In this document: positions 1 to 64,000 of the stretch, piece after piece | Layout: each line of letters begins with the position of its first letter | Position numbering within the stretch: the stretch's first letter is position 1 | Source: an uncultured Nitrospiraceae bacterium | Lineage (GTDB): Bacteria; Nitrospirota; Thermodesulfovibrionia; Thermodesulfovibrionales; Dissulfurispiraceae | Length of the DNA: 64,000 nt | Direction of reading: 5' to 3' | Assembly: GCA_963705105.1 (NCBI GenBank) | Contig: CAVPIW010000009.1 | Coordinates: 96,001-160,000, forward strand | Position numbers and translations under genes: made by a program | The notes under the pieces: generated by a model | What the model was told of the DNA's origin: nothing | The model's input: the letters and a program-made list of their open reading frames with translations, nothing else | Database searches by the model: none

Positions 1-1701
1 GCGCCGTCCGCAGTCCTGCAGGTGGCCGACGCGAAAAACCTCAAAAGGTCCCTCCTCATCACGCTCCAACTCATCGAGATGGGCCTGCCTCTCATCCTCG
101 ACCTCAACATGATCGACGAGGCCATGGACAAGGGGATCACCATCGATCTTCAGGCACTCAGAAAAGAGCTCGGCATCGATGTCGTCAGCACCATCGCCCC
201 CCAGCGCAAGGGAATCAAAGAGCTGAGGGAGGCCATCGTGACGCCGCGGCGATCGTCTCTGACGTTCACCTACCATGAAACCATCGAGGCCCATGCGGCA
301 AAGATCGCCCGTCTCCTGCCCCAGACGAACATTTCGAAGCGCTCCGTCGCCCTCATGATCCTGTCAGAGGACGAAAGCCTCGGGGACTGGCTCAAAGCGC
401 ACGTCCGGCGCGATGTCCTCGCCCGGATCGAACAAATACGGGATGATTGCAAACTGAAGCTCAAAGAGAACATCGGCTACCTGATCAACAGGACGCGCAT
501 CGCCGTCGCCGGGGAGATCGCCGGTAAGTTAATCGAGAAAGCACCACCCGCGGGCGGGCAATTCCTCGTGCAGCTCGGCCGCCTGAGCATGCATCCCCTG
601 TACGGCATCCCCATCCTTGTCGCCGTTCTCTTTGCGCTCTTCCAGTTCGTGGGCGTCTTCGGCGCCGGCGTCCTCGTCGACTTCTTCGAGGACACGATCT
701 TCGGGCAATACCTGAACCCTGCGATCACAAAACTGGTCGAGGTTATCGTCCCCGCGGGGCTCTTCCGGGAGCTCCTCGTCGGCGAATACGGCCTCTTCAC
801 CGTCGCCCTGACATACGCCATCGCTATCATACTGCCGATAACGGCGACCTTCTTCGTCGCCTTCGCCATCCTCGAAGACAGCGGGTATCTGCCGAGGCTC
901 GCCATCATGAGCAACAGGATATTCAACCTGATCGGGCTGAACGGCAAGGCCATCCTCCCCATGATCCTCGGCCTCGGCTGCGGCACCATGGCCGTCATGA
1001 CTTCGCGCATCCTCGAAACGAAGAGGGACCGGATCATCACCACCTTCCTCCTCGCCCTCGCCATTCCCTGTTCCGCCCAGATGGGGGTGGTCCTCGGCAT
1101 GCTGAGCCTCGTTTCCGTAAAGGCGACCTTCGTCTGGATGGGCAGCATCCTCTCTATCCTCTTCTTCGCCGGATTCCTCGCATCGAAACTCGTCAAAGGA
1201 GAACGGACGGAGTTCTTCCTCGAGATCCCCCCGATCAGGAAGCCCAACGTCATGAACATCCTCGTCAAGACCGTCGGCCGGATCGAGTGGTACCTGAAGG
1301 AAGCCGTTCCGCTCTTCATGCTGGGCACCTTCATCCTCTTCGTGCTTCACAAGTTCGACCTCCTGACCCATCTCGAAAACTGGGCGTCGCCCGTCGTCGT
1401 CCACTTCCTCGGCCTTCCCGCAAAGACGACAGAGTCCTTCATCCTCGGCTTCCTGCGGAGGGATTACGGGGCCGCCGGCCTTTTCGTCATGGCGCAGCAG
1501 GGGCTGCTGAATCCCGTGCAGACCGTCGTGAGCCTCGTCACGATCACCCTCTTCGTGCCCTGCCTGGCGAACTTCTTCATGATCATCAAGGAGAGGGGGG
1601 TGATGACGGCCCTCTGGATCATCGGGATCGTCTTTCCCGTGGCGATACTCTTCGGGGGCCTCCTCAACTGGGTGCTTCTTTCATTGGGGGTAAGCCTGTG
1701 A
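1..1701 (+). CDS. feoB: Ferrous iron transport protein B (5' truncated by window edge)
   Basis: GTPase tail (LNMIDEA), LEDSGYLPRLA, LGLGC, IPCSAQ, FVPC motifs and multiple TM helices. Confidence 0.95.
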   Translation, partial: APSAVLQVADAKNLKRSLLITLQLIEMGLPLILDLNMIDEAMDKGITIDLQALRKELGIDVVSTIAPQRKGIKELREAIVTPRRSSLTFTYHETIEAHAAKIARLLPQTNISKRSVALMILSEDESLGDWLKAHVRRDVLARIEQIRDDCKLKLKENIGYLINRTRIAVAGEIAGKLIEKAPPAGGQFLVQLGRLSMHPLYGIPILVAVLFALFQFVGVFGAGVLVDFFEDTIFGQYLNPAITKLVEVIVPAGLFRELLVGEYGLFTVALTYAIAIILPITATFFVAFAILEDSGYLPRLAIMSNRIFNLIGLNGKAILPMILGLGCGTMAVMTSRILETKRDRIITTFLLALAIPCSAQMGVVLGMLSLVSVKATFVWMGSILSILFFAGFLASKLVKGERTEFFLEIPPIRKPNVMNILVKTVGRIEWYLKEAVPLFMLGTFILFVLHKFDLLTHLENWASPVVVHFLGLPAKTTESFILGFLRRDYGAAGLFVMAQQGLLNPVQTVVSLVTITLFVPCLANFFMIIKERGVMTALWIIGIVFPVAILFGGLLNWVLLSLGVSL

Positions 1702-2156
1702 GCGGAAAAGTCATGGCCCTGCCGCGCGACCAGTTCAGAGACTTCGCCGCGAAGAGGGGACTCAAGCTTACGAAGGAACGGAAAATGATTCTCGACGAGA
1801 TCCTCGACACGCAGAGCCACTTCGATCCCGAAGGCCTCTTCGTCCGGCTCCGGGGAAAGGGGTCGAAGGTCTCCCGGGCCTCGGTCTACCGCATGATCCC
1901 CCTGCTGCTGGAGAGCGGCATCATCGCAAAAGTGGAGAGGACGGACAAGCATGCACACTATGAGCGTGTCCTGGAGGGCTCCCACCATGATCACATGATC
2001 TGCCTGGGCTGCGGCGCCGTCATCGAGTTCTACTCGGCGCCTCTCGAAAGGCTCCAGGAACAAATCTGCAGGCGGGAGCGGTTCATCGGCCTCCGCCACA
2101 GCCTCGAAATCTTCGGTTATTGCGGGCAATGCGGCGATGCCCGCGGAGCGCCGTAG
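1698..2156 (+). CDS. fur: Fur-family transcriptional regulator
   Basis: GTG overlaps feoB TGA (alternative ATG at 1713); SRASVYR helix, HHDHMICxxC and C-terminal CxxC. Confidence 0.9.
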   Translation: MSGKVMALPRDQFRDFAAKRGLKLTKERKMILDEILDTQSHFDPEGLFVRLRGKGSKVSRASVYRMIPLLLESGIIAKVERTDKHAHYERVLEGSHHDHMICLGCGAVIEFYSAPLERLQEQICRRERFIGLRHSLEIFGYCGQCGDARGAP

Positions 2157-2165
2157 GAGAGGGGA

Positions 2166-2393
2166 GTGGAGAACGTCCTCCTCCTCATGTTCCTCGCCTT
2201 CGCCCTGAATGTCCCCTTCGGATATCTCAGGGCACGCTCGCGCAAGTATTCATTCCGCTGGTTCCTCTGGATCCACCTGCCCGTCCCCTTCGTCATCCTG
2301 AGCAGGCTCGCGACGTCGACGGATTACAGGATCATCCCCCTCCTCCTCATCGCTTCGCTGGCTGGACAATTCCTGGGCGGAAGGATAGAATGA
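2166..2393 (+). CDS. Small hypothetical membrane protein (75 aa)
   Basis: GTG start after GGAGAGG; hydrophobic segments; co-oriented with feoB-fur. Confidence 0.75.
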   Translation: MENVLLLMFLAFALNVPFGYLRARSRKYSFRWFLWIHLPVPFVILSRLATSTDYRIIPLLLIASLAGQFLGGRIE

Positions 2394-2394
2394 A

Positions 2395-2605
2395 CCTTAT
2401 CGTTGCATACGCTTTCCGAAAAGGCGGGGTGTATGCGCTGAAAACCTTGCTGCGGCGACACCTGTATCAAAACGAGAGATGAACTATACGCCAATGGTCG
2501 ATGACACAAAGAGTGGAATCCTGACACACGAAGCTGACAAGGCGTATCGTCGCCTTCAGCAAGGCTTTGAGGCGCTTCGCCCCGCCTTTTCATGCAACAG
2601 AACGG
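2395..2605. mobile_element. MITE-like element family A, copy 1
   Basis: ~211 bp, imperfect long terminal inverted repeats, TGAA duplicated on both flanks (2391-2394, 2606-2609); close inverted copy at 59099-59310. Confidence 0.8.
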
Positions 2606-2614
2606 TGAATTGAT

Positions 2615-3637
2615 ATGATTTCGAGTTACCTCGTCCGCCCCGGTCACATCGAACTGCGCGAAATCCCCACACCTGTCCCGTCCCGGGGAGAGGTGCTGGT
2701 CCGCGTCAGGGCCGCACTGACCTGCGGCACCGATCTCAAGGCCTTCCTGCGGGGACATCCCCTCATCCCGATGCCGGGCCCCTTCGGCCACGAATACGCC
2801 GGCATCGTCGCCGCCGCGGGAAAGGGCGTGCGGCGTTTCAGGGAAGGAGACGAGGTGATGGGAGTGCACACTGCCCCCTGCCGTGCCTGCATGTACTGCC
2901 GGAAGGGGCTCTACAACCTGTGTGAGCACATCATGGAAGACAAGGTCCTCGGCGCATTTTCCGAATACATCCTCCTGCCCGAAGGAATCGTCCGGCAGAA
3001 CCTCTTCCCGAAGCCCGCGGCCCTGCGCCATGAAGAGGCGGCGTGTCTCGAGCCGCTGTCCTGCGTGGTCCACGGCATGGAAGGGACCAGGATCAGGCAG
3101 GGAGACTATGCCTTTGTCATCGGCACGGGGGCCATCGGGCTGCTCCACCTCCTGCTCCTGAAAAACCTCGGCGCCCGGGTCATCGTGACGGGACTGGAAG
3201 AGGACCGCCTCGCCCTCGCCCGCGAACTCGGGGCTGACGACATAATCCCGCCGATGCCGCCGAAGGACCTGGAAGAGGCCGTGAAGGCCGTCTCGGGCGG
3301 TCCCGGCTGCGACGCCGTCTTCGAGTGCACGGGCCAGCCCGATGTCTGGCAGAACGCCGTGCATTATGTGCGGCGGGGGGGGACTGTTGTCCTCTTCGGC
3401 GGCTGCAGGGAGGGGACGTCCGTCACCTATGACACATACCGCCTCCACTATGACGAACTCACCATCAGGGGAGCGTTTCACTACACGCCTGCAAATGTCA
3501 GGAAAGCCCGGCAATTCCTGCTGAACGGACTGGCCGTTTCCCGGCTCATCAGCGGCGCCTGTCCGCTCGCTGAGCTGCCCGCCGCCTTCGGTAAACTGAG
3601 CAGGGGGGAAGGGGTCAAATATGCCGTGCTTCCTTAA
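2615..3637 (+). CDS. Zinc-dependent alcohol dehydrogenase (threonine/sorbitol dehydrogenase-like)
   Basis: CGTD, GHE, CxxCxxC-x7-C structural Zn site, GxGxxG Rossmann motif. Confidence 0.9.
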   Translation: MISSYLVRPGHIELREIPTPVPSRGEVLVRVRAALTCGTDLKAFLRGHPLIPMPGPFGHEYAGIVAAAGKGVRRFREGDEVMGVHTAPCRACMYCRKGLYNLCEHIMEDKVLGAFSEYILLPEGIVRQNLFPKPAALRHEEAACLEPLSCVVHGMEGTRIRQGDYAFVIGTGAIGLLHLLLLKNLGARVIVTGLEEDRLALARELGADDIIPPMPPKDLEEAVKAVSGGPGCDAVFECTGQPDVWQNAVHYVRRGGTVVLFGGCREGTSVTYDTYRLHYDELTIRGAFHYTPANVRKARQFLLNGLAVSRLISGACPLAELPAAFGKLSRGEGVKYAVLP

Positions 3638-4841
3638 GGGCTTCGGCCGTGCCTGTCTCGCGGCGCTCCGGGCGGCACTGCCCGCGCTGCTCTTCCTTTT
3701 TACACTTCTCCCGCCCGCCCAGGCGATAATCCCCGGCGTCGTTGCGCAGCAGAGGCAGGCCGTCGTGGCCGTATCGGTCCACAACAAACAGGGCGGGGAA
3801 GTCCTTTCACGGCCCGGCTTCATCATCGAGGGAACGGGCGTCATCATAGCAGGCTGTCCTGTTGTCGCCCGGTGGTTCGATTCCGGCAACGCCATCTATG
3901 TGAAGACTGCCGAGGGGCTGATCTATCCGATCGAATCGCTCATCTCCGAGCGGTGCGGCCGGAATATGGCCCTGCTGTCGGTCCGCGGGGCCGCCCTGCC
4001 GAAGGTAAGGCTCGCGTCGAACTACAAGGCGAAGAAAGGGGCCCGCGTCTTCATCGCATCTTTCCGCCCGGGAAAGGATGACGTCACGGAGGGCACGATA
4101 TCCGAAGTCCACAAGACCGGCGGATCCTTTGACCTGTCCTTTTCCGTCCCGCCGGAGAGGAGCGGCAGCCCCCTCTTTAATGAAAGGGGCGAAGTCATCG
4201 GCATCGTCGCGGTGACGCCCGGCAAGGGCGGCGTGGCGGCCGTCACGGTCGTCCCCGTCTCTGACATCATCGCAGAGATAAAAGCTCACAGCCAGGCCAT
4301 CGCCAAAATAGCCCGTCTCCGCCAGCTCTACCCTCCTCCGCCTCCCCAGGCCCTGCCTGATGAAGTGCCTGCCAGGGAAGTGACGGAGGAGATGCCGAGT
4401 GACCCCCGGTCGCTGTTCCTGAGGGGATGCGCCCTCGAAGATACCCGCAGGTACACGGAAGCCATCGAATCATTCAGGCGGGCCATTGCGTTGAGGCCGG
4501 ACTTTGCCGAAGCCCATGTCCAGCTCGGTGTCACGTACTATAAGCTCGGGCGGTACGAAGATGCGATCGCGGCGTATTACGAAGCGCTCAGGCTCAAACC
4601 GGACGACCAGTCCGTCTACATCAAGATCGCCTCGTCCCATATCATCCTTGAACAGCACAACTTGGCGATCTCCGTACTCAAGCAGGCCCTGTACCGTTTT
4701 CCCATGAGTCCCGACCTGCACTTTCAGCTCGGCCTGGCGTACCACCTCAACAACGAGCGGGCCGAGGCCTTCCTCGAATACGCCGCCCTCAAGAAGATCA
4801 ATCCCAAGATGGCCGAACGCCTGCTCGACCTGCTGAACTGA
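3621..4841 (+). CDS. Secreted trypsin-like domain plus TPR-repeat protein
   Basis: Signal peptide; SGSPLFNERGEVIGI trypsin-like motif; Pro-rich linker; C-terminal TPRs. Confidence 0.8.
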   Translation: MPCFLKGFGRACLAALRAALPALLFLFTLLPPAQAIIPGVVAQQRQAVVAVSVHNKQGGEVLSRPGFIIEGTGVIIAGCPVVARWFDSGNAIYVKTAEGLIYPIESLISERCGRNMALLSVRGAALPKVRLASNYKAKKGARVFIASFRPGKDDVTEGTISEVHKTGGSFDLSFSVPPERSGSPLFNERGEVIGIVAVTPGKGGVAAVTVVPVSDIIAEIKAHSQAIAKIARLRQLYPPPPPQALPDEVPAREVTEEMPSDPRSLFLRGCALEDTRRYTEAIESFRRAIALRPDFAEAHVQLGVTYYKLGRYEDAIAAYYEALRLKPDDQSVYIKIASSHIILEQHNLAISVLKQALYRFPMSPDLHFQLGLAYHLNNERAEAFLEYAALKKINPKMAERLLDLLN

Positions 4842-4902
4842 GACGCACAGGATAGCGGCGCAAAGCGTCTCAGGGTCCTGCTAATAGCGGCAATGCTCCT
4901 CC

Positions 4903-5070
4903 GGGAAGGCAGATATGGTTCAACGCCTTTCCAATGCGATGATAAGACATCTCAGGGTGTTCAGCGCCTGTTGCCTGACGGGCTTGTGGTATCAACAGAC
5001 ACGGCAAAGGGTGGTCTGGGGATGAACAAGGTATCTTAGCGGAAAGGCCTTTCACCACATCAGCCTTCCC
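4903..5070. repeat. Palindromic/MITE-like element family C, copy 1
   Basis: 168-bp core with ends GGGAAGGC(A/T)GAT(A/G)TGGT; inverted copy at 31134-31301. Confidence 0.8.
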
Positions 5071-5113
5071 GCCCGCATGTTCTCGGCCTTGTTCTAAACT
5101 GACGACTGCCGGA

Positions 5114-5854
5114 TTATGACTCTTGTGGCGCGATTGCTTGCTTCTTTTTCGTTTTTCTGCTGCCGCTCATGATGTTCAATGTTTCGACAAAAGCGGAGAA
5201 AGCCATGGCGAAGTAGATGTAGCCCTTGGGAAAGTGGAATTCCAGCCCCTCCGCGACGAGCGTCACTCCCACCATGAGGAGGAAGCTCAGGGCGAGCATC
5301 TTCAGGGACGGATGGCGGAGGATGAAGGCGCCGATCGTCCTGGACGAAAAGAGCATGAGGAGCATGGCGATGATGATTGCCGTGATCATGACCCCCAGTC
5401 GCTGCGCCATGCCGATGGCGGTGATGACCGAGTCGAGGGAAAAGACGATGTCGAAGAGGACGATCTGCGTGATCACCGCGGCGAAGGACGTCTTCAGCGT
5501 GCGGTGCACCTCCTTGCCCTCCGGCTCGAAGGCGTTGTGGATCTCGTGCGTGCCCTTATACAGCAGGAAAAGTCCTCCACCGACAAGGATGAGGTCACGG
5601 ACGGAGAAGTCTCTGCCGATCAGTGAAAAGAGCGGCGCCGTCAGACCGGCGAGCCAGGCGATACTCAGCAGCAGCAGCAGCCGTGTGATGAGCGCGAGAC
5701 TCAAACCCGTCATGCGGGCGGTCTGCTGCCTCTCTGCGGGCAGTTTGTTCGCAAGAATCGAAATGACGACGATATTGTCGATGCCGAGAATGATCTCCAG
5801 CGCCGTCAGCGTAATCAGGCTCGCCCATAACTGGGAATCGAAAATCCAATCCAT
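5114..5854 (-). CDS. TerC-family membrane protein (probable Mn2+ homeostasis)
   Basis: LEIILGIDN and DIVFSLDSVITAIG TerC motifs. Confidence 0.92.
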   Translation of the reverse strand: MDWIFDSQLWASLITLTALEIILGIDNIVVISILANKLPAERQQTARMTGLSLALITRLLLLLSIAWLAGLTAPLFSLIGRDFSVRDLILVGGGLFLLYKGTHEIHNAFEPEGKEVHRTLKTSFAAVITQIVLFDIVFSLDSVITAIGMAQRLGVMITAIIIAMLLMLFSSRTIGAFILRHPSLKMLALSFLLMVGVTLVAEGLEFHFPKGYIYFAMAFSAFVETLNIMSGSRKTKKKQAIAPQES

Positions 5855-5882
5855 ATATGCCTCCTAATAGTTCATCCTGCAC

Positions 5883-5935
5883 AAAAAAAGCGAGAGTCGT
5901 CAGCATGACACCGGGTCATGCTGAAGCTCTCGCTT
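5883..5935 (-). terminator. Intrinsic terminator forming the riboswitch expression platform
   Basis: Minus strand AAGCGAGAG...CTCTCGCTT hairpin followed by a T run; overlaps the aptamer 3' strand. Confidence 0.8.
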
Positions 5936-6018
5936 ACTGGTCTGATTTCAGCCAATGACAAGGCCAGGTGTTCCCACCGGCATGTTGACCCTGCCTGAAT
6001 AGCTACTCCGCTTCAGCA
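5919..6018 (-). ncRNA. yybP-ykoY (Mn2+) riboswitch
   Basis: Minus strand TGCTGAAGCGGAGTAGC...GTCAACATG...GGCC...AGCGAGAGCTTCAGCA with closing P1 helix, directly upstream of a TerC gene. Confidence 0.85.
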
Positions 6019-6188
6019 GAGAAATTTTACCAGTCTTTCCCCGTTCAAATCAAGCCGGGACGTGAACCGCCACGGACGACACACCTTGCAGTTTCATGGA
6101 AAAGGCAGGGATGAAACGGACCTGCTCTGGGAGAGATATTTCACTTCCCGGCAAGTTCTTTCAGGGCAGATTTGTACTGTGAGATAAA

Positions 6189-6212
6189 ATCCGGTGCACG
6201 CCGTTGTTCGCT
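6189..6212 (-). mobile_element. Truncated attC site (R'' and L'' half only) of the TA cassette
   Basis: AGCGAAC-AACGG-CGTGCACC-GGAT directly after the toxin stop; parallels the intact attC; no L'/R' half found. Confidence 0.7.
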
Positions 6213-6470
6213 TCAACGATATACTTCCTTTCTATGGCCAACCTTCACGACCCATACCGTAAGCTCTCTGTCTTGAATGGAATAGACAATTCTATACCGA
6301 CCCTGACGAATACGGTATCTCTCTTTGCCTGTCAGTTTTTCGTGCCCCTGTGGTCTGGGGTCTTCGGCCAGAGCCTCTATGCGACGAAGGATCTTTCGGA
6401 GGTCTTTCTTCGGTATGGTGCCAAAATCTTTTTCAACCGACTCTTTGAAATAGACCCTATATTCGGCCAT
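6213..6470 (-). CDS. relE: RelE/ParE-family toxin
   Basis: 85 aa; YRIRQGRYRIVY and VVKVGHRKEVY motifs; overlaps antitoxin. Confidence 0.92.
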   Translation of the reverse strand: MAEYRVYFKESVEKDFGTIPKKDLRKILRRIEALAEDPRPQGHEKLTGKERYRIRQGRYRIVYSIQDRELTVWVVKVGHRKEVYR

Positions 6471-6690
6471 CTTTCTTTAGTTTCTTAACCATTTCGTCAT
6501 AACTGATCAACGGTTCTTTAGCCCTTTCTTCAAATGCCGTAATGTCCTCAGCGTCTTCCGCCAGAGCTTCCCTAACGGCGTCGTTGACAAGTTCGGATAC
6601 TGACCGGGATGTCTCTACTGCTTTTAGTCTCAAAGCCTTATGTAGATCCGGGTCCAAGTATACTGTAGCCCTTCTGGCTGCTGTTGCCAT
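6457..6690 (-). CDS. Ribbon-helix-helix (CopG-like) antitoxin
   Basis: RATVYLD...SVSELVNDAVREAL RHH pattern, acidic C-terminus, upstream of toxin. Confidence 0.88.
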   Translation of the reverse strand: MATAARRATVYLDPDLHKALRLKAVETSRSVSELVNDAVREALAEDAEDITAFEERAKEPLISYDEMVKKLKKDGRI

Positions 6691-6716
6691 GATATCACCT
6701 CCACTGTGGCTAAGTA

Positions 6717-6745
6717 ACTATAGCATTAAGACGCTATGACGTCAA
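6717..6745 (-). promoter_or_regulatory. Sigma-70 promoter inside the TA cassette
   Basis: TTGACG-17 nt-TATAGT with overlapping ATAGC/GCTAT inverted repeat (possible operator). Confidence 0.7.
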
Positions 6746-6763
6746 AGAACGGTCTTTCTTGAA

Positions 6764-6824
6764 AGCGAACGCCACGCATCACCGGTGCCGCGGAGCGGCA
6801 TCCACGTGCATGCGCTTGTTCGGC
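6764..6824 (-). mobile_element. Integron attC site (61 bp)
   Basis: R'' GCCGAAC, 5-nt spacer, L'' CATGCAC with extra base, inner hairpin TGCCGC-TCC-GCGGCA, L' GGTGATG, 6-nt spacer, R' GTTCGCT. Confidence 0.88.
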
Positions 6825-6851
6825 ACCTCCTGCTCGATGAGGTGTCCCGTC

Positions 6852-7328
6852 TCAACCTTTCTCCATTGCTTTTGCCTTCGCTCCGGCAGTCCAGATCCGA
6901 TAACGCACCTCAACGCCTTCGGGTACATAGACCACGATGGGCAAACGGCTGTTGTATCGGATGAGATAGGGATCACCGCCAAGCGTGATAAACCGGGCCA
7001 CTTTCGGCGCGTTTGGATCGATTGCCATAAGCGTGCCTGCCATCGGCCCAAGCTTGCTGACAATGTAACGTGGGAATCCCCACCCCTGGATGGTTTCTTC
7101 CTCGATTGTCCCGCCGAAGAAGTAATTGTTCTTCTCGTCAACGTGAACTGTCTTTCCGACGATCAGCTCCACTTTGAAAGCGGATTCGTCATCTTGTGTC
7201 GGAAGTTGCAAGACATATCGAACCTTGCCCTGATCCGCTGGGGGAAACGCCTTCATGTTGTCCTTCGCGTAGGCAGGCAACATTGAAGAGAGTAGCAAGA
7301 CTGCAATCAATGAACACATCTTTTTCAT
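6852..7328 (-). CDS. eco: Ecotin-family serine protease inhibitor (gene cassette)
   Basis: Signal peptide; KVELIVGK, GWGF, GTLMA, RYNSRLPIVVYVPEGVEVRYRIW ecotin motifs. Confidence 0.92.
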   Translation of the reverse strand: MKKMCSLIAVLLLSSMLPAYAKDNMKAFPPADQGKVRYVLQLPTQDDESAFKVELIVGKTVHVDEKNNYFFGGTIEEETIQGWGFPRYIVSKLGPMAGTLMAIDPNAPKVARFITLGGDPYLIRYNSRLPIVVYVPEGVEVRYRIWTAGAKAKAMEKG

Positions 7329-7341
7329 GTTATCTCCTCAT

Positions 7342-7375
7342 GCCGAACATTACTCTTTAGTTGCCGACTGCTTTT
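7342..7375 (-). mobile_element. attI-like primary recombination site
   Basis: Minus strand GCAGTCGGCAACTAAAGAGTAAT-GTTCGGC; GTTCGGC is the exact complement of the ecotin attC R''; site is not palindromic. Confidence 0.6.
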
Positions 7376-7381
7376 TTTCAC

Positions 7382-7410
7382 ATCATATCGAAAATGCGAG
7401 GGCGAGTCAA
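7382..7410 (-). promoter_or_regulatory. Sigma-70 promoter reading into the cassette array (Pc-like)
   Basis: TTGACT-17 nt-TATGAT. Confidence 0.75.
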
Positions 7411-7542
7411 GCAAAAGACAGGTTTTCGGGCATTCTGGGGACAGAGCAGCCGTCTTATATGACCGAAAAGGTATATTATACGGTCATAACAACGAGAATT
7501 TATTATTCCAGGATTGTCTGTCTCAAGCGACGATCATGTGCC

Positions 7543-7962
7543 TTATTCCTCTCCGGGATAATGGAAAGACCTGAGGCTCTTCTTTTCGGAAATGTGCGCT
7601 TTGTCGGCGAGCACCTTTTCCTTTGCCCTCTTGGAGCGTTTCCGTTTCTGGCGCCGGATCTTCTCGATCCGCTGCCGCTCGGCGCTCTCCTCTCCTTTCC
7701 GGATTTCCTCAATCTTGTTCGTCAGGAGCACCCGTGCCCGGTAACGGTTCAGGCCCTGCGAGCGCTCTTCCTGGCACTTGACCTCGAGGCCCGTCGGCCG
7801 GTGCTTGAGGTAGACGCAGGTCGAGACCTTGTTGACGTTCTGTCCTCCCCTGCCCCCGGAACGGACAAAACTCTCCTCGATGTCCTCCTCACGGATGTCC
7901 AGGGACTCCATCCTCTCCCTGAGGGACTTTTCCTTCGCCTCTGAAACCGGGAATATGCTCAT
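7543..7962 (-). CDS. arfB: Peptide chain release factor-like ribosome rescue protein (ArfB/RF-1 domain)
   Basis: RSGGRGGQNVNKVST GGQ motif, CQEERSQGLNR, basic C-terminal tail. Confidence 0.85.
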   Translation of the reverse strand: MSIFPVSEAKEKSLRERMESLDIREEDIEESFVRSGGRGGQNVNKVSTCVYLKHRPTGLEVKCQEERSQGLNRYRARVLLTNKIEEIRKGEESAERQRIEKIRRQKRKRSKRAKEKVLADKAHISEKKSLRSFHYPGEE

Positions 7963-8097
7963 GTATGTGCTCCCTCGTATCTCTATGTATGAATAGGCGG
8001 GAATGACGTTGATGTCGTCATTCCTGCGCACCCCGCAGTGCCATAACAGGGTCTGCAGCGCACTTCAATGCCTGACGGCACTGTTCCGAATCGATGA

Positions 8098-8442
8098 CTA
8101 AAGAAAGATGAACGCATAGGGTTGAAATACGTTCGGACAATCCTGAGACAAGATTGTAAGGGCCTTGGCGATTCTTGCCGGTTGATTGCCCGGGTAAGAT
8201 CGGGGGATTATGATGATGCCATGGTGAGGGCGGCCTTCATGAAAATAGTACTCCGTGAGCATAAGGAAATCGTTTCGGTTGCGGGTCATGACACAGCGCC
8301 CCTGACGGGCAGCCTCATCAAGCACCTCCTGATCTTCCGCGCCGGACAGGCCGATCTCTCTGACATGAACAGCGTCGACACCTTCGGCTCTCAGGATAAC
8401 GGCAATTTCATCACTTAAATCCTCATCGACAAGGACCTTCAC
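8098..8442 (-). CDS. DUF5615-family PIN-like toxin
   Basis: xKVLVDEDL...D.EVL...TRNRNDF PIN-like pattern; coupled to DUF433 gene. Confidence 0.85.
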   Translation of the reverse strand: MKVLVDEDLSDEIAVILRAEGVDAVHVREIGLSGAEDQEVLDEAARQGRCVMTRNRNDFLMLTEYYFHEGRPHHGIIIIPRSYPGNQPARIAKALTILSQDCPNVFQPYAFIFL

Positions 8443-8852
8443 CGGCCTTTGCCTCCCGGCAGAGAGAACCGGGTCCCAACTGTTTCCGGCGTAATGGCCT
8501 CATTGCTTTGTATGAGCTCGTCGATTTCTTCCGGGTAGGACCGGTAGTAGTTGAGCGCTGCAATGAGTTGTCTTTCCGTAAGGTGGGGCAGGGCCTTCCT
8601 GAGCGCCTCCGCATCCTTGCCGACGATGTGATATTCGTAGATGACTTCCCAGACCTCGACGCCCGTACCGGCGATACGGGCACGCCGTCCCGAAACACCC
8701 TCCGAAAAAATGACGCCCGGACAACGACGCATTTTCAGGGCCTCTTCGAGCAGTTCGTTGGCGATCGCATTGGCAGTCTTGTTTTTCCTGATGCTCTCGA
8801 TTTCCCGAAGTATCGGTTCTTTGATGCGGAAACTGCGTTGGATTGTCGACAT
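8439..8852 (-). CDS. DUF433-domain antitoxin
   Basis: GRRARIAGTGVEVWEVI...LTERQLIAALNYY DUF433 motif. Confidence 0.85.
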   Translation of the reverse strand: MSTIQRSFRIKEPILREIESIRKNKTANAIANELLEEALKMRRCPGVIFSEGVSGRRARIAGTGVEVWEVIYEYHIVGKDAEALRKALPHLTERQLIAALNYYRSYPEEIDELIQSNEAITPETVGTRFSLPGGKGR

Positions 8853-8957
8853 GGCGAAACCTCTTGTCACTTTATGTATTACATTATATCACAAGCTGGG
8901 CTGAAAGAGGTTCCGGCAACTGAGTCTTAAGCTTTCAAATCTCCCGTCACCTTGAGG

Positions 8958-9359
8958 TCAGGGAGCCCTCCCGAGACGGTAGAACACATACGGTCCGATG
9001 AGCGTCCATAGCGGGATGAGCACCCAGACGCGGCCGACGAAAATGTTGTAGTCGTAAAGCACTGTGCTCCAGGGATTGCCCGCAATGAAACGGACCATGA
9101 CAATCTCGAATGCCAGCGTCATAACGAGCCACATGAACCCGATCTTCCAGGCCTCCCCGGACGACCGGATGGGCCAAAGCGACGCCAGCAGCCTGAAATA
9201 GAAAGCGAATAGGATCAGGAGGATAACGGTCGAGATCTGATGAGCCGGAAGGTAGCCCACGTATGGCTTGTACAGCATGTCCCGCAGCCCCCCGTTGAGC
9301 ACCGCCAGGACCATCATGCCGAACCAGCCCAGGAAATACCTGCGCATCACCTGTTTCAT
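8958..9359 (-). CDS. Hypothetical membrane protein (about 4 TM helices)
   Basis: Hydrophobic ORF closely following the radical SAM gene; start uncertain. Confidence 0.75.
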   Translation of the reverse strand: MKQVMRRYFLGWFGMMVLAVLNGGLRDMLYKPYVGYLPAHQISTVILLILFAFYFRLLASLWPIRSSGEAWKIGFMWLVMTLAFEIVMVRFIAGNPWSTVLYDYNIFVGRVWVLIPLWTLIGPYVFYRLGRAP

Positions 9360-9364
9360 TCCTG

Positions 9365-10486
9365 TCACTCGAAAATCACATGTTCCATGGCCTTTTCAAG
9401 TCTCCTCCCTCTCATGCCGACCGCACGAAGGTCAGTCACCCTCCTTTCGGCCCGGGCAGTCAGAATTCTTCTCACCGTCTCCGGCCCGATCCCGGGGACC
9501 CTGAGCAACACCTCCCTGTCTGCGGTGTTGATCCTGACGGGAAAGAACTCGGAATGCCCCTCGGCCCAGATATCCTTCGGGTCCCTGTCGAGACGCAGAT
9601 TCCCCTGCCCGTCGAGCGGAATCTCCCCTGCAGAGAAGCCGTATTTCCTGAAGAGAAAGTCGGCCTGGTAGAGCCGGTGCTCGCGCATGAACGCATCTTC
9701 GCCGACCCGCGTGAACCATCGCTCGCCGGGGATGTCCGGCTCGCCCAGCCCCTTCTGGTAGGCCGAGAAGTAGACGCGTTTGAAGTTCAGGTTCCCGTAA
9801 AGATCCGACATGCTCCCGATGATCTCGCCGTCCGTCTCGTCTGCGGCGCCGACAATGAACTGTGTCGTGCACTTCACGCGCGAGAACCTGTTGCCCCTGC
9901 CGGTAAGTTTCCCCATGAGCCTGAGGGGGCGGACGATATCGTTCACGTAGTCTTTCCTGTTCGAAAGCAGGTCGAAGTGCCTTTTGGCGGGAGTCTCGAT
10001 GTTCAGCGACACTGCCGTGGCGAGCGAGAGGGCATCCTCTATGGCGCCGTCGGAGGCGCCGGGGATGATCTTCAGGTGGATGTAACCCTTGAACCGGTGA
10101 CGATACCTCAAGCTCCTGGCGACGGCATTGATGCGCTCCATCGTATATTCGGGGCTCCTCATGACCGCCGAACTGAGAAAGAGCCCGAAGGCCCTCTTCC
10201 GACTCAGGTATTCGAGAAAGACCCGGGCCACCTCTTCCGGTTCAAGCGCACACCGTTTTATATCGGCTTTTGAGCGGAGGGGGCAGTACTTGCAGTCGTT
10301 GATGCAGGCGTTCGAAAGGAGGGTTTTCAGGAGGACCGAGTATCCGCCCTGGGGAAGGGCAACGGGATAGAGCCACTTCCCGTCCTGTCCCCTCGACCTC
10401 CGGTCATCGTCCCTCGTGCCGCAGGCACAGGCGAGGTCATAGCGGGAGTCATCCGAAAGAATCTTGAGTTTTTCGATCGTCTCCAT
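9365..10486 (-). CDS. Radical SAM protein with C-terminal helix-hairpin-helix (TIGR03916-like putative DNA modification/repair)
   Basis: YDLACAC N-terminus, CINDCKYC motif, REHRLYQADFL, INTADREVLLRVPGIG HhH. Confidence 0.88.
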   Translation of the reverse strand: METIEKLKILSDDSRYDLACACGTRDDDRRSRGQDGKWLYPVALPQGGYSVLLKTLLSNACINDCKYCPLRSKADIKRCALEPEEVARVFLEYLSRKRAFGLFLSSAVMRSPEYTMERINAVARSLRYRHRFKGYIHLKIIPGASDGAIEDALSLATAVSLNIETPAKRHFDLLSNRKDYVNDIVRPLRLMGKLTGRGNRFSRVKCTTQFIVGAADETDGEIIGSMSDLYGNLNFKRVYFSAYQKGLGEPDIPGERWFTRVGEDAFMREHRLYQADFLFRKYGFSAGEIPLDGQGNLRLDRDPKDIWAEGHSEFFPVRINTADREVLLRVPGIGPETVRRILTARAERRVTDLRAVGMRGRRLEKAMEHVIFE

Positions 10487-10502
10487 GGCACATCCCCTTC
10501 CG

Positions 10503-11705
10503 TCAGCAGATGAGGTATACCCCCCTGCTGAGGTCGTCGCAAAAGACCCTGATGTCCGCAAACTCCCTCTCGATGACTTCCCGGACCTGCTTCCTTACGT
10601 GCGCGATCGTCTGCCCGCGTTCGAGGATGATTCGGGCAGAAGCCATCTGCGGCCGATCGATAGGGGTACCGATGCGGCTGAGCAGCAAAACGGAGACTTC
10701 CCTGATACCTTCGACGGATCCATAAATCTCTTTCGCGATCTTATGGGCGAGCACATTATAGATTTTGCCGACGTGGCTCACGGGATTCTTCCCCGCTGCC
10801 GCCTCCGTCCCCAGGGGCCTGCTGACGGAGATGATGCCGTTGACGCGGTTTCCCCTTCCAACCTGGCCGGAGTCTGCGTCTTCTGAGGAGGTGCCTGTCA
10901 GTGTCAGGTAGACGCCGCCCAGTCCCCGTTTTCTCTCATCGAGAGCGTTGTAGTGCACAGCCTGTTTATCGAATCCGCCGGCCCGCCCGACAAAGCCCCT
11001 TATCTCTTCCAGCACCCGTTCCTTCCGTCCGAAATACTCCTCTTCAGACCCGATGAACCGCGCGATGAGCGGCATGGCGACGGTCACATCGAGACGTTTC
11101 CCCACCCTGAGGCCCATCACCTTCACGTCCTCCCCCGTTTCAGGGAATGCCTCTTTGAAGGCCCGCGCGTTCAGATGCCGTTCGAGATCGAGGACGATCT
11201 GTTCCGTCGGGGTCAGCGGATAGTATCCCACCGCCGCCGAGGTGTCGTTTGCGCCCAGCACCTGACCCTGCCGGCTGAAGATGTCGCTCAGCTCCTCGGA
11301 ACCGGGCGAGAGCACGACCCGGTAATTGACACCCCTTTCCGGATCCACGAAACGGAGGTGCCTGTGCAACCAGTCCTTTGCCGCGGTGACGGCGATGTCT
11401 GCGACGGGAATCTCCTTGCCCGCGGCAGTGAACGTCGCCCTGTCGCCGATGATCAGCTCCATGGGACTGACGATCCTCCCGCCGCCGAAATGACGCTCGA
11501 CGGACCCTGCAGCGAGAAGACCCTTGTCGATATTGTGGTGCAGGATCGTCCCGAAAGCCTCCCGGTAGGCGGCGCAGAGGGCGACCGAAACGGCATCCAT
11601 AATGGAGTCGCACATCGTGTCCGGGTGGCCGATGCCCTTCCGCTCGACGATCTCCACCTTTCCGGCGGCGACGGGTCTTCCCCTGGTGCTTTCGATGACG
11701 ATCAT
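10503..11705 (-). CDS. mat: Archaeal-type S-adenosylmethionine synthetase
   Basis: EIVERKGIGHPDT, ANDTS, GEDVKVMG, DSGQVGRGNRVNG, EAAAGKNPVSHVGKIYN. Confidence 0.92.
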   Translation of the reverse strand: MIVIESTRGRPVAAGKVEIVERKGIGHPDTMCDSIMDAVSVALCAAYREAFGTILHHNIDKGLLAAGSVERHFGGGRIVSPMELIIGDRATFTAAGKEIPVADIAVTAAKDWLHRHLRFVDPERGVNYRVVLSPGSEELSDIFSRQGQVLGANDTSAAVGYYPLTPTEQIVLDLERHLNARAFKEAFPETGEDVKVMGLRVGKRLDVTVAMPLIARFIGSEEEYFGRKERVLEEIRGFVGRAGGFDKQAVHYNALDERKRGLGGVYLTLTGTSSEDADSGQVGRGNRVNGIISVSRPLGTEAAAGKNPVSHVGKIYNVLAHKIAKEIYGSVEGIREVSVLLLSRIGTPIDRPQMASARIILERGQTIAHVRKQVREVIEREFADIRVFCDDLSRGVYLIC

Positions 11706-12058
11706 GGCTTCAGTTTATCATACTTGTCCGCCCTGCCTCTCGACTTCCCGACGGGGTATCTCAGCTCATTCTGCCTGATCTTGTCTTTGACGGCGGCGGC
11801 GAGATCTATGCCGAGGTCATGGGACAGGAGGAGTATGTAGATGGCAATGTCCGCAATTTCTTCTTTCACCCTTGCCATACCCTCACCGGCCAGGTGCGCC
11901 TTCACTTCGTCATCGGTCTTCCACTGAAAGACTTCAAGCAGCTCGGCAGCCTCGAGGACGACGGAGACGGCGAGGTCCTTGGGACGATGAAACTGCTCCC
12001 AGTCCCGCTCTTTGCGGAACTGCAGGAGCATATCCGTCATTTCCCTTATATCGCTCAT
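11702..12058 (-). CDS. MazG-like nucleotide pyrophosphohydrolase
   Basis: RDWEQFH.PKDLA...EAAELLE.FQW...EEIAD motif; ATGA overlap with mat. Confidence 0.9.
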   Translation of the reverse strand: MSDIREMTDMLLQFRKERDWEQFHRPKDLAVSVVLEAAELLEVFQWKTDDEVKAHLAGEGMARVKEEIADIAIYILLLSHDLGIDLAAAVKDKIRQNELRYPVGKSRGRADKYDKLKP

Positions 12059-12096
12059 CACTCGTGTCCGAAACAACTAACAGCGAGACCGTGAAA

Positions 12097-12279
12097 ACGA
12101 GGATAGGGTTTGGTTTCTGAAGCAAAATTCACGGGTAACGTGAACGGCGGCGGGAGTCGAAGGCGCAAGCCGCAGCGGGAGCCGCACAGTGTACCGGAGA
12201 AAGCAAAGGGTTTCATAACAAAGGCATACACATGAAAAGAGGGAGTTTATTTTGCGAAGAAATCATGCCCTATCCTCGT
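12097..12279. repeat. Element bounded by a ~31-bp imperfect inverted repeat
   Basis: ACGAGGATAGGGTTTGGTTTCTGAAGCAAAAT (12097-12128) vs reverse complement of 12249-12279. Confidence 0.65.
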
Positions 12280-12315
12280 GTCAGATTATTTTGGACACCA
12301 GTGATCGCTCATCAG

Positions 12316-12353
12316 AAAAGAAGAGCCCGGGGGAAGATCATAACCCCGGGCTC
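12316..12353 (-). terminator. Probable intrinsic terminator downstream of dodecin gene
   Basis: GAGCCCGGGG/CCCCGGGCTC 10-bp stem followed by T-rich tract on the minus strand. Confidence 0.65.
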
Positions 12354-12423
12354 GGAAGAATGAAGTGACATTTTAGTAATGCTACGGGCGTGCGAGCGGT
12401 CTGTGCCACCCGCCCCGGAAGGA

Positions 12424-12630
12424 TTAGCTGCCCTCGTATTTGAAGGAGAGTCTAAGCTTCGTGCGATACAGTGCAATCTTGCCGTTTTCGATTGTCACAT
12501 CCATCTCTTTAACCTCGGCGACACGGATCTCACGGAGCGACTTGGCTGCGGTCTCCACGGCGATTGCAGCAGCTTTCTCCCAGGATTCAGAGCTTGTTCC
12601 CACGAGATCGATAAACCTGTAAACTGACAT
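12424..12630 (-). CDS. Dodecin-family protein
   Basis: 68 aa; VY..IDLVGTS.ESWEKAA...YR.KL.LSFKY; AGGAGG RBS. Confidence 0.92.
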   Translation of the reverse strand: MSVYRFIDLVGTSSESWEKAAAIAVETAAKSLREIRVAEVKEMDVTIENGKIALYRTKLRLSFKYEGS

Positions 12631-12844
12631 GTGCTCCTCCTTTCGCCCTGCCGGTCAGTAGGGCCTGCGGGCGTCTTCATATGATGGTTGTACTTTTCCC
12701 CCATGGATATGGGGATATTTGGTCACGTTTCCCTCAACAGCATCGACGGTAAACGGTTTCAGCCGGTTATCACGCCTCTGCCACCGCAGAAATTATAAAT
12801 GAAAACTTCGCCATAATCCAGCAAAAAGTTCTTATATGCCTATT

Positions 12845-13054
12845 AACGACAGTGACAGTGTGAGTGTCAGTGTCAGTGAAGGACTTTTCTTCTATCGACT
12901 ATTTACGAGTGACTCAGTCTTATATGGATGCCCATTCCCACAGATCATTTCGGGCAAAAGACTGAAAAAGGCGAACCTTTCACTGGCACTCGCACTGTCA
13001 CTGACACTTTACCTTTTCAGAGCGCTTTGCCCGCCTTTTCATGCGACTGAAAGG
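12845..13054. repeat. Repeat family B, copy 1 (inverted hexamer arms plus shared terminus)
   Basis: (C/G)AGTGT-type arm, ~100-bp core, inverted CACT(G/C) arm, end GCGCTTTGCCCGCCTTTTCATGCGACTGAAAGG; inverted copy at 34951-35141. Confidence 0.78.
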
Positions 13055-13059
13055 TTACT

Positions 13060-13572
13060 CTATCCCGCTGCGGGGCGTTCTTTCGTAAACGTCAGGACGC
13101 AGCACTCCCCGCCCCTGCAGAGGCGGTCTCCGAGGTCGAACCGGATGTCGTCACCGAACTCGGCGGCCCAGACGGAATATTCTCTCGAACAGATGACGCC
13201 GCCGATCGTTCCGGACAGGTGCTCCCGCTTCGATTTCACGAGGAGGTCGTGCCAGACGCAGTGGCCGATGTGCATGTCGAAACCGTCGGGACGCTGCTCC
13301 GTGCTGAACCTGAACCCATCAATCGACAGCTTCGTCGTCAGGCAAGCAAGCAGGTTGCCGATGCCGTCGCCTCTCTTCATGAGTTGCCGCAGCATGCGGG
13401 CCTGGATCTTCGGCATGACGCCCCAGACGTCCAGGTCGATGTCGAGGGCGCGGTCGAAACCGTAGGCTTCCTCCACCTTCATGAACCATAGACCGTCAAC
13501 AGCCGTATAGCTCCTGTGGAGATAGGCGGCGAGCTGTTCGGCGTTGAGACCGGGCACGGGCCCTTCACTCAT
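13060..13572 (-). CDS. Conserved hypothetical protein (DUF6125-like, Cys-rich C-terminus)
   Basis: AVDGLWF..VEE.YG...AL motif; overlaps nifS stop. Confidence 0.75.
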   Translation of the reverse strand: MSEGPVPGLNAEQLAAYLHRSYTAVDGLWFMKVEEAYGFDRALDIDLDVWGVMPKIQARMLRQLMKRGDGIGNLLACLTTKLSIDGFRFSTEQRPDGFDMHIGHCVWHDLLVKSKREHLSGTIGGVICSREYSVWAAEFGDDIRFDLGDRLCRGGECCVLTFTKERPAAG

Positions 13573-14776
13573 TCGAGTAATCGCTCCTGCAGACCTGTCC
13601 TCCCGCAACGTCCGCCGATCCTGCCTTGCCGTAGGGCGACAGCGCCCTGAGGTCGCGGATGATCCCCGGCAGCACATCGATCACCCTGTCGACGTCGCCG
13701 TCGGTGTTGTACCTGCTCAGGGAGAACCGGACCGAGCCGTGTATGGCGGTATAGGGCACGCCCATGGCCCTCAGGACATGGCTCGGTTCGAGGGAGCCGG
13801 AAGTACAGGCGGAGCCTGAGGATGCACAGATGCCGAATTCGTCCAGCCTGAGCAGAATGGCCTCGCCTTCGACATATTGAAAGCTGATGTTGAGCGTGTT
13901 CGGCAGGCGGTGCTCCCTGTCTCCGTTGACGAGGGCATCGGGGCACCTGTCGAGGAGTTCCCTTTCGAGCCTGTCTCTCAGCCGCGAGATATGGGCGGAT
14001 TCTGCGCCCACGTCCTTCGCTGCAAGTTCGCAGGCCTTGCCGAGGCCGATGATGGAGGCGACGTTCTCCGTGCCTGCACGTCTTCCATGCTCCTGGTGTC
14101 CGCCGACGAGATAGGGGGAAAAACGCGTCCCCCTCCTCACATAAAGCACGCCGATCCCTTTCGGCGCATGGAGTTTGTGACCTGACAGGGAGATCATGTC
14201 AACGGGAAGTTTCTTCACGTCGAGAGGGATCTTTCCCGCTACCTGGACCGCGTCGGTATGAAAGAGGATGCCGCGGTCCCTCACCATCTCCCCGACCTCC
14301 TGGATGGGGAAGATGACACCCGTCTCATTGTTCGCAAACATGACCGACACGATTGCGGTATCGTCGTCAAGTGTCTTGCCGAGGGCTTCGAGGTCGAGCC
14401 TGCCGAGGCCGTCGACGGGGATGAACGTCACCCTGTATCCCCTGCGCGCCAGTCTTTTTCCGACATTGTACACGGCCGGGTGTTCGACCCTCGTGGTGAT
14501 GACGTGTTTTCTCTTCGAATAGGATTCGACGGCGCTCATGATCGCCGTATTGTCGCTCTCGGTGCCGCAGCTCGTGAAGATGATCTCCTCCGGCTCGGCC
14601 CCTATGAGTGAGGAGACCTTCTGCCTCGCCTCTTCGACCTTCCTGTGCAGCTGACCGCCGAAGGTATGCATGCTCGACGGGTTGCCGTAGAGGTCCGTGA
14701 AATAGGGGAGCATCTCGGCGAGGACTTCCGGCGCCACGGCCGTCGTCGCATTGTTGTCGAGATACACAGGTTTCAC
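13565..14776 (-). CDS. nifS: Cysteine desulfurase NifS
   Basis: YLDNNATT, SGHKLHAPKG (PLP Lys), SSGSACTS; GTG overlaps nifU stop. Confidence 0.95.
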   Translation of the reverse strand: MKPVYLDNNATTAVAPEVLAEMLPYFTDLYGNPSSMHTFGGQLHRKVEEARQKVSSLIGAEPEEIIFTSCGTESDNTAIMSAVESYSKRKHVITTRVEHPAVYNVGKRLARRGYRVTFIPVDGLGRLDLEALGKTLDDDTAIVSVMFANNETGVIFPIQEVGEMVRDRGILFHTDAVQVAGKIPLDVKKLPVDMISLSGHKLHAPKGIGVLYVRRGTRFSPYLVGGHQEHGRRAGTENVASIIGLGKACELAAKDVGAESAHISRLRDRLERELLDRCPDALVNGDREHRLPNTLNISFQYVEGEAILLRLDEFGICASSGSACTSGSLEPSHVLRAMGVPYTAIHGSVRFSLSRYNTDGDVDRVIDVLPGIIRDLRALSPYGKAGSADVAGGQVCRSDYSNE

Positions 14777-15606
14777 GCCGTCTCCACGACGATGTCGCCG
14801 CTCACGAGTTCCCTCAGCTTCTCCTCGATCCCCTTGAGGGTCACGCCTCCCATGGGACAGGAGACGCACATTGCACGCAATGCGACGATGACCCTGTTTC
14901 CGTCGACGTCGATCAGTTCCAGGTCTCCCCCGTCGGCCTGGAGCATGGGCCTGATCTCTTTTTCGAGAATATCCTGGATGAGGGCGATCTTTTGGAGGTT
15001 CGTCAGTTTTTTCGGCGTCCCCGGTTTTTCGACAGAGGGCTTGACCGCCCACAGGTCTTTCAGGATCGCCTCGATGTCGTGAATGCAGGACCCGCAGCTT
15101 CCCCCGGCTTTCGTGAAAGCCGTGATGTCCTCGACCGTGGTCAGGTGATTTTCGAGGGCGACGCTCCTGATCTTCTCTTCCGTCACGATGAAGCACTTGC
15201 AGACGACCTTTATGCCCGTGTCAGGCTCCATCTTGACGCCGCGATAGTTCTCGATTGCGGCCTCGAGGGCCTCCCTGCCCATGACGGAGCAGTGCATCTT
15301 CTCCCTCGGCAACCCGCCCAGGAATTCGGCAATGTCCTGATTGGACAGGGCCATGGCCTCCTCGACGGTCTTTCCCTTGATAAGCTCAGTAAGGGCCGAA
15401 GAGCTCGCAATTGCCGACGCGCACCCGAAGGTCTGGAACTTCGCATCGACGATCCTGCCCGTCTCCTTATCGATCCTGAGGGTGAGCCTGAGGGCGTCGC
15501 CGCAGACGATGCTGCCCACTTCGCCGACGGCGTCGGGGTTTTCGATCTCCCCGACGTTCTTCGGATGCAGAAAGAGGTCCCTTACTTTATCCGTGTAATC
15601 CCACAC
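14773..15606 (-). CDS. nifU: Fe-S cluster assembly scaffold NifU
   Basis: WDYTDKV, CGDAL, FGCASAIASSS, KMHCS, BFD-like C.CF...CGSC, Nfu CxxC. Confidence 0.95.
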   Translation of the reverse strand: MWDYTDKVRDLFLHPKNVGEIENPDAVGEVGSIVCGDALRLTLRIDKETGRIVDAKFQTFGCASAIASSSALTELIKGKTVEEAMALSNQDIAEFLGGLPREKMHCSVMGREALEAAIENYRGVKMEPDTGIKVVCKCFIVTEEKIRSVALENHLTTVEDITAFTKAGGSCGSCIHDIEAILKDLWAVKPSVEKPGTPKKLTNLQKIALIQDILEKEIRPMLQADGGDLELIDVDGNRVIVALRAMCVSCPMGGVTLKGIEEKLRELVSGDIVVETA

Positions 15607-15612
15607 CGTATC

Positions 15613-15641
15613 TTTTTACCAGAGATGAACAGTCTTGTCAA
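15613..15641 (-). promoter_or_regulatory. Sigma-70 promoter of nifU (possibly leaderless)
   Basis: TTGACA-17 nt-TAAAAA, then 6 nt to the GTG start. Confidence 0.55.
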
Positions 15642-15673
15642 CCTTAAAACTTGGTACCCCGGCCTGAAGAACT

Positions 15674-15757
15674 GTCATTGCCGCAACCCCGCACTTGATG
15701 CGGGGGCGTCGGCAATCCTTCCGAAAATCAGAAGGATTCCGGACAAGCCGGAATGAC
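15674..15757. repeat. GTCAT...ATGAC palindromic (REP/RPE-like) element
   Basis: Double hairpin; closely similar to 62505-62577. Confidence 0.75.
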
Positions 15758-15874
15758 CAGCGTCGAGCACTTCACCCCCTCGTTGCATAGGAAGGCGGGG
15801 CAAATGCGCCGAAAACCCTGATGCGGCGACCCTGTTCCGGCCGCCTCCGCTCACCAGCCGTACGACCCCATGCT

Positions 15875-18313
15875 CTATGAGCCCTCCTCCTCAGCCGATG
15901 ACCGTGCCTCGTCCTCGTTTTCCTTCCCCTTTCCCTTCTTTTCCATGATGTCGGCGATCTCGTCGAGCCGCTTCATGACGAGGAAATTGACGGTGTTTTC
16001 CGGATAGGTCCCGTCTTCCTGCAGCGCTCCGGCGGGCATCCCCGTGAGGATCTCGATGCCCTCTTCGATGCGATCTATCGGGTAGATCGAGAATTTCCCC
16101 GCGCTCACGGCGTCGAGCACCTCCTGTTTCAGCATGAGGTGCTTCACATTCCGCTTTGGGATGATGACGCCGTGGCTTCCGTCGAGTCCCCTGATCCTGC
16201 AGAGATCGAAGAAACCCTCTATCTTCTCGTTCACACCGCCGATGGGCTGAACGTCGCCGTTCTGGTCCATCGATCCCGTCAGGGCGATGCTCTGCTTGAG
16301 GGGGACGCCCCCTATACTGCTCAGCAGGGCATAGAGTTCGGCGCAGGTCGCACTGTCGCCCTCGATCATCTCGTAGAGCTGTTCGAAGGTGATGGATGCC
16401 GACAGGCTGAGAGGGCGTTTCGTCGCATAGGTGCTCCCCAGGTAGCTGGTGATGATCATGATCGCCTTCTCGTGGATCCTGCCGCTCATCTTCGTCTCCC
16501 TCTCGATGTTCACGATGCCCGCCTTGCCGATATAGGTGCGGGCCGAGATCCTCGAGGGCTTCCCGAAGCTGTAATCCCCGAGATCGAGAACGGCAAGGCC
16601 ATTCACCTGGCCGACTTTCTCTCCCGCTGTGTTGACGATGAGGGTGTCCTCGACGATCATTTCCCGGAGACGCTCTTCGATCCTGTTGGCCCTGAGCACC
16701 TTTTCATTGAGCGCCTTCACCACATGCCCGGACTGCACAACGGCGCTGTCCGCTTTCTTGGCCCAGTAGTGGGCCTCCCTGAGGAGGTCGGCAACGTCCC
16801 TGAACCTGGTCGAGAGCTTGTCCTGCTGCCCCGCCAGCCGGGCCCCGTATTCGACGATCTTCGCCACGCCGCCGCGATCGAAAGGAAGGAGCTTCTCCTC
16901 CCTCTGGAAATTGGCGATGAAAGCCACGTATTTCTGCATGTTTTCCGGCGTCCGGTCCATTCTCGTGTCGAAATCGGACTTGACCTTGAAAAGCTCCCGG
17001 TACTCGTCGTCGAGATTGTACAGGAGATAGTAGACGTTGGGATTGCCGATGAGGATGACCTTCACGTTCAGGGGGATCGGCTCCGGCTTGACTCCCGTCG
17101 TGCTGAGCAGGCGGTATTGCTCCCAGACGTCCTCGATCCTGATCTCCCGGTTCTTGATGGCACGCTTCAGTCCGTCGTAAGAGAAAATGTTTTTTAGGAG
17201 ATCCATGACGTTCACGACAAGATATCCGCCGTTGGCATGATGGAGGGAGCCGGCCTTGATCATCGAGAAATCGGTCATGGCCATGCCGTACTGGACCTTG
17301 TACTCGATCCTCCCCATGAGATTGAGATAGGTCGGGTTGCTTTCGAAGATGACGGGCGCTCCCGTCAGCCCTCCGTTGTTCACGACAACGTTTGCGGAGT
17401 ACTTGGCGAAGGAGACTTCCTGTTTCGGCATCTTCATGAAGGGCAGCGGCGGTGTCTGCTCCTCCTGGGGCTTGAAATCATCGAGATGAGACAGGACATC
17501 CTCCCGGACGGCATTCAGGTAATCGACGATCTTCTCGTGATCGCCGTACTTCGCCTGAAGCTCCTCGATGAGATGGCCCACCGCCCCCAGGGCGACCTCC
17601 CGTTCGAGCCTGCTCAGCATCTCCTTGACGAGTTTCTCCGCCTCCCTGACGGCGCGGACGATGTCGTCGAGCCGCTCCTGGAGCATTTTGCCGAGTTCCT
17701 CGATCTTCTTCCTCGTCTTGTCGTCGAGGGCTGCGAACTCTTCTTCCGTCAGGGATTCGCCGTTCTTTTTGATCGGGACGATGAGGAGACCCGCCACGGC
17801 CTTCCTGATTGCAAACCCCTTCTCCTGCGCCTCTTCCTCGAGGCTCGTGAAGAGCTCCTTCTGTTTCTGCTGAAACTCCTCGACGATCTTCGCCCGCTGC
17901 TTCTCATACTCCTTCGATTCAAATACCCGCGGGATGTCGAGCCGGAGGGTCTTGACGAAGTCCTCCATGTCTTTCTGGAACACCATGCCCCGGCCCGGCG
18001 TCAGCGATATGGCGAAGGGCGCGTCAGGGTCCTTGAAGTTGTAAACATAGCACCAATCCGGCGGAACGGGCTCCCGGGCCGCCTTGTCCCTGAGAAGCAG
18101 GCGCACGGACCTGAGCCTGCCGGTGCCGTTCTCGCCGAGGACAAAGATGTTGAACCCCCGGCTGTCGAGACTGAGACCGAAATCGAGGGATTGCAGAGCC
18201 CTTTCCTGGCCGATCGCCTCGACCGTATCGGTGATGTCTTCTGTTGTATCAAAGGTGAAAGCGCCCGGATCGCAACACTTATGGAGCTCTTCAGCCGTCA
18301 GCTTCGTTGCCAT
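15875..18313 (-). CDS. Lon-like protease (AAA_32 plus Lon_C; LonB/LonC type)
   Basis: IGQERA, GQVNGL, FEQ.Y..IEGDSA (catalytic Ser), GGVNEKIEGFF (Lys). Confidence 0.92.
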   Translation of the reverse strand: MATKLTAEELHKCCDPGAFTFDTTEDITDTVEAIGQERALQSLDFGLSLDSRGFNIFVLGENGTGRLRSVRLLLRDKAAREPVPPDWCYVYNFKDPDAPFAISLTPGRGMVFQKDMEDFVKTLRLDIPRVFESKEYEKQRAKIVEEFQQKQKELFTSLEEEAQEKGFAIRKAVAGLLIVPIKKNGESLTEEEFAALDDKTRKKIEELGKMLQERLDDIVRAVREAEKLVKEMLSRLEREVALGAVGHLIEELQAKYGDHEKIVDYLNAVREDVLSHLDDFKPQEEQTPPLPFMKMPKQEVSFAKYSANVVVNNGGLTGAPVIFESNPTYLNLMGRIEYKVQYGMAMTDFSMIKAGSLHHANGGYLVVNVMDLLKNIFSYDGLKRAIKNREIRIEDVWEQYRLLSTTGVKPEPIPLNVKVILIGNPNVYYLLYNLDDEYRELFKVKSDFDTRMDRTPENMQKYVAFIANFQREEKLLPFDRGGVAKIVEYGARLAGQQDKLSTRFRDVADLLREAHYWAKKADSAVVQSGHVVKALNEKVLRANRIEERLREMIVEDTLIVNTAGEKVGQVNGLAVLDLGDYSFGKPSRISARTYIGKAGIVNIERETKMSGRIHEKAIMIITSYLGSTYATKRPLSLSASITFEQLYEMIEGDSATCAELYALLSSIGGVPLKQSIALTGSMDQNGDVQPIGGVNEKIEGFFDLCRIRGLDGSHGVIIPKRNVKHLMLKQEVLDAVSAGKFSIYPIDRIEEGIEILTGMPAGALQEDGTYPENTVNFLVMKRLDEIADIMEKKGKGKENEDEARSSAEEEGS

Positions 18314-18346
18314 GTTTCCTCCTTCATCGCTGATTGTGCCTGTGCC

Positions 18347-19252
18347 CTATTTCGCCCTCGGATGGTGCTCGGCGTATACCGACCGTATCCGCTGCATGGT
18401 GACCTTCGTGTAAATCTGCGTCGTCGAGATATCGGAGTGGCCGAGCATCTTCTGCACGGACCGCAGGTCAGCGCCTCCCTCGAGCAGGTGAGTTGCAAAA
18501 CTGTGCCTGAGGGTATGGGGACTGAGCTGCAGGCCCGCTGCGGCGCCGAATGTCTTCAGGGACTGCCAGAACCGCTGCCGGGTCATCGGCCCGCCACGGC
18601 CCGTCAGGAAAAGATACGGCGACTGTCTCTTCTTCTCCTGGAAAGGCCTCAGCTCGGCCATGTACCGCCTGATTTTTTCCATCGCCCGCCCGTTGACGGG
18701 GACAACCCGCTCCTTGGAGCCCTTCCCGGTGACCTTGAGAAACCCCGCATCGAAATGGAGATCGTGAATCTTGATCGAAATGATCTCGCTCGCCCGCAGT
18801 CCCGAGGAGTAGAGAAGTTCGAGCATCGCCGTATCTCTCAGGAAGACCCGGTTTGCGATCTCGACGGCGAGCAGTTTTTCGATATCTCCGAAGTCGAGAG
18901 CCTTCGGCAGACGCTCCCACCGAAGGGGCACCCTGAGGGCTTCCGTCGGGTCTTCTTCGATCACCTTTTCGATGAGGAGGAATTTGCAAAACCCCTTCAG
19001 AGAGGACAGGAGCCTGCAGACGCTCGATGCGGAATATCCCCTGTCCTTCAATATGCCGAGATAGGATGTGATGTGGCCCCTCGTGAACCGGTCAGAGGAG
19101 GTTCCCTGTTCTTTAAGAAATGTGCCGAAGCCCTTCAGGTCCTGGGCATAGGAAGCGACGGTGTTTCTGGACAGGCCCCTCTCGACGGCAAGGTACGCGA
19201 GGAAGCCTGACACGAGCCCCTCCTCCGCCGCCTCCGGGTTCGCGGGTTTCAT
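18347..19252 (-). CDS. xerD: Site-specific tyrosine recombinase XerD
   Basis: [54 protein letters not shown]. Confidence 0.93.
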
Positions 19253-19277
19253 GACGGCAGGAACCTTCGAAATGGTT

Positions 19278-20066
19278 TCATGACAGGCACCGGCGGACCG
19301 GCAGATATTGGTGGATGCCCGTGGAGCTCTTCATCTGATCATAGAGGATGGCGGCCAGCTCCATAAGGTGTATCGTGTCCTCCCTGTTGTACGTGACGAG
19401 GAGGTCCAGGGCCTCGGAGCTGCCTCTCCTGGCCCGCTCCCAGAGCTTCACGGCGTCATAGCCGTCGAGGCCCCGCACAGTTTCATCGCGGTCAATGCCG
19501 AAGATCCTTTCCAGTTTTTTCAGGCCCCCGTTGATGCCGAGCCGCCGGGCGGCGAAACAGAGATCGAAGTGGGGGATGTTGAACCGCACGCCCGGAACGG
19601 TTCTGAGAAGGAAGGGGACGTCGAAGGCGGCCCCGTAAAAGGTGATGAGATATTTGTAGCCCGAGAGGGCGCTGTTGAGCGCCTCGGCGCTGAGGTTCTC
19701 GCCCCGGATGAAGCAGCGGGCGTCATAGCCGTCATAGAGCCCGACGACGGTGACGTAACCGCCGATGCCGGGCTGAAAACCGTTCGTCTCAATGTCGAGG
19801 CAGACGGCGCCTTGTTTGAAGACCTCGAAGAGCCGCCAGTGCTCCCGCCTCTTCATGATGCGCGCGAAGTACTCGGCGTTTTCGACGGCCAGTTCGACGG
19901 AGGACTGGATCAACTGATTATCGTAGCCGCTCTTGCGCTCGGCGCTGATGCCCTCAATGCCTCCGCAACGGCAGAAATCCTCCCACATCAGGATGCCCCG
20001 GCTCCAGAGTCGCCGTTCCAGTTTCTCGCCGATGCCGCTGAGCATGGAAAAAGTGTGTCGTATCAC
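19278..20066 (-). CDS. RNase H-like exonuclease (YprB/RNase_H_2 type)
   Basis: LDIET, TFYG..FDVPFL, GGLKKLE, YNRED acidic motifs. Confidence 0.85.
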
Positions 20067-20148
20067 GGGTACTCCTCTTTTTAGCTCTTATTATACTCCA
20101 AAAGGAAGCGATCGGGGGCGGCGGTTATTTATGATGTAAAATATAGAC

Positions 20149-21996
20149 ATGACCCGACCATCATTGATCAAACACCTGGAGGGCCTTGCCCGCCTCGTCC
20201 GTTATTTCATCCTCCTGTCGACAACGGAGGCCCGTTCCGGTCATCCCACGTCGTCCCTCTCCGCGGCGGACCTCATGACGGGCCTTCTGTTCGGCGGGTC
20301 CTTCTTTTTTTCCCCTGATGAGCCCCGTCATCCCAACAACGATCGCCTCATCTTTTCAAAGGGCCATGCGGCGCCGCTGCTCTATGCGCTCTGGGCGGCG
20401 GCAGGAGCGATGACCGAAGAGGACCTCCGGACCCTCCGGAAGTTCGGCAGTCCCCTCGAAGGCCACCCGACGCCCCGTTTCCGGTATGCCGAAGCCGCCA
20501 CGGGGTCACTGGGGCAGGGCCTGTCCGTCGGGCTCGGCATGGCCCTCAACGGCCGCTATATCGACGGGCTTCCCTACCGGACCTATGTGCTCCTCGGTGA
20601 CAGTGAGATGACCGAAGGGTCCGTCTGGGAGGCGATCCAGCTCGCCGCCCATTACAGACTGGACAACCTCATCGGGATTCTCGATGTGAACCGCCTCGGT
20701 CAGCGGGGAGAGACCCTGTACGGTCACGATGTCGAGGCCTACCGTCGGCGTGTCTCCTCTTTCGGTTGGGAGACGGAAGTGATCGACGGACACTCGATGG
20801 ACGACATCATCCCGGCCTTCGAAAAGGCGAGGGAAGTCAGGGAGCGGCCCTTCATGGTCATCGCGAAGACGATCAAAGGCAAAGGTATCTCGTTTTTCGA
20901 GGACAAGGAAGGATGGCACGGCAAGGCGCTCTCTCCTGAGGAATATCGTGAGGCCCTCGGGGAGCTTGGCGGCATCGACAGGGACATCAGGGCAACGGTC
21001 CCGTCGCCTCCCGATCTCAGGCCCGGTCCCCGGGAACGGCAGGGAATCGCCGAACCCGTTTATACAGCGGGGAAGGCCGTTTCGACCCGGAGGGCGTACG
21101 GAAACGCTCTCGTGAGGATCTGCCCGGGATTCCCTGACATGGTCGTCCTCGACGCCGAGGTCGGCAATTCGACCTATGCCGGGCTCTTCGGCGAAGCCTT
21201 TTCCGCGCGTTTCTTCGAGATGTATGTGGCGGAACAGAACATGGTCGGAGCGGCCCTCGGACTATCGCTGAGATCGAAGAGGCCCTTCGTCTCCACCTTC
21301 GCAGCCTTCCTCACCCGCGCCTTCGATCAGATACGCATGAGCAGGTACTCCGATGCCGGCATCGTCTTCTGCGGGTCTCATGCGGGCGTGTCCATCGGAG
21401 AAGACGGCTCTTCCCAGATGGGTCTCGAGGACATCGCAATGTTCAGGGCCGTCATGGACGGCATCGTGCTCTACCCGTCCGATGCGATCTCGGCAGAAAG
21501 GCTCGTCGAGGAGGCGGCCCGGCAGAAAGGAATCGTGTATATCAGGACGACGCGGCAGGAGACACCCGTCCTGTACGGACCAGACGAATCCTTTCCCATC
21601 GGCGGATGCAAGGTCCTCCGGAAAAGTGATCAGGACAGACTGACCGTCGTTGCGGCGGGCATCACGGTCCACGAGGCCCTTGCGGCATATGAAGAGCTGA
21701 AAAGACGGGACATCGATGTCCGCATCATCGACCTCTACAGTATAAAGCCGATCGACACGCCGGCACTCGTCGGGGCGGCAAAAGAAACGGGCTGCCTCGT
21801 GACCGTCGAAGACCATGTCGCCGAGGGCGGTATCGGGGAAGCCGTCAGGAGCGCACTGGCAGTCCATCCCGTGCCGGTTCATTCCCTGGCTGTACGAAAA
21901 ATCCCGATGAGCGGCAGGCCCGATGAACTGCTCGACTATGAGGACATCTCGCGGAAAGCCATCGTGAAGACCGTTCTGGGCTTGCTCGACTCATGA
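20149..21996 (+). CDS. tkt: Transketolase
   Basis: SGHPTSSLS, SKGHAAP, GSLGQG, GDSE..EG TPP motif, AEQNMVG, GEDGSSQM. Confidence 0.95.
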   Translation: MTRPSLIKHLEGLARLVRYFILLSTTEARSGHPTSSLSAADLMTGLLFGGSFFFSPDEPRHPNNDRLIFSKGHAAPLLYALWAAAGAMTEEDLRTLRKFGSPLEGHPTPRFRYAEAATGSLGQGLSVGLGMALNGRYIDGLPYRTYVLLGDSEMTEGSVWEAIQLAAHYRLDNLIGILDVNRLGQRGETLYGHDVEAYRRRVSSFGWETEVIDGHSMDDIIPAFEKAREVRERPFMVIAKTIKGKGISFFEDKEGWHGKALSPEEYREALGELGGIDRDIRATVPSPPDLRPGPRERQGIAEPVYTAGKAVSTRRAYGNALVRICPGFPDMVVLDAEVGNSTYAGLFGEAFSARFFEMYVAEQNMVGAALGLSLRSKRPFVSTFAAFLTRAFDQIRMSRYSDAGIVFCGSHAGVSIGEDGSSQMGLEDIAMFRAVMDGIVLYPSDAISAERLVEEAARQKGIVYIRTTRQETPVLYGPDESFPIGGCKVLRKSDQDRLTVVAAGITVHEALAAYEELKRRDIDVRIIDLYSIKPIDTPALVGAAKETGCLVTVEDHVAEGGIGEAVRSALAVHPVPVHSLAVRKIPMSGRPDELLDYEDISRKAIVKTVLGLLDS

Positions 21997-23334
21997 TGAC
22001 CGGTAGGCCCTGAGCCTCCTCATCAGAGTCGACAGGGAAACACCCAGCGCCTGCGCGGTCCTGCCCCTGTTTCCCCTGAAATGCTCGAGAGCCGCTTCTA
22101 TATACTGCCGCTCGAGCTCTTCAAGCGTCATGCACTTCTCCGACGGGGCGGGCACACACCAGCCGCCGTCGGTCCTGTTTTCACCGGCCTCTTTCATCAG
22201 GAATTCCGAAGGCCTTAGTTTTCTCCCCCTCTGGACGATGACGGCGCGCTCAAGGACATTCCTCAGTTCCCGCACATTTCCCGGCCACGGATAATCCCTG
22301 ATCAGATCGATTTCACCACCGGCAAGCTGGTCCTCTCCCCTGCCCAGGGTGCGGAGGAAATGCGAACAGAGTTCGGGGATGTCCTGGGTGCGCTCTCTGA
22401 GGGGCGGGATGTGGATCCGCAGGACGCCGATGCGATAATACAGGTCTCTCCGGAAGGTCCGCCCGACGGCCTGTTCGATGTCGATGTTCGTCGACGCGAT
22501 GATGCGGGAATGGACGGACCTCATAAGTTCGCCGCCGAGTCTCCTGAACTGCCTGTCCTCTATCACACTCAGCAGCTTGCCCTGCAGGTGATAGGGCATC
22601 TCCCCGATCTCGTCGAGAAAAAGCGTTCCTCCGCCGGCCATCTCGAAGAGTCCCTTTTTGGCGGAAGCGGCGCCCGTGAAAGCACCCTTTTCATAACCGA
22701 ACATCTCCGCTTCGATGAGGCTTTCCGGGATGGTCAGGCAGTTGATGCTGACGAAGGGCTCGTTCCGGAGGGCGCTCCGGTAATGGATGGCCCTGGCGAC
22801 GAGATTTTTCCCCGTGCCCGTCTCTCCCGTCACGAGCACGAGCGAAGAGTTCGATGCTGCGAGGTCAACAAGTCCGAGCACGTCCGTGAGGGCCTTGCTG
22901 CTTCCAACGATATGCGATTCCTCGGATTCCCTGTCACGGAGGATCCTGACCCGGTCTTCGGCGCTTCGCTGCCTGATAATCCGTTCGATCAGCACGGGGA
23001 GCACGTCGAGATAGCTGTGATCCTGGTCCTTGATGAGATAGTCGTAGGCGCCGGCCTTCATCGCCCTGACGGCGACCTGCTCGCTCCCTGCGCCGGTGGT
23101 GATGATGAGGGGGATATCCAGGTTGAGATCGAGGATGTCGAACACTGTACCGTCTCCGAGAAGGTAATCGGAGACGACGGCATCGAAGGCCTCCGATGCG
23201 ATGATACGCCGCGCTTCCTCGACGGACCGGGCCATGCGGAACTCGCATGCATAGCCGCCGCCGGCGAAGAACCTTTCGAAAGCCATCCGGTCGACGAGGT
23301 CATCCTCTATGATCAGCAGATTAACGGGTTTCAT
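21991..23334 (-). CDS. Sigma-54-dependent response regulator (NtrC family)
   Basis: Receiver domain, GETGTGK, GAFTGA, WPGNVREL, Fis-type HTH. Confidence 0.93.
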   Translation of the reverse strand: MKPVNLLIIEDDLVDRMAFERFFAGGGYACEFRMARSVEEARRIIASEAFDAVVSDYLLGDGTVFDILDLNLDIPLIITTGAGSEQVAVRAMKAGAYDYLIKDQDHSYLDVLPVLIERIIRQRSAEDRVRILRDRESEESHIVGSSKALTDVLGLVDLAASNSSLVLVTGETGTGKNLVARAIHYRSALRNEPFVSINCLTIPESLIEAEMFGYEKGAFTGAASAKKGLFEMAGGGTLFLDEIGEMPYHLQGKLLSVIEDRQFRRLGGELMRSVHSRIIASTNIDIEQAVGRTFRRDLYYRIGVLRIHIPPLRERTQDIPELCSHFLRTLGRGEDQLAGGEIDLIRDYPWPGNVRELRNVLERAVIVQRGRKLRPSEFLMKEAGENRTDGGWCVPAPSEKCMTLEELERQYIEAALEHFRGNRGRTAQALGVSLSTLMRRLRAYRSS

Positions 23335-24544
23335 CGACTGCTCCCGGTGCCCCCCCGACGCCCTCGCTGGAAGGCGGCGCACCGTGATTCCCCCGGATGT
23401 CACGGCGCGGCAATGTGAAGAGGAAGGTGCTTCCCTGTCCCTTCTTCGATTCCACCCGGACGAATCCGCCGTGGTCCTCGACGATCCTCTTGACGATCGC
23501 AAGGCCGATACCGCTGCCGGCGTCATGCTCACCGGCCCGGACGGTCTGGAAGATCTTGAAGATCCTCTCGAAGTGTCTCTCCTCGATGCCCGGGCCGTTG
23601 TCACTGACGCCGAATTCCCAGTGATCACCGCCCGGCCTGCACGTGATCCGCACCTCGCCTTCAGGCTTATCCATAAAGGCGATGGCATTCTGGAGCAGAT
23701 TCTGGAAGACCTGGCGGATCTGCGTCCTTTCGCAGGACACCACGGGCAGCTCGTCGTCGATCGTGACCCGGACCGTCACGGGCGGCGAGAGCATGTCGAT
23801 GATCCTCGGCACTTCCGCCGCCAGTGCGACAGGCCGCCTCTCCGACCGTCCCCGCGTCGACCGGGAGTATGCAAGGATCCCGTCGATGAGTCGGCTCATC
23901 TTGCCGGTCCGTTCCATGATATGCATGACTTTCTCCTTTCCCGCTTCCTCCATCCGTCCCCCCTCATCGTCCATCAGCGTCTTCGCGAGAAAACCGATCG
24001 CCCTGAGGGGCGCCTTCAGGTCATGGGAGACGATGGAGGCGAACTCGTCGAGGTCCCTGTTCATCCTCCCCAGTTCCCTGATGAGCAGGGCCTGCCTCTC
24101 CGAAAGAAGCCGGTACCGTTCTTCCGACGCCCCGAGGGCGTCCCTGAGTTTTTTCGCGGCAAGGCATTCGTCGATCGCCTCGCGCAGTTTCTCTGTATCG
24201 AGAGGCTTCTGGAGGTACTTGTTGATGCCGATGTTGATGGAATCGAGGAAATATTCCGTGTCGTTGTATGCCGTCGTCACGATAATCGGCGTGTCCGCAC
24301 CGGTCTGCCTGATGCGTTTCGCCATCGACAGCCCGCTCATGACAGGCATGCGTATATCGGTGATGACGACGTCCGGTTGCTGCTCATGGTACAGCAGGAG
24401 GCCGTCCTTTCCGTCACGGGCCGTGAAGACGCGTTCGTAGAAGAGAGACAAAAACATCCCCATTTCGGTCCTCGTCAACTCGTCGTCTTCGACAAACAGG
24501 ATGGCCGTCCCGTCGGGCGGCGCGTCCCTTTTCTCATCCTTCAT
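23321..24544 (-). CDS. Hybrid receiver-histidine kinase
   Basis: N-terminal receiver (TDIRMP), SHDLKAPL H-box, N/G boxes. Confidence 0.92.
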   Translation of the reverse strand: MKDEKRDAPPDGTAILFVEDDELTRTEMGMFLSLFYERVFTARDGKDGLLLYHEQQPDVVITDIRMPVMSGLSMAKRIRQTGADTPIIVTTAYNDTEYFLDSINIGINKYLQKPLDTEKLREAIDECLAAKKLRDALGASEERYRLLSERQALLIRELGRMNRDLDEFASIVSHDLKAPLRAIGFLAKTLMDDEGGRMEEAGKEKVMHIMERTGKMSRLIDGILAYSRSTRGRSERRPVALAAEVPRIIDMLSPPVTVRVTIDDELPVVSCERTQIRQVFQNLLQNAIAFMDKPEGEVRITCRPGGDHWEFGVSDNGPGIEERHFERIFKIFQTVRAGEHDAGSGIGLAIVKRIVEDHGGFVRVESKKGQGSTFLFTLPRRDIRGNHGAPPSSEGVGGAPGAVDETR

Positions 24545-26118
24545 GTCATCCTCGCTCGGGGAAGCCTTATTGTGAAACGGGCGCCCCGGGGCAGGCTTTC
24601 AGCGCTTAGTCTGCCGTCCATGTTTTTTTCTATAATGATCTTGGCCATGTAGAGACCGATCCCCGTTCCCTTGCCCGGCTCCTTCGTTGTGAAGTAGGGA
24701 TCGAAGATCCTTTCGGAGCCGTTCTCCGGCAATCCCCTGCCGTTGTCTTCTATCCTGACCTCCACGACATCCTCTTTGCCGGCTATGTCAATGGATACTT
24801 CTCCATTATAGCAATCCGGACCTTCGTCCCCGCAGGACCGCTCCAGTATAGTGTCGACGGCATTGTTGAGGATATTGACGACGGCCTGCTGGAATTCACT
24901 CTGAAAACCGGAAACCTTGCATCCGTTGCCGTCGCCGGTTCTCCTGACGTGAACAGCCACCCCGTGGCTCCTGAACTGGGCGGAGAGGAGAGAGAGGGCC
25001 TGATCGACGGAGTCGCACACATCGAAAAGCTCCTTACCCGTTCCCGGCCGGATGAAACTTCTGAAGTCGTCGATCGTCTCCGACATGAAACGGATCTGTT
25101 CCATCGTCTTTTCGACGGTCTGATCGAGGTACGCCGTGTTCAGAACTCCCCTGTGGTATGTGCTGCGGATGTTCTGTATCATTATCGCGACGGCATTAAG
25201 GGGCTGGCGCCACTGGTGGGAAATCGCCGCCAGCATCCCTCCCATGGCGGCGAGGCTCGACTGCCGGATCAGCATCTGCTCCTGTTCTCTCCTCTCGGCC
25301 TCTTTCTGCTCCAGGGCGGCGCCCATGCTGTTGAAGGCCCGCGTCAGCCTCCTGACCTCCCAGTCCCCGGCCTCGTCGATGAGGCCGAAGCGCCCTTCCC
25401 GTTCGATTTCCGTGACTCTTCTCGTCAGTCTGTCGAGAGGGCCGGTGATCCTTCTGACCATTACGAAAAGCAGCAGCGAACCGGCGAGGATGAACGCGGC
25501 GGTCGATGCGATCATGGTCCAAAGCGCCCTTTCGCTCTCCCGGACCATCTCCTCCTTGTCGAGGATGATCGCGGCATACCCGATCGTATAGGAAGGGGCG
25601 CGGGAATCTCCGCCGTGAGCGGCGTCACCGAAGAGATACTCCTCGGAGGATGGCGTATTGACCGACAGGATGGGTCTCCAGAATGCCGCAAACCGTCCCG
25701 ACTCGATGACGATGGCGCCGGGATTGCCCGTGTCCGTGCCCTGGAATCTCTTCATCGCCGCCTCTTTCATCCTCTCCGTGACATCTGCCGGCTGAGGCTC
25801 TTTCCAGGACCTGAAAAGCGGGACCCATTGCCGGTCGAAGACGAGGACCGATTTGACGTAGCGCTCCTTCAGCGTCGTTACCCCGCTGTTTTCAACGAGA
25901 AGCGCATTGCCTGAAAAAACACCGATCGTCGCATTGTCGGCGAGCATTCTCGAGAGCATGTTTCCCCTGTGCGCGATCTCTTTCGCGAGGTCCTCCTGCT
26001 GGTGACGGACGAACAGGAAGATAATTGATACCGCCATTCCCGCGATGAAGAGGGTGAACGTCAGGTAGATCCTGAAGCGGAAGCTCCGGTGTTTCCAGGG
26101 TTCTCCGCCGGCCGTCAT
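24541..26118 (-). CDS. Membrane sensor histidine kinase with HAMP domain
   Basis: Two TM helices, HAMP, ISHQWRQPL, FDPYFTTK..GKGTGIGL. Confidence 0.92.
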   Translation of the reverse strand: MTAGGEPWKHRSFRFRIYLTFTLFIAGMAVSIIFLFVRHQQEDLAKEIAHRGNMLSRMLADNATIGVFSGNALLVENSGVTTLKERYVKSVLVFDRQWVPLFRSWKEPQPADVTERMKEAAMKRFQGTDTGNPGAIVIESGRFAAFWRPILSVNTPSSEEYLFGDAAHGGDSRAPSYTIGYAAIILDKEEMVRESERALWTMIASTAAFILAGSLLLFVMVRRITGPLDRLTRRVTEIEREGRFGLIDEAGDWEVRRLTRAFNSMGAALEQKEAERREQEQMLIRQSSLAAMGGMLAAISHQWRQPLNAVAIMIQNIRSTYHRGVLNTAYLDQTVEKTMEQIRFMSETIDDFRSFIRPGTGKELFDVCDSVDQALSLLSAQFRSHGVAVHVRRTGDGNGCKVSGFQSEFQQAVVNILNNAVDTILERSCGDEGPDCYNGEVSIDIAGKEDVVEVRIEDNGRGLPENGSERIFDPYFTTKEPGKGTGIGLYMAKIIIEKNMDGRLSAESLPRGARFTIRLPRARMT

Positions 26119-27017
26119 CGCATGACCTGCGCTTTCCGGATCGCCTCGGCGCTGATGGTGAGACCCAGGGACCGTGCGACATGCATGTTTAAAAATCGCG
26201 TCACGGCAGGAGGCTCATATTGAACAGACGGTCTGTTCCGAACGTGGTGCGTCTCCCGCACGATTTCCCCGATCTTTCTGCCGATGTCGCGCCCTCCGTA
26301 TCCGACTGAAATGAGTGCCCCCTCCCTGACATACCGCTCGGAGAACGCAAGAACGGGGACCCTCGCCTTCAGGGAAAAGGAAAAGATGATCATCGTCGTG
26401 TCTGCGGTGACCGCCGTCGTATCGGGAACAAGCCAGAGCCCGTCGATCTTCCCCTCCAGGTCCTCAAGCGCGGCGGAGACCTCTTTCGGCAGGGCGATCC
26501 TCCGCTCGACGAGTGTCACCTGGGCCTTCTCCGCAGCGTCCTTCATTTTCCTGACGAGGGGGGCTGACTTGGCAGGGTCATAGATGACGCCGATCCTCCT
26601 GACGGAGGGCACGGTCTCCAGCAGCGCCGACAACTGCGTCTCCGGAGGCGGCATGACATCGACGCCGGTGATATTCTTCCTGTCGTTGAGCGACGACGGG
26701 CGTGACAGCACCATCGTATAGATGATCGGGACGGTCGTGGACCTTGCCGCCCTCGTCAGGGCGTCGCTCCCGATCGCCACGATGATGTCAGGTTTCAGCC
26801 GGGCCGCTTCTCGGGCGATGTTTAACCCCGGGTCGGTATCGAGAGAGATCAGATCCACCTGCAATCCCTGCTCTTCCCTGATCCCCTCGACGATGCGCGC
26901 GTGGAATGCCGATGCGACGGTCTGGACAACGAGCACCACGGGATGCTCATGGGCAGATGCCCGTCCCAGGAGGAGCGGGAGGCACAATGCAGCGATGATG
27001 GCTGCGACGATCCGCAT
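26115..27017 (-). CDS. Periplasmic ABC-type substrate-binding protein (COG2984-like)
   Basis: Signal peptide; RIGVIYDP, DGLWLVPD, YVREGAL. Confidence 0.82.
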   Translation of the reverse strand: MRIVAAIIAALCLPLLLGRASAHEHPVVLVVQTVASAFHARIVEGIREEQGLQVDLISLDTDPGLNIAREAARLKPDIIVAIGSDALTRAARSTTVPIIYTMVLSRPSSLNDRKNITGVDVMPPPETQLSALLETVPSVRRIGVIYDPAKSAPLVRKMKDAAEKAQVTLVERRIALPKEVSAALEDLEGKIDGLWLVPDTTAVTADTTMIIFSFSLKARVPVLAFSERYVREGALISVGYGGRDIGRKIGEIVRETHHVRNRPSVQYEPPAVTRFLNMHVARSLGLTISAEAIRKAQVMR

Positions 27018-27090
27018 ACCCTTTCGAAGCGATATCCCTATTTTTTCACTCGTGAGCAGTTCTCATGCAGTCGTCAGCTTCCGGATCCTG

Positions 27091-28989
27091 TCAGAAGTAA
27101 GCCCTCAGGCCGCCTTCGAACACCCGCTTCGGGTTCCTGATGACCGGTATCGCGTATTGCACATTGTTGAAGAGATTCTTGACGGACAGGAAAAGCTCGG
27201 GCGTCACAAATCCCGCCGCCTTGAAAGTCTTCGTGACATTGAGATCGAAGATGAAGGAGTCATAACGGGCGCCGTCTTCCTGTGGCGCGTCCCACCAGAC
27301 ATATCTGCCGTCGAGAGAAGCCCTCAGGGATCCCCTGACATAGTTGATCCCGATGTTATAGAGATAGCGGGGAGCGATACCCCGGATGCGCATGCCCGTC
27401 TCCCTGTCTTCCGAATCGATGAAGGCCATCGCGAAATAGGGGAAGAGACCGGCCGGGAGAGAGGCCCTGATCTCCGCATCGAATCCCTGTATTCTCTGTT
27501 TGCCGCTGTTGATCTCCGTCGTTGTGCTCCCGGCAGGCACTCTCACCAGGGTGTTTCTCGTATTATGGAGAAAGGCCGTCACCTTTGCCGCCAGGGACTG
27601 AAGCGGGGAAAACTCGATCCCGCCCTGATACGATGTGACCCGCTCCATTTCAAGGTCGGGGTTCCCCGTAAAGGTGAACGTCCTCGCCAGCGTTGTCGCG
27701 AGCGGCGGAATGCTGAACCCCTCGGCGACGTAGAACTTCACAACGGTGCTGTCCGAGACCTTGCAGGAGATGCCGAGACTGGGGCTCGTATTGTTGCCGT
27801 TTGTGCTCGTATCGTCATAGCGTATGCCCGGCGTGATATTCAGCGGTCCCACCCGTACCGTGCCGTTGGCGAAAAAGGCCCACTGCTCAAGGTCACCCCC
27901 GCCGCCGGTCAGGGCTGATGAAACCACCTTCCCCTTCTTGTATTCGAAGCCGGCGGCAAAATCATGCTTGCCAGCCTCTCCCAGGAAAAGAAGACTCAAA
28001 CCGCGGTTCACCTCGTCGAAGTCCTGCCTGTTCAGAAGCGATCGTTGTCCCAATTCCAGCACATCGAGCGTCGTATCGAAGGAGGCATACTTGAATTTCA
28101 GTTCCGACCGGAGCCATTCCGTGATCCTCTTGTCCAACTTCAGGGAAAGATAGAGGAACCGTGATTCCGTTTCAAAGGCGATGTCCTGCTCGTTGACGGC
28201 GCCGCTGCCCTGGTCAAAGGTCGAGTAGCCGAATGCGGCGGAGAGACTGTCCGACGGACCGAGGTCCCAGATCACCTTGCCATGGATGTTCCCCCCGGAG
28301 AACTCCGTATTTTCACGGGACCCGTTCGTATGGGCATGATTTCCGTAGAGATAGTACCCGAGGCGGTTCACCTGCCCCCTGATCTCCGCCCCTGTATCAT
28401 AGGTGGCATAAGACCCGTACGAGACATGGGCGAAGCCCGAGAGGGGACGCTCGCCCGGGTTTTTCGTGATCACGTTGATGACCCCGCCGAGAGATGACCC
28501 CCAGGCCGATGACGCCGGTCCCTTGATGACCTCGACACGATCGATCATGTGAACGGGAATGAACTCCAGGTTGGCGTGACGATCGGAGGTCGTCGAGACC
28601 TCGACACCGTCGATCATGACGAGGACGTGCCTGAAGTCGGAACCGAGGATGCCCACAGGACCATAGTTGCCGATGGCGCCGTACCGGTCCATATAGACGC
28701 CGATGACCCGCGTGATGACGTCGCCGAGAGTATGGGCGTTCCATTGTTTGATCTGCTGCTCCGTCAGGACGGAAACATTCTCCGCCACCTGGCTGATCGG
28801 AAGGACCCTCCGCGACGACGAGAGGAAACCTTCATCAAACATGAGCGTGATACCCTCGTCCTCGGACAGGCGGGATTCCTGCTCCGCCGCCTGACAGGGA
28901 CCCGAGAGAATGACGATGACATAGAGGACAAAGAGGAAAAGAATGATGCCGTTGACGCGAAGGACACCGCTTCGTCCCGCCGCGCTCAC
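27091..28989 (-). CDS. TonB-dependent outer-membrane receptor
   Basis: Plug motif IDRVEVIKGPASSAWGSSLGGVINVITK, barrel, C-terminal Phe. Confidence 0.92.
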   Translation of the reverse strand: MSAAGRSGVLRVNGIILFLFVLYVIVILSGPCQAAEQESRLSEDEGITLMFDEGFLSSSRRVLPISQVAENVSVLTEQQIKQWNAHTLGDVITRVIGVYMDRYGAIGNYGPVGILGSDFRHVLVMIDGVEVSTTSDRHANLEFIPVHMIDRVEVIKGPASSAWGSSLGGVINVITKNPGERPLSGFAHVSYGSYATYDTGAEIRGQVNRLGYYLYGNHAHTNGSRENTEFSGGNIHGKVIWDLGPSDSLSAAFGYSTFDQGSGAVNEQDIAFETESRFLYLSLKLDKRITEWLRSELKFKYASFDTTLDVLELGQRSLLNRQDFDEVNRGLSLLFLGEAGKHDFAAGFEYKKGKVVSSALTGGGGDLEQWAFFANGTVRVGPLNITPGIRYDDTSTNGNNTSPSLGISCKVSDSTVVKFYVAEGFSIPPLATTLARTFTFTGNPDLEMERVTSYQGGIEFSPLQSLAAKVTAFLHNTRNTLVRVPAGSTTTEINSGKQRIQGFDAEIRASLPAGLFPYFAMAFIDSEDRETGMRIRGIAPRYLYNIGINYVRGSLRASLDGRYVWWDAPQEDGARYDSFIFDLNVTKTFKAAGFVTPELFLSVKNLFNNVQYAIPVIRNPKRVFEGGLRAYF

Positions 28990-29156
28990 AGACCTCCCGA
29001 AGTGACATTGATCCAGCGGACACCACCTCCCGGCGTTTCATCGATGCTCCGATTCCGGAGCTGCAAAAAGTCGTGTTATCAAGAATATGCGATTACCGTT
29101 CCCCAAGTCAACCGTCCGCCGGGGACGTGTGGTATCATGTCACTGGAATACATGAT

Positions 29157-30089
29157 ATGCTCCGATACATCCTGAAAAGAACCGTCCTCCTCGTTCCCGT
29201 CCTCCTGGGGATCACCCTCTGCACCTTCGCGCTCCTGAAGACCCTGCCGGGAGACCCTGTTCTGAGCCTTGTCGGTGAAAGGGCAAGCCCTGAGACGATC
29301 GCCCTCATGCGGGAGCATCTCGGCGCCGACAGGGGACTCTTCGAGCAGTACAGGGGCTATCTCGGCCTCCTCCTGCGCGGCGACTTCGGGCGTTCCCATT
29401 ACACGGGAAGGCCGGTCCGGGCGGACATGGCCTCGAAATTCCCGAACACCCTGATGCTCGCCTTCGGGGCGCTCCTTGCCGCCGTTCCTCTCGGCGTGAC
29501 AGCAGGCTTCTTATCCGCCTTCTTCAGGGAAAGGATGATCGGGCGGTGCATCGACGGCTGCGCGATGGCGGCCCTGAGTGTTCCCGTCTTCTGGAGCGCC
29601 ATCATCATCATGATGGTAATGAGCCTGCAGATGAAATGGTTCCCTCCTTCGGGCACAGGCGGCATCAGGTTCCTCGTGCTGCCCTGTCTCGTCCTCGCCA
29701 TCCCCGCGATGGCGACCCTCTGCCGGGTGACAAAGACAGCCGTCGTCGACGTCCTGCGCATGCCCTGCATCCTCACGGCCCGGGCAAAAGGACTTCCCCA
29801 ATTTTCGATCACCGCCGTCCACGTGCTGAAAAACGCCGTCATCCCTATCGTCACCGTGATCGGCCTCGACTTCGGCAGCTACCTCAACGGTGCGGTCGTC
29901 ACGGAAACCATCTTCGGCTGGGACGGCATCGGCCGTTTCACCATGGAAGGGATCATCAAGCGGGATTACCCGGTCATCATGGGATGCATCATCATCGGGA
30001 CGGTGACTTTCGTGGTGGTGAACCTGATCACCGACCTCCTCTATCACGCCCTTGACCCGAGGATCAGGATCCATGTCAAAGACAGGTAG
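29157..30089 (+). CDS. dppB: Peptide/nickel ABC transporter permease (DppB/OppB)
   Basis: LPGDP, GDFGRS, TARAKGL EAA-like loop, RDYPVI. Confidence 0.9.
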   Translation: MLRYILKRTVLLVPVLLGITLCTFALLKTLPGDPVLSLVGERASPETIALMREHLGADRGLFEQYRGYLGLLLRGDFGRSHYTGRPVRADMASKFPNTLMLAFGALLAAVPLGVTAGFLSAFFRERMIGRCIDGCAMAALSVPVFWSAIIIMMVMSLQMKWFPPSGTGGIRFLVLPCLVLAIPAMATLCRVTKTAVVDVLRMPCILTARAKGLPQFSITAVHVLKNAVIPIVTVIGLDFGSYLNGAVVTETIFGWDGIGRFTMEGIIKRDYPVIMGCIIIGTVTFVVVNLITDLLYHALDPRIRIHVKDR

Positions 30090-30879
30090 CATCCTTCTCG
30101 TCGCCCTCCTGGCGCTCTTTGCCTTTTCGCTCCTGTCTCCCCTTATCACGCCGCTGGACCCTTACGGCATCGACCTCGATGCCCTCCGACTGCCTCCTTC
30201 GCCGGAGCATCCCTTCGGCACCGACAGCAAAGGCCGGGACATCCTCTCACGGATCATCCACGGGGCCCGCATCTCGATCGGCATCGCCCTCCTTTCAGCC
30301 CTCGTCTCCGCCTCCGTCGGGTTTGCCGTCGGCCTGACATCGGGGTACTTCGGGGGGCGGTTCGACACAATAATGATGGCAGTCGTCGATTTCGTCCTCT
30401 CATTCCCGTCGCTGCTGCTCGCTGTCGCCATCTCGATCGTCCTGCCGCCGGGTCCGGCAACAGCCGTTATCGCCATAGCCGCCGTCGGGTGGACGTCCTT
30501 TGCGCGGCTCATCAGGGGATACGTGATGACCGTCAGGACCATGCCCTTCATTGAAGCGGCCCGTGCCATGGGGTGCAGCCACGCGAGGGTGCTGCTCGCC
30601 CACATCGCTCCCCTTTGCATTCCCCTGAGCCTCGTTCTCATGGGCATCAAGATCGGGGGGTTCATTCTCACCGAGGCGACCCTCAGTTTCCTGGGGCTCG
30701 GCGTGCAGCCCCCCACACCGACGTGGGGCTCCATGATCAGCGCCCACAGGGGATACCTGCTGAGCGCGCCCTGGATGGTCCTGTTCCCGGGCCTTGCCAT
30801 TTCCCTGACGGCATTCTGTTTCAACGTGATCGGCGAATCACTGCGGAAGAGGTTCGATTTCAAAGACCCGGGGGTATAG
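30073..30879 (+). CDS. dppC: Peptide/nickel ABC transporter permease (DppC/OppC)
   Basis: HPFGTD..GRDILSR, FIEAARAMG, EATLSFLGLG. Confidence 0.9.
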   Translation: MSKTGSILLVALLALFAFSLLSPLITPLDPYGIDLDALRLPPSPEHPFGTDSKGRDILSRIIHGARISIGIALLSALVSASVGFAVGLTSGYFGGRFDTIMMAVVDFVLSFPSLLLAVAISIVLPPGPATAVIAIAAVGWTSFARLIRGYVMTVRTMPFIEAARAMGCSHARVLLAHIAPLCIPLSLVLMGIKIGGFILTEATLSFLGLGVQPPTPTWGSMISAHRGYLLSAPWMVLFPGLAISLTAFCFNVIGESLRKRFDFKDPGV

Positions 30880-30880
30880 A

Positions 30881-31020
30881 AAAACAGTGCAAGTGTGAGT
30901 GTCAGTGTGAGTGAACAAAACAGTAAGAAAAACAGTGCAAGTGCGAGTGTCAGTGTGAGTGAACAAAACAGTAAGAAAAACAGTGATAGTGTCAGTGTCA
31001 GTGTGAGTGATAGTGACAAC
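30881..31020. repeat. Tandem 48-bp repeat (about 2.9 units) built from (C/G)AGTGT-like hexamers
   Basis: AAAACAGTGCAAGTG(T/C)GAGTGTCAGTGTGAGTGAACAAAACAGTAAGA twice plus a divergent third unit. Confidence 0.85.
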
Positions 31021-31133
31021 GAGAGGATCCATCAATCCCTATTATTGGATACGTTTTTCGGTAAGGCAAGGGCGAAGATACCTCTATAACAGTCATTCAG
31101 TCATTTGTGGATAGTCGGAACGAACACCCAGGA

Positions 31134-31301
31134 GGGAAGGCTGATGTGGTGAAAAACCTTTCCGCTACGATACCTTATTCGTCACCAGACCACACTTTGC
31201 CGTGTCTATCGGCAGCAAATGCCCGCCAGGCAACAAGCGCTGAACACCCTGAGATGTCTCATCATCGCATTGGAAAGGCTTTGAACCATATCTGCCTTCC
31301 C
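31134..31301. repeat. Palindromic/MITE-like element family C, copy 2 (inverted)
   Basis: Reverse-complement match to 4903-5070 with the same core length. Confidence 0.8.
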
Positions 31302-31511
31302 GGAGGCAGCGGTAGTGACACCGACACTGACACTCACACTGTCACTGTTTTTCAGAGCGCTTCGCCCCGCCTTTTCACACGCCGCTGTCCACTTGCACTC
31401 ACACTGTCACTGCCTTATTCTTTGCGCTCTTTGCGGCTTTGCGTGAGACAGTCCTGGTCTTTAAACAATTCCTTTCAATGACACTCGCACTCACACTCAC
31501 ACTGGTTCTAA

Positions 31512-32183
31512 TCAGGATACGACGATGCCGTCTTTGAGCTGGATGAGACGCTTGGCGTAGGACGCGACGGCCTGATCGTGGGTGATGACGATGACGGTCT
31601 TCCCCCGTTCGTGCATGGTGGTGAGGAGGCTCATGATCTCCGTCGCCGTTTTACTGTCGAGCTGACCTGTCGGCTCGTCGGCGAGGAGGAGGTCCGGGTC
31701 GTTGACGAGGGCGCGGGCGATGGCGACGCGCTGCTGCTGACCTCCCGAGAGCTGGTTCGGCTTGAACTTCTTTCTGTCGCCGAGGCCCACGAGTTCGAGG
31801 AGTTCGAGGGCCCGTTTCTCCGCGCTGTCCCGCTTCTTGTCCATGTAGAGCGTCGGCAGGAGGACGTTTTCGAGGACCGTCGCGTAGGGCAGCAGGTAGA
31901 AATTCTGGAAGACGAAGCCGATGTGCTCGTTCCGTATCACCGAGAGCTCGTCGTCCGACAGATGGGAGACTTCTTTCCCTGCGAGGACGTACCGGCCCGA
32001 TGTGGGCGTGTCGAGACAGCCGATGATGTTCATGAGGGTTGTCTTTCCCGAGCCCGAGGCGCCCATGATCGCCACGAACTCGCCTTCGCCCACCGCCATG
32101 TTGACGCCCTTCAGCACGTCTACGTCGTCCTCTCCGATCCTGAAGGTCTTCTTGATGTCCTCCATCAGGCAGAGTACGGCCAT
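31512..32183 (-). CDS. ABC transporter ATP-binding protein (MacB/LolD type)
   Basis: GASGSGKTT, LSGGQQQRVAIARAL, ADEPTG. Confidence 0.93.
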   Translation of the reverse strand: MAVLCLMEDIKKTFRIGEDDVDVLKGVNMAVGEGEFVAIMGASGSGKTTLMNIIGCLDTPTSGRYVLAGKEVSHLSDDELSVIRNEHIGFVFQNFYLLPYATVLENVLLPTLYMDKKRDSAEKRALELLELVGLGDRKKFKPNQLSGGQQQRVAIARALVNDPDLLLADEPTGQLDSKTATEIMSLLTTMHERGKTVIVITHDQAVASYAKRLIQLKDGIVVS

Positions 32184-32186
32184 GGG

Positions 32187-33395
32187 CTATTTTCTGTTCT
32201 GCTGAGCTTCGGGCTTCGTTTCCGTCGGCAATACGAGTTTCGTCGCGACCTGATCACCTTCGGCGATACCGGAAAGCACCTCCGTCCTCTCCTCGCCCCT
32301 GATGCCGATCTTCACGTCCTTCTTCTCCACCTTGTTCGGGCCGGTGACCTTGAAGACGACCTGCTTGCCCCGTTCGAACTTAATTGCTGAATTCGGCACA
32401 GTCAGGATCCCCTTCTTCTCGTCGAAGACCACCTTGACGTGCGTCGTCATCTCGGGCCGGAGAAACTGGGCGTCTTCGGCCGTGACCTTCACGATGGTCA
32501 GATAGTACACGATATTGTCCTTGACGACGGGCTGGGGGTAGATCTTCTCGATCTTCCCCTGAAAGAGCCGGCTCGGATAGGTGTCGACGTAATATTCCAC
32601 ATGATGCCCCAGTTTGACCTTGCCCACATCGGTCTCGTCGACATAGATCCACATCTCGAGACTCTTGGGATCGAGGACGGTGACGAGATTCGCCACCTGG
32701 AGGCCGGCGACGATCGTCTCGCCCTCCTGGGCGGTCACATCGGAGACGATCCCGTCGATGGGCGCGTAGATCTTCGTGTAGGAAAGCCGCGTCTCCTGCT
32801 GGCGCAACTGGGCCGTCGCCTCGTCGATATTCGCCCCGATGATCTTCGGCTGCGTCTCATATTCATCTTCAGCCCGTTTGAGGGCCGCTTCCGTTGCCTC
32901 AAACTGGCTCCTCGACCTGTCCACGGCGTCCTTCGTCGTGTACTCCCGCTTCAGCAGCTCCTGCTCGCGTTCATGGGTCACCTTCGCGTACTCATATGTC
33001 GCCTTCGCTTCCCGGATCCGCTGCGGGTATGTCAGCTCGATCTGCCTGAGCGTGTTCTGCGACGCCGCAATGGCAGCCTTCTGCTGGTCGATGGCCTTCA
33101 GGACCTCGCGGTCATCGATGAGAGCGATGAGCTGTCCCGCTCTGACCTTGTCGCCGATCTTCACCTTCATGCTCACGATCGTGCCCGTCGCCCGGGCGCC
33201 GATCTTGACGACTGCGCCGACCTGGGGTTTAATGATGCCCGTCGCGACAAGCACCCCCCTGATATCGCCCCGCTCGGCCGTCGCCGACTCGATCACCTTC
33301 GTCTCGGGCTTCTTCAGGTATGTCCTGTACACGAACACCCCTCCGCCTGCGAGGACAACGGCGATGACGAGAATGATCAGGATCTTTTTTCTCAC
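32187..33395 (-). CDS. Efflux periplasmic adaptor (MacA type)
   Basis: N-terminal TM anchor, barrel-sandwich, IYAPIDG, VDETDVG. Confidence 0.9.
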   Translation of the reverse strand: MRKKILIILVIAVVLAGGGVFVYRTYLKKPETKVIESATAERGDIRGVLVATGIIKPQVGAVVKIGARATGTIVSMKVKIGDKVRAGQLIALIDDREVLKAIDQQKAAIAASQNTLRQIELTYPQRIREAKATYEYAKVTHEREQELLKREYTTKDAVDRSRSQFEATEAALKRAEDEYETQPKIIGANIDEATAQLRQQETRLSYTKIYAPIDGIVSDVTAQEGETIVAGLQVANLVTVLDPKSLEMWIYVDETDVGKVKLGHHVEYYVDTYPSRLFQGKIEKIYPQPVVKDNIVYYLTIVKVTAEDAQFLRPEMTTHVKVVFDEKKGILTVPNSAIKFERGKQVVFKVTGPNKVEKKDVKIGIRGEERTEVLSGIAEGDQVATKLVLPTETKPEAQQNRK

Positions 33396-33473
33396 GAAAG
33401 GATCACCACTTCGCCGCGGGTATCACTTCCCGAACGGCCCGATATGCTCGCACTCACACTCACACTCGTCTTT

Positions 33474-34793
33474 TCACCGGTTCGCCAGTTCGAGCCTCTC
33501 GATACCGACGACCCGTTCGAGCTGGGACTTGGCGAGAATGACGGCGAGGCGTGATGCCACCAGCTGCTCCCGCGCCGTCGAAAGCTGACTTTCAGCCTGG
33601 ACGAGGGACAGGATGTCGCCCTTGCCGACCTTGTATTCGCCGTATGCCTGCGCGTAGTTCTGTTCCGCCTGTTTGAGCTGCTGGTGCGCCACCTTAAGCT
33701 GATTCCGCGTTGTGAGGAAATCCTCGTAGGCCTTGTCGACGTCGAGCAGGATGGTCCTCTTGGTATCGTTCAGCAGTTCCGCCGAAACGTTCTGCTCGAT
33801 GACCGATGACCGATACTGGTAGAATTTCCCGAGCTCGAAGATGTTCCACGTGGCGGTGAAGCCGAGCACCGTTTCCTCCGTGATCGCGCCGGTGCCCGTG
33901 GCGATCCCCGCAAGGCCTCCCGATGAACTCTGGTACGTGGCGTTCACGCCGAGGATGGGGAAAAAGGTGCTGAGGCTCAGCAGCCTGCTGCTCTCCGTTA
34001 TCTTGAGGGTGTTTTCCGCCTGCCTGATCTCGGGCCTTCCGAGGGCGATCTCATAGACCGCTTCCCTCGAAGGCGGCTGGAACTCCATGTCGAGAGAGCC
34101 ATGGAGCTCGTAGCGGTCCTGGAGCGGCTTGCCGATCAACGAGTTGAGGTCTGCATAGGCCTTGTTGAGGTTGCCCTCGGACTGGACGACGTTGAACCGT
34201 GACTGCTCGAGCCTCACCGATGCCTGGAGCACTTCGGACAGCCGCGCAACGCCGAACTTGTATCGCCCCTCCGCCACCTCGAAATCCTTCTGCGTGTCCT
34301 GGAACTGGAGCTTCCTCTGCTCGAGCGTCTCCTTCTGGGCCAGGGTGCTGTAGAAGGCACTCTTGACGCCGAATTCGAGATCGAGCATATTCGTCTTGAG
34401 TAGCTCTCTGTCGCTTTCGAGGGTGAGCCGCGAAATCTCCCTGTTGGCCCTCCTCCGGCCCCCGTCGAACAACGTGTAGGAGGCGGTCACATCGTACAGG
34501 CGGGTGTTGAATTCCTCCGGCGATGTCATATGGCGCTGCTGGACCGTCGATGCGTCGACAGAGGGGAAATAGGGGCCGAGGGTCGATTTGTACAGTTCCT
34601 GGCTCGACTGGACGCGGAAGGCCGCCGCCCTGTAAAAGGGGACATGCTCCCGCGCCATACTAATCGCTTCCTCGATCTTCAGGGCCTGGGCATGAACGGG
34701 AATGATGAGAAAGAGAAGGATGAGAAGGATAATCGCCTCCCGAACCTTATCAGCTGCCCTTATCAAATCTCTGTGATGTCCTGGCGTCTTCAT
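33474..34793 (-). CDS. TolC-family outer-membrane efflux protein
   Basis: OEP repeats (YTLFDGG, RYKFG, YKVG); start uncertain. Confidence 0.88.
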   Translation of the reverse strand: MKTPGHHRDLIRAADKVREAIILLILLFLIIPVHAQALKIEEAISMAREHVPFYRAAAFRVQSSQELYKSTLGPYFPSVDASTVQQRHMTSPEEFNTRLYDVTASYTLFDGGRRRANREISRLTLESDRELLKTNMLDLEFGVKSAFYSTLAQKETLEQRKLQFQDTQKDFEVAEGRYKFGVARLSEVLQASVRLEQSRFNVVQSEGNLNKAYADLNSLIGKPLQDRYELHGSLDMEFQPPSREAVYEIALGRPEIRQAENTLKITESSRLLSLSTFFPILGVNATYQSSSGGLAGIATGTGAITEETVLGFTATWNIFELGKFYQYRSSVIEQNVSAELLNDTKRTILLDVDKAYEDFLTTRNQLKVAHQQLKQAEQNYAQAYGEYKVGKGDILSLVQAESQLSTAREQLVASRLAVILAKSQLERVVGIERLELANR

Positions 34794-34950
34794 GTTGATC
34801 CTTACCAGTATAGCCCAAAGCCTCCCGCCGCGTCTAACCGCTTACGCGATCGATTGAGTGACAGTGTGAGTGTGAGTGTCAGTGAGAGGATGCTGTGTCT
34901 CATCGAGAATCGGTCATCCCGGCTCGTCCGGGATCTCTCCTAAAGACGGC

Positions 34951-35141
34951 CCTTGCAGTTGCATGAAAAGGCGGGCCGAAGCGCTCTGAAAGACAGTGTA
35001 AGTAACAGTGCGAGTGTCAGTGAAGGGTTCGCCTTTTTTCAGTCTTTTGCCCGAAATGGTCTGTGGGAATGGGCAACCATATGAGACTGATTCTCTCGTG
35101 AATAGCAGAAAGAAAATGCTCCTGCCACTGACACTCACACT
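34951..35141. repeat. Repeat family B, copy 2 (inverted)
   Basis: Reverse-complement match to 12845-13054; begins CCTTGCAGTTGCATGAAAAGGCGGG. Confidence 0.78.
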
Positions 35142-36322
35142 TTATTATTTATCTGTGCGTTGACGATCTCGGAGATTTTTTTAAGTGGGTTGCCTGTATT
35201 CTTTGAAATGGCAACGAGGTCGTCGAACTCCGCCGTGGCGGAAACGACGACATCGCCCCGTTTTGCGATCTTCACCCGCACATCGCCGAATTCCGTCGTC
35301 ACCGTTCGTATCTCACGATCGAGCGTCGACCGCTGCCAGGAAGAGAACCTCACCCCGAGGGTCGTTGTCTCCCTGAACAGGAGGTCGATGAGCGCGGACC
35401 TGTCGGCTTCGCGGCAGAGGACCGTCATCCTTGTCCCCGGCCTGCCCTTTTTCATAATGATCTGATCGAGCGAGACATCGAGGGCGCCCGCACTGAACAG
35501 CATCTCCATGACGGGCCCGTAGAACTGGGGGTTCATGTCGTCGATGTTCGTCTCAATGACAGTGACGGATTCGCCGGACCCGGGGCCGGGCTGACGAATA
35601 ACCGATTCGCCGGTGATCAGCCTGAGGACATTGGGGCTGTCGCTGAAATCCTTGTTCCCTGCCCCGTAGCCAGTCTGAACGATTGTCATCTCCGGACAGG
35701 GGGAGGGAACGGCGCCGAGTCCCTTCAGGAGCGCCGCGCCCGTCGGAGTGGTGAGCTCGCAGGACACGCCGGAGGAGTAGACGGGATAACCCTTCAGGAG
35801 TTCCACCGTGGCCGGCGCCGGCACGGGCAGAACGCCGTGTGACGTCTTCACCGTTCCGCTTCCGACGTTGACCGGAGACACGCAGAGCCTTTCGATCCCA
35901 AGGAGGGAGAGGCCGATGACCGTGCCGAAGATGTCGACCAGGCAATCGACGGCGCCCAGTTCATGAAGGTGAATGGCGTCGAAAGGCTTTCCGTGCACCT
36001 TCGCCTCGGCCTCGAAAAGCCCCCGGAATATGTGAAGACCCCTCTCTTTCATCTGTGGGGTCAGACTTGCAAATTGCGCAATCTCGACAATATCCTTCCA
36101 GGTCCTCGCTTCCGCCTTGCTCTCCCTGTCAAGAATGACGTCCACCTTCGTCGCGGCGATGCCGCACCGCGTCACAGGCCTGATGGAGAGTTCGTATCCC
36201 GCGATGCCGAGCTTTGCCAACTCCTGTTGCAGCGCTGCGCCGTCGACCCCCGCATCGACGAGGGAGCCGAGGAACATGTCTCCGCTGATGCCGGAGAAAC
36301 AATTAAGATAGGAGATTATCAT
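35135..36322 (-). CDS. larC: Nickel-pincer cofactor biosynthesis protein LarC
   Basis: SGISGDMFLG, HLHELGAVD, HG.LPVPAPA, ELTTPTGAA, ETNIDD, MKKGRPG, ETTTLG. Confidence 0.93.
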   Translation of the reverse strand: MIISYLNCFSGISGDMFLGSLVDAGVDGAALQQELAKLGIAGYELSIRPVTRCGIAATKVDVILDRESKAEARTWKDIVEIAQFASLTPQMKERGLHIFRGLFEAEAKVHGKPFDAIHLHELGAVDCLVDIFGTVIGLSLLGIERLCVSPVNVGSGTVKTSHGVLPVPAPATVELLKGYPVYSSGVSCELTTPTGAALLKGLGAVPSPCPEMTIVQTGYGAGNKDFSDSPNVLRLITGESVIRQPGPGSGESVTVIETNIDDMNPQFYGPVMEMLFSAGALDVSLDQIIMKKGRPGTRMTVLCREADRSALIDLLFRETTTLGVRFSSWQRSTLDREIRTVTTEFGDVRVKIAKRGDVVVSATAEFDDLVAISKNTGNPLKKISEIVNAQINNKV

Positions 36323-36438
36323 GTCCTATTGTACATCATCGCCACAGGGATCGTCTGACCGGATCGACGGGGAGAGTGATTCCGCGATGCCTTTCGGTTT
36401 AATATATTGACAGGACGGATAGGAAAAGGTGACGGAAA

Positions 36439-36978
36439 ATGAAGATAGTTGCTGATCGAACAATCAACGGGAAGACGATTCGCCTCGTCCTTGGCGACAT
36501 TACGGAGCGGGACACTGACGCCATCGTGAATGCTGCGAACTCCTATCTGCAGCACGGCGGTGGGGTAGCCGGGGCCATCGTCCGGAAGGGGGGGCAGATC
36601 ATACAGGACGAGAGTGACAAAATCGGTTTTGTCCCTGTCGGCCATGCCGCGATCACGACGGCAGGGAAACTGCCGGCAAAGTATGTCATCCATGCCGTCG
36701 GACCGAGGATGGGAGAGGGAGATGAAGACAACAAGCTGAAAAGTGCCGCCTGGAGCAGCCTGCAACTCGCCTCCGAGAAGGGCTTGAGGAGTATCGCCAT
36801 GCCGGCCGTCAGTTCCGGCATATTCGGCTTTCCCAAGGACCGCTGTGCTGCCATCCTCGTCGGAGAAGCAACGAGGTTTTTAGAGGCGAGGAGCGACTCT
36901 GCCGTCGAGATTATCGAGTTCTGCCTCTTCGATGAAAATACCCTCTCCCATTTTCAGCGCGAATTTGATAAACTATAA
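36439..36978 (+). CDS. Macro-domain protein (ADP-ribose hydrolase, YmdB-like)
   Basis: GDIT, AIVNAAN..L.HGGGVAGAI, HAVGP, SSGIFGFP. Confidence 0.93.
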   Translation: MKIVADRTINGKTIRLVLGDITERDTDAIVNAANSYLQHGGGVAGAIVRKGGQIIQDESDKIGFVPVGHAAITTAGKLPAKYVIHAVGPRMGEGDEDNKLKSAAWSSLQLASEKGLRSIAMPAVSSGIFGFPKDRCAAILVGEATRFLEARSDSAVEIIEFCLFDENTLSHFQREFDKL

Positions 36979-37016
36979 AGTCATTGAACATCGTCTGTGT
37001 CAGACGCTTCCTTGAT

Positions 37017-37088
37017 GCCGGGATAGCACAGTGGTAGTGCAGCTGATTCGTAATCAGCAGGTCGACGGTTCGAATCCGTTTCCCGGCT
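37017..37088 (+). tRNA. tRNA-Thr (anticodon CGT)
   Basis: GCCGGGA acceptor stem, anticodon arm GCTGA-TTCGTAA-TCAGC, GGTTCGAATCC T-arm; CCA not encoded. Confidence 0.95.
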
Positions 37089-37340
37089 TTTTTCTTTTCA
37101 ATGACTTGCGCTGCCATATCCTTTGTCCATTCACCGAGACTATGCAGTAAATCTTTTACCCTCTGAGCCGCATTCTTCGCCTCGAAGAAAATTTTTATTT
37201 CAGGGCGGGAAACATAACCACCATCTCTGTTATCGCAGAGACGACTGCGCAAGGTGCTGACAGGCCAGATAATTGTTGACGAGACAATTAAAATGGATTA
37301 TACTCCATATTAATTTAATTATTCAGGAGTAATATCCATA

Positions 37341-38501
37341 ATGCAGGTATTGCCGCGATTGCTGCAGATCAAGTTGCCGGAAGGTCAGTCCGCCTTCCTG
37401 TGGGGGCCGAGGAAGACAGGCAAGACAACATTTCTCAAGACCGCGTTCCCGGGTAGTCTTATCTACGATTTACTCCAAACCGACCTTTTCCTCGACCTCG
37501 TCAAACGCCCGTTTCTGCTGCGGGAGCAGCTCCTTGCCGCACCACCGGAGAAGCTGAAAGAGCCTGTCATTATCGACGAGGTGCAGAAGGTGCCTCATCT
37601 GCTCGATGAAATTCACTGGCTCATCGAAAACAAGGGCCTGCGTTTTATTCTGTGCGGCTCCAGCGCCAGGAAACTGAAGCGGGGAAAGGCGAATCTGCTC
37701 GGTGGCCGGGCCTGGCGCTACGAGATGCACCCGCTCGTCTCGGCGGAGGTGTCTGACGTCGACCTGATCAAAGCCCTCAACCGGGGGATGATCCCCGCAC
37801 ACTACATGCAGGAGGAATACCGGAAGTCTCTGCAGGCCTATGTGCGGGACTATCTCAAGGAGGAAGTGTTTGACGAGGGATTGACCCGGAATATCCCGGC
37901 CTTCTCGCGGTTTTTCGACGCCATGGGCTATTCTCACGGAGAGCTGACCAACTATGCGAACATCGCCCGGGATTGCGGCGTCGATGCAAAGACCGTCAAG
38001 GAGTATTACCAGATCCTCGTCGACACACTGCTGGGCACGATGATCGAGCCCTACAAAAAGCGGCAGGACCGCAATGTGATCATCAGGGCCGGCAAGTTTT
38101 ATCTGTTCGACGTCGGCGTCGCCGGGGCGATCACCCACCGCCGGATTGCCGCAGAAAAAGGAGAGGAGTTCGGCAAGGCGTTCGAACATTTCATCCTGAT
38201 GGAACTCCTTGCCCATCGTGCTTACAGGGAGCTGAACTACAATGTCAATTTCTGGCGGACGACGTCAGGACTGGAAGTGGATTTCATCCTGGGACAGGGA
38301 GAAGTGGCCGTCGAGGTGAAGGGGGCAAGCAGGATCGACAACGCGGACCTGCGTCCCCTCAAGAGCTTTATCCGGGAGTACCGCCCGTCCAGGGCCTTCG
38401 TAGTCTGCAACGAACGGGCTCAGCGTATTCATGAGGACATTCGCATTGTGCCGTGGCGTGATTTTCTGAAAATGCTGTGGAGCGGGGACATCATATCGTA
38501 G
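37341..38501 (+). CDS. ATP-binding protein, AAA_14 plus DUF4143
   Basis: GPRKTGKT, IIDEVQ, GSSA, EVDF...AVEVK nuclease-like C-terminus. Confidence 0.9.
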   Translation: MQVLPRLLQIKLPEGQSAFLWGPRKTGKTTFLKTAFPGSLIYDLLQTDLFLDLVKRPFLLREQLLAAPPEKLKEPVIIDEVQKVPHLLDEIHWLIENKGLRFILCGSSARKLKRGKANLLGGRAWRYEMHPLVSAEVSDVDLIKALNRGMIPAHYMQEEYRKSLQAYVRDYLKEEVFDEGLTRNIPAFSRFFDAMGYSHGELTNYANIARDCGVDAKTVKEYYQILVDTLLGTMIEPYKKRQDRNVIIRAGKFYLFDVGVAGAITHRRIAAEKGEEFGKAFEHFILMELLAHRAYRELNYNVNFWRTTSGLEVDFILGQGEVAVEVKGASRIDNADLRPLKSFIREYRPSRAFVVCNERAQRIHEDIRIVPWRDFLKMLWSGDIIS

Positions 38502-38927
38502 AGTCCCCATTGCCGGAAAGGTGAGGAAACTCACCGCACCGATTACCCGCCTTCTGCATCGTGTCGAAGCATCTACGCCTGACATCGAGATCGCTTGTCA
38601 GCAGTGGATACTGAAACTGTCATGCCGCCTGAAAAATCCATGTCTGCTTTTCCTCCTGGCGGGGTTGCCGTCTGCGCGGGGAAGATGGGTGGCTGTATCC
38701 ATATTGTTCCGCTGCTTCCCGCGCATCTCTATCCCTGTCCCCGTGAAGATTACCTTCAGTTCAGGCCTGTGTGTTTATTAGCAAAACTCATCAACCTACA
38801 AGAATTTTTCATTGGACAGGTGCCCGACAATGTGATATTCGTTGAATAGGAAGTGAAGGATCCCGATTCGATCACGCCGTCCCCGGTCGAGGTTGTATTA
38901 ACGTGTCAGCTATAGAAGGAGGATACC

Positions 38928-39878
38928 ATGTTGAAGAGTCTGGTCATAAGTCTGATGGCTCTGATTATCGCAGCGGGCCCCGGTTTCGCGCAGATAATGC
39001 CCGTCCCGACCGGTGAGGGGTACTTTGAGTATGATCCGACTGAGACCGGCGTCGTGAGCGCCGACCCTGCTCAGGCAAAGCCCCTTTCTGTCGGTCCTGT
39101 TGCAAAGGGCGGCGAGAACATAAACATCAGGGTGAGCCTGCCGGCGTTTTCGGCGCCCGTTGACATCTATGTCGCACTGCATGCCCCGGAGGTTCATCCG
39201 GACATCTTCCTGCTCCGGCCCGACAATACCCTCCGCCCGTCCTCGGGCGATCTCGTGCCCTGGAAGGCGAATACTCTGGGGCCGATCGACGAGAGCCTCT
39301 TCGGTGACATCCCGAGTTCCTTACTCCCGGAGGAGATCTATTACCTTTACCTAATGGTCACGCCTGCGACGGCAGCGCAGCCGGCATCCGCCGCACGCGC
39401 GGCGGCAGCGTCCTTCAAGTACAATGCGTGGCGATCCGTTGCGCCCAACTCCCGCATCTTCGGTCAGCTCGGGTTCTTTTACGGGTACAACTTTCCCCAA
39501 GCGAATCTCAGTGTCGAGGGAGGCGACTTCTGTTTCTTCTGGGTAGACAAAAACAATGTCGTGCATGGCACGAGCACGGGCATCTTTTTTCCCAAGGGTG
39601 GCGGCGGCGACAAGGATTGTCCCTGGACGATTACAGCTGGGGTGAATGTCGATGTCCTGGGAGGCAGACTTCTTAAAACTGACGGGCAGAGAACACTTGA
39701 GCTCCAGATCGGGCATCAAATATCCGAGGAATGGACAAACAAGTGTCCGGGGATTCCGCCTATACCTATTCAAAACGCAGGCACAAATTCATTTGCGCTG
39801 CCTTTTGAGAACGGGGCGAGCCTGGTCTCCGACTCACTCCTTATCGACATCTTCCTGTCGATATTCCGCGATCGGTAA
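38928..39878 (+). CDS. Secreted hypothetical protein
   Basis: AGGAGG RBS, signal peptide; shares a ~125-aa domain with the convergent gene. Confidence 0.8.
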   Translation: MLKSLVISLMALIIAAGPGFAQIMPVPTGEGYFEYDPTETGVVSADPAQAKPLSVGPVAKGGENINIRVSLPAFSAPVDIYVALHAPEVHPDIFLLRPDNTLRPSSGDLVPWKANTLGPIDESLFGDIPSSLLPEEIYYLYLMVTPATAAQPASAARAAAASFKYNAWRSVAPNSRIFGQLGFFYGYNFPQANLSVEGGDFCFFWVDKNNVVHGTSTGIFFPKGGGGDKDCPWTITAGVNVDVLGGRLLKTDGQRTLELQIGHQISEEWTNKCPGIPPIPIQNAGTNSFALPFENGASLVSDSLLIDIFLSIFRDR

Positions 39879-39926
39879 AGAAATGGTCTGAGAGGGCGGA
39901 CTCTCAAAGCGCCGGGAGGCATGTCT

Positions 39927-42125
39927 CTACCAAGTTTCTGCCTTCCAGCATCCGGACCCCGGATATTTGCCTTCGCATGTCCAGGTCCCTTTCATTTGAT
40001 TGCACGCCGGCGCATTAAGGGTTGCAGTAACTGTGCAGGTGTTGACCTGCGTCTTCCTCTGAAAAGTGATAATGTTTCCATTCAGAGTCCATGGTCCCTC
40101 CCGTTGAGCGCCTACATCCTGGACACGAAACATGTGATCGGCAGAGAAAAACCAGGGCAACGGCACATAGTGATCGTCTCCGCTGCAACTAGCAGTTTTG
40201 TATTCCGTCACGAGCCAGGTACGGGCGACCGAGGCTTCGGAGCAGGCGCTTGCCGGCGTGAACTCCACCTCACCGTAGGCCGGCGCTTTTACTATCTGAT
40301 ATCCATGCCAGGCAACGTCCTCGACGAACCAGCTTGCAGCTCCGATGATGTCCATGAAGAAATTGAAGAGCTCTATTCCTATGGTCCCGCTCCACGCGGT
40401 CGGGATAATCGCAGCGGCTGAAACCAGGCAGTTGACTATGTCATATGCAAAATCCTGACACAATGTCTTCCTGAAAAACTCTACGGTCGCCGCGTCCGCC
40501 TCCTCGAGCTTCACATAGTCCATGGTGTCCAGGTTGAAATAAAGGTCGGAAATGACATCGAAGCACTTCGTCGGCACCGCCGCCAGGAAGGTCTTCGCGC
40601 TTTCATTTGCCATCCACATCATGTCCAGCCGGTTCAATTTCTCGTAGAGCTCCTTGTCCTTCCGGATCGCTTCCTGTCTCCCCGCAACCGTTATTTTCTT
40701 ATGAATAATGTCCGGAAGCGACGATAGGGTCGCGCCATATGTCTCCAGGGTGCCGGCGCTCAATTGAACGTTAATCACGCGGTCGAGCGACTGCATGCCG
40801 ACAAACCGGAAGAGGTTTGTGTCAAGCGTTTTGTCGGAAGGCACCAGGAAGAACGGGCCCTGTCCGGTGGACGTCTTGACGGCGGCCCAGCGATGAAATT
40901 TATTCTCGGCAGTTGCATAGTCGGCATTGACTCTGTCGACATAGATACCCGTGCCCATATCGCACTTATCCCGAACGGCAAGGGGGGCGCAGTCCGGAGT
41001 CAGAAGTGCTCTGAAATTTGCCGCTGCCCGCACCGGTTCTGCGTTCGCGCCGACCATGAAATACCCGACGGCCCGGCGGGAATTATAGTCGGACAATTCC
41101 GCCACACCCATTGCCGGGTGATAGAGGTAAGGCTTGTTGTCTTTCCGGATGCCTGTAAGACCGCTGTCCGGCGCCGGGCTCTTGTCCTGATACAATTTGC
41201 CCTGATGGAAGATCATCGCACCGGGTGCAACGAGATCGCCGCCGAACGAGCCCACCGACCCGTCACGGACGACAAGGGTGTACGTGTCCCACAGATAAAA
41301 CGCATCCAGCCTTCCAGCCGGGGCCGCAACAAGGTAGAAAAGGTAGACGCCCTGGGGGAGGGCCGATGAGTCGAACTCCCCGAAGGGGACCTCGTCCAGC
41401 GGTCCCGTCATGGCCCTCTTCCACGGCAGGACGCCGGCAGTCGCCGGCTTCAGGCTGTAGTCCTGATGCAGCAGGTATATGTCGGGACTCAGTCCCGGGG
41501 CGTACACGGCAAAGTACAAGTCGACTGCTCCTGCAAATGCGCCGAGACCGACCTTGACACTGAGCTTGTCCGGCGCCCCCGCCGATGGTCCGACCGCCAG
41601 GGGTCTTGCCGCGGCTGCATCGGTGCTCTTGACAGGTGCGTCAACGGGCTTGTAGGAAAACTGCACCGTCGCGGTCGGAAAAGGCATGCCCGCGCTCGGG
41701 ATGACATACGTCGCGGTCAGTGTGAAGTGGGTCGTGACGCTGTTGAGATTGAGTCCCGCGATATACCACCTGCCCGGCCTTAAGGGGGGATTGCTCGCGG
41801 CGGTCAGGGTGATGGATTCGCCGGGACCCGTCGATTCCGACCGGGCGTCGGCATTCGCCGAAAGCTCCTCAATCGTGCCTCCCGTGAGACGGTCCCCGAA
41901 CTTCATGTACAGGTCGATGTCGCCGCTCCCGTTCGTCACCGTCACCGTGAACGCCGTCGCCCCCGCCGGGACATCGATGTACGCGTTTGCGTATGTGAGA
42001 GGGTTCAGAAATGTGTCGAATGGCACGCCGTTCTGGAGCTGCGTGTCAGCAGCCCATGAGAGGACAGGCAGGAGAGCGCTTAAGAAGAGAATTCCAAAGA
42101 GACGCAATATGAAGCATGACATCAT
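39927..42125 (-). CDS. Large secreted protein with PPC-like N-terminal domain
   Basis: GGAGG RBS before ATG 42125, signal peptide, GSGDIDLYMKFG PPC-type motif. Confidence 0.8.
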   Translation of the reverse strand: MMSCFILRLFGILFLSALLPVLSWAADTQLQNGVPFDTFLNPLTYANAYIDVPAGATAFTVTVTNGSGDIDLYMKFGDRLTGGTIEELSANADARSESTGPGESITLTAASNPPLRPGRWYIAGLNLNSVTTHFTLTATYVIPSAGMPFPTATVQFSYKPVDAPVKSTDAAAARPLAVGPSAGAPDKLSVKVGLGAFAGAVDLYFAVYAPGLSPDIYLLHQDYSLKPATAGVLPWKRAMTGPLDEVPFGEFDSSALPQGVYLFYLVAAPAGRLDAFYLWDTYTLVVRDGSVGSFGGDLVAPGAMIFHQGKLYQDKSPAPDSGLTGIRKDNKPYLYHPAMGVAELSDYNSRRAVGYFMVGANAEPVRAAANFRALLTPDCAPLAVRDKCDMGTGIYVDRVNADYATAENKFHRWAAVKTSTGQGPFFLVPSDKTLDTNLFRFVGMQSLDRVINVQLSAGTLETYGATLSSLPDIIHKKITVAGRQEAIRKDKELYEKLNRLDMMWMANESAKTFLAAVPTKCFDVISDLYFNLDTMDYVKLEEADAATVEFFRKTLCQDFAYDIVNCLVSAAAIIPTAWSGTIGIELFNFFMDIIGAASWFVEDVAWHGYQIVKAPAYGEVEFTPASACSEASVARTWLVTEYKTASCSGDDHYVPLPWFFSADHMFRVQDVGAQREGPWTLNGNIITFQRKTQVNTCTVTATLNAPACNQMKGTWTCEGKYPGSGCWKAETW

Positions 42126-42194
42126 CGTATCCTCCACCCGACCCGGGTAATGCGATGGTTTAACTTCTGGGTTATAGATATCCATTAACTAATG

Positions 42195-42210
42195 AGCAAT
42201 ATCGATGCCT
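42195..42210 (-). promoter_or_regulatory. Sigma-54 (-24/-12) promoter
   Basis: AGGCAT-CGATA-TTGCT; adjacent IHF-like ATATCAATAAGATA at 42217-42230. Confidence 0.7.
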
Positions 42211-42262
42211 GTCACGTATCTTATTGATATTCTGAATAGTGTTCGGCCTGTCTGCGATGGAG

Positions 42263-42368
42263 TGTAAAGATCACCGACAGGTCACTTTAGAGATGTTGTC
42301 CCGCAATGCAGCGTTTTGAAGGCCTCTCGGTTCGTCATTGTGGGGGGAGAGTGTAAAGATAACCGACA
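42263..42368. promoter_or_regulatory. Two enhancer-like sites TGTAAAGAT(C/A)ACCGACA
   Basis: 16/17 identical direct repeat at 42263-42279 and 42352-42368, TGT-N11-ACA form, upstream of the sigma-54 promoter. Confidence 0.6.
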
Positions 42369-42819
42369 CCGGCGAACGTCACTCTCTTCACCTGTATGTA
42401 TCAGCTTATGACATTCTTACCTGACTACAGGTCCGCCCGGTCTCAGGCACCCGGAGCGACAAACGGTCATTCCTGAAGGAGACCGACGACTTCGAGAAAG
42501 GGGAAAAGGTGAAAATCCGTAACACGGGGGCAGATTCGCCGGATCGTGTTCCGTGGATGTCAGCGTCCCGGCCAATACGTATTCCGAGACTGTCCATGGC
42601 GGCAAAGGGCATCCCTTTTCAGGCAGGCTTGATTTCTCACGTCAGTACCAAATATCATATTCCGAGAAGCTGACGGAGTACCGCGTTACAGAAAACCGCC
42701 CCAGTGACCGTTCCCGCGGTTTTTGCGACATCTCCTCACTGACTTCGACAACCGGCCGGGACCATTGTCCCTTCGACAATGAGCCTTCACGTACGAATAT
42801 CCCTTTCAAGGAGGACAGG

Positions 42820-43149
42820 ATGTCAAAAAGGATTTACGTGGGAAATCTTCCCTACCAGGCTGATGAGGAAGCGCTGAAAGAAATCTTCGCCGCTATCGGG
42901 GAAGTGCAGTCAGTGAGGATAATCAAGGATGAAACCGGGCGTTCCAAGGGATTCGGGTTCGTCGAAATGACGTCGGACGATGATGCCGACTCGGCCATTT
43001 CCTCTCTTAACGGCACCCCGTTCATGGGCAGGAACATCGTCGTCAACGAAGCGAGACCGCAGACCGGCAGGGGAAGACCGGGCGGTCCGGGCGGCGGAGG
43101 ACAGAGAAAGGGCTACGGAAGAGGCAGGGAATCGGAATCGTGGAGATAA
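42820..43149 (+). CDS. RRM-domain RNA-binding protein
   Basis: IYVGNL (RNP2), KGFGFVEM (RNP1), Gly/Arg-rich tail; AGGAGG RBS. Confidence 0.95.
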   Translation: MSKRIYVGNLPYQADEEALKEIFAAIGEVQSVRIIKDETGRSKGFGFVEMTSDDDADSAISSLNGTPFMGRNIVVNEARPQTGRGRPGGPGGGGQRKGYGRGRESESWR

Positions 43150-43309
43150 GAACGGGCCGGACCCTGTAAGACCAGCCGCTCAGAGGCCCGAAGGTCGTCT
43201 CCGTCATGGAGCCCGGATCGGGCACGTGCGGTGAGGATGACAGCGCAAAGAGGAGTGACACGCGCCTGTCAGGAAGGGGGAACAGCACGCATGGTAAAAG
43301 GGGGCTGCC

Positions 43310-43537
43310 TTGGCTAAACGCGCAGGAGCATACAGAAGCGAGAAGAGAAAAAAGGAAATATTGCGTCAGAAGAAACAGGAAGAGAAGAGACTGAAGCGTT
43401 TTAAGAAAGAATCCGGGGAGGAAGAGACGGAAGGGGCGGAAGGGTCGACGCCTGAAAGCGGCGAGCAGGCGGAATCATCCGAGGAGTCATCAACCTCATC
43501 GCCGGAGGAAACGGGAAATCAGAAGGAAGAATCCTGA
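43310..43537 (+). CDS. Small basic/acidic hypothetical protein
   Basis: TTG start after AAGGGG; Lys/Arg-rich N-terminal half and Glu/Ser-rich C-terminal half. Confidence 0.65.
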   Translation: MAKRAGAYRSEKRKKEILRQKKQEEKRLKRFKKESGEEETEGAEGSTPESGEQAESSEESSTSSPEETGNQKEES

Positions 43538-43573
43538 TAAGACCGCGCTCCTGCATGGCCGGTCTTATCAGGA
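43532..43573. terminator. Hairpin between convergent genes
   Basis: TCCTGATAAGACCG / CGGTCTTATCAGGA 14-bp stem. Confidence 0.6.
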
Positions 43574-43649
43574 AAGGAATGACTCGGGGATGAGTTCTCA
43601 CTCCTGATGCATCATCAGTTCTCCCGTCGTTGCTCACCGTTTTTTCTTT

Positions 43650-44831
43650 TCAGCTCCTCTGATCGATTGCGTCGTAGGAACACCCGTAGAGACCGCAGTA
43701 GTATCCCACATAATCGGACTCGGGACGATAGAGGGCCGGCTTTTCCTGGGCATCGCCGAACTTCTCCTCTATGATGTGGGCGCACCATCCCGCAGACCTT
43801 GAGATGACAAAAAGGGGTGTCATGAGGTCGCCGGGTATCCCCATGAGGTGATAGAAGAGGGCGCTGTAAAAGTCGACATTCGGCTTGATCGTTGTCTTGC
43901 CCCTCCGCTCGAACTCCGTGATCGCCGTTTCTTCGATTTGTGAGGACAGCCGGTACCACCGTTCCCGGCCGAGCCTTTTGCCAAGATCGAGAGACATCCT
44001 TTTGAGGACGTTGGCCCGGGGATCGTTTGTCTTGTAAACGGCGTGTCCCATCCCCATGATCTTGATCCCCTGGTCCAGTTGCCGCCTGACCCATCCCGGA
44101 ACGTCGGCTTCACTCTCAAGATCGAGCAGCATCTTCACGACCTGCGCATTGGCGCCTCCGTGCAGACTGCCCGAGAGGGCGCCGATGCCCGCCGCGACGC
44201 CTGCGTACATGTGAGCGCGTGTCGAGACGACTTCACGGCATGCAAAGGTGGAGGCATTGAAGGTATGGTCGGCGTGAAGGATAAGACAGACGTCGAACCC
44301 GCGGGCCGCTTGTTCATCCGGTTCCGCCCCCTGGAGGAGCCAGAGAAAGTTGCCGGCATGGGATAAACTCCCGTCAGGACGGAGGGGCTCCAGCCCGTTC
44401 CGTATCCGGTGCCAGGCGGCGACGAGGACGGGCAGGCGCGCGATGATCCTGACGGCCTTCCGCATGTTCGCATCCCGCGAATCATCATGAAGGTCGGGGT
44501 CGGCCATGGCGAGGATAGGGATCGAGGCCTGCAGCACATCCATAGGGTGAGCATCGCGCGGCCATTTCGACAGGCTCTCGGTGACGAAGGCGGGTACCTC
44601 TCTCGCCCCGGCGAGCTGCGAGGAGAATTCCTTCAACTGTGCGTCGCTCGGCAAAAGGCCGTGCAGCAGCAGATAGGCCGTTTCTTCGAAGGTCGAGTTT
44701 TCCGCAAGGTCTTCGATCCGGTATCCCCGGTAGATGAGCACGCCCTGCTCACCGTCGATGAAGCTGATTTTCGTGTCCGCCACGGTGATGCCCCGCAGCC
44801 CGACGTTTTTGAACTTCACTTCTTCACTCAT
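43650..44831 (-). CDS. gltA: Citrate synthase
   Basis: GLRG, LIYRGY, HADH..NASTF, LHGGAN, MGMGHAVY, PNVDFYS. Confidence 0.95.
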   Translation of the reverse strand: MSEEVKFKNVGLRGITVADTKISFIDGEQGVLIYRGYRIEDLAENSTFEETAYLLLHGLLPSDAQLKEFSSQLAGAREVPAFVTESLSKWPRDAHPMDVLQASIPILAMADPDLHDDSRDANMRKAVRIIARLPVLVAAWHRIRNGLEPLRPDGSLSHAGNFLWLLQGAEPDEQAARGFDVCLILHADHTFNASTFACREVVSTRAHMYAGVAAGIGALSGSLHGGANAQVVKMLLDLESEADVPGWVRRQLDQGIKIMGMGHAVYKTNDPRANVLKRMSLDLGKRLGRERWYRLSSQIEETAITEFERRGKTTIKPNVDFYSALFYHLMGIPGDLMTPLFVISRSAGWCAHIIEEKFGDAQEKPALYRPESDYVGYYCGLYGCSYDAIDQRS

Positions 44832-44844
44832 ACCTCCCCCTTTT

Positions 44845-46806
44845 TCATGATGCTCCCGTCGATTTTGAGGACCGTCTCAGCTCGTCCCTGACGTAATTGA
44901 GAGTGCCCCCGGCAAGCAGATGCCTCCGCTCCAGGACCGACACATCGAGCAGGGTCACAACCGTGAAGCCCCCAACGACAGCGGGTATTTCCCTGTCGCC
45001 CCTTTCGATCCGTCTTCTCACCTCGGGGAAGGTAATGATCGACCCCTCGGGTATGCGGTCGTAATCATCCCTGTCTCTGAAGACAAGGGGAAGAATGCCG
45101 AAATTGCAGAGATTCGACCGGTGGATGCGGGCAAAGCTCCTGGCTATCTTCACCCGGACGCCGAGGTACCGCGGCGCCAGCGCGGCGTGCTCCCTGCTGG
45201 ACCCCTGACCGTAGTTCTCACCACCGATGACGACAACGTTCTTTTTATCACGGCACTTTTGGTGGAAATCGGGATCAACGGGCGAAAAGGTATACACGCT
45301 TATTGCATCGATGTTCGAGCGGAGGGGAAGGATCTTGTTGCCGGCAGGCAAAATCGTGTCCGTCGAGATGTTGTCTCCGACCTTGAGCACGACCTCGGCC
45401 TCCAGGGTCTCCGGCAGGGCATCGAGCTCGGGTATCGGTTTTATATTGGGCCCCCGGACTATTTCCGTATGCCTGAGATTTTCGGACGGGAAAATAATGG
45501 ACGACTCATCGACGATGTATGGTTGCGGATCGCTGATGCGCGGATAGTTCATGTCTTTGCCCAGATCACGGGGGTCCGTGATGACCCCTGTCAGGGCCGC
45601 TGCAGCGGCCGTTTCAGGGGAGCAGAGGAAGACACGATCGTCTTTCGTGCCTGAGCGGCCGGGAAAATTTCGGGGAAAGGTCCGGAGGCTCACCTGTCCC
45701 GTTCCCGGGGCCTGCCCCATGCCGATGCACCCGAGGCAGCCGGGCTCATGGATGCGCGCCCCCGCCGTAAGAAGAGCGACGAGTCCGCCCTGAGCCGCCA
45801 CGTTGATCATGACCTGCCGGCTTCCGGGGTTGATGTGCAGCGACACGTCATCATGGCAGTGGCGACCATCGAGGATCTTCGCGACGACCATGAGATCGCG
45901 GAAGGATGAGTTGACGCTGCTGCCGACGATGACCTGATCGACCCTGATGCCCGAGACCTCCCGGACGGCAACGACGTTCCCCGGAGAAGAGGGTTTGGCG
46001 ATAAGTGGGTCGAGCTTTGAAAGATCGATTTCATCGTGCTCATCATAGGCTGCTCCGTCGTCCGCTTCAAGACCGATCCAGCTCCCGCCCCGTCCCTGTG
46101 CCTGCAGGTAGGACTTCGCGTTTTCGTCGGAGGGAAAGACGGTTGACGTGGCGCCGAGTTCGGTCCCCATGTTCCCGATCGTTTCCCTGTCCGTTGCCGA
46201 CAGGCACTTGACGCCCGGTCCGTAATACTCGATGATCTTTCCGACACATCCCCGCACGTCGTAGCGCCTCAGCATCTCGAGGATGATGTCCTTTGCGCTC
46301 ACCCAGGGAGGCAGCTCTCCCGTCAGCCGCACGCCGAGCACTTTCGGACAGGGCAGATGATAGGGGTATCCTGCCATGGCCAGGGCGACATCGAGTCCGC
46401 CGGCGCCGATCCCGAGCATCGATACCCCGGCGGCTCCCGGCGTATGGCTGTCGGCGCCAAGGAGTATCTTTCCCGGCACACCGAAACGCTCCATGTGCAC
46501 CTGATGGGACACCCCGTTGCCGGCGCCGCTGTAAATGATCCCGTAGCGGGCTGAAGCGGTCTGGAGGTAGCGGTGGTCGTCTGCGTTCTTGTTGTCCGTC
46601 TGGAGGATATTGTGGTCGACGTACTGCACGGCAAGGCCGATGCCGATACTGTCTATGCCGAGGGCCTCGAACTCGAGCAGCGCCATTGTCCCCGTCGCAT
46701 CCTGAAGGAGGGTCTGGTCGATGCGAAGGGAGATCTCGGTGCCGGGGACAAGCTCTCCCCCGGCGAGGTGTGACCCGAGGACCTTCTGGGTGAGGTTTTT
46801 CTTCAT
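44845..46806 (-). CDS. Aconitate hydratase
   Basis: DQTLLQDATG, GADSHT, CLGCIG, RNFPGR, NYGQGSSREHAA. Confidence 0.93.
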   Translation of the reverse strand: MKKNLTQKVLGSHLAGGELVPGTEISLRIDQTLLQDATGTMALLEFEALGIDSIGIGLAVQYVDHNILQTDNKNADDHRYLQTASARYGIIYSGAGNGVSHQVHMERFGVPGKILLGADSHTPGAAGVSMLGIGAGGLDVALAMAGYPYHLPCPKVLGVRLTGELPPWVSAKDIILEMLRRYDVRGCVGKIIEYYGPGVKCLSATDRETIGNMGTELGATSTVFPSDENAKSYLQAQGRGGSWIGLEADDGAAYDEHDEIDLSKLDPLIAKPSSPGNVVAVREVSGIRVDQVIVGSSVNSSFRDLMVVAKILDGRHCHDDVSLHINPGSRQVMINVAAQGGLVALLTAGARIHEPGCLGCIGMGQAPGTGQVSLRTFPRNFPGRSGTKDDRVFLCSPETAAAAALTGVITDPRDLGKDMNYPRISDPQPYIVDESSIIFPSENLRHTEIVRGPNIKPIPELDALPETLEAEVVLKVGDNISTDTILPAGNKILPLRSNIDAISVYTFSPVDPDFHQKCRDKKNVVVIGGENYGQGSSREHAALAPRYLGVRVKIARSFARIHRSNLCNFGILPLVFRDRDDYDRIPEGSIITFPEVRRRIERGDREIPAVVGGFTVVTLLDVSVLERRHLLAGGTLNYVRDELRRSSKSTGAS

Positions 46807-46994
46807 TGCCTCTCCGGGGACTCCGTATTTCACTTTCATTCTATCACAAAAAAGCTAAAGCTGTGATAACAATGTGAACAGGGCTCCTGAGGTGCAGGCG
46901 AGAGAGGACAGAGTGAGGGAGACCGGCCCTTTCCGGCTCCAGATCCCCCTGATCCCGGGTTGACGTCTCTGATTGCTGTAAGCGGGGGATACCC

Positions 46995-47792
46995 TTAGGA
47001 TGAAGGCACCCTGATTGTGTACCGGTACGGAGGCGTCTTGCCGGTCTGCAGGGCAGGATTAAGATTCCTTATTTCTTTAACGGTCGTGCTGTGCTTTTTT
47101 GCGATTGTTGCAAGATGGATGGAGCTGTCGGTGACGATTTCCCGGTGGGCCTTCTTTTTTTCAGGTTCCGGTCCGTCCGTTTCGATCCCATATCGTTCCG
47201 GGTCGTTTGCGATCGTATAGGCGGCCATGAGGTAGGGCACATACCGCTTGGTAATCGGCGAGAAGCCCCGGGCGGTGTATATGTCCGAGACTCCCCGGAG
47301 CTTGCCGGCCCCCGCATTGTATGCGATCAGGGTGAGGTCCCAGGAGCCGAACATGGAATAGAGGTCCCTCAGGTATGCCGCGGCGGCGTAGGTTGATTTC
47401 ACCGGGTCTTTGCGCTCATCGACATACCGGTCGATCCTGAGGCCGTAGCTCCGGGCGGTGCTCCTCACGAACTGCCAGAGGCCCGCCGTACCCCCCGGAC
47501 CGATGGACCAGGGAGAATATCCGCTCTCGATCATGGGCAAGTAGGCGATCTCTGCGGGGATGCCCTTTTCGCTGAAGATGCCCTTGACCATGTCGATATA
47601 ATGGTATGAATTTTCGAGACGGACCTTGAAGGTCTCGGGGATTTTTTCGGCGAAGAAAACGATGGCCCTGTCGTAAATCGAGCTTGTGTGCTCGGCATGG
47701 CGAACGTCGTGAAGCTCCTGTGCGGCGCCGGCTGCAAGGGGCGTCCACAGGCAGCCTAGCATGAGGCAGAGAGATATGAAAATTTTTGTCAT
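46995..47792 (-). CDS. Lytic murein transglycosylase (MltD-like) with LysM
   Basis: LPMIES, GLWQF, AYNAG, C-terminal LysM-like IA..H.TT..EIR.LNP. Confidence 0.9.
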   Translation of the reverse strand: MTKIFISLCLMLGCLWTPLAAGAAQELHDVRHAEHTSSIYDRAIVFFAEKIPETFKVRLENSYHYIDMVKGIFSEKGIPAEIAYLPMIESGYSPWSIGPGGTAGLWQFVRSTARSYGLRIDRYVDERKDPVKSTYAAAAYLRDLYSMFGSWDLTLIAYNAGAGKLRGVSDIYTARGFSPITKRYVPYLMAAYTIANDPERYGIETDGPEPEKKKAHREIVTDSSIHLATIAKKHSTTVKEIRNLNPALQTGKTPPYRYTIRVPSS

Positions 47793-48089
47793 GGTTTACC
47801 TCCGGATTTAGGACCTGCCGAAGCAGACTGAACTAATTGATACTAATGGATATTAGTCTTGGTGTATGTTTTTCTGGGCATTCTACTATAACCATTCTTT
47901 CCCTCCATGTCAACCCTAAGGGAACGAAGAGTGTCACAAAAATCTCCCTCTCTCGTTTTTTCAGAAATTCACGGGAAGCTATCCGGTCAAGATTCATCTG
48001 GTATAATTTAACTTGTACGGGGACGATGCGGAAACGGCATGTCGGAGAGTTCAGCATCTCACTCGGAAACGACAAGGAGGGACAGACAG

Positions 48090-48503
48090 ATGGGACTTCT
48101 CGATGACATTGTTCAGGGTGCGCTGGGAGGCCGGCAGGGCGGCGGAGAGGGAGGAAGCGGTCTGCTCAATATGGTGATGGGCCTCATCAACAGTCCCCAG
48201 GTGGGAGGACTTGCAGGACTTATAAACATGTTCACGAACAAGGGACTCGGCGATGTCGCCTCGTCCTGGGTCAGCACCGGCGAAAATATGCCCATCTCGG
48301 CGGAACAACTACGTAATGTGCTCGGCAGTGATCAGATCGAACAGATCGCCGGCCAACTGAATATACCCGGTCAGGACGCCCTGAGCGGGTTGACGAGCAT
48401 GCTGCCGCAGGTCGTCGACAAACTCACCCCTGACGGGCAGATCCCGGACGAAGGCGCGCTCGACCAGGGCCTCTCCCAGTTGAAGGAAAAGCTCTTCGGG
48501 TAA
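48090..48503 (+). CDS. YidB/DUF937-family protein
   Basis: GGLAGL...GLGD..SSWVSTGEN.PIS, LPQVVDKLTP.G. Confidence 0.9.
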   Translation: MGLLDDIVQGALGGRQGGGEGGSGLLNMVMGLINSPQVGGLAGLINMFTNKGLGDVASSWVSTGENMPISAEQLRNVLGSDQIEQIAGQLNIPGQDALSGLTSMLPQVVDKLTPDGQIPDEGALDQGLSQLKEKLFG

Positions 48504-48595
48504 GCATTCCGCCGGGCCGGCGAGAATGAACGGCAAGGGATCAGGGGGCATGAGGCAAGCCCCCCTGCCTTTGTTATGCATCTGTGAGGTATTAC

Positions 48596-49954
48596 TTACA
48601 GCACCCCCCGGTAGACTCTGTCGACCTTCCTGAAGATGCCCTCCCAGTTCATGGGTGCCAGGTGGCAAAGGACCGCGCCATGCCAATCGGGTTCGTCGCC
48701 GGCACAGCGATGAATCTGCCTGGTGATGGCTGCGGCAAGGTCTTCGACAAATGCAGGCAGTCCTGACGGGTCGGGCTCGTCAGGGCCTATGAGCGGCGGC
48801 AGTTGAACGCGATCAACGACGCCGAGGACGTCGAGGTCTCCGGGCAGCCAGTGATCCATACCCGGCAGGTCCGTCACGACGACACGGCAGCAGGAGGCGA
48901 GTGCCTCGAGCACCACGAGAGGAAGTCCCTCGTAGAAGGACGGCAGCACGAAGAGGTTGGCCTCTCTGAGCATATGGGCGAGCACCTCCTGGTGCACGGC
49001 GCCGAGAAAAACGACCGACTCGCCGTGCCGGGCCGCCTCCTCCTGTATCACCTTTCCCTCGTCTCCCCCGGCGGATCCGGCGAGGAGCAGTCGAATTTTT
49101 GTTCCCTGGGGAAACCGAACCCTGTCGAGCGCCTCGATCAGCCAGGGGACGCCCTTTGCCCTGCTGATCTTTCCCGCGTAGACGATATCGAAGGTCTTTG
49201 TCTGCTCCCCGTCGGACCATGAAAACTCGGGAGGACAAAAGATGTCGTCCCTGTACCCCGCGCCGACGACTTCGACGGCGTCAGTGCTGATGCCGTAACG
49301 GCTGATGATGCGCTCCCTGTGCTCTGCGTGAAGGGCCATGACCCGGTCGACCCGTGAACAGGCGGGGATCACGAACGGCGCAAGGTGAGGGGCGAGGTCG
49401 AGCTGCCGCAGTTCCGTCCCGTGACATGTCGTCACAATGGGGGTTTCCGGGAAAAGGACGCGCGCAAGGGCCGTCACGAGCCAGAGGTGATGAGAATGAA
49501 TGATGTCTGGGCGGAATTTCTCCTTCATATGCTTCAAAACGCCCCCGAAGGCATCGAGGTAGAGGTCGAGCATGTCCACGGTGAAGGCTGAAAACCGCGT
49601 GCTCTCGTAGGGCATGACATCGCTCATACCTGCCACGGAAAAGGGCAGGTCCGGGCCGCCGAACCTGACTGCATGCACGCGCGATTCTTCCAGGTGGGGC
49701 AAAGCGGGCATGACGGCATCGGCGGGGATGCCCGCGATGACCCTCTGCACGTACCCGGCCCGCGCCGCGTGGTGGACCATGGCCTGCAGATAGACGCCGC
49801 TGCCGGTCTTGCCCGGTTGCTGGGAGAGGAGATGGAGGATGCGGAGGGTCTGCGTCGCGCCGCCCTGCCGGTGCAAGGGGCGCTCAGCGCCTCCCGCATT
49901 CAGGAGGCGCCACGCCGGTGAACCCTGCACAGGCCAGTTAGCGGAGATCATCAC
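48596..49954 (-). CDS. Glycosyltransferase family 4 (GT-B fold)
   Basis: PDIIHSHHL, YAGKIS.AKG, LPSFYEGLPLVVLEALA; start uncertain. Confidence 0.88.
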   Translation of the reverse strand: MMISANWPVQGSPAWRLLNAGGAERPLHRQGGATQTLRILHLLSQQPGKTGSGVYLQAMVHHAARAGYVQRVIAGIPADAVMPALPHLEESRVHAVRFGGPDLPFSVAGMSDVMPYESTRFSAFTVDMLDLYLDAFGGVLKHMKEKFRPDIIHSHHLWLVTALARVLFPETPIVTTCHGTELRQLDLAPHLAPFVIPACSRVDRVMALHAEHRERIISRYGISTDAVEVVGAGYRDDIFCPPEFSWSDGEQTKTFDIVYAGKISRAKGVPWLIEALDRVRFPQGTKIRLLLAGSAGGDEGKVIQEEAARHGESVVFLGAVHQEVLAHMLREANLFVLPSFYEGLPLVVLEALASCCRVVVTDLPGMDHWLPGDLDVLGVVDRVQLPPLIGPDEPDPSGLPAFVEDLAAAITRQIHRCAGDEPDWHGAVLCHLAPMNWEGIFRKVDRVYRGVL

Positions 49955-49960
49955 GACACC

Positions 49961-50788
49961 TCATCCGAATAGACGGCAGTCCGCGCAATGTGCCGCTCTG
50001 CAAATCCCTGCGATGCCCTGGTGGCAGAGGGCGAAATCGTACTTCAGGGGGTCTCGGGGATCGAGGCGCCTCAGGGATTCGGTGATGTCCAAGGCCATTT
50101 TCCAGTCCATGCTCCTCCTGTTCGTCAGGCCGATGCACAGGGCGATCCGGGCGATGTGCGTGTCCAGGGGGATGACAAGTCCATTCTTTGGGATGCCCTT
50201 CCAGATACCGAGGTCGATGTCCCGGTCTCTCACCACCCACCGGAGGAAAAGGCTCATCCTCTTGCAGGTACTGCCGTTTTCCGGCGACGGGAAAAACTGG
50301 AGGAACCCGGGGGGGCGCACGTCCGCTCCATAGACGGCAGAGGTGTCGATCGTGAGAATGGACCGGACGAACCCGGTCATCGCCCTCTCCGTGGTCACGT
50401 CGCCGGGACGGAAATGAGCCATGAAAAGGGCCTCCAGGCTGCCGTAGCTCCTCAGAACCATGGCGACGACGTGAAGGAAGCAGGTGATATCGTCGGTGTT
50501 GTTAAAGCGGTATTTCAGGTCTGACGAGAAACGACGGAGGTCACGGCGGTCTGCGTTCCTCAAAGCCTCATGGGGACTTCCTCCCATCCGGGACAGGATC
50601 GCGCCGACGACGGGCTTGAAGAGATCGACCCTACCGTATGCGAAGGAAGAGGCTATGAATGCCGCGATTTCGGTGTCCGCCCGGTTTGTGTACCGGTGGG
50701 GGAATTCAATGGGATCCTGCCGGAGCCGGCCCTCGAAGTCGAATGTCCTGTAGAGCCTGTCCAGCCGCCGCTTCAGGGACGTGACCGT
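49961..50788 (-). CDS. TIGR02757/DUF2400-family protein (non-canonical start)
   Basis: DPIEFPHRY...EIAAFIAS.FAYG upstream of the first ATG; CKR..LFLRWVVR, D.GIW, IPLDTH, DPLKYDFAL; Cys-rich C-terminus. The 5' end given is an in-frame ACG and is uncertain. Confidence 0.85.
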   Translation of the reverse strand, partial: TVTSLKRRLDRLYRTFDFEGRLRQDPIEFPHRYTNRADTEIAAFIASSFAYGRVDLFKPVVGAILSRMGGSPHEALRNADRRDLRRFSSDLKYRFNNTDDITCFLHVVAMVLRSYGSLEALFMAHFRPGDVTTERAMTGFVRSILTIDTSAVYGADVRPPGFLQFFPSPENGSTCKRMSLFLRWVVRDRDIDLGIWKGIPKNGLVIPLDTHIARIALCIGLTNRRSMDWKMALDITESLRRLDPRDPLKYDFALCHQGIAGICRAAHCADCRLFG

Positions 50789-50794
50789 AACGCC

Positions 50795-51292
50795 CTACCG
50801 GTAATTGACGAACTGGATGTGAATGCCGAAATCCGTTTCCTTGAACTTGGCAATGATCGCCTGGAGGTCGTCGAGCTTCTTTCCCCGCACCCTCACCTGG
50901 TCCTTCTGGATCTCGGCCGTCACCTTGAGCTTCATGTCCTTGATGATCTTGACCATCTCCTTGGCCTTCTCGGTGGGGATGCCCTGCTGGAGCGAGATGA
51001 CCTGCCTGACGGTGTTTCCGGCGGCCTGCTCAATCTTCCCGTACTGGAGGGCCTTCAGGGCGACGCCTCGCTTCACAAGCTTGGTCTGGAGGATGTCGAC
51101 GACGCTCTTCAGCTTAAGGTCATCGTCAGAAATGACAGTCAGCTCGCTTTTTCCCTTGTCAAGCTCGATGTCGCTCTTGCTTCCCTTGAAATCGAAGCGC
51201 TGACCTATCTCTTTCATCGCCTGGTTGACGGCATTCAGGACCTCCTGGAGATCCACAGTGCACGCGATGTCAAAGGTATGTTCTTCCGCCAT
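50795..51292 (-). CDS. yajQ: YajQ-family nucleotide (c-di-GMP)-binding protein
   Basis: FDI...VD.QEV.NAVNQA..EI..RFDFKG, QVRV.GKK.DDLQ, QFVNYR. Confidence 0.95.
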   Translation of the reverse strand: MAEEHTFDIACTVDLQEVLNAVNQAMKEIGQRFDFKGSKSDIELDKGKSELTVISDDDLKLKSVVDILQTKLVKRGVALKALQYGKIEQAAGNTVRQVISLQQGIPTEKAKEMVKIIKDMKLKVTAEIQKDQVRVRGKKLDDLQAIIAKFKETDFGIHIQFVNYR

Positions 51293-51313
51293 TGTCTCCT
51301 CCCTTTTCGATGA

Positions 51314-51499
51314 TCACGCGGTCGGCTTCCGCGACGTTTCCTTCATACTCTCCGCCGTCAATCGCAATAATTCCCGCGGATCGGGCTTGCAGACGGGACA
51401 GAACGGTTCCCCCAGGTCCAGGAGGCACACATGCCCTCATTCCGGACAGCAGATGCAGGCATGGACAGGCTCCCGGCAGACCGGACAGAGATCGGACAT
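51314..51499 (-). CDS. Candidate small Cys-rich selenoprotein (61 aa, UGA at codon 21)
   Basis: MSDLCPVCREPVHACICCPE-U-GHVCLLDLGEPFCPVCK...; Cys motifs continue past the UGA; SECIS-like hairpin; extended -10 element upstream. Confidence 0.7.
51409..51425 (-). promoter_or_regulatory. SECIS-like hairpin
   Basis: CCUCC-UGGACCU-GGGGG beginning 11 nt after the UGA, G in second loop position. Confidence 0.5.
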
Positions 51500-51667
51500 G
51501 ACGAAATTATACCACAGAGAGCGGCCGTGCGGCGGTCCCGCCCCGAGGGTGTTCATTTTCTCGCCTTTTCTTCGATAAATGATAGAGGAGCCTCATGCAG
51601 GCAGCAGGATTAATGCGTCCATGAATAAAACATTTGTAAAACCTATGCCGTTCCGTATTATGATACT

Positions 51668-53749
51668 GTGTGTACCGGTTTATCATCCCCGACAAAAGCA
51701 GGTGCGGTCCGTTTGAACACTGAACTGAATGATATACAATCCCTGATCAGGTCCCTCGCGGAGATCCAGCATACCATCTCGGAGATCGGCGACCTTTCCT
51801 TTGCATCCTACGACAGCCGGGGCGTTCAACTGTTGCCCCCGAGACGTGAAGACCGGTTGACGAGCACCATTCGCTCTCATCCCGTCGGAAGGGAGGAATA
51901 CGACAAGTACATCTCCCAGGGCGTCAAGAGGGCCGTTTTGCGGAAAGAGGCATCCATACTGAGAGGTCCTGCGAGCCAGCATAACATCTTCATCCCCGTT
52001 GATGTGAGTGAAGCACGGTTCGTCCTTGTCAGCAGTCCTTTCTATGTCTCGAAGCAGGATTTTGACGACTTTCTCAGGAGGAGGGGGCGGATCCCCGATC
52101 TTGCGTCGGGAAAGGAGGCCTTCCCCCCGCGCTGCAAGCTGAAGGATTCCGACTCGGCGCAGCAGGTGGCGGTCCACGTCAAGAAGCTCTTCGAGACCCT
52201 CCTGACGAGCGTCTATGAGCGGAACCAGAATTCCAGGCGGTATCTGTGGACGAAAACACTGATCGACGTGCTGCTGAACATGAAGCTGCCCCTGCCGATC
52301 GACGACGCCCACAGAATGATCCTTGACGCAATCCTCTTTCTATTCAGCGTGAACACCGCATCCATCATGGTGAAGAGGGGTGTGCACTTCGAGACGGTCC
52401 TTGCTCTGGGCAGCATGAAAAACGTCGTCGGATCTTTCAGGGTCCACGAGGATTCGCCGGCCCTGGCCCTGTCGGTGAAGAAAATGATCCAGACATCGCT
52501 CGTCAACCCGAAGGAGATCCTCAGCCTCGGACTCGCCGACGAAATCAAATCGGTCCATGTCTTTCCCCTTTCGTCTCACACCTTTCTTCACGGTCTGATC
52601 ATGATCTTCAACTCCAGGGTGTCACGTGACGAAGCGCAGAGCATACTCGAATTCTGCAGGCTCTCGAGCCTGATCCTGAAAAACCTCTCCATCGAAAACG
52701 ACTGCGACCGTTATGTCAACAATCTCACCATGCTCAATGTCGCCGTCTCAAAGATCGACCCCCGGCTCAACGATCCCGCTTCCCTCCACAGGCAGATCGT
52801 GATGACCGCTACGGATCTCCTGCAGGCCGAGAAAGGCTCCCTCATTCTGCCTGAAAACGGGGATCTCGTTATCAAGGCCGTCCGGGGCATCAACGAATGG
52901 CTGACGCATAACATCCGCCTGAAGCCGGGAGTGGGCATTTCCGGCATCGTGTTCAGGGATGGCCGGCCGATGCTCGTACGGAACGTCGACAGGATCGAGA
53001 TACCTGACTACAGACCACGTTTTCACTACCGGAAAAAATCGTTCATCAGCATGCCCCTGCAATTCTCCTCCGAAACGATCGGCGTCCTCAACATAACGGA
53101 CAGGCTTCACGGCGACGAGTTTACCGAACAGGACCTCAACATTTTGAAACACTTCGGCACCTATGCATCTATCGCCCTGAAGGTGTTCAGCTATCACCGG
53201 CTGGCCGAGCAGATGAAGGAACTCTCCATCACCGACCATCTGACGGGCCTTTACAACCGCAGGTACCTCCAGGAGCGGTTCAGTGAAGAGATCCACCGCT
53301 CCGACAGGTACAAGCTTTCATTCTCCGTCAGCCTCATTGACATAGACGACTTCAAGCTATTCAACGACAGCGAAGGTCATCTTGCCGGCGATGGCGTCCT
53401 CCGGGACCTCGCCCACATCGCCCGGGAGAACTCGAGGGCGAACGACGTCATCGCGAGGATAGGCGGAGAGGAGTTCGCGATCCTCATGCCCCAGACGGAC
53501 AGGGACGAGGCCTTCCTCGTGTCTGAGAGGATCAGGAAAACCATCATGGAGACCCTGACCCAGAACTGGAAAAAATTCCCCCGGTCGTCGGTGACGGTCA
53601 GCATCGGCATATCGACCTTTCCCCATCACGGCAAGACTGTCCAGGACATGATCGAAAAGGCCGACCTCGCCCTCTACCGCGCCAAAGCGACGGGGAAAAA
53701 CAGGACCGTCATTTTCGAGGAAGAACTCAGGCGAAGAGAGATTCCCTGA
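51668..53749 (+). CDS. GAF-domain diguanylate cyclase
   Basis: GAF domain(s), D.LTGLYNRR, RAND I-site, GGEEF active site; true start may be TTG at 51713. Confidence 0.92.
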   Translation: MCTGLSSPTKAGAVRLNTELNDIQSLIRSLAEIQHTISEIGDLSFASYDSRGVQLLPPRREDRLTSTIRSHPVGREEYDKYISQGVKRAVLRKEASILRGPASQHNIFIPVDVSEARFVLVSSPFYVSKQDFDDFLRRRGRIPDLASGKEAFPPRCKLKDSDSAQQVAVHVKKLFETLLTSVYERNQNSRRYLWTKTLIDVLLNMKLPLPIDDAHRMILDAILFLFSVNTASIMVKRGVHFETVLALGSMKNVVGSFRVHEDSPALALSVKKMIQTSLVNPKEILSLGLADEIKSVHVFPLSSHTFLHGLIMIFNSRVSRDEAQSILEFCRLSSLILKNLSIENDCDRYVNNLTMLNVAVSKIDPRLNDPASLHRQIVMTATDLLQAEKGSLILPENGDLVIKAVRGINEWLTHNIRLKPGVGISGIVFRDGRPMLVRNVDRIEIPDYRPRFHYRKKSFISMPLQFSSETIGVLNITDRLHGDEFTEQDLNILKHFGTYASIALKVFSYHRLAEQMKELSITDHLTGLYNRRYLQERFSEEIHRSDRYKLSFSVSLIDIDDFKLFNDSEGHLAGDGVLRDLAHIARENSRANDVIARIGGEEFAILMPQTDRDEAFLVSERIRKTIMETLTQNWKKFPRSSVTVSIGISTFPHHGKTVQDMIEKADLALYRAKATGKNRTVIFEEELRRREIP

Positions 53750-53830
53750 CCCTCCCGCCTTTCCTTCCCTTCGCCTTTAAAAGAGGGATAATCTTTGCGT
53801 TGGACCTCGAATAAGACGCGGCGAAGATGA

Positions 53831-53935
53831 CGTACATTTTTCGAGGACAGCCCCGCGGAACCCGAATATATCGTCACCGTCCCGGGCGTCGGATACATGC
53901 TCCGGGATCAGACTGAACAGGAGGCGCAGGAATGA
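53831..53935 (+). pseudogene. C-terminal remnant of an OmpR-family response regulator
   Basis: Frame reads FEDSPAEPEYIVTVPGVGYML with an upstream in-frame stop and no start. Confidence 0.65.
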
Positions 53936-54294
53936 TCTACCTGGTCGTCCGCATTCTGGCCAATGCAATCGCCATCAGTCTCGCCGTCAAGCTCATCGAC
54001 GGCATTACCTTCACCGGACCGTGGTGGAAGATGATCGTCACCGGCGCCGTCTTCGGGGTCGTGAACGCCCTCATCCGCCCTATCGTGAAGCTCTTCACCT
54101 TTCCCCTGATCATTCTCACCCTCGGGCTCTTCACGCTCATCGTCAACGCACTCATGCTCGGACTCACCGCCTATCTCTCCGATGCCTTCGGCCTCGGCCT
54201 GTCTGTTGCCGGGTTCTGGCCGGCCTTCTGGGGGGCCCTCGTCATCAGTATCGTGAGCTTTCTGCTCTCTCTCGTCACAGGACGCGGAGAATGA
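53932..54294 (+). CDS. Four-TM 'phage holin family' membrane protein (YvlD/DUF360-like)
   Basis: GVVNALIRP...P.IILTLGLF.LIVNA motif. Confidence 0.88.
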   Translation: MIYLVVRILANAIAISLAVKLIDGITFTGPWWKMIVTGAVFGVVNALIRPIVKLFTFPLIILTLGLFTLIVNALMLGLTAYLSDAFGLGLSVAGFWPAFWGALVISIVSFLLSLVTGRGE

Positions 54295-54455
54295 CGGCAG
54301 AGAAGCCAGTGATATTTGTTGACATTTGCCCATAAATCTGATATCTGATAAATACGGACAAGGGCGGGACGGCTATACCGGAATTTTCAGCACCGGGAGG
54401 CCGTTTCCACGTGGCGCGTTCACGATAACCATGCTCCTGGAAAGAGGCGACGGCA

Positions 54456-55403
54456 ATGAATTTACTGAAAGAAGCTGCGAAATTCATCGGCTGGCTTTCG
54501 GGTTCAGTCGCCGGAATCGTGGCGCTTCTCACCGCCTGCGGTTATTTCATCACAATGGCCAACCTTCATGTCCTCGGTTTGGACCTTCTTTTCATAGACT
54601 ACAGCGCCGAATTCTACATCCGGAGGGGAGGCCATTTTTTCCTTTTCGCGGCGCTCGTCCTCCTGGAGAAGGTGTTCCTGCCCCTTCTGACGATCATTGT
54701 CCCGGCGGTTTCGGCGGTATTTCTTGTCTTTCTCGCGGTGCGCCGGAGGTCATGGTTTCAGCACCTCCGAAGCCGTTTCGTTGGTACGCAGAAAAAGGCG
54801 GGTACCTGGACGACGGCCTGCAAAGTGTTCGTGTACATCCTTCTTGTCGTCCTCTTTGTTTACCAGCTCGCCGGCAGACTCGATCTCTTCGTGACGCCCC
54901 TGAGCATCTCCGGCGTGCTCTACAGCGAAGACATGACGGGGGGTTCACAGGAGGAGAGATTGATGAAAGAGTGGATCGTGAAGGGCGAGACGTCAAAACT
55001 GAGAATGCATTTCTCTGATGTCCTCATATCCGTCATCCTCGCGGGTGCCCTGCTCCCGGTCGCCTGGTGGGCTACCTCCGGCTTCAGATTGCGGGCTCTC
55101 CTCATTGCGCCCTTTGTGATCATGTTCCTCGTCTACCTTTTGCTCTTTCCACGGGTGTATGGTGTCCTCATTCTTCCCTGCGAGTTTGCGCCCGTCGTCA
55201 TCAGCACAAAGGACGAAATCCCTGCGGGCCGGGGTTCGCCTTTATACCTCATCAACAAGGGAGGAGATGATTTCGTTCTGTGGAATGCCAAAGAAAGAAA
55301 ACTCCTCTGGATTGCGAAGGATGAAGTGAGAACGGTTGAGATCGGCCGGAGCAGGTCCATCTTGAGAGAACCGGACAGAAACAGTGAGAAGACAGGAAAG
55401 TGA
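54456..55403 (+). CDS. Hypothetical polytopic membrane protein
   Basis: 315-aa ORF with RBS and several TM segments; GTGA overlap with next gene. Confidence 0.75.
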   Translation: MNLLKEAAKFIGWLSGSVAGIVALLTACGYFITMANLHVLGLDLLFIDYSAEFYIRRGGHFFLFAALVLLEKVFLPLLTIIVPAVSAVFLVFLAVRRRSWFQHLRSRFVGTQKKAGTWTTACKVFVYILLVVLFVYQLAGRLDLFVTPLSISGVLYSEDMTGGSQEERLMKEWIVKGETSKLRMHFSDVLISVILAGALLPVAWWATSGFRLRALLIAPFVIMFLVYLLLFPRVYGVLILPCEFAPVVISTKDEIPAGRGSPLYLINKGGDDFVLWNAKERKLLWIAKDEVRTVEIGRSRSILREPDRNSEKTGK

Positions 55404-56992
55404 GGCGGAACATGAGATGCTTCGACAGGATTGGATGGTTATGCGGGGCTGTGATCGGTCTTCTTCTCTGTGGTTGTGCAGGCATGCAGACGGGACCGGA
55501 ACCGGGTGCATCCATAGGGACTCTCCACGTCGTTTTCGGCACAGAGGTCTATGTCAACGGCAAAGAGGCCTTTGACGGGAGACCCATTTACGGCGGCGAT
55601 GACGTGGCAACGGGATCAGGCGCCGGTGTCATCGTGAATTTTCCCGACGGCGGGTTCATACAGCTCGATGAGCAGACTGATCCGACGATACGGGAGCTGA
55701 TCGAGCAGGGCAAATGCGTGATTCTTGCCTTTTTCAGATACGGGAGGGCTTTCGGGGCGACAGGGCGAGATTGCGCCATCAGCACGAATGACCCCAACCT
55801 TGCATCCATTACTGGCGGGACACAGTTTAACCTGGAAATAGGAGGCGACCGTTCAATACTGACCGTTATCCGGGGCACGATGCGCCTCCGGCTCGCCGAT
55901 GGAGAAAGGGCGGTCCACGCCGGGCAGCAAGTCGCCGTTTCTCGTCATTATCTGATAGGTATACGCGATCTGTCCCCGGAAGAGCTGCGTCGCGTCACGT
56001 CCTGGCGCCAGAAGAGACCCAAGCCGGGGGGTTGGTGCTGTGACAAAGGAAAGGTGTTCCACAGTGATCCCGAAAGCTGTCAGCGAGGGGGAGGGACTTT
56101 CTTTGCCGATGAGCGGTCCGCCTATGATAAGTGTAAAACGCCCTTGCCTGATAACAAGCGGGCTTTCTGTGAACAATACGCGGAGAGGGCAGTCAGTCAG
56201 AACAACGACAATCTCCGGAGAAAGTGCGGTTACACAGGTGTGCGATGGCAGTCGAACTTCGATGCTCACTTCAATTGGTGCATGACGACCGACCCCGCTT
56301 CCGCCGAATCGGAGACGCGGATTCGGGAAGCGGATCTGAAAAGGTGCAGGCCCGCCGAGTCGATTGATGGCGGTCCCGTGCCGGAAGGACATCCACCTGA
56401 TGACAAGCCGGGATGGTGCTGTGACGACGAAAAAGTCTTCCGGAGCGACCGGGAAAACTGCAAACGAAGGGGCGGGACTTTTTTCGTCGATGAGCGCACT
56501 GCGCGTGACAAGTGCAAAACAACCCTGAAGGACGACAAAAGACCGTTCTGTGAAGAATACGCCAGGAAGGCAGTCAGTCAGAACAAGGAAAACCTCAGGA
56601 GAAAATGCGGCTATTCGGGACAGCGATGGCTGTCGGACGACAATGCTCACTTTAATTGGTGCATGGATGTTGACGGGGCGGCCGCCGAGGCGGAGAGGCG
56701 CAGCCGTGAAGCGGACCTGAAAAGATGCGGGTCAGGAGGCTCCAAGCAGCAGGACGGAATGGAAAAGGGGATAGACCGACCGGGATCGGATTACAGAGAT
56801 TTTGACCTTAGGAAAGCCGATCCGGCCCTCTGCCGGGACGCTTGCATGAAAGACGCCGAATGCAGGGCCTGGACCTATGTGGAGCCTAACTCTGCCAAGC
56901 CGCGGGCGCATTGCTGGCTTAAGAAAGCGGTTCCTCCGGCCCGGAAAGACAGATGCTGCGTTTCAGGGGTGAAATTCACCGGGCCGGAATGA
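55400..56992 (+). CDS. Probable lipoprotein with FecR-like domain, duplicated Cys-rich module and C-terminal PAN/apple domain
   Basis: LCGC lipobox-like; D.VATG...GTQF..L.VI.G FecR-like; C...C..D.EC.AWTY...CWLK PAN motif. Confidence 0.8.
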   Translation: MRRNMRCFDRIGWLCGAVIGLLLCGCAGMQTGPEPGASIGTLHVVFGTEVYVNGKEAFDGRPIYGGDDVATGSGAGVIVNFPDGGFIQLDEQTDPTIRELIEQGKCVILAFFRYGRAFGATGRDCAISTNDPNLASITGGTQFNLEIGGDRSILTVIRGTMRLRLADGERAVHAGQQVAVSRHYLIGIRDLSPEELRRVTSWRQKRPKPGGWCCDKGKVFHSDPESCQRGGGTFFADERSAYDKCKTPLPDNKRAFCEQYAERAVSQNNDNLRRKCGYTGVRWQSNFDAHFNWCMTTDPASAESETRIREADLKRCRPAESIDGGPVPEGHPPDDKPGWCCDDEKVFRSDRENCKRRGGTFFVDERTARDKCKTTLKDDKRPFCEEYARKAVSQNKENLRRKCGYSGQRWLSDDNAHFNWCMDVDGAAAEAERRSREADLKRCGSGGSKQQDGMEKGIDRPGSDYRDFDLRKADPALCRDACMKDAECRAWTYVEPNSAKPRAHCWLKKAVPPARKDRCCVSGVKFTGPE

Positions 56993-57236
56993 AAGGTCAA
57001 TAGCCGGGAGACCCTTTCGTGGAATGGACAGAGACTCCGGGGGATGAATTGTGGGGGCCGTTCCCCGATAGGCCCGAAGCACATATCCGGCGTGTTTTGC
57101 CCTGTCTTTTCCTGCAACTATAGCCTACAAGGTAAATCATAATCATAACTATTGACTTTTCAGAGCCTTTCTGTAAAAATGGACGATTGAAGCAGCGCAA
57201 TCTTCCATCATACGTCACAGCAAGGAGGCCGGTATC

Positions 57237-58997
57237 ATGAGACAGACGCCCTATCAACGGATGGTTCAGCGGACCCCTCTGTTCGCGATGCTTGTCGTGT
57301 CCCTCGTCGCGCTCGTCGCGTGCGGAGGGGGCGGCACAGGCAGCAACAACCTCATTGCAGTGCAGGTTTCTTCTCAAAACGGAGGGACCTTCACGAACAA
57401 CCCGAACAACCCCGATATCACGATCACGATCCCGCCGGGGGCTTTAAGCAGTGATGCGAACCTGACAGTCGACCGTGTCGATGCGCCTCCAGGTACGGGA
57501 GCGAACCAGATCGCCGCAAGCTCTGCCTATGCAGTCAGCATCAGGGGCAGCGGCACAGTCACCCTGAGGGAACCCCTGTCGATCGAGATCAGGGTGAATC
57601 CTGTTCCCGAACACCCCCAGCTCGGAGAAATCGCCGTGCTCGAAGGGGCAAGCTGGAACAGGCTCCAGTCCAACTTCTTCAAGGCATCGGGCCGCTCCGT
57701 CGTCTCTCTGACGACGAGGACGAGCGGCACCTTCCGCGCCGTTCACAGGAGCATTCAGCAGGCGACAGGCCCGGGCGTCGCCACCGGCTTCAACGTGTTC
57801 ATGTACGAAACTTTCGGCAACGAGGCCTTTTTCGGCAATGTGGGACTCCACACAGTGCTGAACAATGTCTCGCCTGCGAATGCCGTCGCCCTTGGAGCCC
57901 AGGTGGACATCGACCGGGTCCCGGCCTCCATCGCCGCATTCCTCTCCGACCCGAATGTCCCGGCTGCCGACAAAGCAGCGGCCCTCCAGGACCCCGCGAC
58001 GACGAGGGCGCTCGTCAAGGCCGGCGCGGTCGTCGGCGTGAAGGGTTTCTATGCTTCGAACGATCCGAATGACACGACTCTCGTCCGGGCCGGCATCACC
58101 TGTGCTCTCTGTCATGTGCTTGTGACGCCGACGTCCTTCCCCGGCGTCGGGACACTGCCCGTCGGGAAACTCAACATCGACGGTGTGCCCAATACAAAGA
58201 TCGATGTAGGAGCGATCCTTGCATTTACGCCCTTTGCGACCGGCGCGGGACAGTCCGTCGTCGACCTGCTCAACAGCTGGGGACCGGGGCGGTTCGACAT
58301 CCGTGCCTTGCCCGACAATCCCCTCGAAGATAACGTGAACAATCCGACCAAGATCCCTGCTCTGTGGAACTTCATCGACCTCTCGTCGCAGGGATATCTG
58401 ATCGGATGGGACGGGCTGTTCAAAGACAACGGCACGACGAACAACGCTCTTGCAAGCATCACCGAGGTCGCCTATGACCTGCCGATGCACTCCAATGGCG
58501 CCTTCGGCACTGCAGCAGGGACGCTGCCGCCTGAGCTGAGCGTCACACCGCCTGCCGATCTCCTCAATGCCCTTGCGCAGGCGGAAACGGACACCCCCGG
58601 CAACGATGTCGTGCCTCTCCAGAAGCTGCTGGATGTCCAGACATGGATGAGAAGCCTGGCGAGCCCGAAACCGGGGGCCTTTGACGAAGCGAAGGCGCTC
58701 CAGGGCTTCAGGCTCTTCCACGGGAAGGCGAACTGCGTCACCTGCCACCGCACAGCCGACCTCACGGGCCCCGGCCTCTTCACCGACATCACGGCGACGG
58801 CGCCGACGGGAGGGCTGGCCGGCGGCGTGCGGATACCGGGGCTGAGAGGGATATCGCGGACCGCACCGTACTTCCACGACCACAGTGCCCGCACCCTCGA
58901 CGATGTCGTCGCGCGCTTCGTCGCCCGGGGCAAGCAGGTGCCTGCACTGACGGCCGACGAGCAGAAAGCTGTTGTGGAGTATTTGAAGAGCCTGTAA
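57237..58997 (+). CDS. Lipoprotein with two c-type heme motifs (di-heme peroxidase/RoxA-like C-terminus)
   Basis: LVAC lipobox; CALCH and CVTCH; P.LRGI..TAPYFHD.S and LT..E..AVVEYLKSL. Confidence 0.82.
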   Translation: MRQTPYQRMVQRTPLFAMLVVSLVALVACGGGGTGSNNLIAVQVSSQNGGTFTNNPNNPDITITIPPGALSSDANLTVDRVDAPPGTGANQIAASSAYAVSIRGSGTVTLREPLSIEIRVNPVPEHPQLGEIAVLEGASWNRLQSNFFKASGRSVVSLTTRTSGTFRAVHRSIQQATGPGVATGFNVFMYETFGNEAFFGNVGLHTVLNNVSPANAVALGAQVDIDRVPASIAAFLSDPNVPAADKAAALQDPATTRALVKAGAVVGVKGFYASNDPNDTTLVRAGITCALCHVLVTPTSFPGVGTLPVGKLNIDGVPNTKIDVGAILAFTPFATGAGQSVVDLLNSWGPGRFDIRALPDNPLEDNVNNPTKIPALWNFIDLSSQGYLIGWDGLFKDNGTTNNALASITEVAYDLPMHSNGAFGTAAGTLPPELSVTPPADLLNALAQAETDTPGNDVVPLQKLLDVQTWMRSLASPKPGAFDEAKALQGFRLFHGKANCVTCHRTADLTGPGLFTDITATAPTGGLAGGVRIPGLRGISRTAPYFHDHSARTLDDVVARFVARGKQVPALTADEQKAVVEYLKSL

Positions 58998-59016
58998 GAC
59001 CTGATCTGTGTAATCC

Positions 59017-59046
59017 GGGGGCGGCAATCGTCGCCCCCCTCTTTTG
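59017..59046 (+). terminator. Probable intrinsic terminator
   Basis: GGGGGCGG-CAA-TCGTCGCCCCC type stem followed by TCTTTT. Confidence 0.6.
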
Positions 59047-59098
59047 TTGTCCTCGTTTCCACGTCTCTCTGCAAGCTCCTGAAATATGCACAAGTAAT

Positions 59099-59310
59099 CC
59101 TTGCAGTTGCATAGAAAGGCGTGGCGAAGCGCCTCAAAGCCTTGCTGAAGGCGACGATACGCCTCGTCAGGTTTGTGTTTCAGGACTCCACTCTTTGTGT
59201 CATCGACCATAGACGTATAGGCCGTTTTTCGTTTTGATACAGGTGTCGCCGCAGCAAGGTTTTCGGCGCATACGCCCTGCCTTTCCCGGAAGTGTATTGC
59301 AACGATAAGG
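59099..59310. mobile_element. MITE-like element family A, copy 2 (inverted)
   Basis: 212 bp, CCTT...AAGG ends, TAAT duplicated on both flanks (59095-59098, 59311-59314). Confidence 0.82.
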
Positions 59311-59326
59311 TAATGTCCCATGCTTT

Positions 59327-59385
59327 GTCATTCCGGCTCGTCCGGAATCTTTCTGGGGGCAAGACTCCCGACAAGCGGGAGTGAC
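59327..59385. repeat. GTCAT-type palindromic element
   Basis: GTCATTCCGGCTCGTCCGGAATC...GACTCCCGACAAGCGGGAGTGAC double hairpin. Confidence 0.72.
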
Positions 59386-59468
59386 GGGATATAGGTCATG
59401 TATATGCAGGAATCAAATATTTCGGATTCGAGAGATGGATACAATCAACGATAATCCTCTGGGGAAGG

Positions 59469-60824
59469 TTAGCTCTCAAGCGGCAGGCTAATCTCCACGA
59501 CGAGGCCGCCGTCCGCCGCATTGGAGGCCGTCACTGTGCCTCCGTGCAGCCTGACGGCGCGTTCGGTGATGGCAAGGCCGATCCCGGTCCCTCCGGTTTC
59601 CCTGTCCCGGGAATCGGCGACGCGGTAGAAAGGCCGAAATAAATTGGAAAGAGCTTCTTCAGGAACACCCCTGCCGTGGTCTCTCACCTTACATATCGCG
59701 CGCTCAGGTCCCGCTTTCCGTTCACTGTGAAGGGTCACCTCGACCGTTGAACCCTCCGCCGTATACCTGACGGCGTTCCGGACGACATTCTCGACAGCCC
59801 TGCGGAGCATCTCTTCGGACGCGGTGATCATCAGGTCGCCGCCGGGGACGAAGTTCACGGACCGGCCCCGGCTCCTCGCCTCGAAATCGGCGTCGTCGAC
59901 GACTTCCCTCACGAGCAGTGAGAGATCGAATGACGTCTTGTCCAGCCTCTCCGCGCCGCTTTCGAGGAGCGTGAGTGTCGTCAGCTGGCCGATGAGGTCG
60001 TTGAGACGCTCCGATTCCCGCTCCATGCGATCCAGGGCATCCTCCGCCCCGGGGCCCGCATGGCGGCGCGCCAGCTCCAGTGCGACATTGAGGCGGGCGA
60101 GGGGAGAACGCAGCTCGTGAGAGATGTCCCTGAGCAGCCTCCGTTGCGCCTGGACAAGGGACTCGATCCGTCCGGCCATGTTGTCGAAGTCACGTCCCAG
60201 ATCAGCAATCTCGTCCCTCCGCCTTCCGAAGAAGGGTCCCACGCGCGTCTCCAGTGCCCCTCCGGCAAACTGCCGGGCCGCCTTCTGCAGGTGCAGGATC
60301 GGCGCAGTCAGGGAGCGGGCGAGGAGATAGCAGACGATGCCGGCGACAACGAAGGTGACGGACAGACGGAGGCCGAGGTGGCGGGGATCAAGCATATTTT
60401 CCAACGGCGTGGGGCGGGGCACCTCGGCGAGGATGACGTAGTTGTTCTCCAACGGCAGGGCGAACCACAATCCCCTCCTGCCGGGAGCGACCTGGAGTTC
60501 TCCGGTCACCGCCGCCGTGGACGCGAGTTGTTCGCCCCTGCCGGGAGCGGGACGGCCCGAAAGAGATCCCTGGTCTCTCTTATAGAGGAAGGCGGGCATA
60601 CGCGCCTCCCGTTCCAATCGTGCCGCCTCCTCGGAAAGTCCCGTGACTCCCCGCGATTCATAGGCGCTGACCAGCGACCTGCCGGCTTTCAGAACCTGTT
60701 TTTCGTGACGGGCCCGGGCGGAGGCCATCGGGTCCGTCGTCAGAGCGATGACGACGCCGGCGGCGCCGATGAAGGTCATCGCAAGCCAGAACCAGAGAAA
60801 TATCTTTACGAAGAGACTCCGCAT
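59469..60824 (-). CDS. cpxA: Sensor histidine kinase (CpxA-like)
   Basis: SLF.KIFLWFW, HAMP, DISHELRSPLARL, FRPFYRV..SRDRETGGTGIGLAI. Confidence 0.85.
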   Translation of the reverse strand: MRSLFVKIFLWFWLAMTFIGAAGVVIALTTDPMASARARHEKQVLKAGRSLVSAYESRGVTGLSEEAARLEREARMPAFLYKRDQGSLSGRPAPGRGEQLASTAAVTGELQVAPGRRGLWFALPLENNYVILAEVPRPTPLENMLDPRHLGLRLSVTFVVAGIVCYLLARSLTAPILHLQKAARQFAGGALETRVGPFFGRRRDEIADLGRDFDNMAGRIESLVQAQRRLLRDISHELRSPLARLNVALELARRHAGPGAEDALDRMERESERLNDLIGQLTTLTLLESGAERLDKTSFDLSLLVREVVDDADFEARSRGRSVNFVPGGDLMITASEEMLRRAVENVVRNAVRYTAEGSTVEVTLHSERKAGPERAICKVRDHGRGVPEEALSNLFRPFYRVADSRDRETGGTGIGLAITERAVRLHGGTVTASNAADGGLVVEISLPLES

Positions 60825-60825
60825 A

Positions 60826-61545
60826 TCAATGTTCCGCTTCACCCGACCGCTGCGGGAGCGAGTAGAGGTATCCCACGCTCCGGACCGTCTTGACACGCTC
60901 AGTCCCGTCAACCTCATGGCCCAGTTTCCTGCGAAGGCTGCTCACGTGCACGTCGAGGCTGCGGTCATAAGGAGAGAGGGCGCGTCCCAGGACTTTCCTG
61001 CTCAGGTCCCGCCGTGTCACCACCTGGCCTGCCATGCCGAGCAGCTCCTCGAGCAGACTGAACTCGACCGACGTCAGTTCCACCATTTCGCCGGACCGTT
61101 TCACCGTCCTCGTCGTCGTATCCAGTTCCACGTCACCAACGACAAGGCGTGCCGGGGAAGCGCCCGGCTGCACCGGCGCCGCCTGTTCAGAGCGGCGCTG
61201 GACGGCGCGAATGCGTGCCACCAGCTCCCGGGGGTTGAAGGGCTTCGGCAGATAGTCGTCGGCGCCCATCTCAAGACCGACGATGCGGTCGACATCATCG
61301 CCGCGGGCCGTCAGCATCAGGACGGGAATGCGGGACCTGTCGCGGATGCGGCGCAGCACCTCGAAACCGCTGATGCCCGGGAGCATCACATCGAGCACCA
61401 CGAGATTATGCTCTCCCGAAAGCGCCCGCTCGATACCGGGCACCGCATCGAATACCGCTTCGACATCGAACCCCTCCGGCTTCAAATAGTCTGAGAGCAG
61501 TTCGCAGAGCTCCCTGTCGTCGTCAATGACCAGTATGCGGCCCAT
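60826..61545 (-). CDS. cpxR: OmpR-family response regulator (CpxR-like)
   Basis: Receiver plus winged helix; DRSLDVHVSSLRRKL. Confidence 0.87.
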   Translation of the reverse strand: MGRILVIDDDRELCELLSDYLKPEGFDVEAVFDAVPGIERALSGEHNLVVLDVMLPGISGFEVLRRIRDRSRIPVLMLTARGDDVDRIVGLEMGADDYLPKPFNPRELVARIRAVQRRSEQAAPVQPGASPARLVVGDVELDTTTRTVKRSGEMVELTSVEFSLLEELLGMAGQVVTRRDLSRKVLGRALSPYDRSLDVHVSSLRRKLGHEVDGTERVKTVRSVGYLYSLPQRSGEAEH

Positions 61546-61580
61546 AGATCTATTCTACCCCGAAAAGACGGGACGATGGT

Positions 61581-61626
61581 GTAAAGAATTGTAAAGCGCG
61601 GCCTGAGAAACTTTACAATTCTTTTC
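61581..61626. promoter_or_regulatory. CpxR-type boxes
   Basis: GTAAA-GAATT-GTAAA (61581-61595) and inverted GAAAA-GAATT-GTAAA (61612-61626). Confidence 0.75.
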
Positions 61627-61746
61627 CTTTCTTGATGGAACCTTCACCCACACTTAAAAAAATATTCGGTACCATAAAAGCATGAACGAGGAACACGTGA
61701 AAAGAGGAGGTGATTCCGATGTAGAACGATTTCTTCGAACCATATT

Positions 61747-61881
61747 TGATGGATTCGTAATAAGCCGTCATACCCGCGAACGCGGGTATCCAGATTTCGA
61801 TAATCTGACTGAATATACTGGATTCCCGTCTGCACGGGAATGACAGACGAGCGCTGTGTCAGGCTTTTTACGAGGGCGTCA
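61747..61881. repeat. Nested palindromic element
   Basis: Outer arms TGATGGATTCGTAATAAGCC / GGCTTTTTACGAGGGCGTCA around an inner GTCATACCCGCG...GGGAATGAC (61767-61844). Confidence 0.72.
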
Positions 61882-61928
61882 TATTTCATGTCTGCAAAAA
61901 TACAGGCTTCGAAAAAAAGGAGGTTTCA

Positions 61929-62396
61929 ATGAAAACGGAGATATTGGAAGAATCGGTCCTGGACATCAGGATGACGTTCGGAAAGGCCCTGGTCGCTGCA
62001 TTGTGTGTTCTCATGGTTGCCTGCCTGGTCTTCATACAGACGGCCTCTGCACAGGACAGGGGAAGGCCGGGCAAGGCCCCGTCCCCGGAGCGCGTCATGG
62101 CCAAACTGACGGAGCGCCTCAACCTGACTGAGGCGCAGCAGGCACAGATGCAGCCGGTCATACAGGATGACATGAACAGGCACCGCGAGGTCATGACAAA
62201 GGCAAGGGAACAGGAGATCAGGGACCGCGAGGCCGTAAGAGAGCAATTTGAGGCGATTGACAAGGAAACGGATGCAAAGCTGGCGACGATCCTTTCAGCC
62301 GAACAGATGAAGGAGTTCCAGAAGATAAGGGAAGAGCGCCGCGCGAGGATGCATGACAAGCGTCACCGCGGCGGACCGCCCCCCATCGGCGGGTAA
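61929..62396 (+). CDS. Spy/CpxP-like periplasmic protein
   Basis: Signal/TM segment, LNLTEAQ and LSAEQ (LTxxQ-type) motifs; divergent from cpxR. Confidence 0.8.
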   Translation: MKTEILEESVLDIRMTFGKALVAALCVLMVACLVFIQTASAQDRGRPGKAPSPERVMAKLTERLNLTEAQQAQMQPVIQDDMNRHREVMTKAREQEIRDREAVREQFEAIDKETDAKLATILSAEQMKEFQKIREERRARMHDKRHRGGPPPIGG

Positions 62397-62504
62397 TGCA
62401 GCCGAACAAGGATGGGCCGGGCTCGACACATGACAGCCCGGCCCTCCCTGCTCAGACATTCAGGATTGACCTATTTGCTCCGGCAATTAAATACCTGAAA
62501 CACT

Positions 62505-62577
62505 GTCATTGCCGCAAGCGCAGCGCGTCGGCAATCCTTCTGAAAACGAAAAAGGATTCCGGACAAGCCGGAATGAC
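62505..62577. repeat. GTCAT...ATGAC palindromic element
   Basis: Closely similar to 15674-15757. Confidence 0.75.
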
Positions 62578-62684
62578 AGACCGCAACACTCTTTAAGTGT
62601 CAAATTGCCAGGTCATAAAATTGGAAATAACATGAGAGGCATTCTGCAATGATTAATGAATACAGGGTAAGGAAGGAAGCATTG

Positions 62685-64000
62685 ATGTCCCGGTTCAGGC
62701 GGATGGCATGCATTGCTCTGACTCTTGCTGCGTTGTCCCTGGCGGGGTGCGCTACTGTCGGACCCGATTATGTCCGGCCCTCCCTGCCGGTACCAGACAC
62801 GTGGAATACAGGATCCGCGAGCGTCTCCCCCTCCGCCAGCGCCGATACGAAGATACTGTCCCAATGGTGGTCGACGCTCGGAGATCCCCTGCTGACAAGT
62901 CTCATCGAACGGGCTGTTCAGAGGAACCCGGACTTGCGTGAGGCCTCGGCCCGTGTCCGCGAGGCCCGGGCACGCCGGGGCATCAGTGAAGCGGCGCTGT
63001 TTCCGGTCGTCGATATGTCGGGAAACGTCGTGAAAAGCAGCGGCAGCGAAGAAACCGGGGGTGGCGCCGAAAGGGACCTGTACTCGGCAGGTTTCGACGC
63101 CCGGTGGGAGATAGATCTTTTCGGCGGGAGACGCCGTGACGTGGAGGCGTCGCAGGCCGATCTGGAGGCAAGCACGGAGGACCTGCGTGACGTGCTCGTG
63201 ACGCTGATCGGTGAGGTGGCCCTGAACTATGTCGATGTCCGCTCCTTTCAGGCCCGTCTTGCCATCGCCGTAGCGAACCGGACCGCTCAATCTGACGCCT
63301 ACGACATCACCCGCTGGCGCTTCGAAGCCGGGTTGACAAGCCGTCTCGATGTGGACCAGGCAAGATACAATCTCGAAAACACGCAGGCGCAGATCCCCCC
63401 GCTCAGGAGCGGGCTTGAAAGGGCCACGAACCGTCTTGACGTGCTGCTGGGGCTCCATCCCGGCTCCCTGAAGGAGGAGCTGTCCGGGCAAGAACCCATT
63501 CCGGTCCCGCCGCAGGAGATGCTTGTCGGAGTCCCCGCCGACATCCTGCGGAACAGGCCCGATGTGAGGCGGGCCGAACGCCGTTTGGCGGCTCAGACCG
63601 CCCGGATCGGCGTTGCCACGGCTGAACTGTATCCCAAACTCACCCTGACCGGATCCATCGGTCTTGAAGCGCTCTCATTCGGAAAACTCTTCTCCTCCGG
63701 CAGCCGCACCTACGGGTTCGGCCCCGCTTTTACATGGAACATCTTCGATGCCGGCAGCATCCGGAAGAATATAGAGGCGCAGAATGCGCTTCAGGAGCAG
63801 GCGCTCATACAGTATGAATCGGCGATCCTCGGGGCACTCGAGGAGGTCAACAACGGGCTTGTCACATATGCCCAGGAGCAGCTCAGGCTCCAGTCACTCA
63901 CCGAGGCTTCACGGGCGGCGGCGAGTGCCGTTGAAATAGCTCAACTTCAATATGCGTCGGGGGTGATCGATTTCCAGGTCGTCCTCGATGCCCAGAGGTC
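62685..64000 (+). CDS. RND efflux outer-membrane lipoprotein (NodT/OprM family), 3' truncated by window edge
   Basis: Own translation: MSRFRR...LAGCATVGPDY lipobox, WEIDLFG, RPDVRRAE; absent from the ORF track because there is no stop in the window. Confidence 0.92.
   Translation, partial: MSRFRRMACIALTLAALSLAGCATVGPDYVRPSLPVPDTWNTGSASVSPSASADTKILSQWWSTLGDPLLTSLIERAVQRNPDLREASARVREARARRGISEAALFPVVDMSGNVVKSSGSEETGGGAERDLYSAGFDARWEIDLFGGRRRDVEASQADLEASTEDLRDVLVTLIGEVALNYVDVRSFQARLAIAVANRTAQSDAYDITRWRFEAGLTSRLDVDQARYNLENTQAQIPPLRSGLERATNRLDVLLGLHPGSLKEELSGQEPIPVPPQEMLVGVPADILRNRPDVRRAERRLAAQTARIGVATAELYPKLTLTGSIGLEALSFGKLFSSGSRTYGFGPAFTWNIFDAGSIRKNIEAQNALQEQALIQYESAILGALEEVNNGLVTYAQEQLRLQSLTEASRAAASAVEIAQLQYASGVIDFQVVLDAQR

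Follow-up and report, generated by a model that had tools for sequence, protein, structure and literature searches.

CALINs and SALINs consist of attC-bounded cassettes without a functional intI nearby, in genomes that encode an IntI elsewhere, and exchange with complete integrons has been proposed for them (PMC4889954; 10.1101/2022.09.11.507474). Mobilization in trans out of CALINs has already been put forward as well (PMC9668308; PMC12444791), and genomes with several integrons, or with CALINs behind pseudogenised integrases, are known (PMC9229058; PMC13108822). It is stated in PMC4889954 that attI is unknown for most integrons and was hence not searched for, and that most CALINs and SALINs show no intI pseudogene in standard searches. 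The class 2 integrons of Tn7 are described with a dead integrase, a working Pc inside the attI region and changes in their arrays that are attributed to a non-cognate integrase in trans (PMC8876359; PMC3321497), the variant arrays being ascribed to IntI1 acting at attI2 (PMC3321497). IntI1 was further described to insert at, and to excise from, genomic GWT sites (10.1101/2022.09.11.507474). In the chromosomal integrons of Xanthomonas, intI was truncated or deleted with retention of the array, mostly at one ancestral locus (ilvD) that was frozen after the loss of intI (PMC12444791).

The present locus lies in a stretch of 64,000 nt (the window, by which this whole stretch is meant) of the genome of an uncultured Nitrospiraceae bacterium (G000), the assembly of which has 19 contigs and is 99.4% complete. 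It contains the front of an integron, i.e. Pc and attI, which is called a head hereafter, of a lineage designated type B. Like CALINs and SALINs it has attC-bounded cassettes, no functional intI nearby and an IntI encoded elsewhere, and with its one whole attC it would count as a SALIN. Unlike them it keeps Pc, attI and a 5' stump of intI, it belongs to a family of 29 copies, and the evidence points to uptake at an orphan attI, beyond donation. An N-terminal stump of 22 codons would escape the C-terminal pseudogene search that found a pseudogene for 15 of 279 CALINs (PMC4889954). With class 2 integrons the locus shares the dead integrase, the Pc in the attI region (predicted here) and, presumably, array changes by a non-cognate integrase, but theirs is one internal stop in a full-length intI2 on a transposon (PMC8876359; PMC3321497), whereas here little of intI is left, the many heads lie on the chromosome, and transposon ends common to them were not observed. 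It differs from the frozen single locus of Xanthomonas in that dozens of loci are involved, with signs of later traffic. Cassettes with an R''/L''/L'/R' attC and an attI beside the 5' end of intI are shared with complete integrons; the intact intI is absent.

In the literature covered (main texts, mostly of papers outside subscription) no published report was found of dozens of orphan Pc-attI heads or of a dated uptake at one. The distinctive part is a dated cassette pair that links an orphan attI to a non-cognate integron. This natural pair bears on uptake at orphan attI sites and on the use of foreign attI by integrases. With regard to the origin of CALINs and SALINs, and to whether these are still alive, the locus shows that a CALIN-like site can hide a Pc-attI head of which the stump is too short for the standard pseudogene searches, and that one genome can hold over twenty such hidden heads.

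Anatomy of the locus

The locus was compared with two intact integrons, L112 in genome G004 (contig C63, same family as G000) and L126 on a metagenome contig. The first-pass annotation had placed on the minus strand a promoter, a site ending in G/TTCGGC, an ecotin gene, a 61-bp attC, a TA pair with its own promoter and half an attC, and all of these were found again at the same places:

7543..7962, minus strand: RF-1-domain (GGQ) ArfB-like gene of the host flank, its stop codon abutting the intI stump (PF00472, E 6e-25)
7478..7543, plus strand: dead 5' stump of a type-B integron integrase gene (alignment to the intact intI of L126 and L112)
7411..7477, plus strand: intergenic region from Pc to the start of intI, which presumably holds PintI (55/69 identical to its L126 counterpart)
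7382..7410, minus strand: predicted cassette promoter Pc, TTGACT-17-TATGAT (same hexamers in the intact integrons L112 and L126)
7346..7381, minus strand: attI (type B), crossover G7348/T7347 (homology among heads ends at G/TT; same site beside intact intI)
6770..7347, minus strand: cassette 1, ecotin (CDS 7328-6852, 158 aa) and attC (PF03974, E 1e-44; near-identical copy on contig C12)
6764..6824, minus strand: attC of the ecotin cassette, 61 nt, crossover G6770 (covariance model; bottom-strand fold)
6191..6769, minus strand: cassette 2, TA pair and left arm of an attC (6212-6191) (Pfam; complementarity of R'' and start)
6745-6717, minus strand: predicted own promoter of cassette 2, TTGACG-17-TATAGT
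6690-6457, minus strand: RHH antitoxin of cassette 2
6470-6213, minus strand: ParE/RelE-type toxin of cassette 2
6109..6191, minus strand: what is left of a third cassette, namely the 3' end of a MazE/AbrB antitoxin gene and the first codons of a Fic/Doc toxin gene (84.5% over 84 nt to C19:22719-22636)
6083..6110, minus strand: 28-nt piece like the end of an abundant ~200-bp repeat (MITE-like, our label; many short genome matches)
5114..6038, minus strand: host flank, conserved leader (6038-5884) and terC-family gene (leader 77% to C10:128812-128654)

The predicted Pc at 7410-7382 matches the consensus at 10 of 12 positions. A promoter scan of 5800-8200 gave 4 promoter-like sites versus 1.9 +/- 1.2 in shuffles, which is weak on its own. 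Early scans for attC by grammar were noisy (80 genome matches, mostly in coding DNA) and were replaced by a covariance model trained on 20 other attC sites, the window's own being excluded. By this model the attC proposed for the ecotin cassette (6824-6764) was recognized with 31.1 bits (E 1.8e-5), and the next match in the 64-kb window had an E of 0.69; by plain folding alone its z was only -1.8. Each cassette start had been said to be complementary to its own R'', and this proved exact in both cassettes (GTTCGGC/GCCGAAC and GTTCGCT/AGCGAAC). When AAC/GTT is taken as fixed, the chance of both complementarities is about (1/256)^2.

Apart from the whole attC, the locus has one attC left arm, at the end of cassette 2, and the genes on C19 that match the third-cassette remnant belong to PF04014 and PF02661. 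Judging from the sequence, a single deletion truncated the third cassette and took away the right arm of the attC of cassette 2, fusing the remnant to half an attC. One copy of the ~200-bp repeat gave 164 genome matches of at least 120 nt, but none at the 6083..6110 piece itself. Copies of this MITE-like repeat are also present at 2398-2598 and 59105-59307 of the window, and others lie inside the intI promoter region or the intI start of several heads.

The leader of the terC-family gene (6038-5884) is non-coding, has a terminator-like hairpin and could be an unlisted metal-sensing RNA. A comparison of 5000-9000 with Rfam gave no match at E<=1, either to attC or for this leader, and the idea that the leader is a yybP-ykoY riboswitch was left unsupported. 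On the other flank, the name arfB that had been given to the upstream gene could not be maintained: the RF-1 domain and the GGQ motif are present, and the NCBIfam model for ArfB (NF006718) gave 49.4 bits versus a cut-off of 100. Just upstream of this gene, at 8098-8870 (minus strand), a DUF433 / DUF5615 (PIN-like) gene pair is probably a further TA module; no attC match above chance was found for it.

The intI stump and the family of type-B heads

The place where intI would normally sit had been described as about 130 bp without the gene. A gap of 133 bp is indeed present, but it contains a dead intI stump: 22 codons aligned against about 26 in the intact gene, with a change of ATG to ATA, two small deletions and the truncation. 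This dead start codon and these indels show that the platform lost its intI. No match to TIGR02249 above the cut-off for an integrase call (265 bits) was obtained on the window's contig. The 170 bp upstream of the crossover recur across G000, the homology stopping at G/TT, and several of these copies have upstream of them, on the opposite strand, coding sequence for an integron integrase N-terminus. With the N-terminus of the type-B integrase as query, an intact gene of 426 aa was found in 1 of 300 genomes of the class (G004), and a second intact gene is present on the L126 contig; the TIGR02249 scores of the two proteins are 427 (L112) and 435 bits (L126). In both records the same promoter and G/TT site stand back to back with the intact intI. 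This indicates that the site is a true attI and the promoter its Pc. Over its last 25 nt, the type-B attI is identical to that of L126 at 20 positions. The locus is almost certainly a decayed integron head. The G004 genome is titled Chloroflexota yet was placed in the family of the window's genome, which could mean a mislabelled bin or a mis-binned contig.

Similar sites elsewhere, for which the first-pass annotation had proposed a search, were found in number: 29 heads in G000, besides two intact integrases of another type (type A). The heads were located with a profile built from ten non-G000 heads only, which gave 32 matches at 29 loci (23 at E<=1e-5) and 0 matches at E<=1 in the reversed G000 genome that served as control. 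The counts of heads differ by analysis, 29 being profile loci, 30 having been screened for duplicates and 42 for truncation points. Their stumps range from 0 to 163 codons and have ragged ends. For at least 10 of the 29 heads a same-strand match of the attC model was present within 5 kb downstream, versus 1.25% of random positions; 3 of these 10 had supplied training sites of the model. In this genome-wide run 150 of 1403 candidates were scored, the window's attC not being among the matches listed, and 4 model matches from a further run were added. Among the candidates scored, no such match was found for 19/29 heads, and GTT is absent from the crossover window in 12/29; for these reasons most heads look like fossils.

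Eleven G000 heads were compared with L126. The -35 was conserved at 100% (11/11 heads), the -10 at 91% and attI at 82%, against 61% for the Pc spacer and 68% for intI codons 1-15, a contrast that is biased because the heads were found through Pc and attI. The first ORFs of 22 heads were scanned and gave 4 matches to TA families (BrnT, Phd, an addiction antitoxin and HicB) and 1 inserted transposase, and 8 had no Pfam match. At G000:C12:306968 onward (about 8469-8570 of L059) the first cassette of a head has an attC-like hairpin that ends in G/CT, not G/TT; its R'' exactly complements the cassette start.

Twelve of 14 metagenome pattern matches are heads, the doubtful L117 included; L121 and L124, which are AT-rich and have no intI homology, were left out. 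One of the twelve has an intact intI, 8 have a stump and 3 have none, so that the orphan state (11/12 without intact intI) is usual in the type-B lineage. In the tree of heads, which is weakly resolved (3/23 branches starred), 5 metagenome heads from one sample group together with L123 (100/98) and ten G000 heads group weakly (82/92). This suggests that the heads expanded within lineages. Some head pairs are local duplications. Beyond such pairwise duplications no common flank was found among 30 heads, of which the outer ends are ragged, and by eye no shared sequence was seen after the two intact intI genes. Signs of a transposon-borne integron, namely terminal repeats in common or transposition genes beside the heads, were not found.

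Recombination of attC with attG within intI, by which heads would mobilize themselves, was rejected as a general route, as the 42 truncation points are ragged and have no consistent AAC/GTT junction. One head (L115) has AAC at its truncation junction, and an apparent cluster of truncations near codon 40 may be chance. When the head was compared by BLAST with 60 relatives, 3 weak matches resulted, one of them the intact G004 integron, and the exact head pattern occurs in 1 record of the GTDB collection. For an empty-site comparison, no congener of G000 was available among the genomes searched; around 29 matches to the RF-1 gene (28 from relatives, G000's own being excluded), neither a head nor terC nor ecotin was present in the nearest ~1.5 kb.

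Type-A integrases and the ecotin cassette pair

Only two TIGR02249 matches above the cut-off are present in G000, both of type A (on C12 and C5). These integrases are 49% identical to type B and have intact catalytic motifs. Their attI differs from the type-B attI and shares only its last few bases, which would weigh against type A as the agent. The first cassette behind both type-A integrases is a cassette of ~251 bp without clear ORF, which starts with G/ATGGGGC and has GCCCCATC as R'', so that a GAT/ATC core replaces GTT/AAC. It has five copies: C5:226339-226089, C5:225220-224970, C15:1138-888, C15:3122-2871 and, shortened, C12:170126 onward. C15 repeats 7 kb of the C5 integron array (C5:217414-224777) at 98.5-99.5% and may be a duplicated array or a strain variant.

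A second copy of the ecotin cassette was found in the type-A array at G000:C12:157149-156568, with 99.1% identity over 583 nt and the same two crossovers. This is not a case of the same genes without such sites, since the cassette carries its attC there too. Outside attC the two copies have 0 substitutions in 524 nt (108.7 synonymous sites) and differ by one 1-nt deletion, which frameshifts the C12 copy and leaves that of the window intact. The window copy is the first behind its Pc, the C12 copy far from its promoter. All 4 substitutions between the copies are in the 61-nt attC (compared with C12:156626-156566), with a chance of about 1e-4, and the ecotin copy in metagenome run X2 seems to have yet another attC right arm. 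Such attC-confined changes may reflect mutation specific to the hairpin, or an exchange of arms. Ahead of the C12 copy stand a broken R'' and TAATTG, the six bases with which the type-A attI of C12 ends, and nine attC matches lie between the copy and that attI. We take this junction to resemble the attI scar of Tn1331. The C12 junction and the nine intervening matches suggest that the type-A IntI handled the ecotin cassette, integrated the C12 copy and has been very active since. The direction of copying is not fixed, as a search of 400 genomes gave no outgroup for the attC of the ecotin cassette.

Contigs of the metagenome runs X1 (possibly the source sample), X2 and X4 were used for the comparison of strains. 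An X2 contig spans the same stump/RF-1 junction as the window, with 7 of 13 substitutions and both indels in the stump. The shared truncation, the drifted stump and the near-identical ecotin copies indicate that intI was gone before the X2 strain split off and that the ecotin copies parted long after. From the window's ecotin, related pieces of other runs diverge by about 1.4-3.5% or more. The sequence to which the TA cassette is joined on its upstream side in X2 and X4 is not ecotin, the junction in X4 falling precisely on crossover 6770, and among the pieces listed none of X2-X4 joins ecotin to the window's attI. As the contigs concerned are short metagenome pieces by which the locus is not bridged, and as ecotin and TA genes are widespread (clusters of 129, 13 and 24 members), they may come from other arrays and serve as supporting evidence only. 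When 30 heads were screened for near-identical cassette pairs, the ecotin pair was the only one; one further cassette-precise pair is 85% identical. It is probable, on these comparisons, that cassettes still moved at the window's head after the death of its intI. If they did, the head is likely serviced in trans.

Possible agents of the probable cassette traffic

Several explanations of the locus were weighed against servicing by type A. The head could have been loaded after the death of its intI by a cognate type-B integrase elsewhere, be it missing from the assembly, very recently lost or transient, in which case one intact type-B copy would serve all heads that share this attI. This would fit the strict attI specificity stated in PMC2095811, which counts against type A as agent. 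Intact type-B genes do exist in a genome of the same family and on a metagenome contig, and in one metagenome sample an intact copy (L126) occurs together with a stump (L116), the heads of the two being closely related. Two arrays, moreover, run off contig ends (C10 and C7), and an assembly in 19 contigs could miss a type-B intI. Neither an intact type-B gene nor a type-B 3' fragment was found in this 99.4% complete assembly, however, and the longest stumps have stops and changes at invariant residues and are hence not freshly broken. We regard loading by a cognate integrase as rather unlikely. Another explanation sees in the head a fossil site of expression that could at most donate cassettes: ecotin would have entered it under a live type-B intI, excision in trans would recently have brought a copy into the type-A array, and no cassette would have integrated at the head since. 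The intact ecotin copy here and the frameshifted one in the array agree with this, most heads look decayed, and excision of CALIN cassettes by integrases elsewhere has already been proposed (PMC4889954; PMC9668308; PMC12444791). But excision of a first cassette still requires recombination at the type-B attI, and strains with the same truncation appear, from unbridged contigs, to carry other cassettes before the TA pair and ecotin elsewhere. This explanation is unlikely.

A small CALIN without integron ancestry, formed by cassettes that landed at a chance GTT (attG) of the genome downstream of a host promoter, is hardly credible, and the same holds for misassembly. Insertion near promoters is documented (10.1101/2022.09.11.507474) and 95% of CALINs have no recognizable intI pseudogene (PMC4889954). 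Unlike an attG insertion at an unrelated genomic site, however, the window has a site and a promoter homologous to those of intact integrons, as well as an intI stump, so that this explanation was counted as refuted. As to misassembly, contigs of X1 run across both key junctions (from attI over the stump to the RF-1 gene, and from ecotin over attC to the TA pair) without a single difference, and an X2 contig crosses that of the stump independently.

Given cassette traffic after the death of intI, type A is moderately favoured as its agent. The chances appear about even for the fuller claim that this decayed head, one of 29, still receives cassettes in trans, most probably via the two intact type-A integrases. 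If true, integrons would escape the limit of expressing only the cassettes near one promoter. In the mechanism that we propose, type-B integrons would have multiplied in an ancestor, partly by local duplication, after which erosion would have shortened intI from the 3' side, to ragged points. The promoter hexamers and attI would have been retained, presumably for their role in expressing the first cassette, which is often a TA pair. An ecotin circle would then have integrated at attI ahead of the TA cassette, probably recently and after intI had died here, with a resident type-A IntI as the likely agent and the foreign attI serving as a GTT secondary (attG-like) site. The outcome would be many small expression sites that are supplied from the cassette pool of long arrays.

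More tentatively, and with the balance leaning against it, the genome may be seen as a distributed integron, in which two long cassette libraries with active integrases feed ~20 dispersed integrase-less Pc-attI sites. In that case several library genes would be expressed at full strength in parallel, and attachment-site specificity would be leaky enough in nature to keep dead heads as working landing pads. A second lineage also leaves stumps: at G000:C6:1015880-1016480 a decayed type-A head was observed in which a repeat is inserted.

Follow-up and report, generated by a model that had tools for sequence, protein, structure and literature searches.

A 61-residue cysteine-rich protein of Thermodesulfovibrionia as a probable uncatalogued selenoprotein with likeness to an N-terminal module of TadA

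Because UGA is taken as a stop, selenoprotein genes are systematically mis-annotated. Selenocysteine (Sec) insertion elements of the Escherichia coli fdhF type are hairpins that follow closely on the UGA, still inside the coding region, and have G within the first two loop positions; the minimal fdhF element has an 11-nt offset and a size of 17 nt, the same values as in the hairpin described below. According to PMC13188914 (Fig. 2 legend), the bSECIS model of Zhang and Gladyshev allows an apical loop of 3-9 nt and an upper stem of 4-16 bp; the same source gives G within the first two loop positions, a UGA-to-loop spacing of 16-37 nt and a minimum free energy (MFE) of at most -7.5. Among described families, NF041197 (CxxC_Se_CxxC; "hypothetical protein OS_HP3/DW" in a 2026 catalogue) resembles the protein reported here in being about 55-60 aa long, in carrying one Sec between two CXXC knuckles and in being known from sequence alone. 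It has four Cys and a G/R-x-U context, whereas the present family has nine Cys/Sec plus a His and the motif C-C-P-E-U-G-H, occurs also in fusion with TadA and has a conserved helix at its C-terminus. Zinc ribbons (archaeal RNA polymerase subunit B, C-terminal) and rubredoxins share knuckles of the type C-x2-[C/U]-G-H ... C-P-V-C; unlike them, the present protein has five extra conserved Cys and the His, with marginal E-values and no structural match. Finally, the tRNA adenosine(34) deaminase TadA (NF008113; PF00383/PF14437) carries a related module at its N-terminus in sister lineages, or has it encoded just upstream. Canonical TadA has no such module, and the 61-residue protein in turn has no deaminase domain (H-A-E, P-C-x-x-C).

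The window analysed here is a 64,000-nt stretch of a contig from a Dissulfurispiraceae bacterium. On its minus strand, an open reading frame interrupted by an in-frame TGA would encode MSDLCPVCREPVHACICCPE-U-GHVCLLDLGEPFCPVCKPDP...PTA (Table 1), and its homologues likewise begin M-x-x-C, three residues ahead of the first Cys, and align from end to end. A preliminary description, made from the letters of the window, had proposed a small selenoprotein at this place. Sequence and translation locate the interrupted frame exactly where it had been drawn; its extended -10 element 6 nt upstream reads TG-n-TATAAT, its 21-nt gap to yajQ is the distance to the ATG of the DUF520/YajQ gene, and folding returns its 17-nt hairpin past the UGA. 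The proposed selenoprotein reading is likewise supported, since the genome has Sec machinery and the TGA recurs in homologues. We consider this locus to be a genuine, uncatalogued bacterial selenoprotein gene, with the recoding, product and TadA-side role proposed below, at a probability of about 0.88.

Table 1. Features of the locus in window coordinates.
Feature	Position	Strand	Details and basis
Putative 61-aa selenoprotein CDS	51317..51499	minus	sequence and translation; start ATG 51499-51497; terminal stop TGA 51314-51316 excluded
In-frame UGA, codon 21, proposed to be read as Sec	51437..51439	minus	motif C-C-P-E-U-G-H-V-C; comparative evidence and machinery
Extended -10, TG-n-TATAAT	51506..51514	minus	read from sequence; ends 6 nt ahead of the A of ATG
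Core SECIS-like hairpin	51409..51425	minus	fold; 5-bp stem CCUCC/GGGGG, 7-nt loop UGGACCU
Extended lower stems around core hairpin	51396..51436	minus	centroid structure, nt 4-44
yajQ (DUF520)	50795..51292	minus	Pfam PF04461, E 3.1e-61; 21 nt downstream of the 61-aa ORF

A word search with the single sequence returned no candidates; an alignment search was successful. Relatives in metagenome-assembled genomes (MAGs) of Nitrospirota/Thermodesulfovibrionia retain the same frame across the UGA. The family comprises 198 confirmed loci among species-representative genomes. At the UGA column, the 83 unique loci that pass a strict motif have TGA in 67 cases and a Cys codon (TGC/TGT) in 16; TGA also stands in six of the nine loci that the motif drops. 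Among 61 related genomes, 30 of the 33 best matches have the in-frame TGA and the other three a Cys. The Cys/UGA pairs and downstream conservation for which the preliminary description had suggested looking are thus present, and its refuting case of a TGA confined to this one sequence fails. Past the UGA, the 83 loci share the pattern G-H-V-C...G-E..C-P-V-C-K-P, in which G22, H23, C25, G30, E31, C34, P35, C37 and P39 are invariant or almost so; at the same time, four-fold degenerate sites near conserved residues vary freely (1.67 bits at V+3, 1.51 at P+14 and 1.89 at V+15). This pattern points to purifying selection on the protein segment beyond the UGA. A divergent form (L030, L031) retains just U-G-H-x-C...C-P-x-C.

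If the TGA were a true stop, arising by nonsense mutation, decay into a pseudogene or sequencing error, a 20-residue peptide or nothing would be made. A single base separates TGC or TGT from TGA, and such errors do exist in MAG-rich data, as in one homologue (G112) in which a TGA replaces the invariant Gly30 and another (L119) with a stop inside the module. A true stop at codon 21 is nevertheless highly improbable, given that TGA forms occupy this same codon in many genera and families, that the 40 downstream codons show protein-level selection with free synonymous change, that codons of the hairpin are frozen in TGA forms only and that the genome encodes Sec machinery. Less probable still is a pair of micro-ORFs, one for a 20-aa peptide that stops at the UGA and one for a downstream peptide with a start of its own, which side by side would merely look like a continuous frame. 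The ORF listing of the window does contain a 38-aa ORF from GTG 51430, and public gene callers predict post-TGA fragments (P0031, P0033). However, the codon concerned (Val+3) is GTG in only 10 of the 65 Sec-form sequences with Val at this position, the others using GTC, GTA or GTT, while Cys forms and TadA fusions show both halves to be one domain and the frame across the TGA is always kept.

All four genes whose presence the preliminary description had made a test of its proposal were found, which disposes of the case of a genome without Sec machinery: selA (594 bits), selD (317 bits; this gene, too, contains a TGA in frame), selB (SelB wing domain, E 3e-20, within a 657-aa ORF) and a tRNA-SeC with anticodon TCA. 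SelB was dropped as a separator of Sec from Cys forms, because 60 of the 61 relatives carry it, Cys-form genomes included. The genome additionally has a second Sec-like long tRNA, of the selC* type, with the Cys anticodon GCA. Such a tRNA might be seen as a hint that the UGA is decoded outside the SelB/SECIS route, by near-cognate read-through (Trp/Cys) or lineage-specific reassignment of TGA, as might the W or R that stands at the UGA position in some public translations (P0019, P0035, P0008). Yet its anticodon is GCA and not UCA, pipelines using another translation table most readily account for the W entries, and TGA cannot have been generally reassigned because it terminates the 61-aa ORF itself and many homologues, serving as an ordinary stop there and elsewhere. 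As the hairpin moreover matches the SECIS elements of this genome's own fdhA and selD genes, we regard decoding outside SelB as very unlikely.

Counted from the U of the UGA, the 17-nt core hairpin occupies nt 15-31 and therefore begins 11 nt past the UGA. With its 7-nt loop, 5-bp stem, G at loop position 2 and spacing of 16 nt it falls within the bSECIS ranges, although spacing and core energy (-7.6) lie at their edge. No bulged U is evident, and the action of the hairpin with SelB is a prediction. In-genome controls share its geometry: the stem spans nt 15-19 here, nt 15-21 in fdhA-1 (loop GGACU) and nt 15-20 in selD (loop GUC), and fdhA-2 has a GGUCU loop at nt 22-26. The GGAC loop motif and the start position are common to the present hairpin and an fdhA element of this genome, with the difference that the loop (UGGACCU) has 7 nt as against 5 nt in fdhA. 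An Rfam search of the locus at E<=10 gave a spurious IRES match only.

Taken from the window alone, the energy of the hairpin is no more than expected by chance: the 48-nt segment folds at -14.4 kcal/mol (z +0.48; 132 of 200 shuffles fold equally well) and the 21-nt core at -7.6 (z -1.14; 36 of 200). The evidence beyond chance is comparative, in that TGA, frame on both sides, hairpin position and -10 position recur in dozens of related genomes. Hairpin columns are paired in 86.8% of cells as compared to 44-53% in slid controls, and over 48 nt the 67 Sec forms average an MFE of -17.5, the 16 Cys forms one of -11.7. Covariation was not significant (one pair changed on both sides; 266 to 370 of 500 shuffles match the observed values), and RNAalifold found 0 compensatory pairs. 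Alignment columns 10-14 and 46-50, which form the outer pairs, remain paired in 65 distinct sequences; this is weak evidence because they sit in invariant codons. At synonymous sites, in turn, the hairpin codons are nearly frozen in Sec forms only: Leu+5 is CTC in 45 of 47, Leu+6 is CTG in 64 of 66 (0.20 bits versus 1.73 in Cys forms) and Gly+9 is GGG or GGA in 62 of 67, a comparison to be read with the closer kinship of Sec forms to one another than of Cys forms. This indicates a constraint at the RNA level, partly confounded with protein constraint because the codons that make up the hairpin are strongly conserved. A second Sec clade, with U-S-H and adjoining tadA, is without the 11-nt hairpin; four of its six sequences have a candidate distal stem-loop. 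Taken together, decoding of the in-frame TGA as Sec is strongly supported.

Upstream of the ORF, the window contains no Shine-Dalgarno sequence, and a sigma-70 scan that requires a -35 hexamer did not call the extended -10. Since the latter ends 6 nt before the ATG, transcription would be expected to begin at or beside A51499 and the mRNA to be leaderless. The same arrangement recurs: 59 of 77 homologues have a TATAAT-like hexamer ending 4-9 nt before the ATG, as compared to 44 of 354 neighbour-gene starts, while Shine-Dalgarno-like sequences precede 7 of the 77 and 107 of the 354 control starts. Most copies of the gene thus look leaderless, which is a new observation. An RNA-library contig from a relative covers 51286-51474 with the TGA retained, a weak hint of transcription from a library that may contain DNA; the RNA data comprised three small-share runs as assembled contigs, in which uncovered stretches are uninformative. 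The downstream yajQ has a ribosome-binding site of its own (GGGAGGAG at 51296-51303) and is probably transcribed together with the 61-aa ORF. In 21 other loci as well, the next gene downstream is a YajQ homologue of the same orientation.

These features suggest the following course of decoding. Transcription from the extended -10 promoter probably begins 6-7 nt past this element, so that the mRNA would start at or beside the AUG. The ribosome would then reach the UGA at codon 21 while the stem-loop 11 nt further on displays G21-G22 in its loop, and, judging from anatomy and comparison, the stem-loop would recruit SelB with Sec-tRNA(Sec), such that Sec is inserted in place of termination. Translation would terminate 21 nt ahead of yajQ, at the next TGA, where such a hairpin is absent. 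As most copies look leaderless, the family offers a compact natural test case of SelB-dependent recoding near an mRNA 5′ end.

As for its identity, the preliminary description had not recognised the family. Indeed, neither a Pfam nor an NCBIfam model matches the 61-aa protein, and none of the 119 prokaryotic selenoprotein families catalogued in 2026 fits it. NF041197 (cut-off 40 bits) left the window protein (P0001) unmatched at E<=10; a true member of that family lies elsewhere in this genome (C5:511198-511356; 49.4 bits, one TGA), separate from the present locus. The CC/Se motif family NF041239 (cut-off 40 bits) was rejected as well, its best match in the genome (E 0.91) lying elsewhere and none at the locus. 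In the ESM Atlas, a Cys form (P0002) retrieved "hypothetical protein" clusters only, with scores below 0.9, and public databases hold the family solely as Cys forms of that label or as post-TGA fragments. Our literature search, which covered texts other than the deep-Sep and BSepDB supplementary tables, found no description of the family or of a TadA-linked selenoprotein. The family represents a widespread addition to the prokaryotic selenoproteome, in a class of Nitrospirota (Thermodesulfovibrionia) whose selenium biology the searched literature barely covers.

The protein consists of a module of ~43 residues, with nine Cys/Sec and one His that are all invariant or near-invariant, followed by an amphipathic helix. 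It contains the pattern C-x2-[C/U]-G-H ... C-P-V-C, and profile searches against the PDB gave weak matches in the zinc ribbon, RING and rubredoxin range (E 0.006-0.016), among them the RNA polymerase B ribbon (E 0.0057) and rubredoxin (E 0.016). As for structure, AlphaFold models were of moderate confidence (pLDDT 70 and 74), Foldseek against the PDB returned nothing at E<=0.001 (best matches RING domains, E 1.5, TM 0.18) and none of the 48,161 chains compared by VIA-align reached Z>=2. The RING finger PF13920 (zf-C3HC4_3) was discarded at 10.1 bits and E 0.76, against a gathering score of 27 and with no fold match. On the strength of the nine Cys/Sec, the His and the weak knuckle similarity, the protein may bind metal. 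Sec would act as the second ligand of a CPxCG-type knuckle, paired with the later CPVC; the likeliest chemistry would be that of a metal site, occupied by Zn or by Fe as in rubredoxin, to which Se contributes one ligand, the alternative being a redox-active Cys-x-x-Sec pair. Sec as a metal-knuckle ligand would be unusual, and its position there, rather than in a thioredoxin-like fold, makes this more than one further family.

A clue to what the protein may do comes from its relatives. All 13 longer homologues of the module are TadA fusions with PF00383, and in one of these (P0015) NF008113 covers residues 50-195 at E 4.9e-48. Aligned by hhalign, stand-alone and fused forms match at 99.6% (E 1.7e-24) over residues 1-43 (44 columns), and the module is homologous to the 45-residue N-terminal domain of TadA in sister orders; as the alignment ends at residue 43, the stand-alone C-terminal helix was ruled out as a remnant of TadA helix 1. 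One fusion is in the Sec form. In eight further genomes, module ORFs lie immediately 5′ of tadA, and fusion or adjacency occurs in several families of the class, Sec forms included. In the genome studied here, TadA is a separate 155-aa protein without the module, encoded about 87 kb from the 61-aa gene on the same contig, the two genes not being adjacent in this order. Our literature search found no published account of this N-terminal module of TadA.

Because the same module is fused to, or encoded just 5′ of, tadA in sister orders, our best guess is that the 61-aa protein might be an accessory, expressed on its own, to TadA or to tRNA handling, the least certain step of the proposal. This evolutionary and positional tie to an essential tRNA-editing enzyme yields a concrete, testable functional hypothesis. 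A real selenoprotein with no role in TadA or tRNA biology, with the fusions reflecting ancestry only, has a substantial chance, if somewhat short of even odds, of being correct. It could be a free-standing CxxU (selenylsulfide) redox protein, a rubredoxin-like Fe(Cys)3(Sec) electron carrier or a metallothionein-like buffer of soft metals. CxxU is a frequent redox motif among catalogued selenoproteins, the weak PDB profile matches include a rubrerythrin knuckle (E 1.6) besides that of rubredoxin, the Cys density is metallothionein-like and the divergent form mentioned above keeps little beyond the two knuckles. In addition, tadA linkage is absent from this order, where yajQ, dnaX and an NfeD-like gene are the commonest neighbours. 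Against this stand TadA as the sole fusion partner found, the recurrence of fusion or adjacency across families, and the lack, for the protein, of any signal of a thioredoxin-like fold and of any Pfam match to metallothionein or rubredoxin; furthermore, its commonest operon partner, YajQ, is described in PMC4199771 as binding tRNA and GTP in E. coli.

A bolder version of the accessory hypothesis, speculative and on balance unlikely, would make the protein a trans-acting selenium subunit of TadA, whose Se knuckle or Cys-x-x-Sec redox switch would link A-to-I editing of tRNA with redox state or selenium status. This version would further hold that in one genus Sec sits on TadA itself or on a 5′-adjacent partner, and that the mRNA is leaderless with the UGA just 60 nt from its 5′ end. 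If true, selenocysteine would for the first time be linked to tRNA editing, and the protein would be a natural case of Sec ligating a zinc-ribbon-type site. A complex prediction for a stand-alone Cys form (G009) with its TadA and three Zn scored 0.00, which counts neither way. Sec and Cys variants in fused, adjacent and unlinked arrangements constitute a ready natural experiment. The connection to TadA is new here, the preliminary description having dealt with the 61-aa protein and its yajQ neighbour.

The minus-strand reading frame with an in-frame TGA put forward in the preliminary description is present in the window (small ORF; table below) and, with the TGA read as selenocysteine (U), yields a 61-aa product with the core C-P-V-C...C-I-C-C-P-E-U-G-H-V-C...C-P-V-C-K-P. 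A six-frame search of 61 genomes, i.e. that of the window (G000) and 60 relatives, returned 33 matches with E ≤ 6.4e-7, 30 of them carrying an in-frame TGA and three (in G009, G035 and G040) lacking TGA at the site. Scanning one genome per prokaryote species for the pattern gave 317 stretches, 198 of which were confirmed by tblastn; of the 80 retained, nearly all were titled Nitrospirota, Nitrospirae or Thermodesulfovibrionales MAGs. When both search sets were pooled, freed of duplicates and required to carry a strict motif, 83 unique loci were obtained, with TGA in 67 (Sec forms) and TGC or TGT at the same column in 16 (Cys forms), so that the TGA is not confined to the window copy. The suggested TBLASTN search for Cys/UGA pairs was thereby borne out: in the translated homologues, TGA and Cys share one column of a near-invariant core that is conserved beyond the UGA. 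Across 109 aligned sequences, C5, C8, C17, U/C21, H23, C25, C34, P35 and C37 are invariant, and C15, C18, E20, G22, D28, G30, E31, V36 and P39 nearly so. The strict motif left out nine loci. By inspection, these included four TGA forms (L076, L100, L103, L122) and two Cys forms (L090 and L119, the latter with an internal stop in the module), while nothing was seen at L115. The remaining two (L030, L031; genus g19) are divergent TGA forms that have lost the N-terminal Cys pairs and kept D-C-x5-U-G-H-I-C...C-P/S-I-C-K-P, which points to U21, H23, C25, C34 and C37 as a putative minimal conserved site. We estimate the probability that the small ORF represents a real, uncatalogued selenoprotein family at roughly 0.9.

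That the family was not recognised at first sight agrees with the databases, as no Pfam, NCBIfam or catalogued family fits. The best Pfam hit of the protein was a RING model (E 0.76) and the best NCBIfam hit had an E of 8.6; among the 119 families or subfamilies in Table 1 of Zhang et al. 2026 (PMC13188914), the closest-sounding entries were tested directly and neither matches. NF041239 gave no match at the small-ORF locus, and NF041197 was rejected as its identity, matching another small TGA-containing ORF instead. The latter (G000:C5:511198-511356, outside the window) is a second small selenoprotein candidate, reading ...CKEC...AG-U-K...CTLC... with one in-frame TGA and a 53-position NF041197 (CxxC_Se_CxxC) match over cut-off. 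Public homologues of the small ORF comprise Cys forms called 'hypothetical protein' (two, 'rubrerythrin'), the others being post-TGA fragments or showing W or R in place of Sec. Three of these database translations of Sec forms (P0008, P0019, P0035) carry R or W there, suggesting a TGA=Trp table or mis-calling in some pipelines. In the literature searched, which took in passages of deep-Sep and BSepDB, no account of the family was found.

The Sec machinery called for by the preliminary description is present in G000: selA (594 bits), selD (317 bits, with an in-frame TGA of its own), the SelB wing domain (E 3e-20, within a 657-aa ORF) and a tRNA-SeC with anticodon TCA (ARAGORN). SelB was seen in 60 of the 61 searched genomes, the single miss being 89% complete; this fits the Sec reading and does not discriminate between Sec-form and Cys-form genomes. 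Reassignment of TGA was ruled out, because TGA is the terminal stop of the small ORF and of many homologues. A restart of translation downstream of the UGA, giving a separate peptide, is unlikely, as Val+3 (codons counted after the UGA) is GTG in only 10 of the 65 Sec-form sequences with Val there, and the Cys forms and TadA fusions run as one single domain across the Sec column. Elsewhere in the genome (G000:C10:176600-176691, outside the window), a 96-nt tRNA scores 55.9 bits, over the Rfam tRNA-Sec gathering threshold, and is assigned by ARAGORN to tRNA-Cys (anticodon GCA), matching the description of a 'selC* tRNA-Cys' class in Nitrospirae/Thermodesulfovibrio (PMC5389517).

Selenocysteine at codon 21 is further consistent with the hairpin noticed 3′ of the UGA, which spans nt 15-31 from the U of UGA. 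It agrees with the consensus bSECIS model (Zhang et al. 2026, Fig. 2 legend) in all four constraints, having a loop of 7 nt, a stem of 5 bp, G at loop position 2 with another G after it, 16 nt between UGA and loop, and an MFE ≤ -7.5. The hairpin likewise matches the established elements of G000 itself: compared with its stem at nt 15-19 and loop UGGACCU, fdhA-1 has a stem at nt 15-21 and loop GGACU, fdhA-2 a loop GGUCU at nt 22-26, and selD a stem at nt 15-20 and loop GUC. Paired cells make up 86.8% of the hairpin alignment versus 44-53% in slid-partner controls. With the reservation that Sec forms are more closely related among themselves than Cys forms, the 48 nt starting at the codon fold with a mean MFE of -17.5 (sd 2.9, n=67) in Sec and -11.7 (sd 4.0, n=16) in Cys forms, all five base pairs of the stem are intact in fixed register in 49/67 versus 2/16, and Leu+6 varies by 0.20 versus 1.73 bits. 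Synonymous sites of the hairpin hardly vary in Sec forms (Leu+5 CTC in 45/47; Leu+6 CTG in 64/66; Gly+9 GGG in 51/67 and GGA in 11/67), whereas neighbouring 4-fold sites in the same sequences vary freely (1.5-1.9 bits). In this GC-rich stretch, the window hairpin does not fold more stably than its dinucleotide-shuffled versions (MFE -14.4 kcal/mol, z +0.48), nor is its core above chance (MFE -7.6, z -1.14); covariation showed no excess over shuffles, with zero RNAalifold compensatory pairs, and an Rfam search gave no match at the hairpin.

Features at and around the small ORF (coordinates along the window)
Feature	Position	Strand	Remarks
247-aa ORF	50570-51313	+	antisense to yajQ; by-product of opposite-strand GC-rich coding sequence
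yajQ (DUF520)	50795-51292	-	PF04461, E 3.1e-61; own ribosome-binding site GGGAGGAG
RNA-library contig of a relative	51286-51474		TGA kept; 13 differences in 189 nt
Small ORF	51314-51499	-	ATG 51499; TGA 51439-51437 (codon 21); final TGA 51316-51314
Extended -10	51514-51506	-	TG-n-TATAAT
Terminator-like hairpin	51513-51529	-	CACGG...CTGTG; abuts and overlaps the extended -10
GAF-GGDEF protein (diguanylate cyclase)	51668-53749	+	upstream of small ORF, divergent

The extended -10 does end 6 nt before the ATG, and yajQ lies 21 nt past the stop, as first described. Leaving aside six of the 83 unique loci (no upstream sequence, no start codon, or fusions), 59/77 small ORFs have a TATAAT-like hexamer whose end lies 4-9 nt ahead of the ATG, versus 44/354 neighbouring ORF starts at the same loci. 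An SD is absent from 58 of those 59, and SD-like sequences occur at 7/77 small ORFs versus 107/354 neighbouring starts, suggesting leaderless mRNAs for most copies. The RNA-library contig is a weak hint of transcription in a relative. The terminator-like hairpin could shield the putative leaderless promoter from upstream read-through. In the neighbour survey, a YajQ gene follows directly on the same strand at 21 loci plus the window; dnaX follows at 11 loci and an NfeD-like gene at 10. The divergent GAF-GGDEF gene is found 5′ of seven, including the window's own. According to An et al. 2014 (PMC4199771), GTP and tRNA are ligands of E. coli YajQ, and the YajQ family includes c-di-GMP effectors; the flanking GAF-GGDEF and yajQ genes (50795-53749) may form a c-di-GMP module that has nothing to do with the selenoprotein.

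The link of the ~43-residue Cys/Sec-rich module to TadA is new here. The module forms the N-terminus of a ~195-aa protein at four Cys-form loci and in the database entry P0015, whose residues 50-195 are TadA (NF008113, E 4.9e-48; also PF00383 and PF14437); a search for longer homologues returned module-TadA fusions in 13/13 cases. Stand-alone and fused modules align over residues 1-43 (99.6% probability, E 1.7e-24). Among 201 sampled genomes of class Thermodesulfovibrionia, 184 gave a TadA-type match, and at least 11 of the 150 matches listed join module and TadA. Inspection revealed Cys-form fusions in G063 and G158 and, in G072, a fusion with TGA exactly in the Sec column (C-C-P-E-U-S-H-V-C). 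The same Sec-form ORF stops five codons before the tadA ATG in G102; in four genomes of that genus (G076, G094, G122, G134), Sec-form module ORFs lie 14-206 nt 5′ of tadA, and Cys-form modules directly precede tadA in G126 and G101.

AlphaFold models of the small-ORF protein (pLDDT 70.3 with 27 sequences, 74.4 with 109) have a Cys-rich part almost without regular secondary structure and a helix at 41-54/56; structure searches (Foldseek against the PDB, VIA-align) found no neighbour. Profile searches against PDB sequences gave marginal matches to TRIM5 RING (E 0.01), rubredoxin (E 0.016) and the subunit B zinc ribbon of archaeal RNA polymerase (E 0.0057), the last aligning over C-x2-C-G-H...C-P-V-C, which suggests that Sec occupies the place of an expected metal-ligand Cys of a knuckle. 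We propose that leaderless transcription and SelB/SECIS recoding at codon 21 would yield a metal-knuckle product that descends from TadA and probably acts together with TadA or tRNA. Such a role stands just short of even odds; of the overall verdict, function is the least secure element. In G000 itself, TadA is a separate 155-aa gene without the module, ~87 kb from the small ORF on the same contig; an independent redox or metal function is a possible alternative, at somewhat longer odds.

The second Sec clade (the U-S-H form at tadA) lacks an 11-nt-spaced hairpin; in 4/6 of its sequences, a candidate stem-loop folds further downstream, with GUCC (nt 41-44) at its apex. At L156 (G143:C24), the TadA N-terminus retains only the first ~15 module residues (M-K-N-N-T-E-F-C-E-I-C-R-E-P-V) and continues directly into the deaminase, suggesting that the Cys-rich core was lost by internal deletion. 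In the TadA fusion L129 (G112:C45), a TGA replaces the invariant Gly30; this TGA and the internal stop of L119 are probably assembly errors or mark decaying copies.
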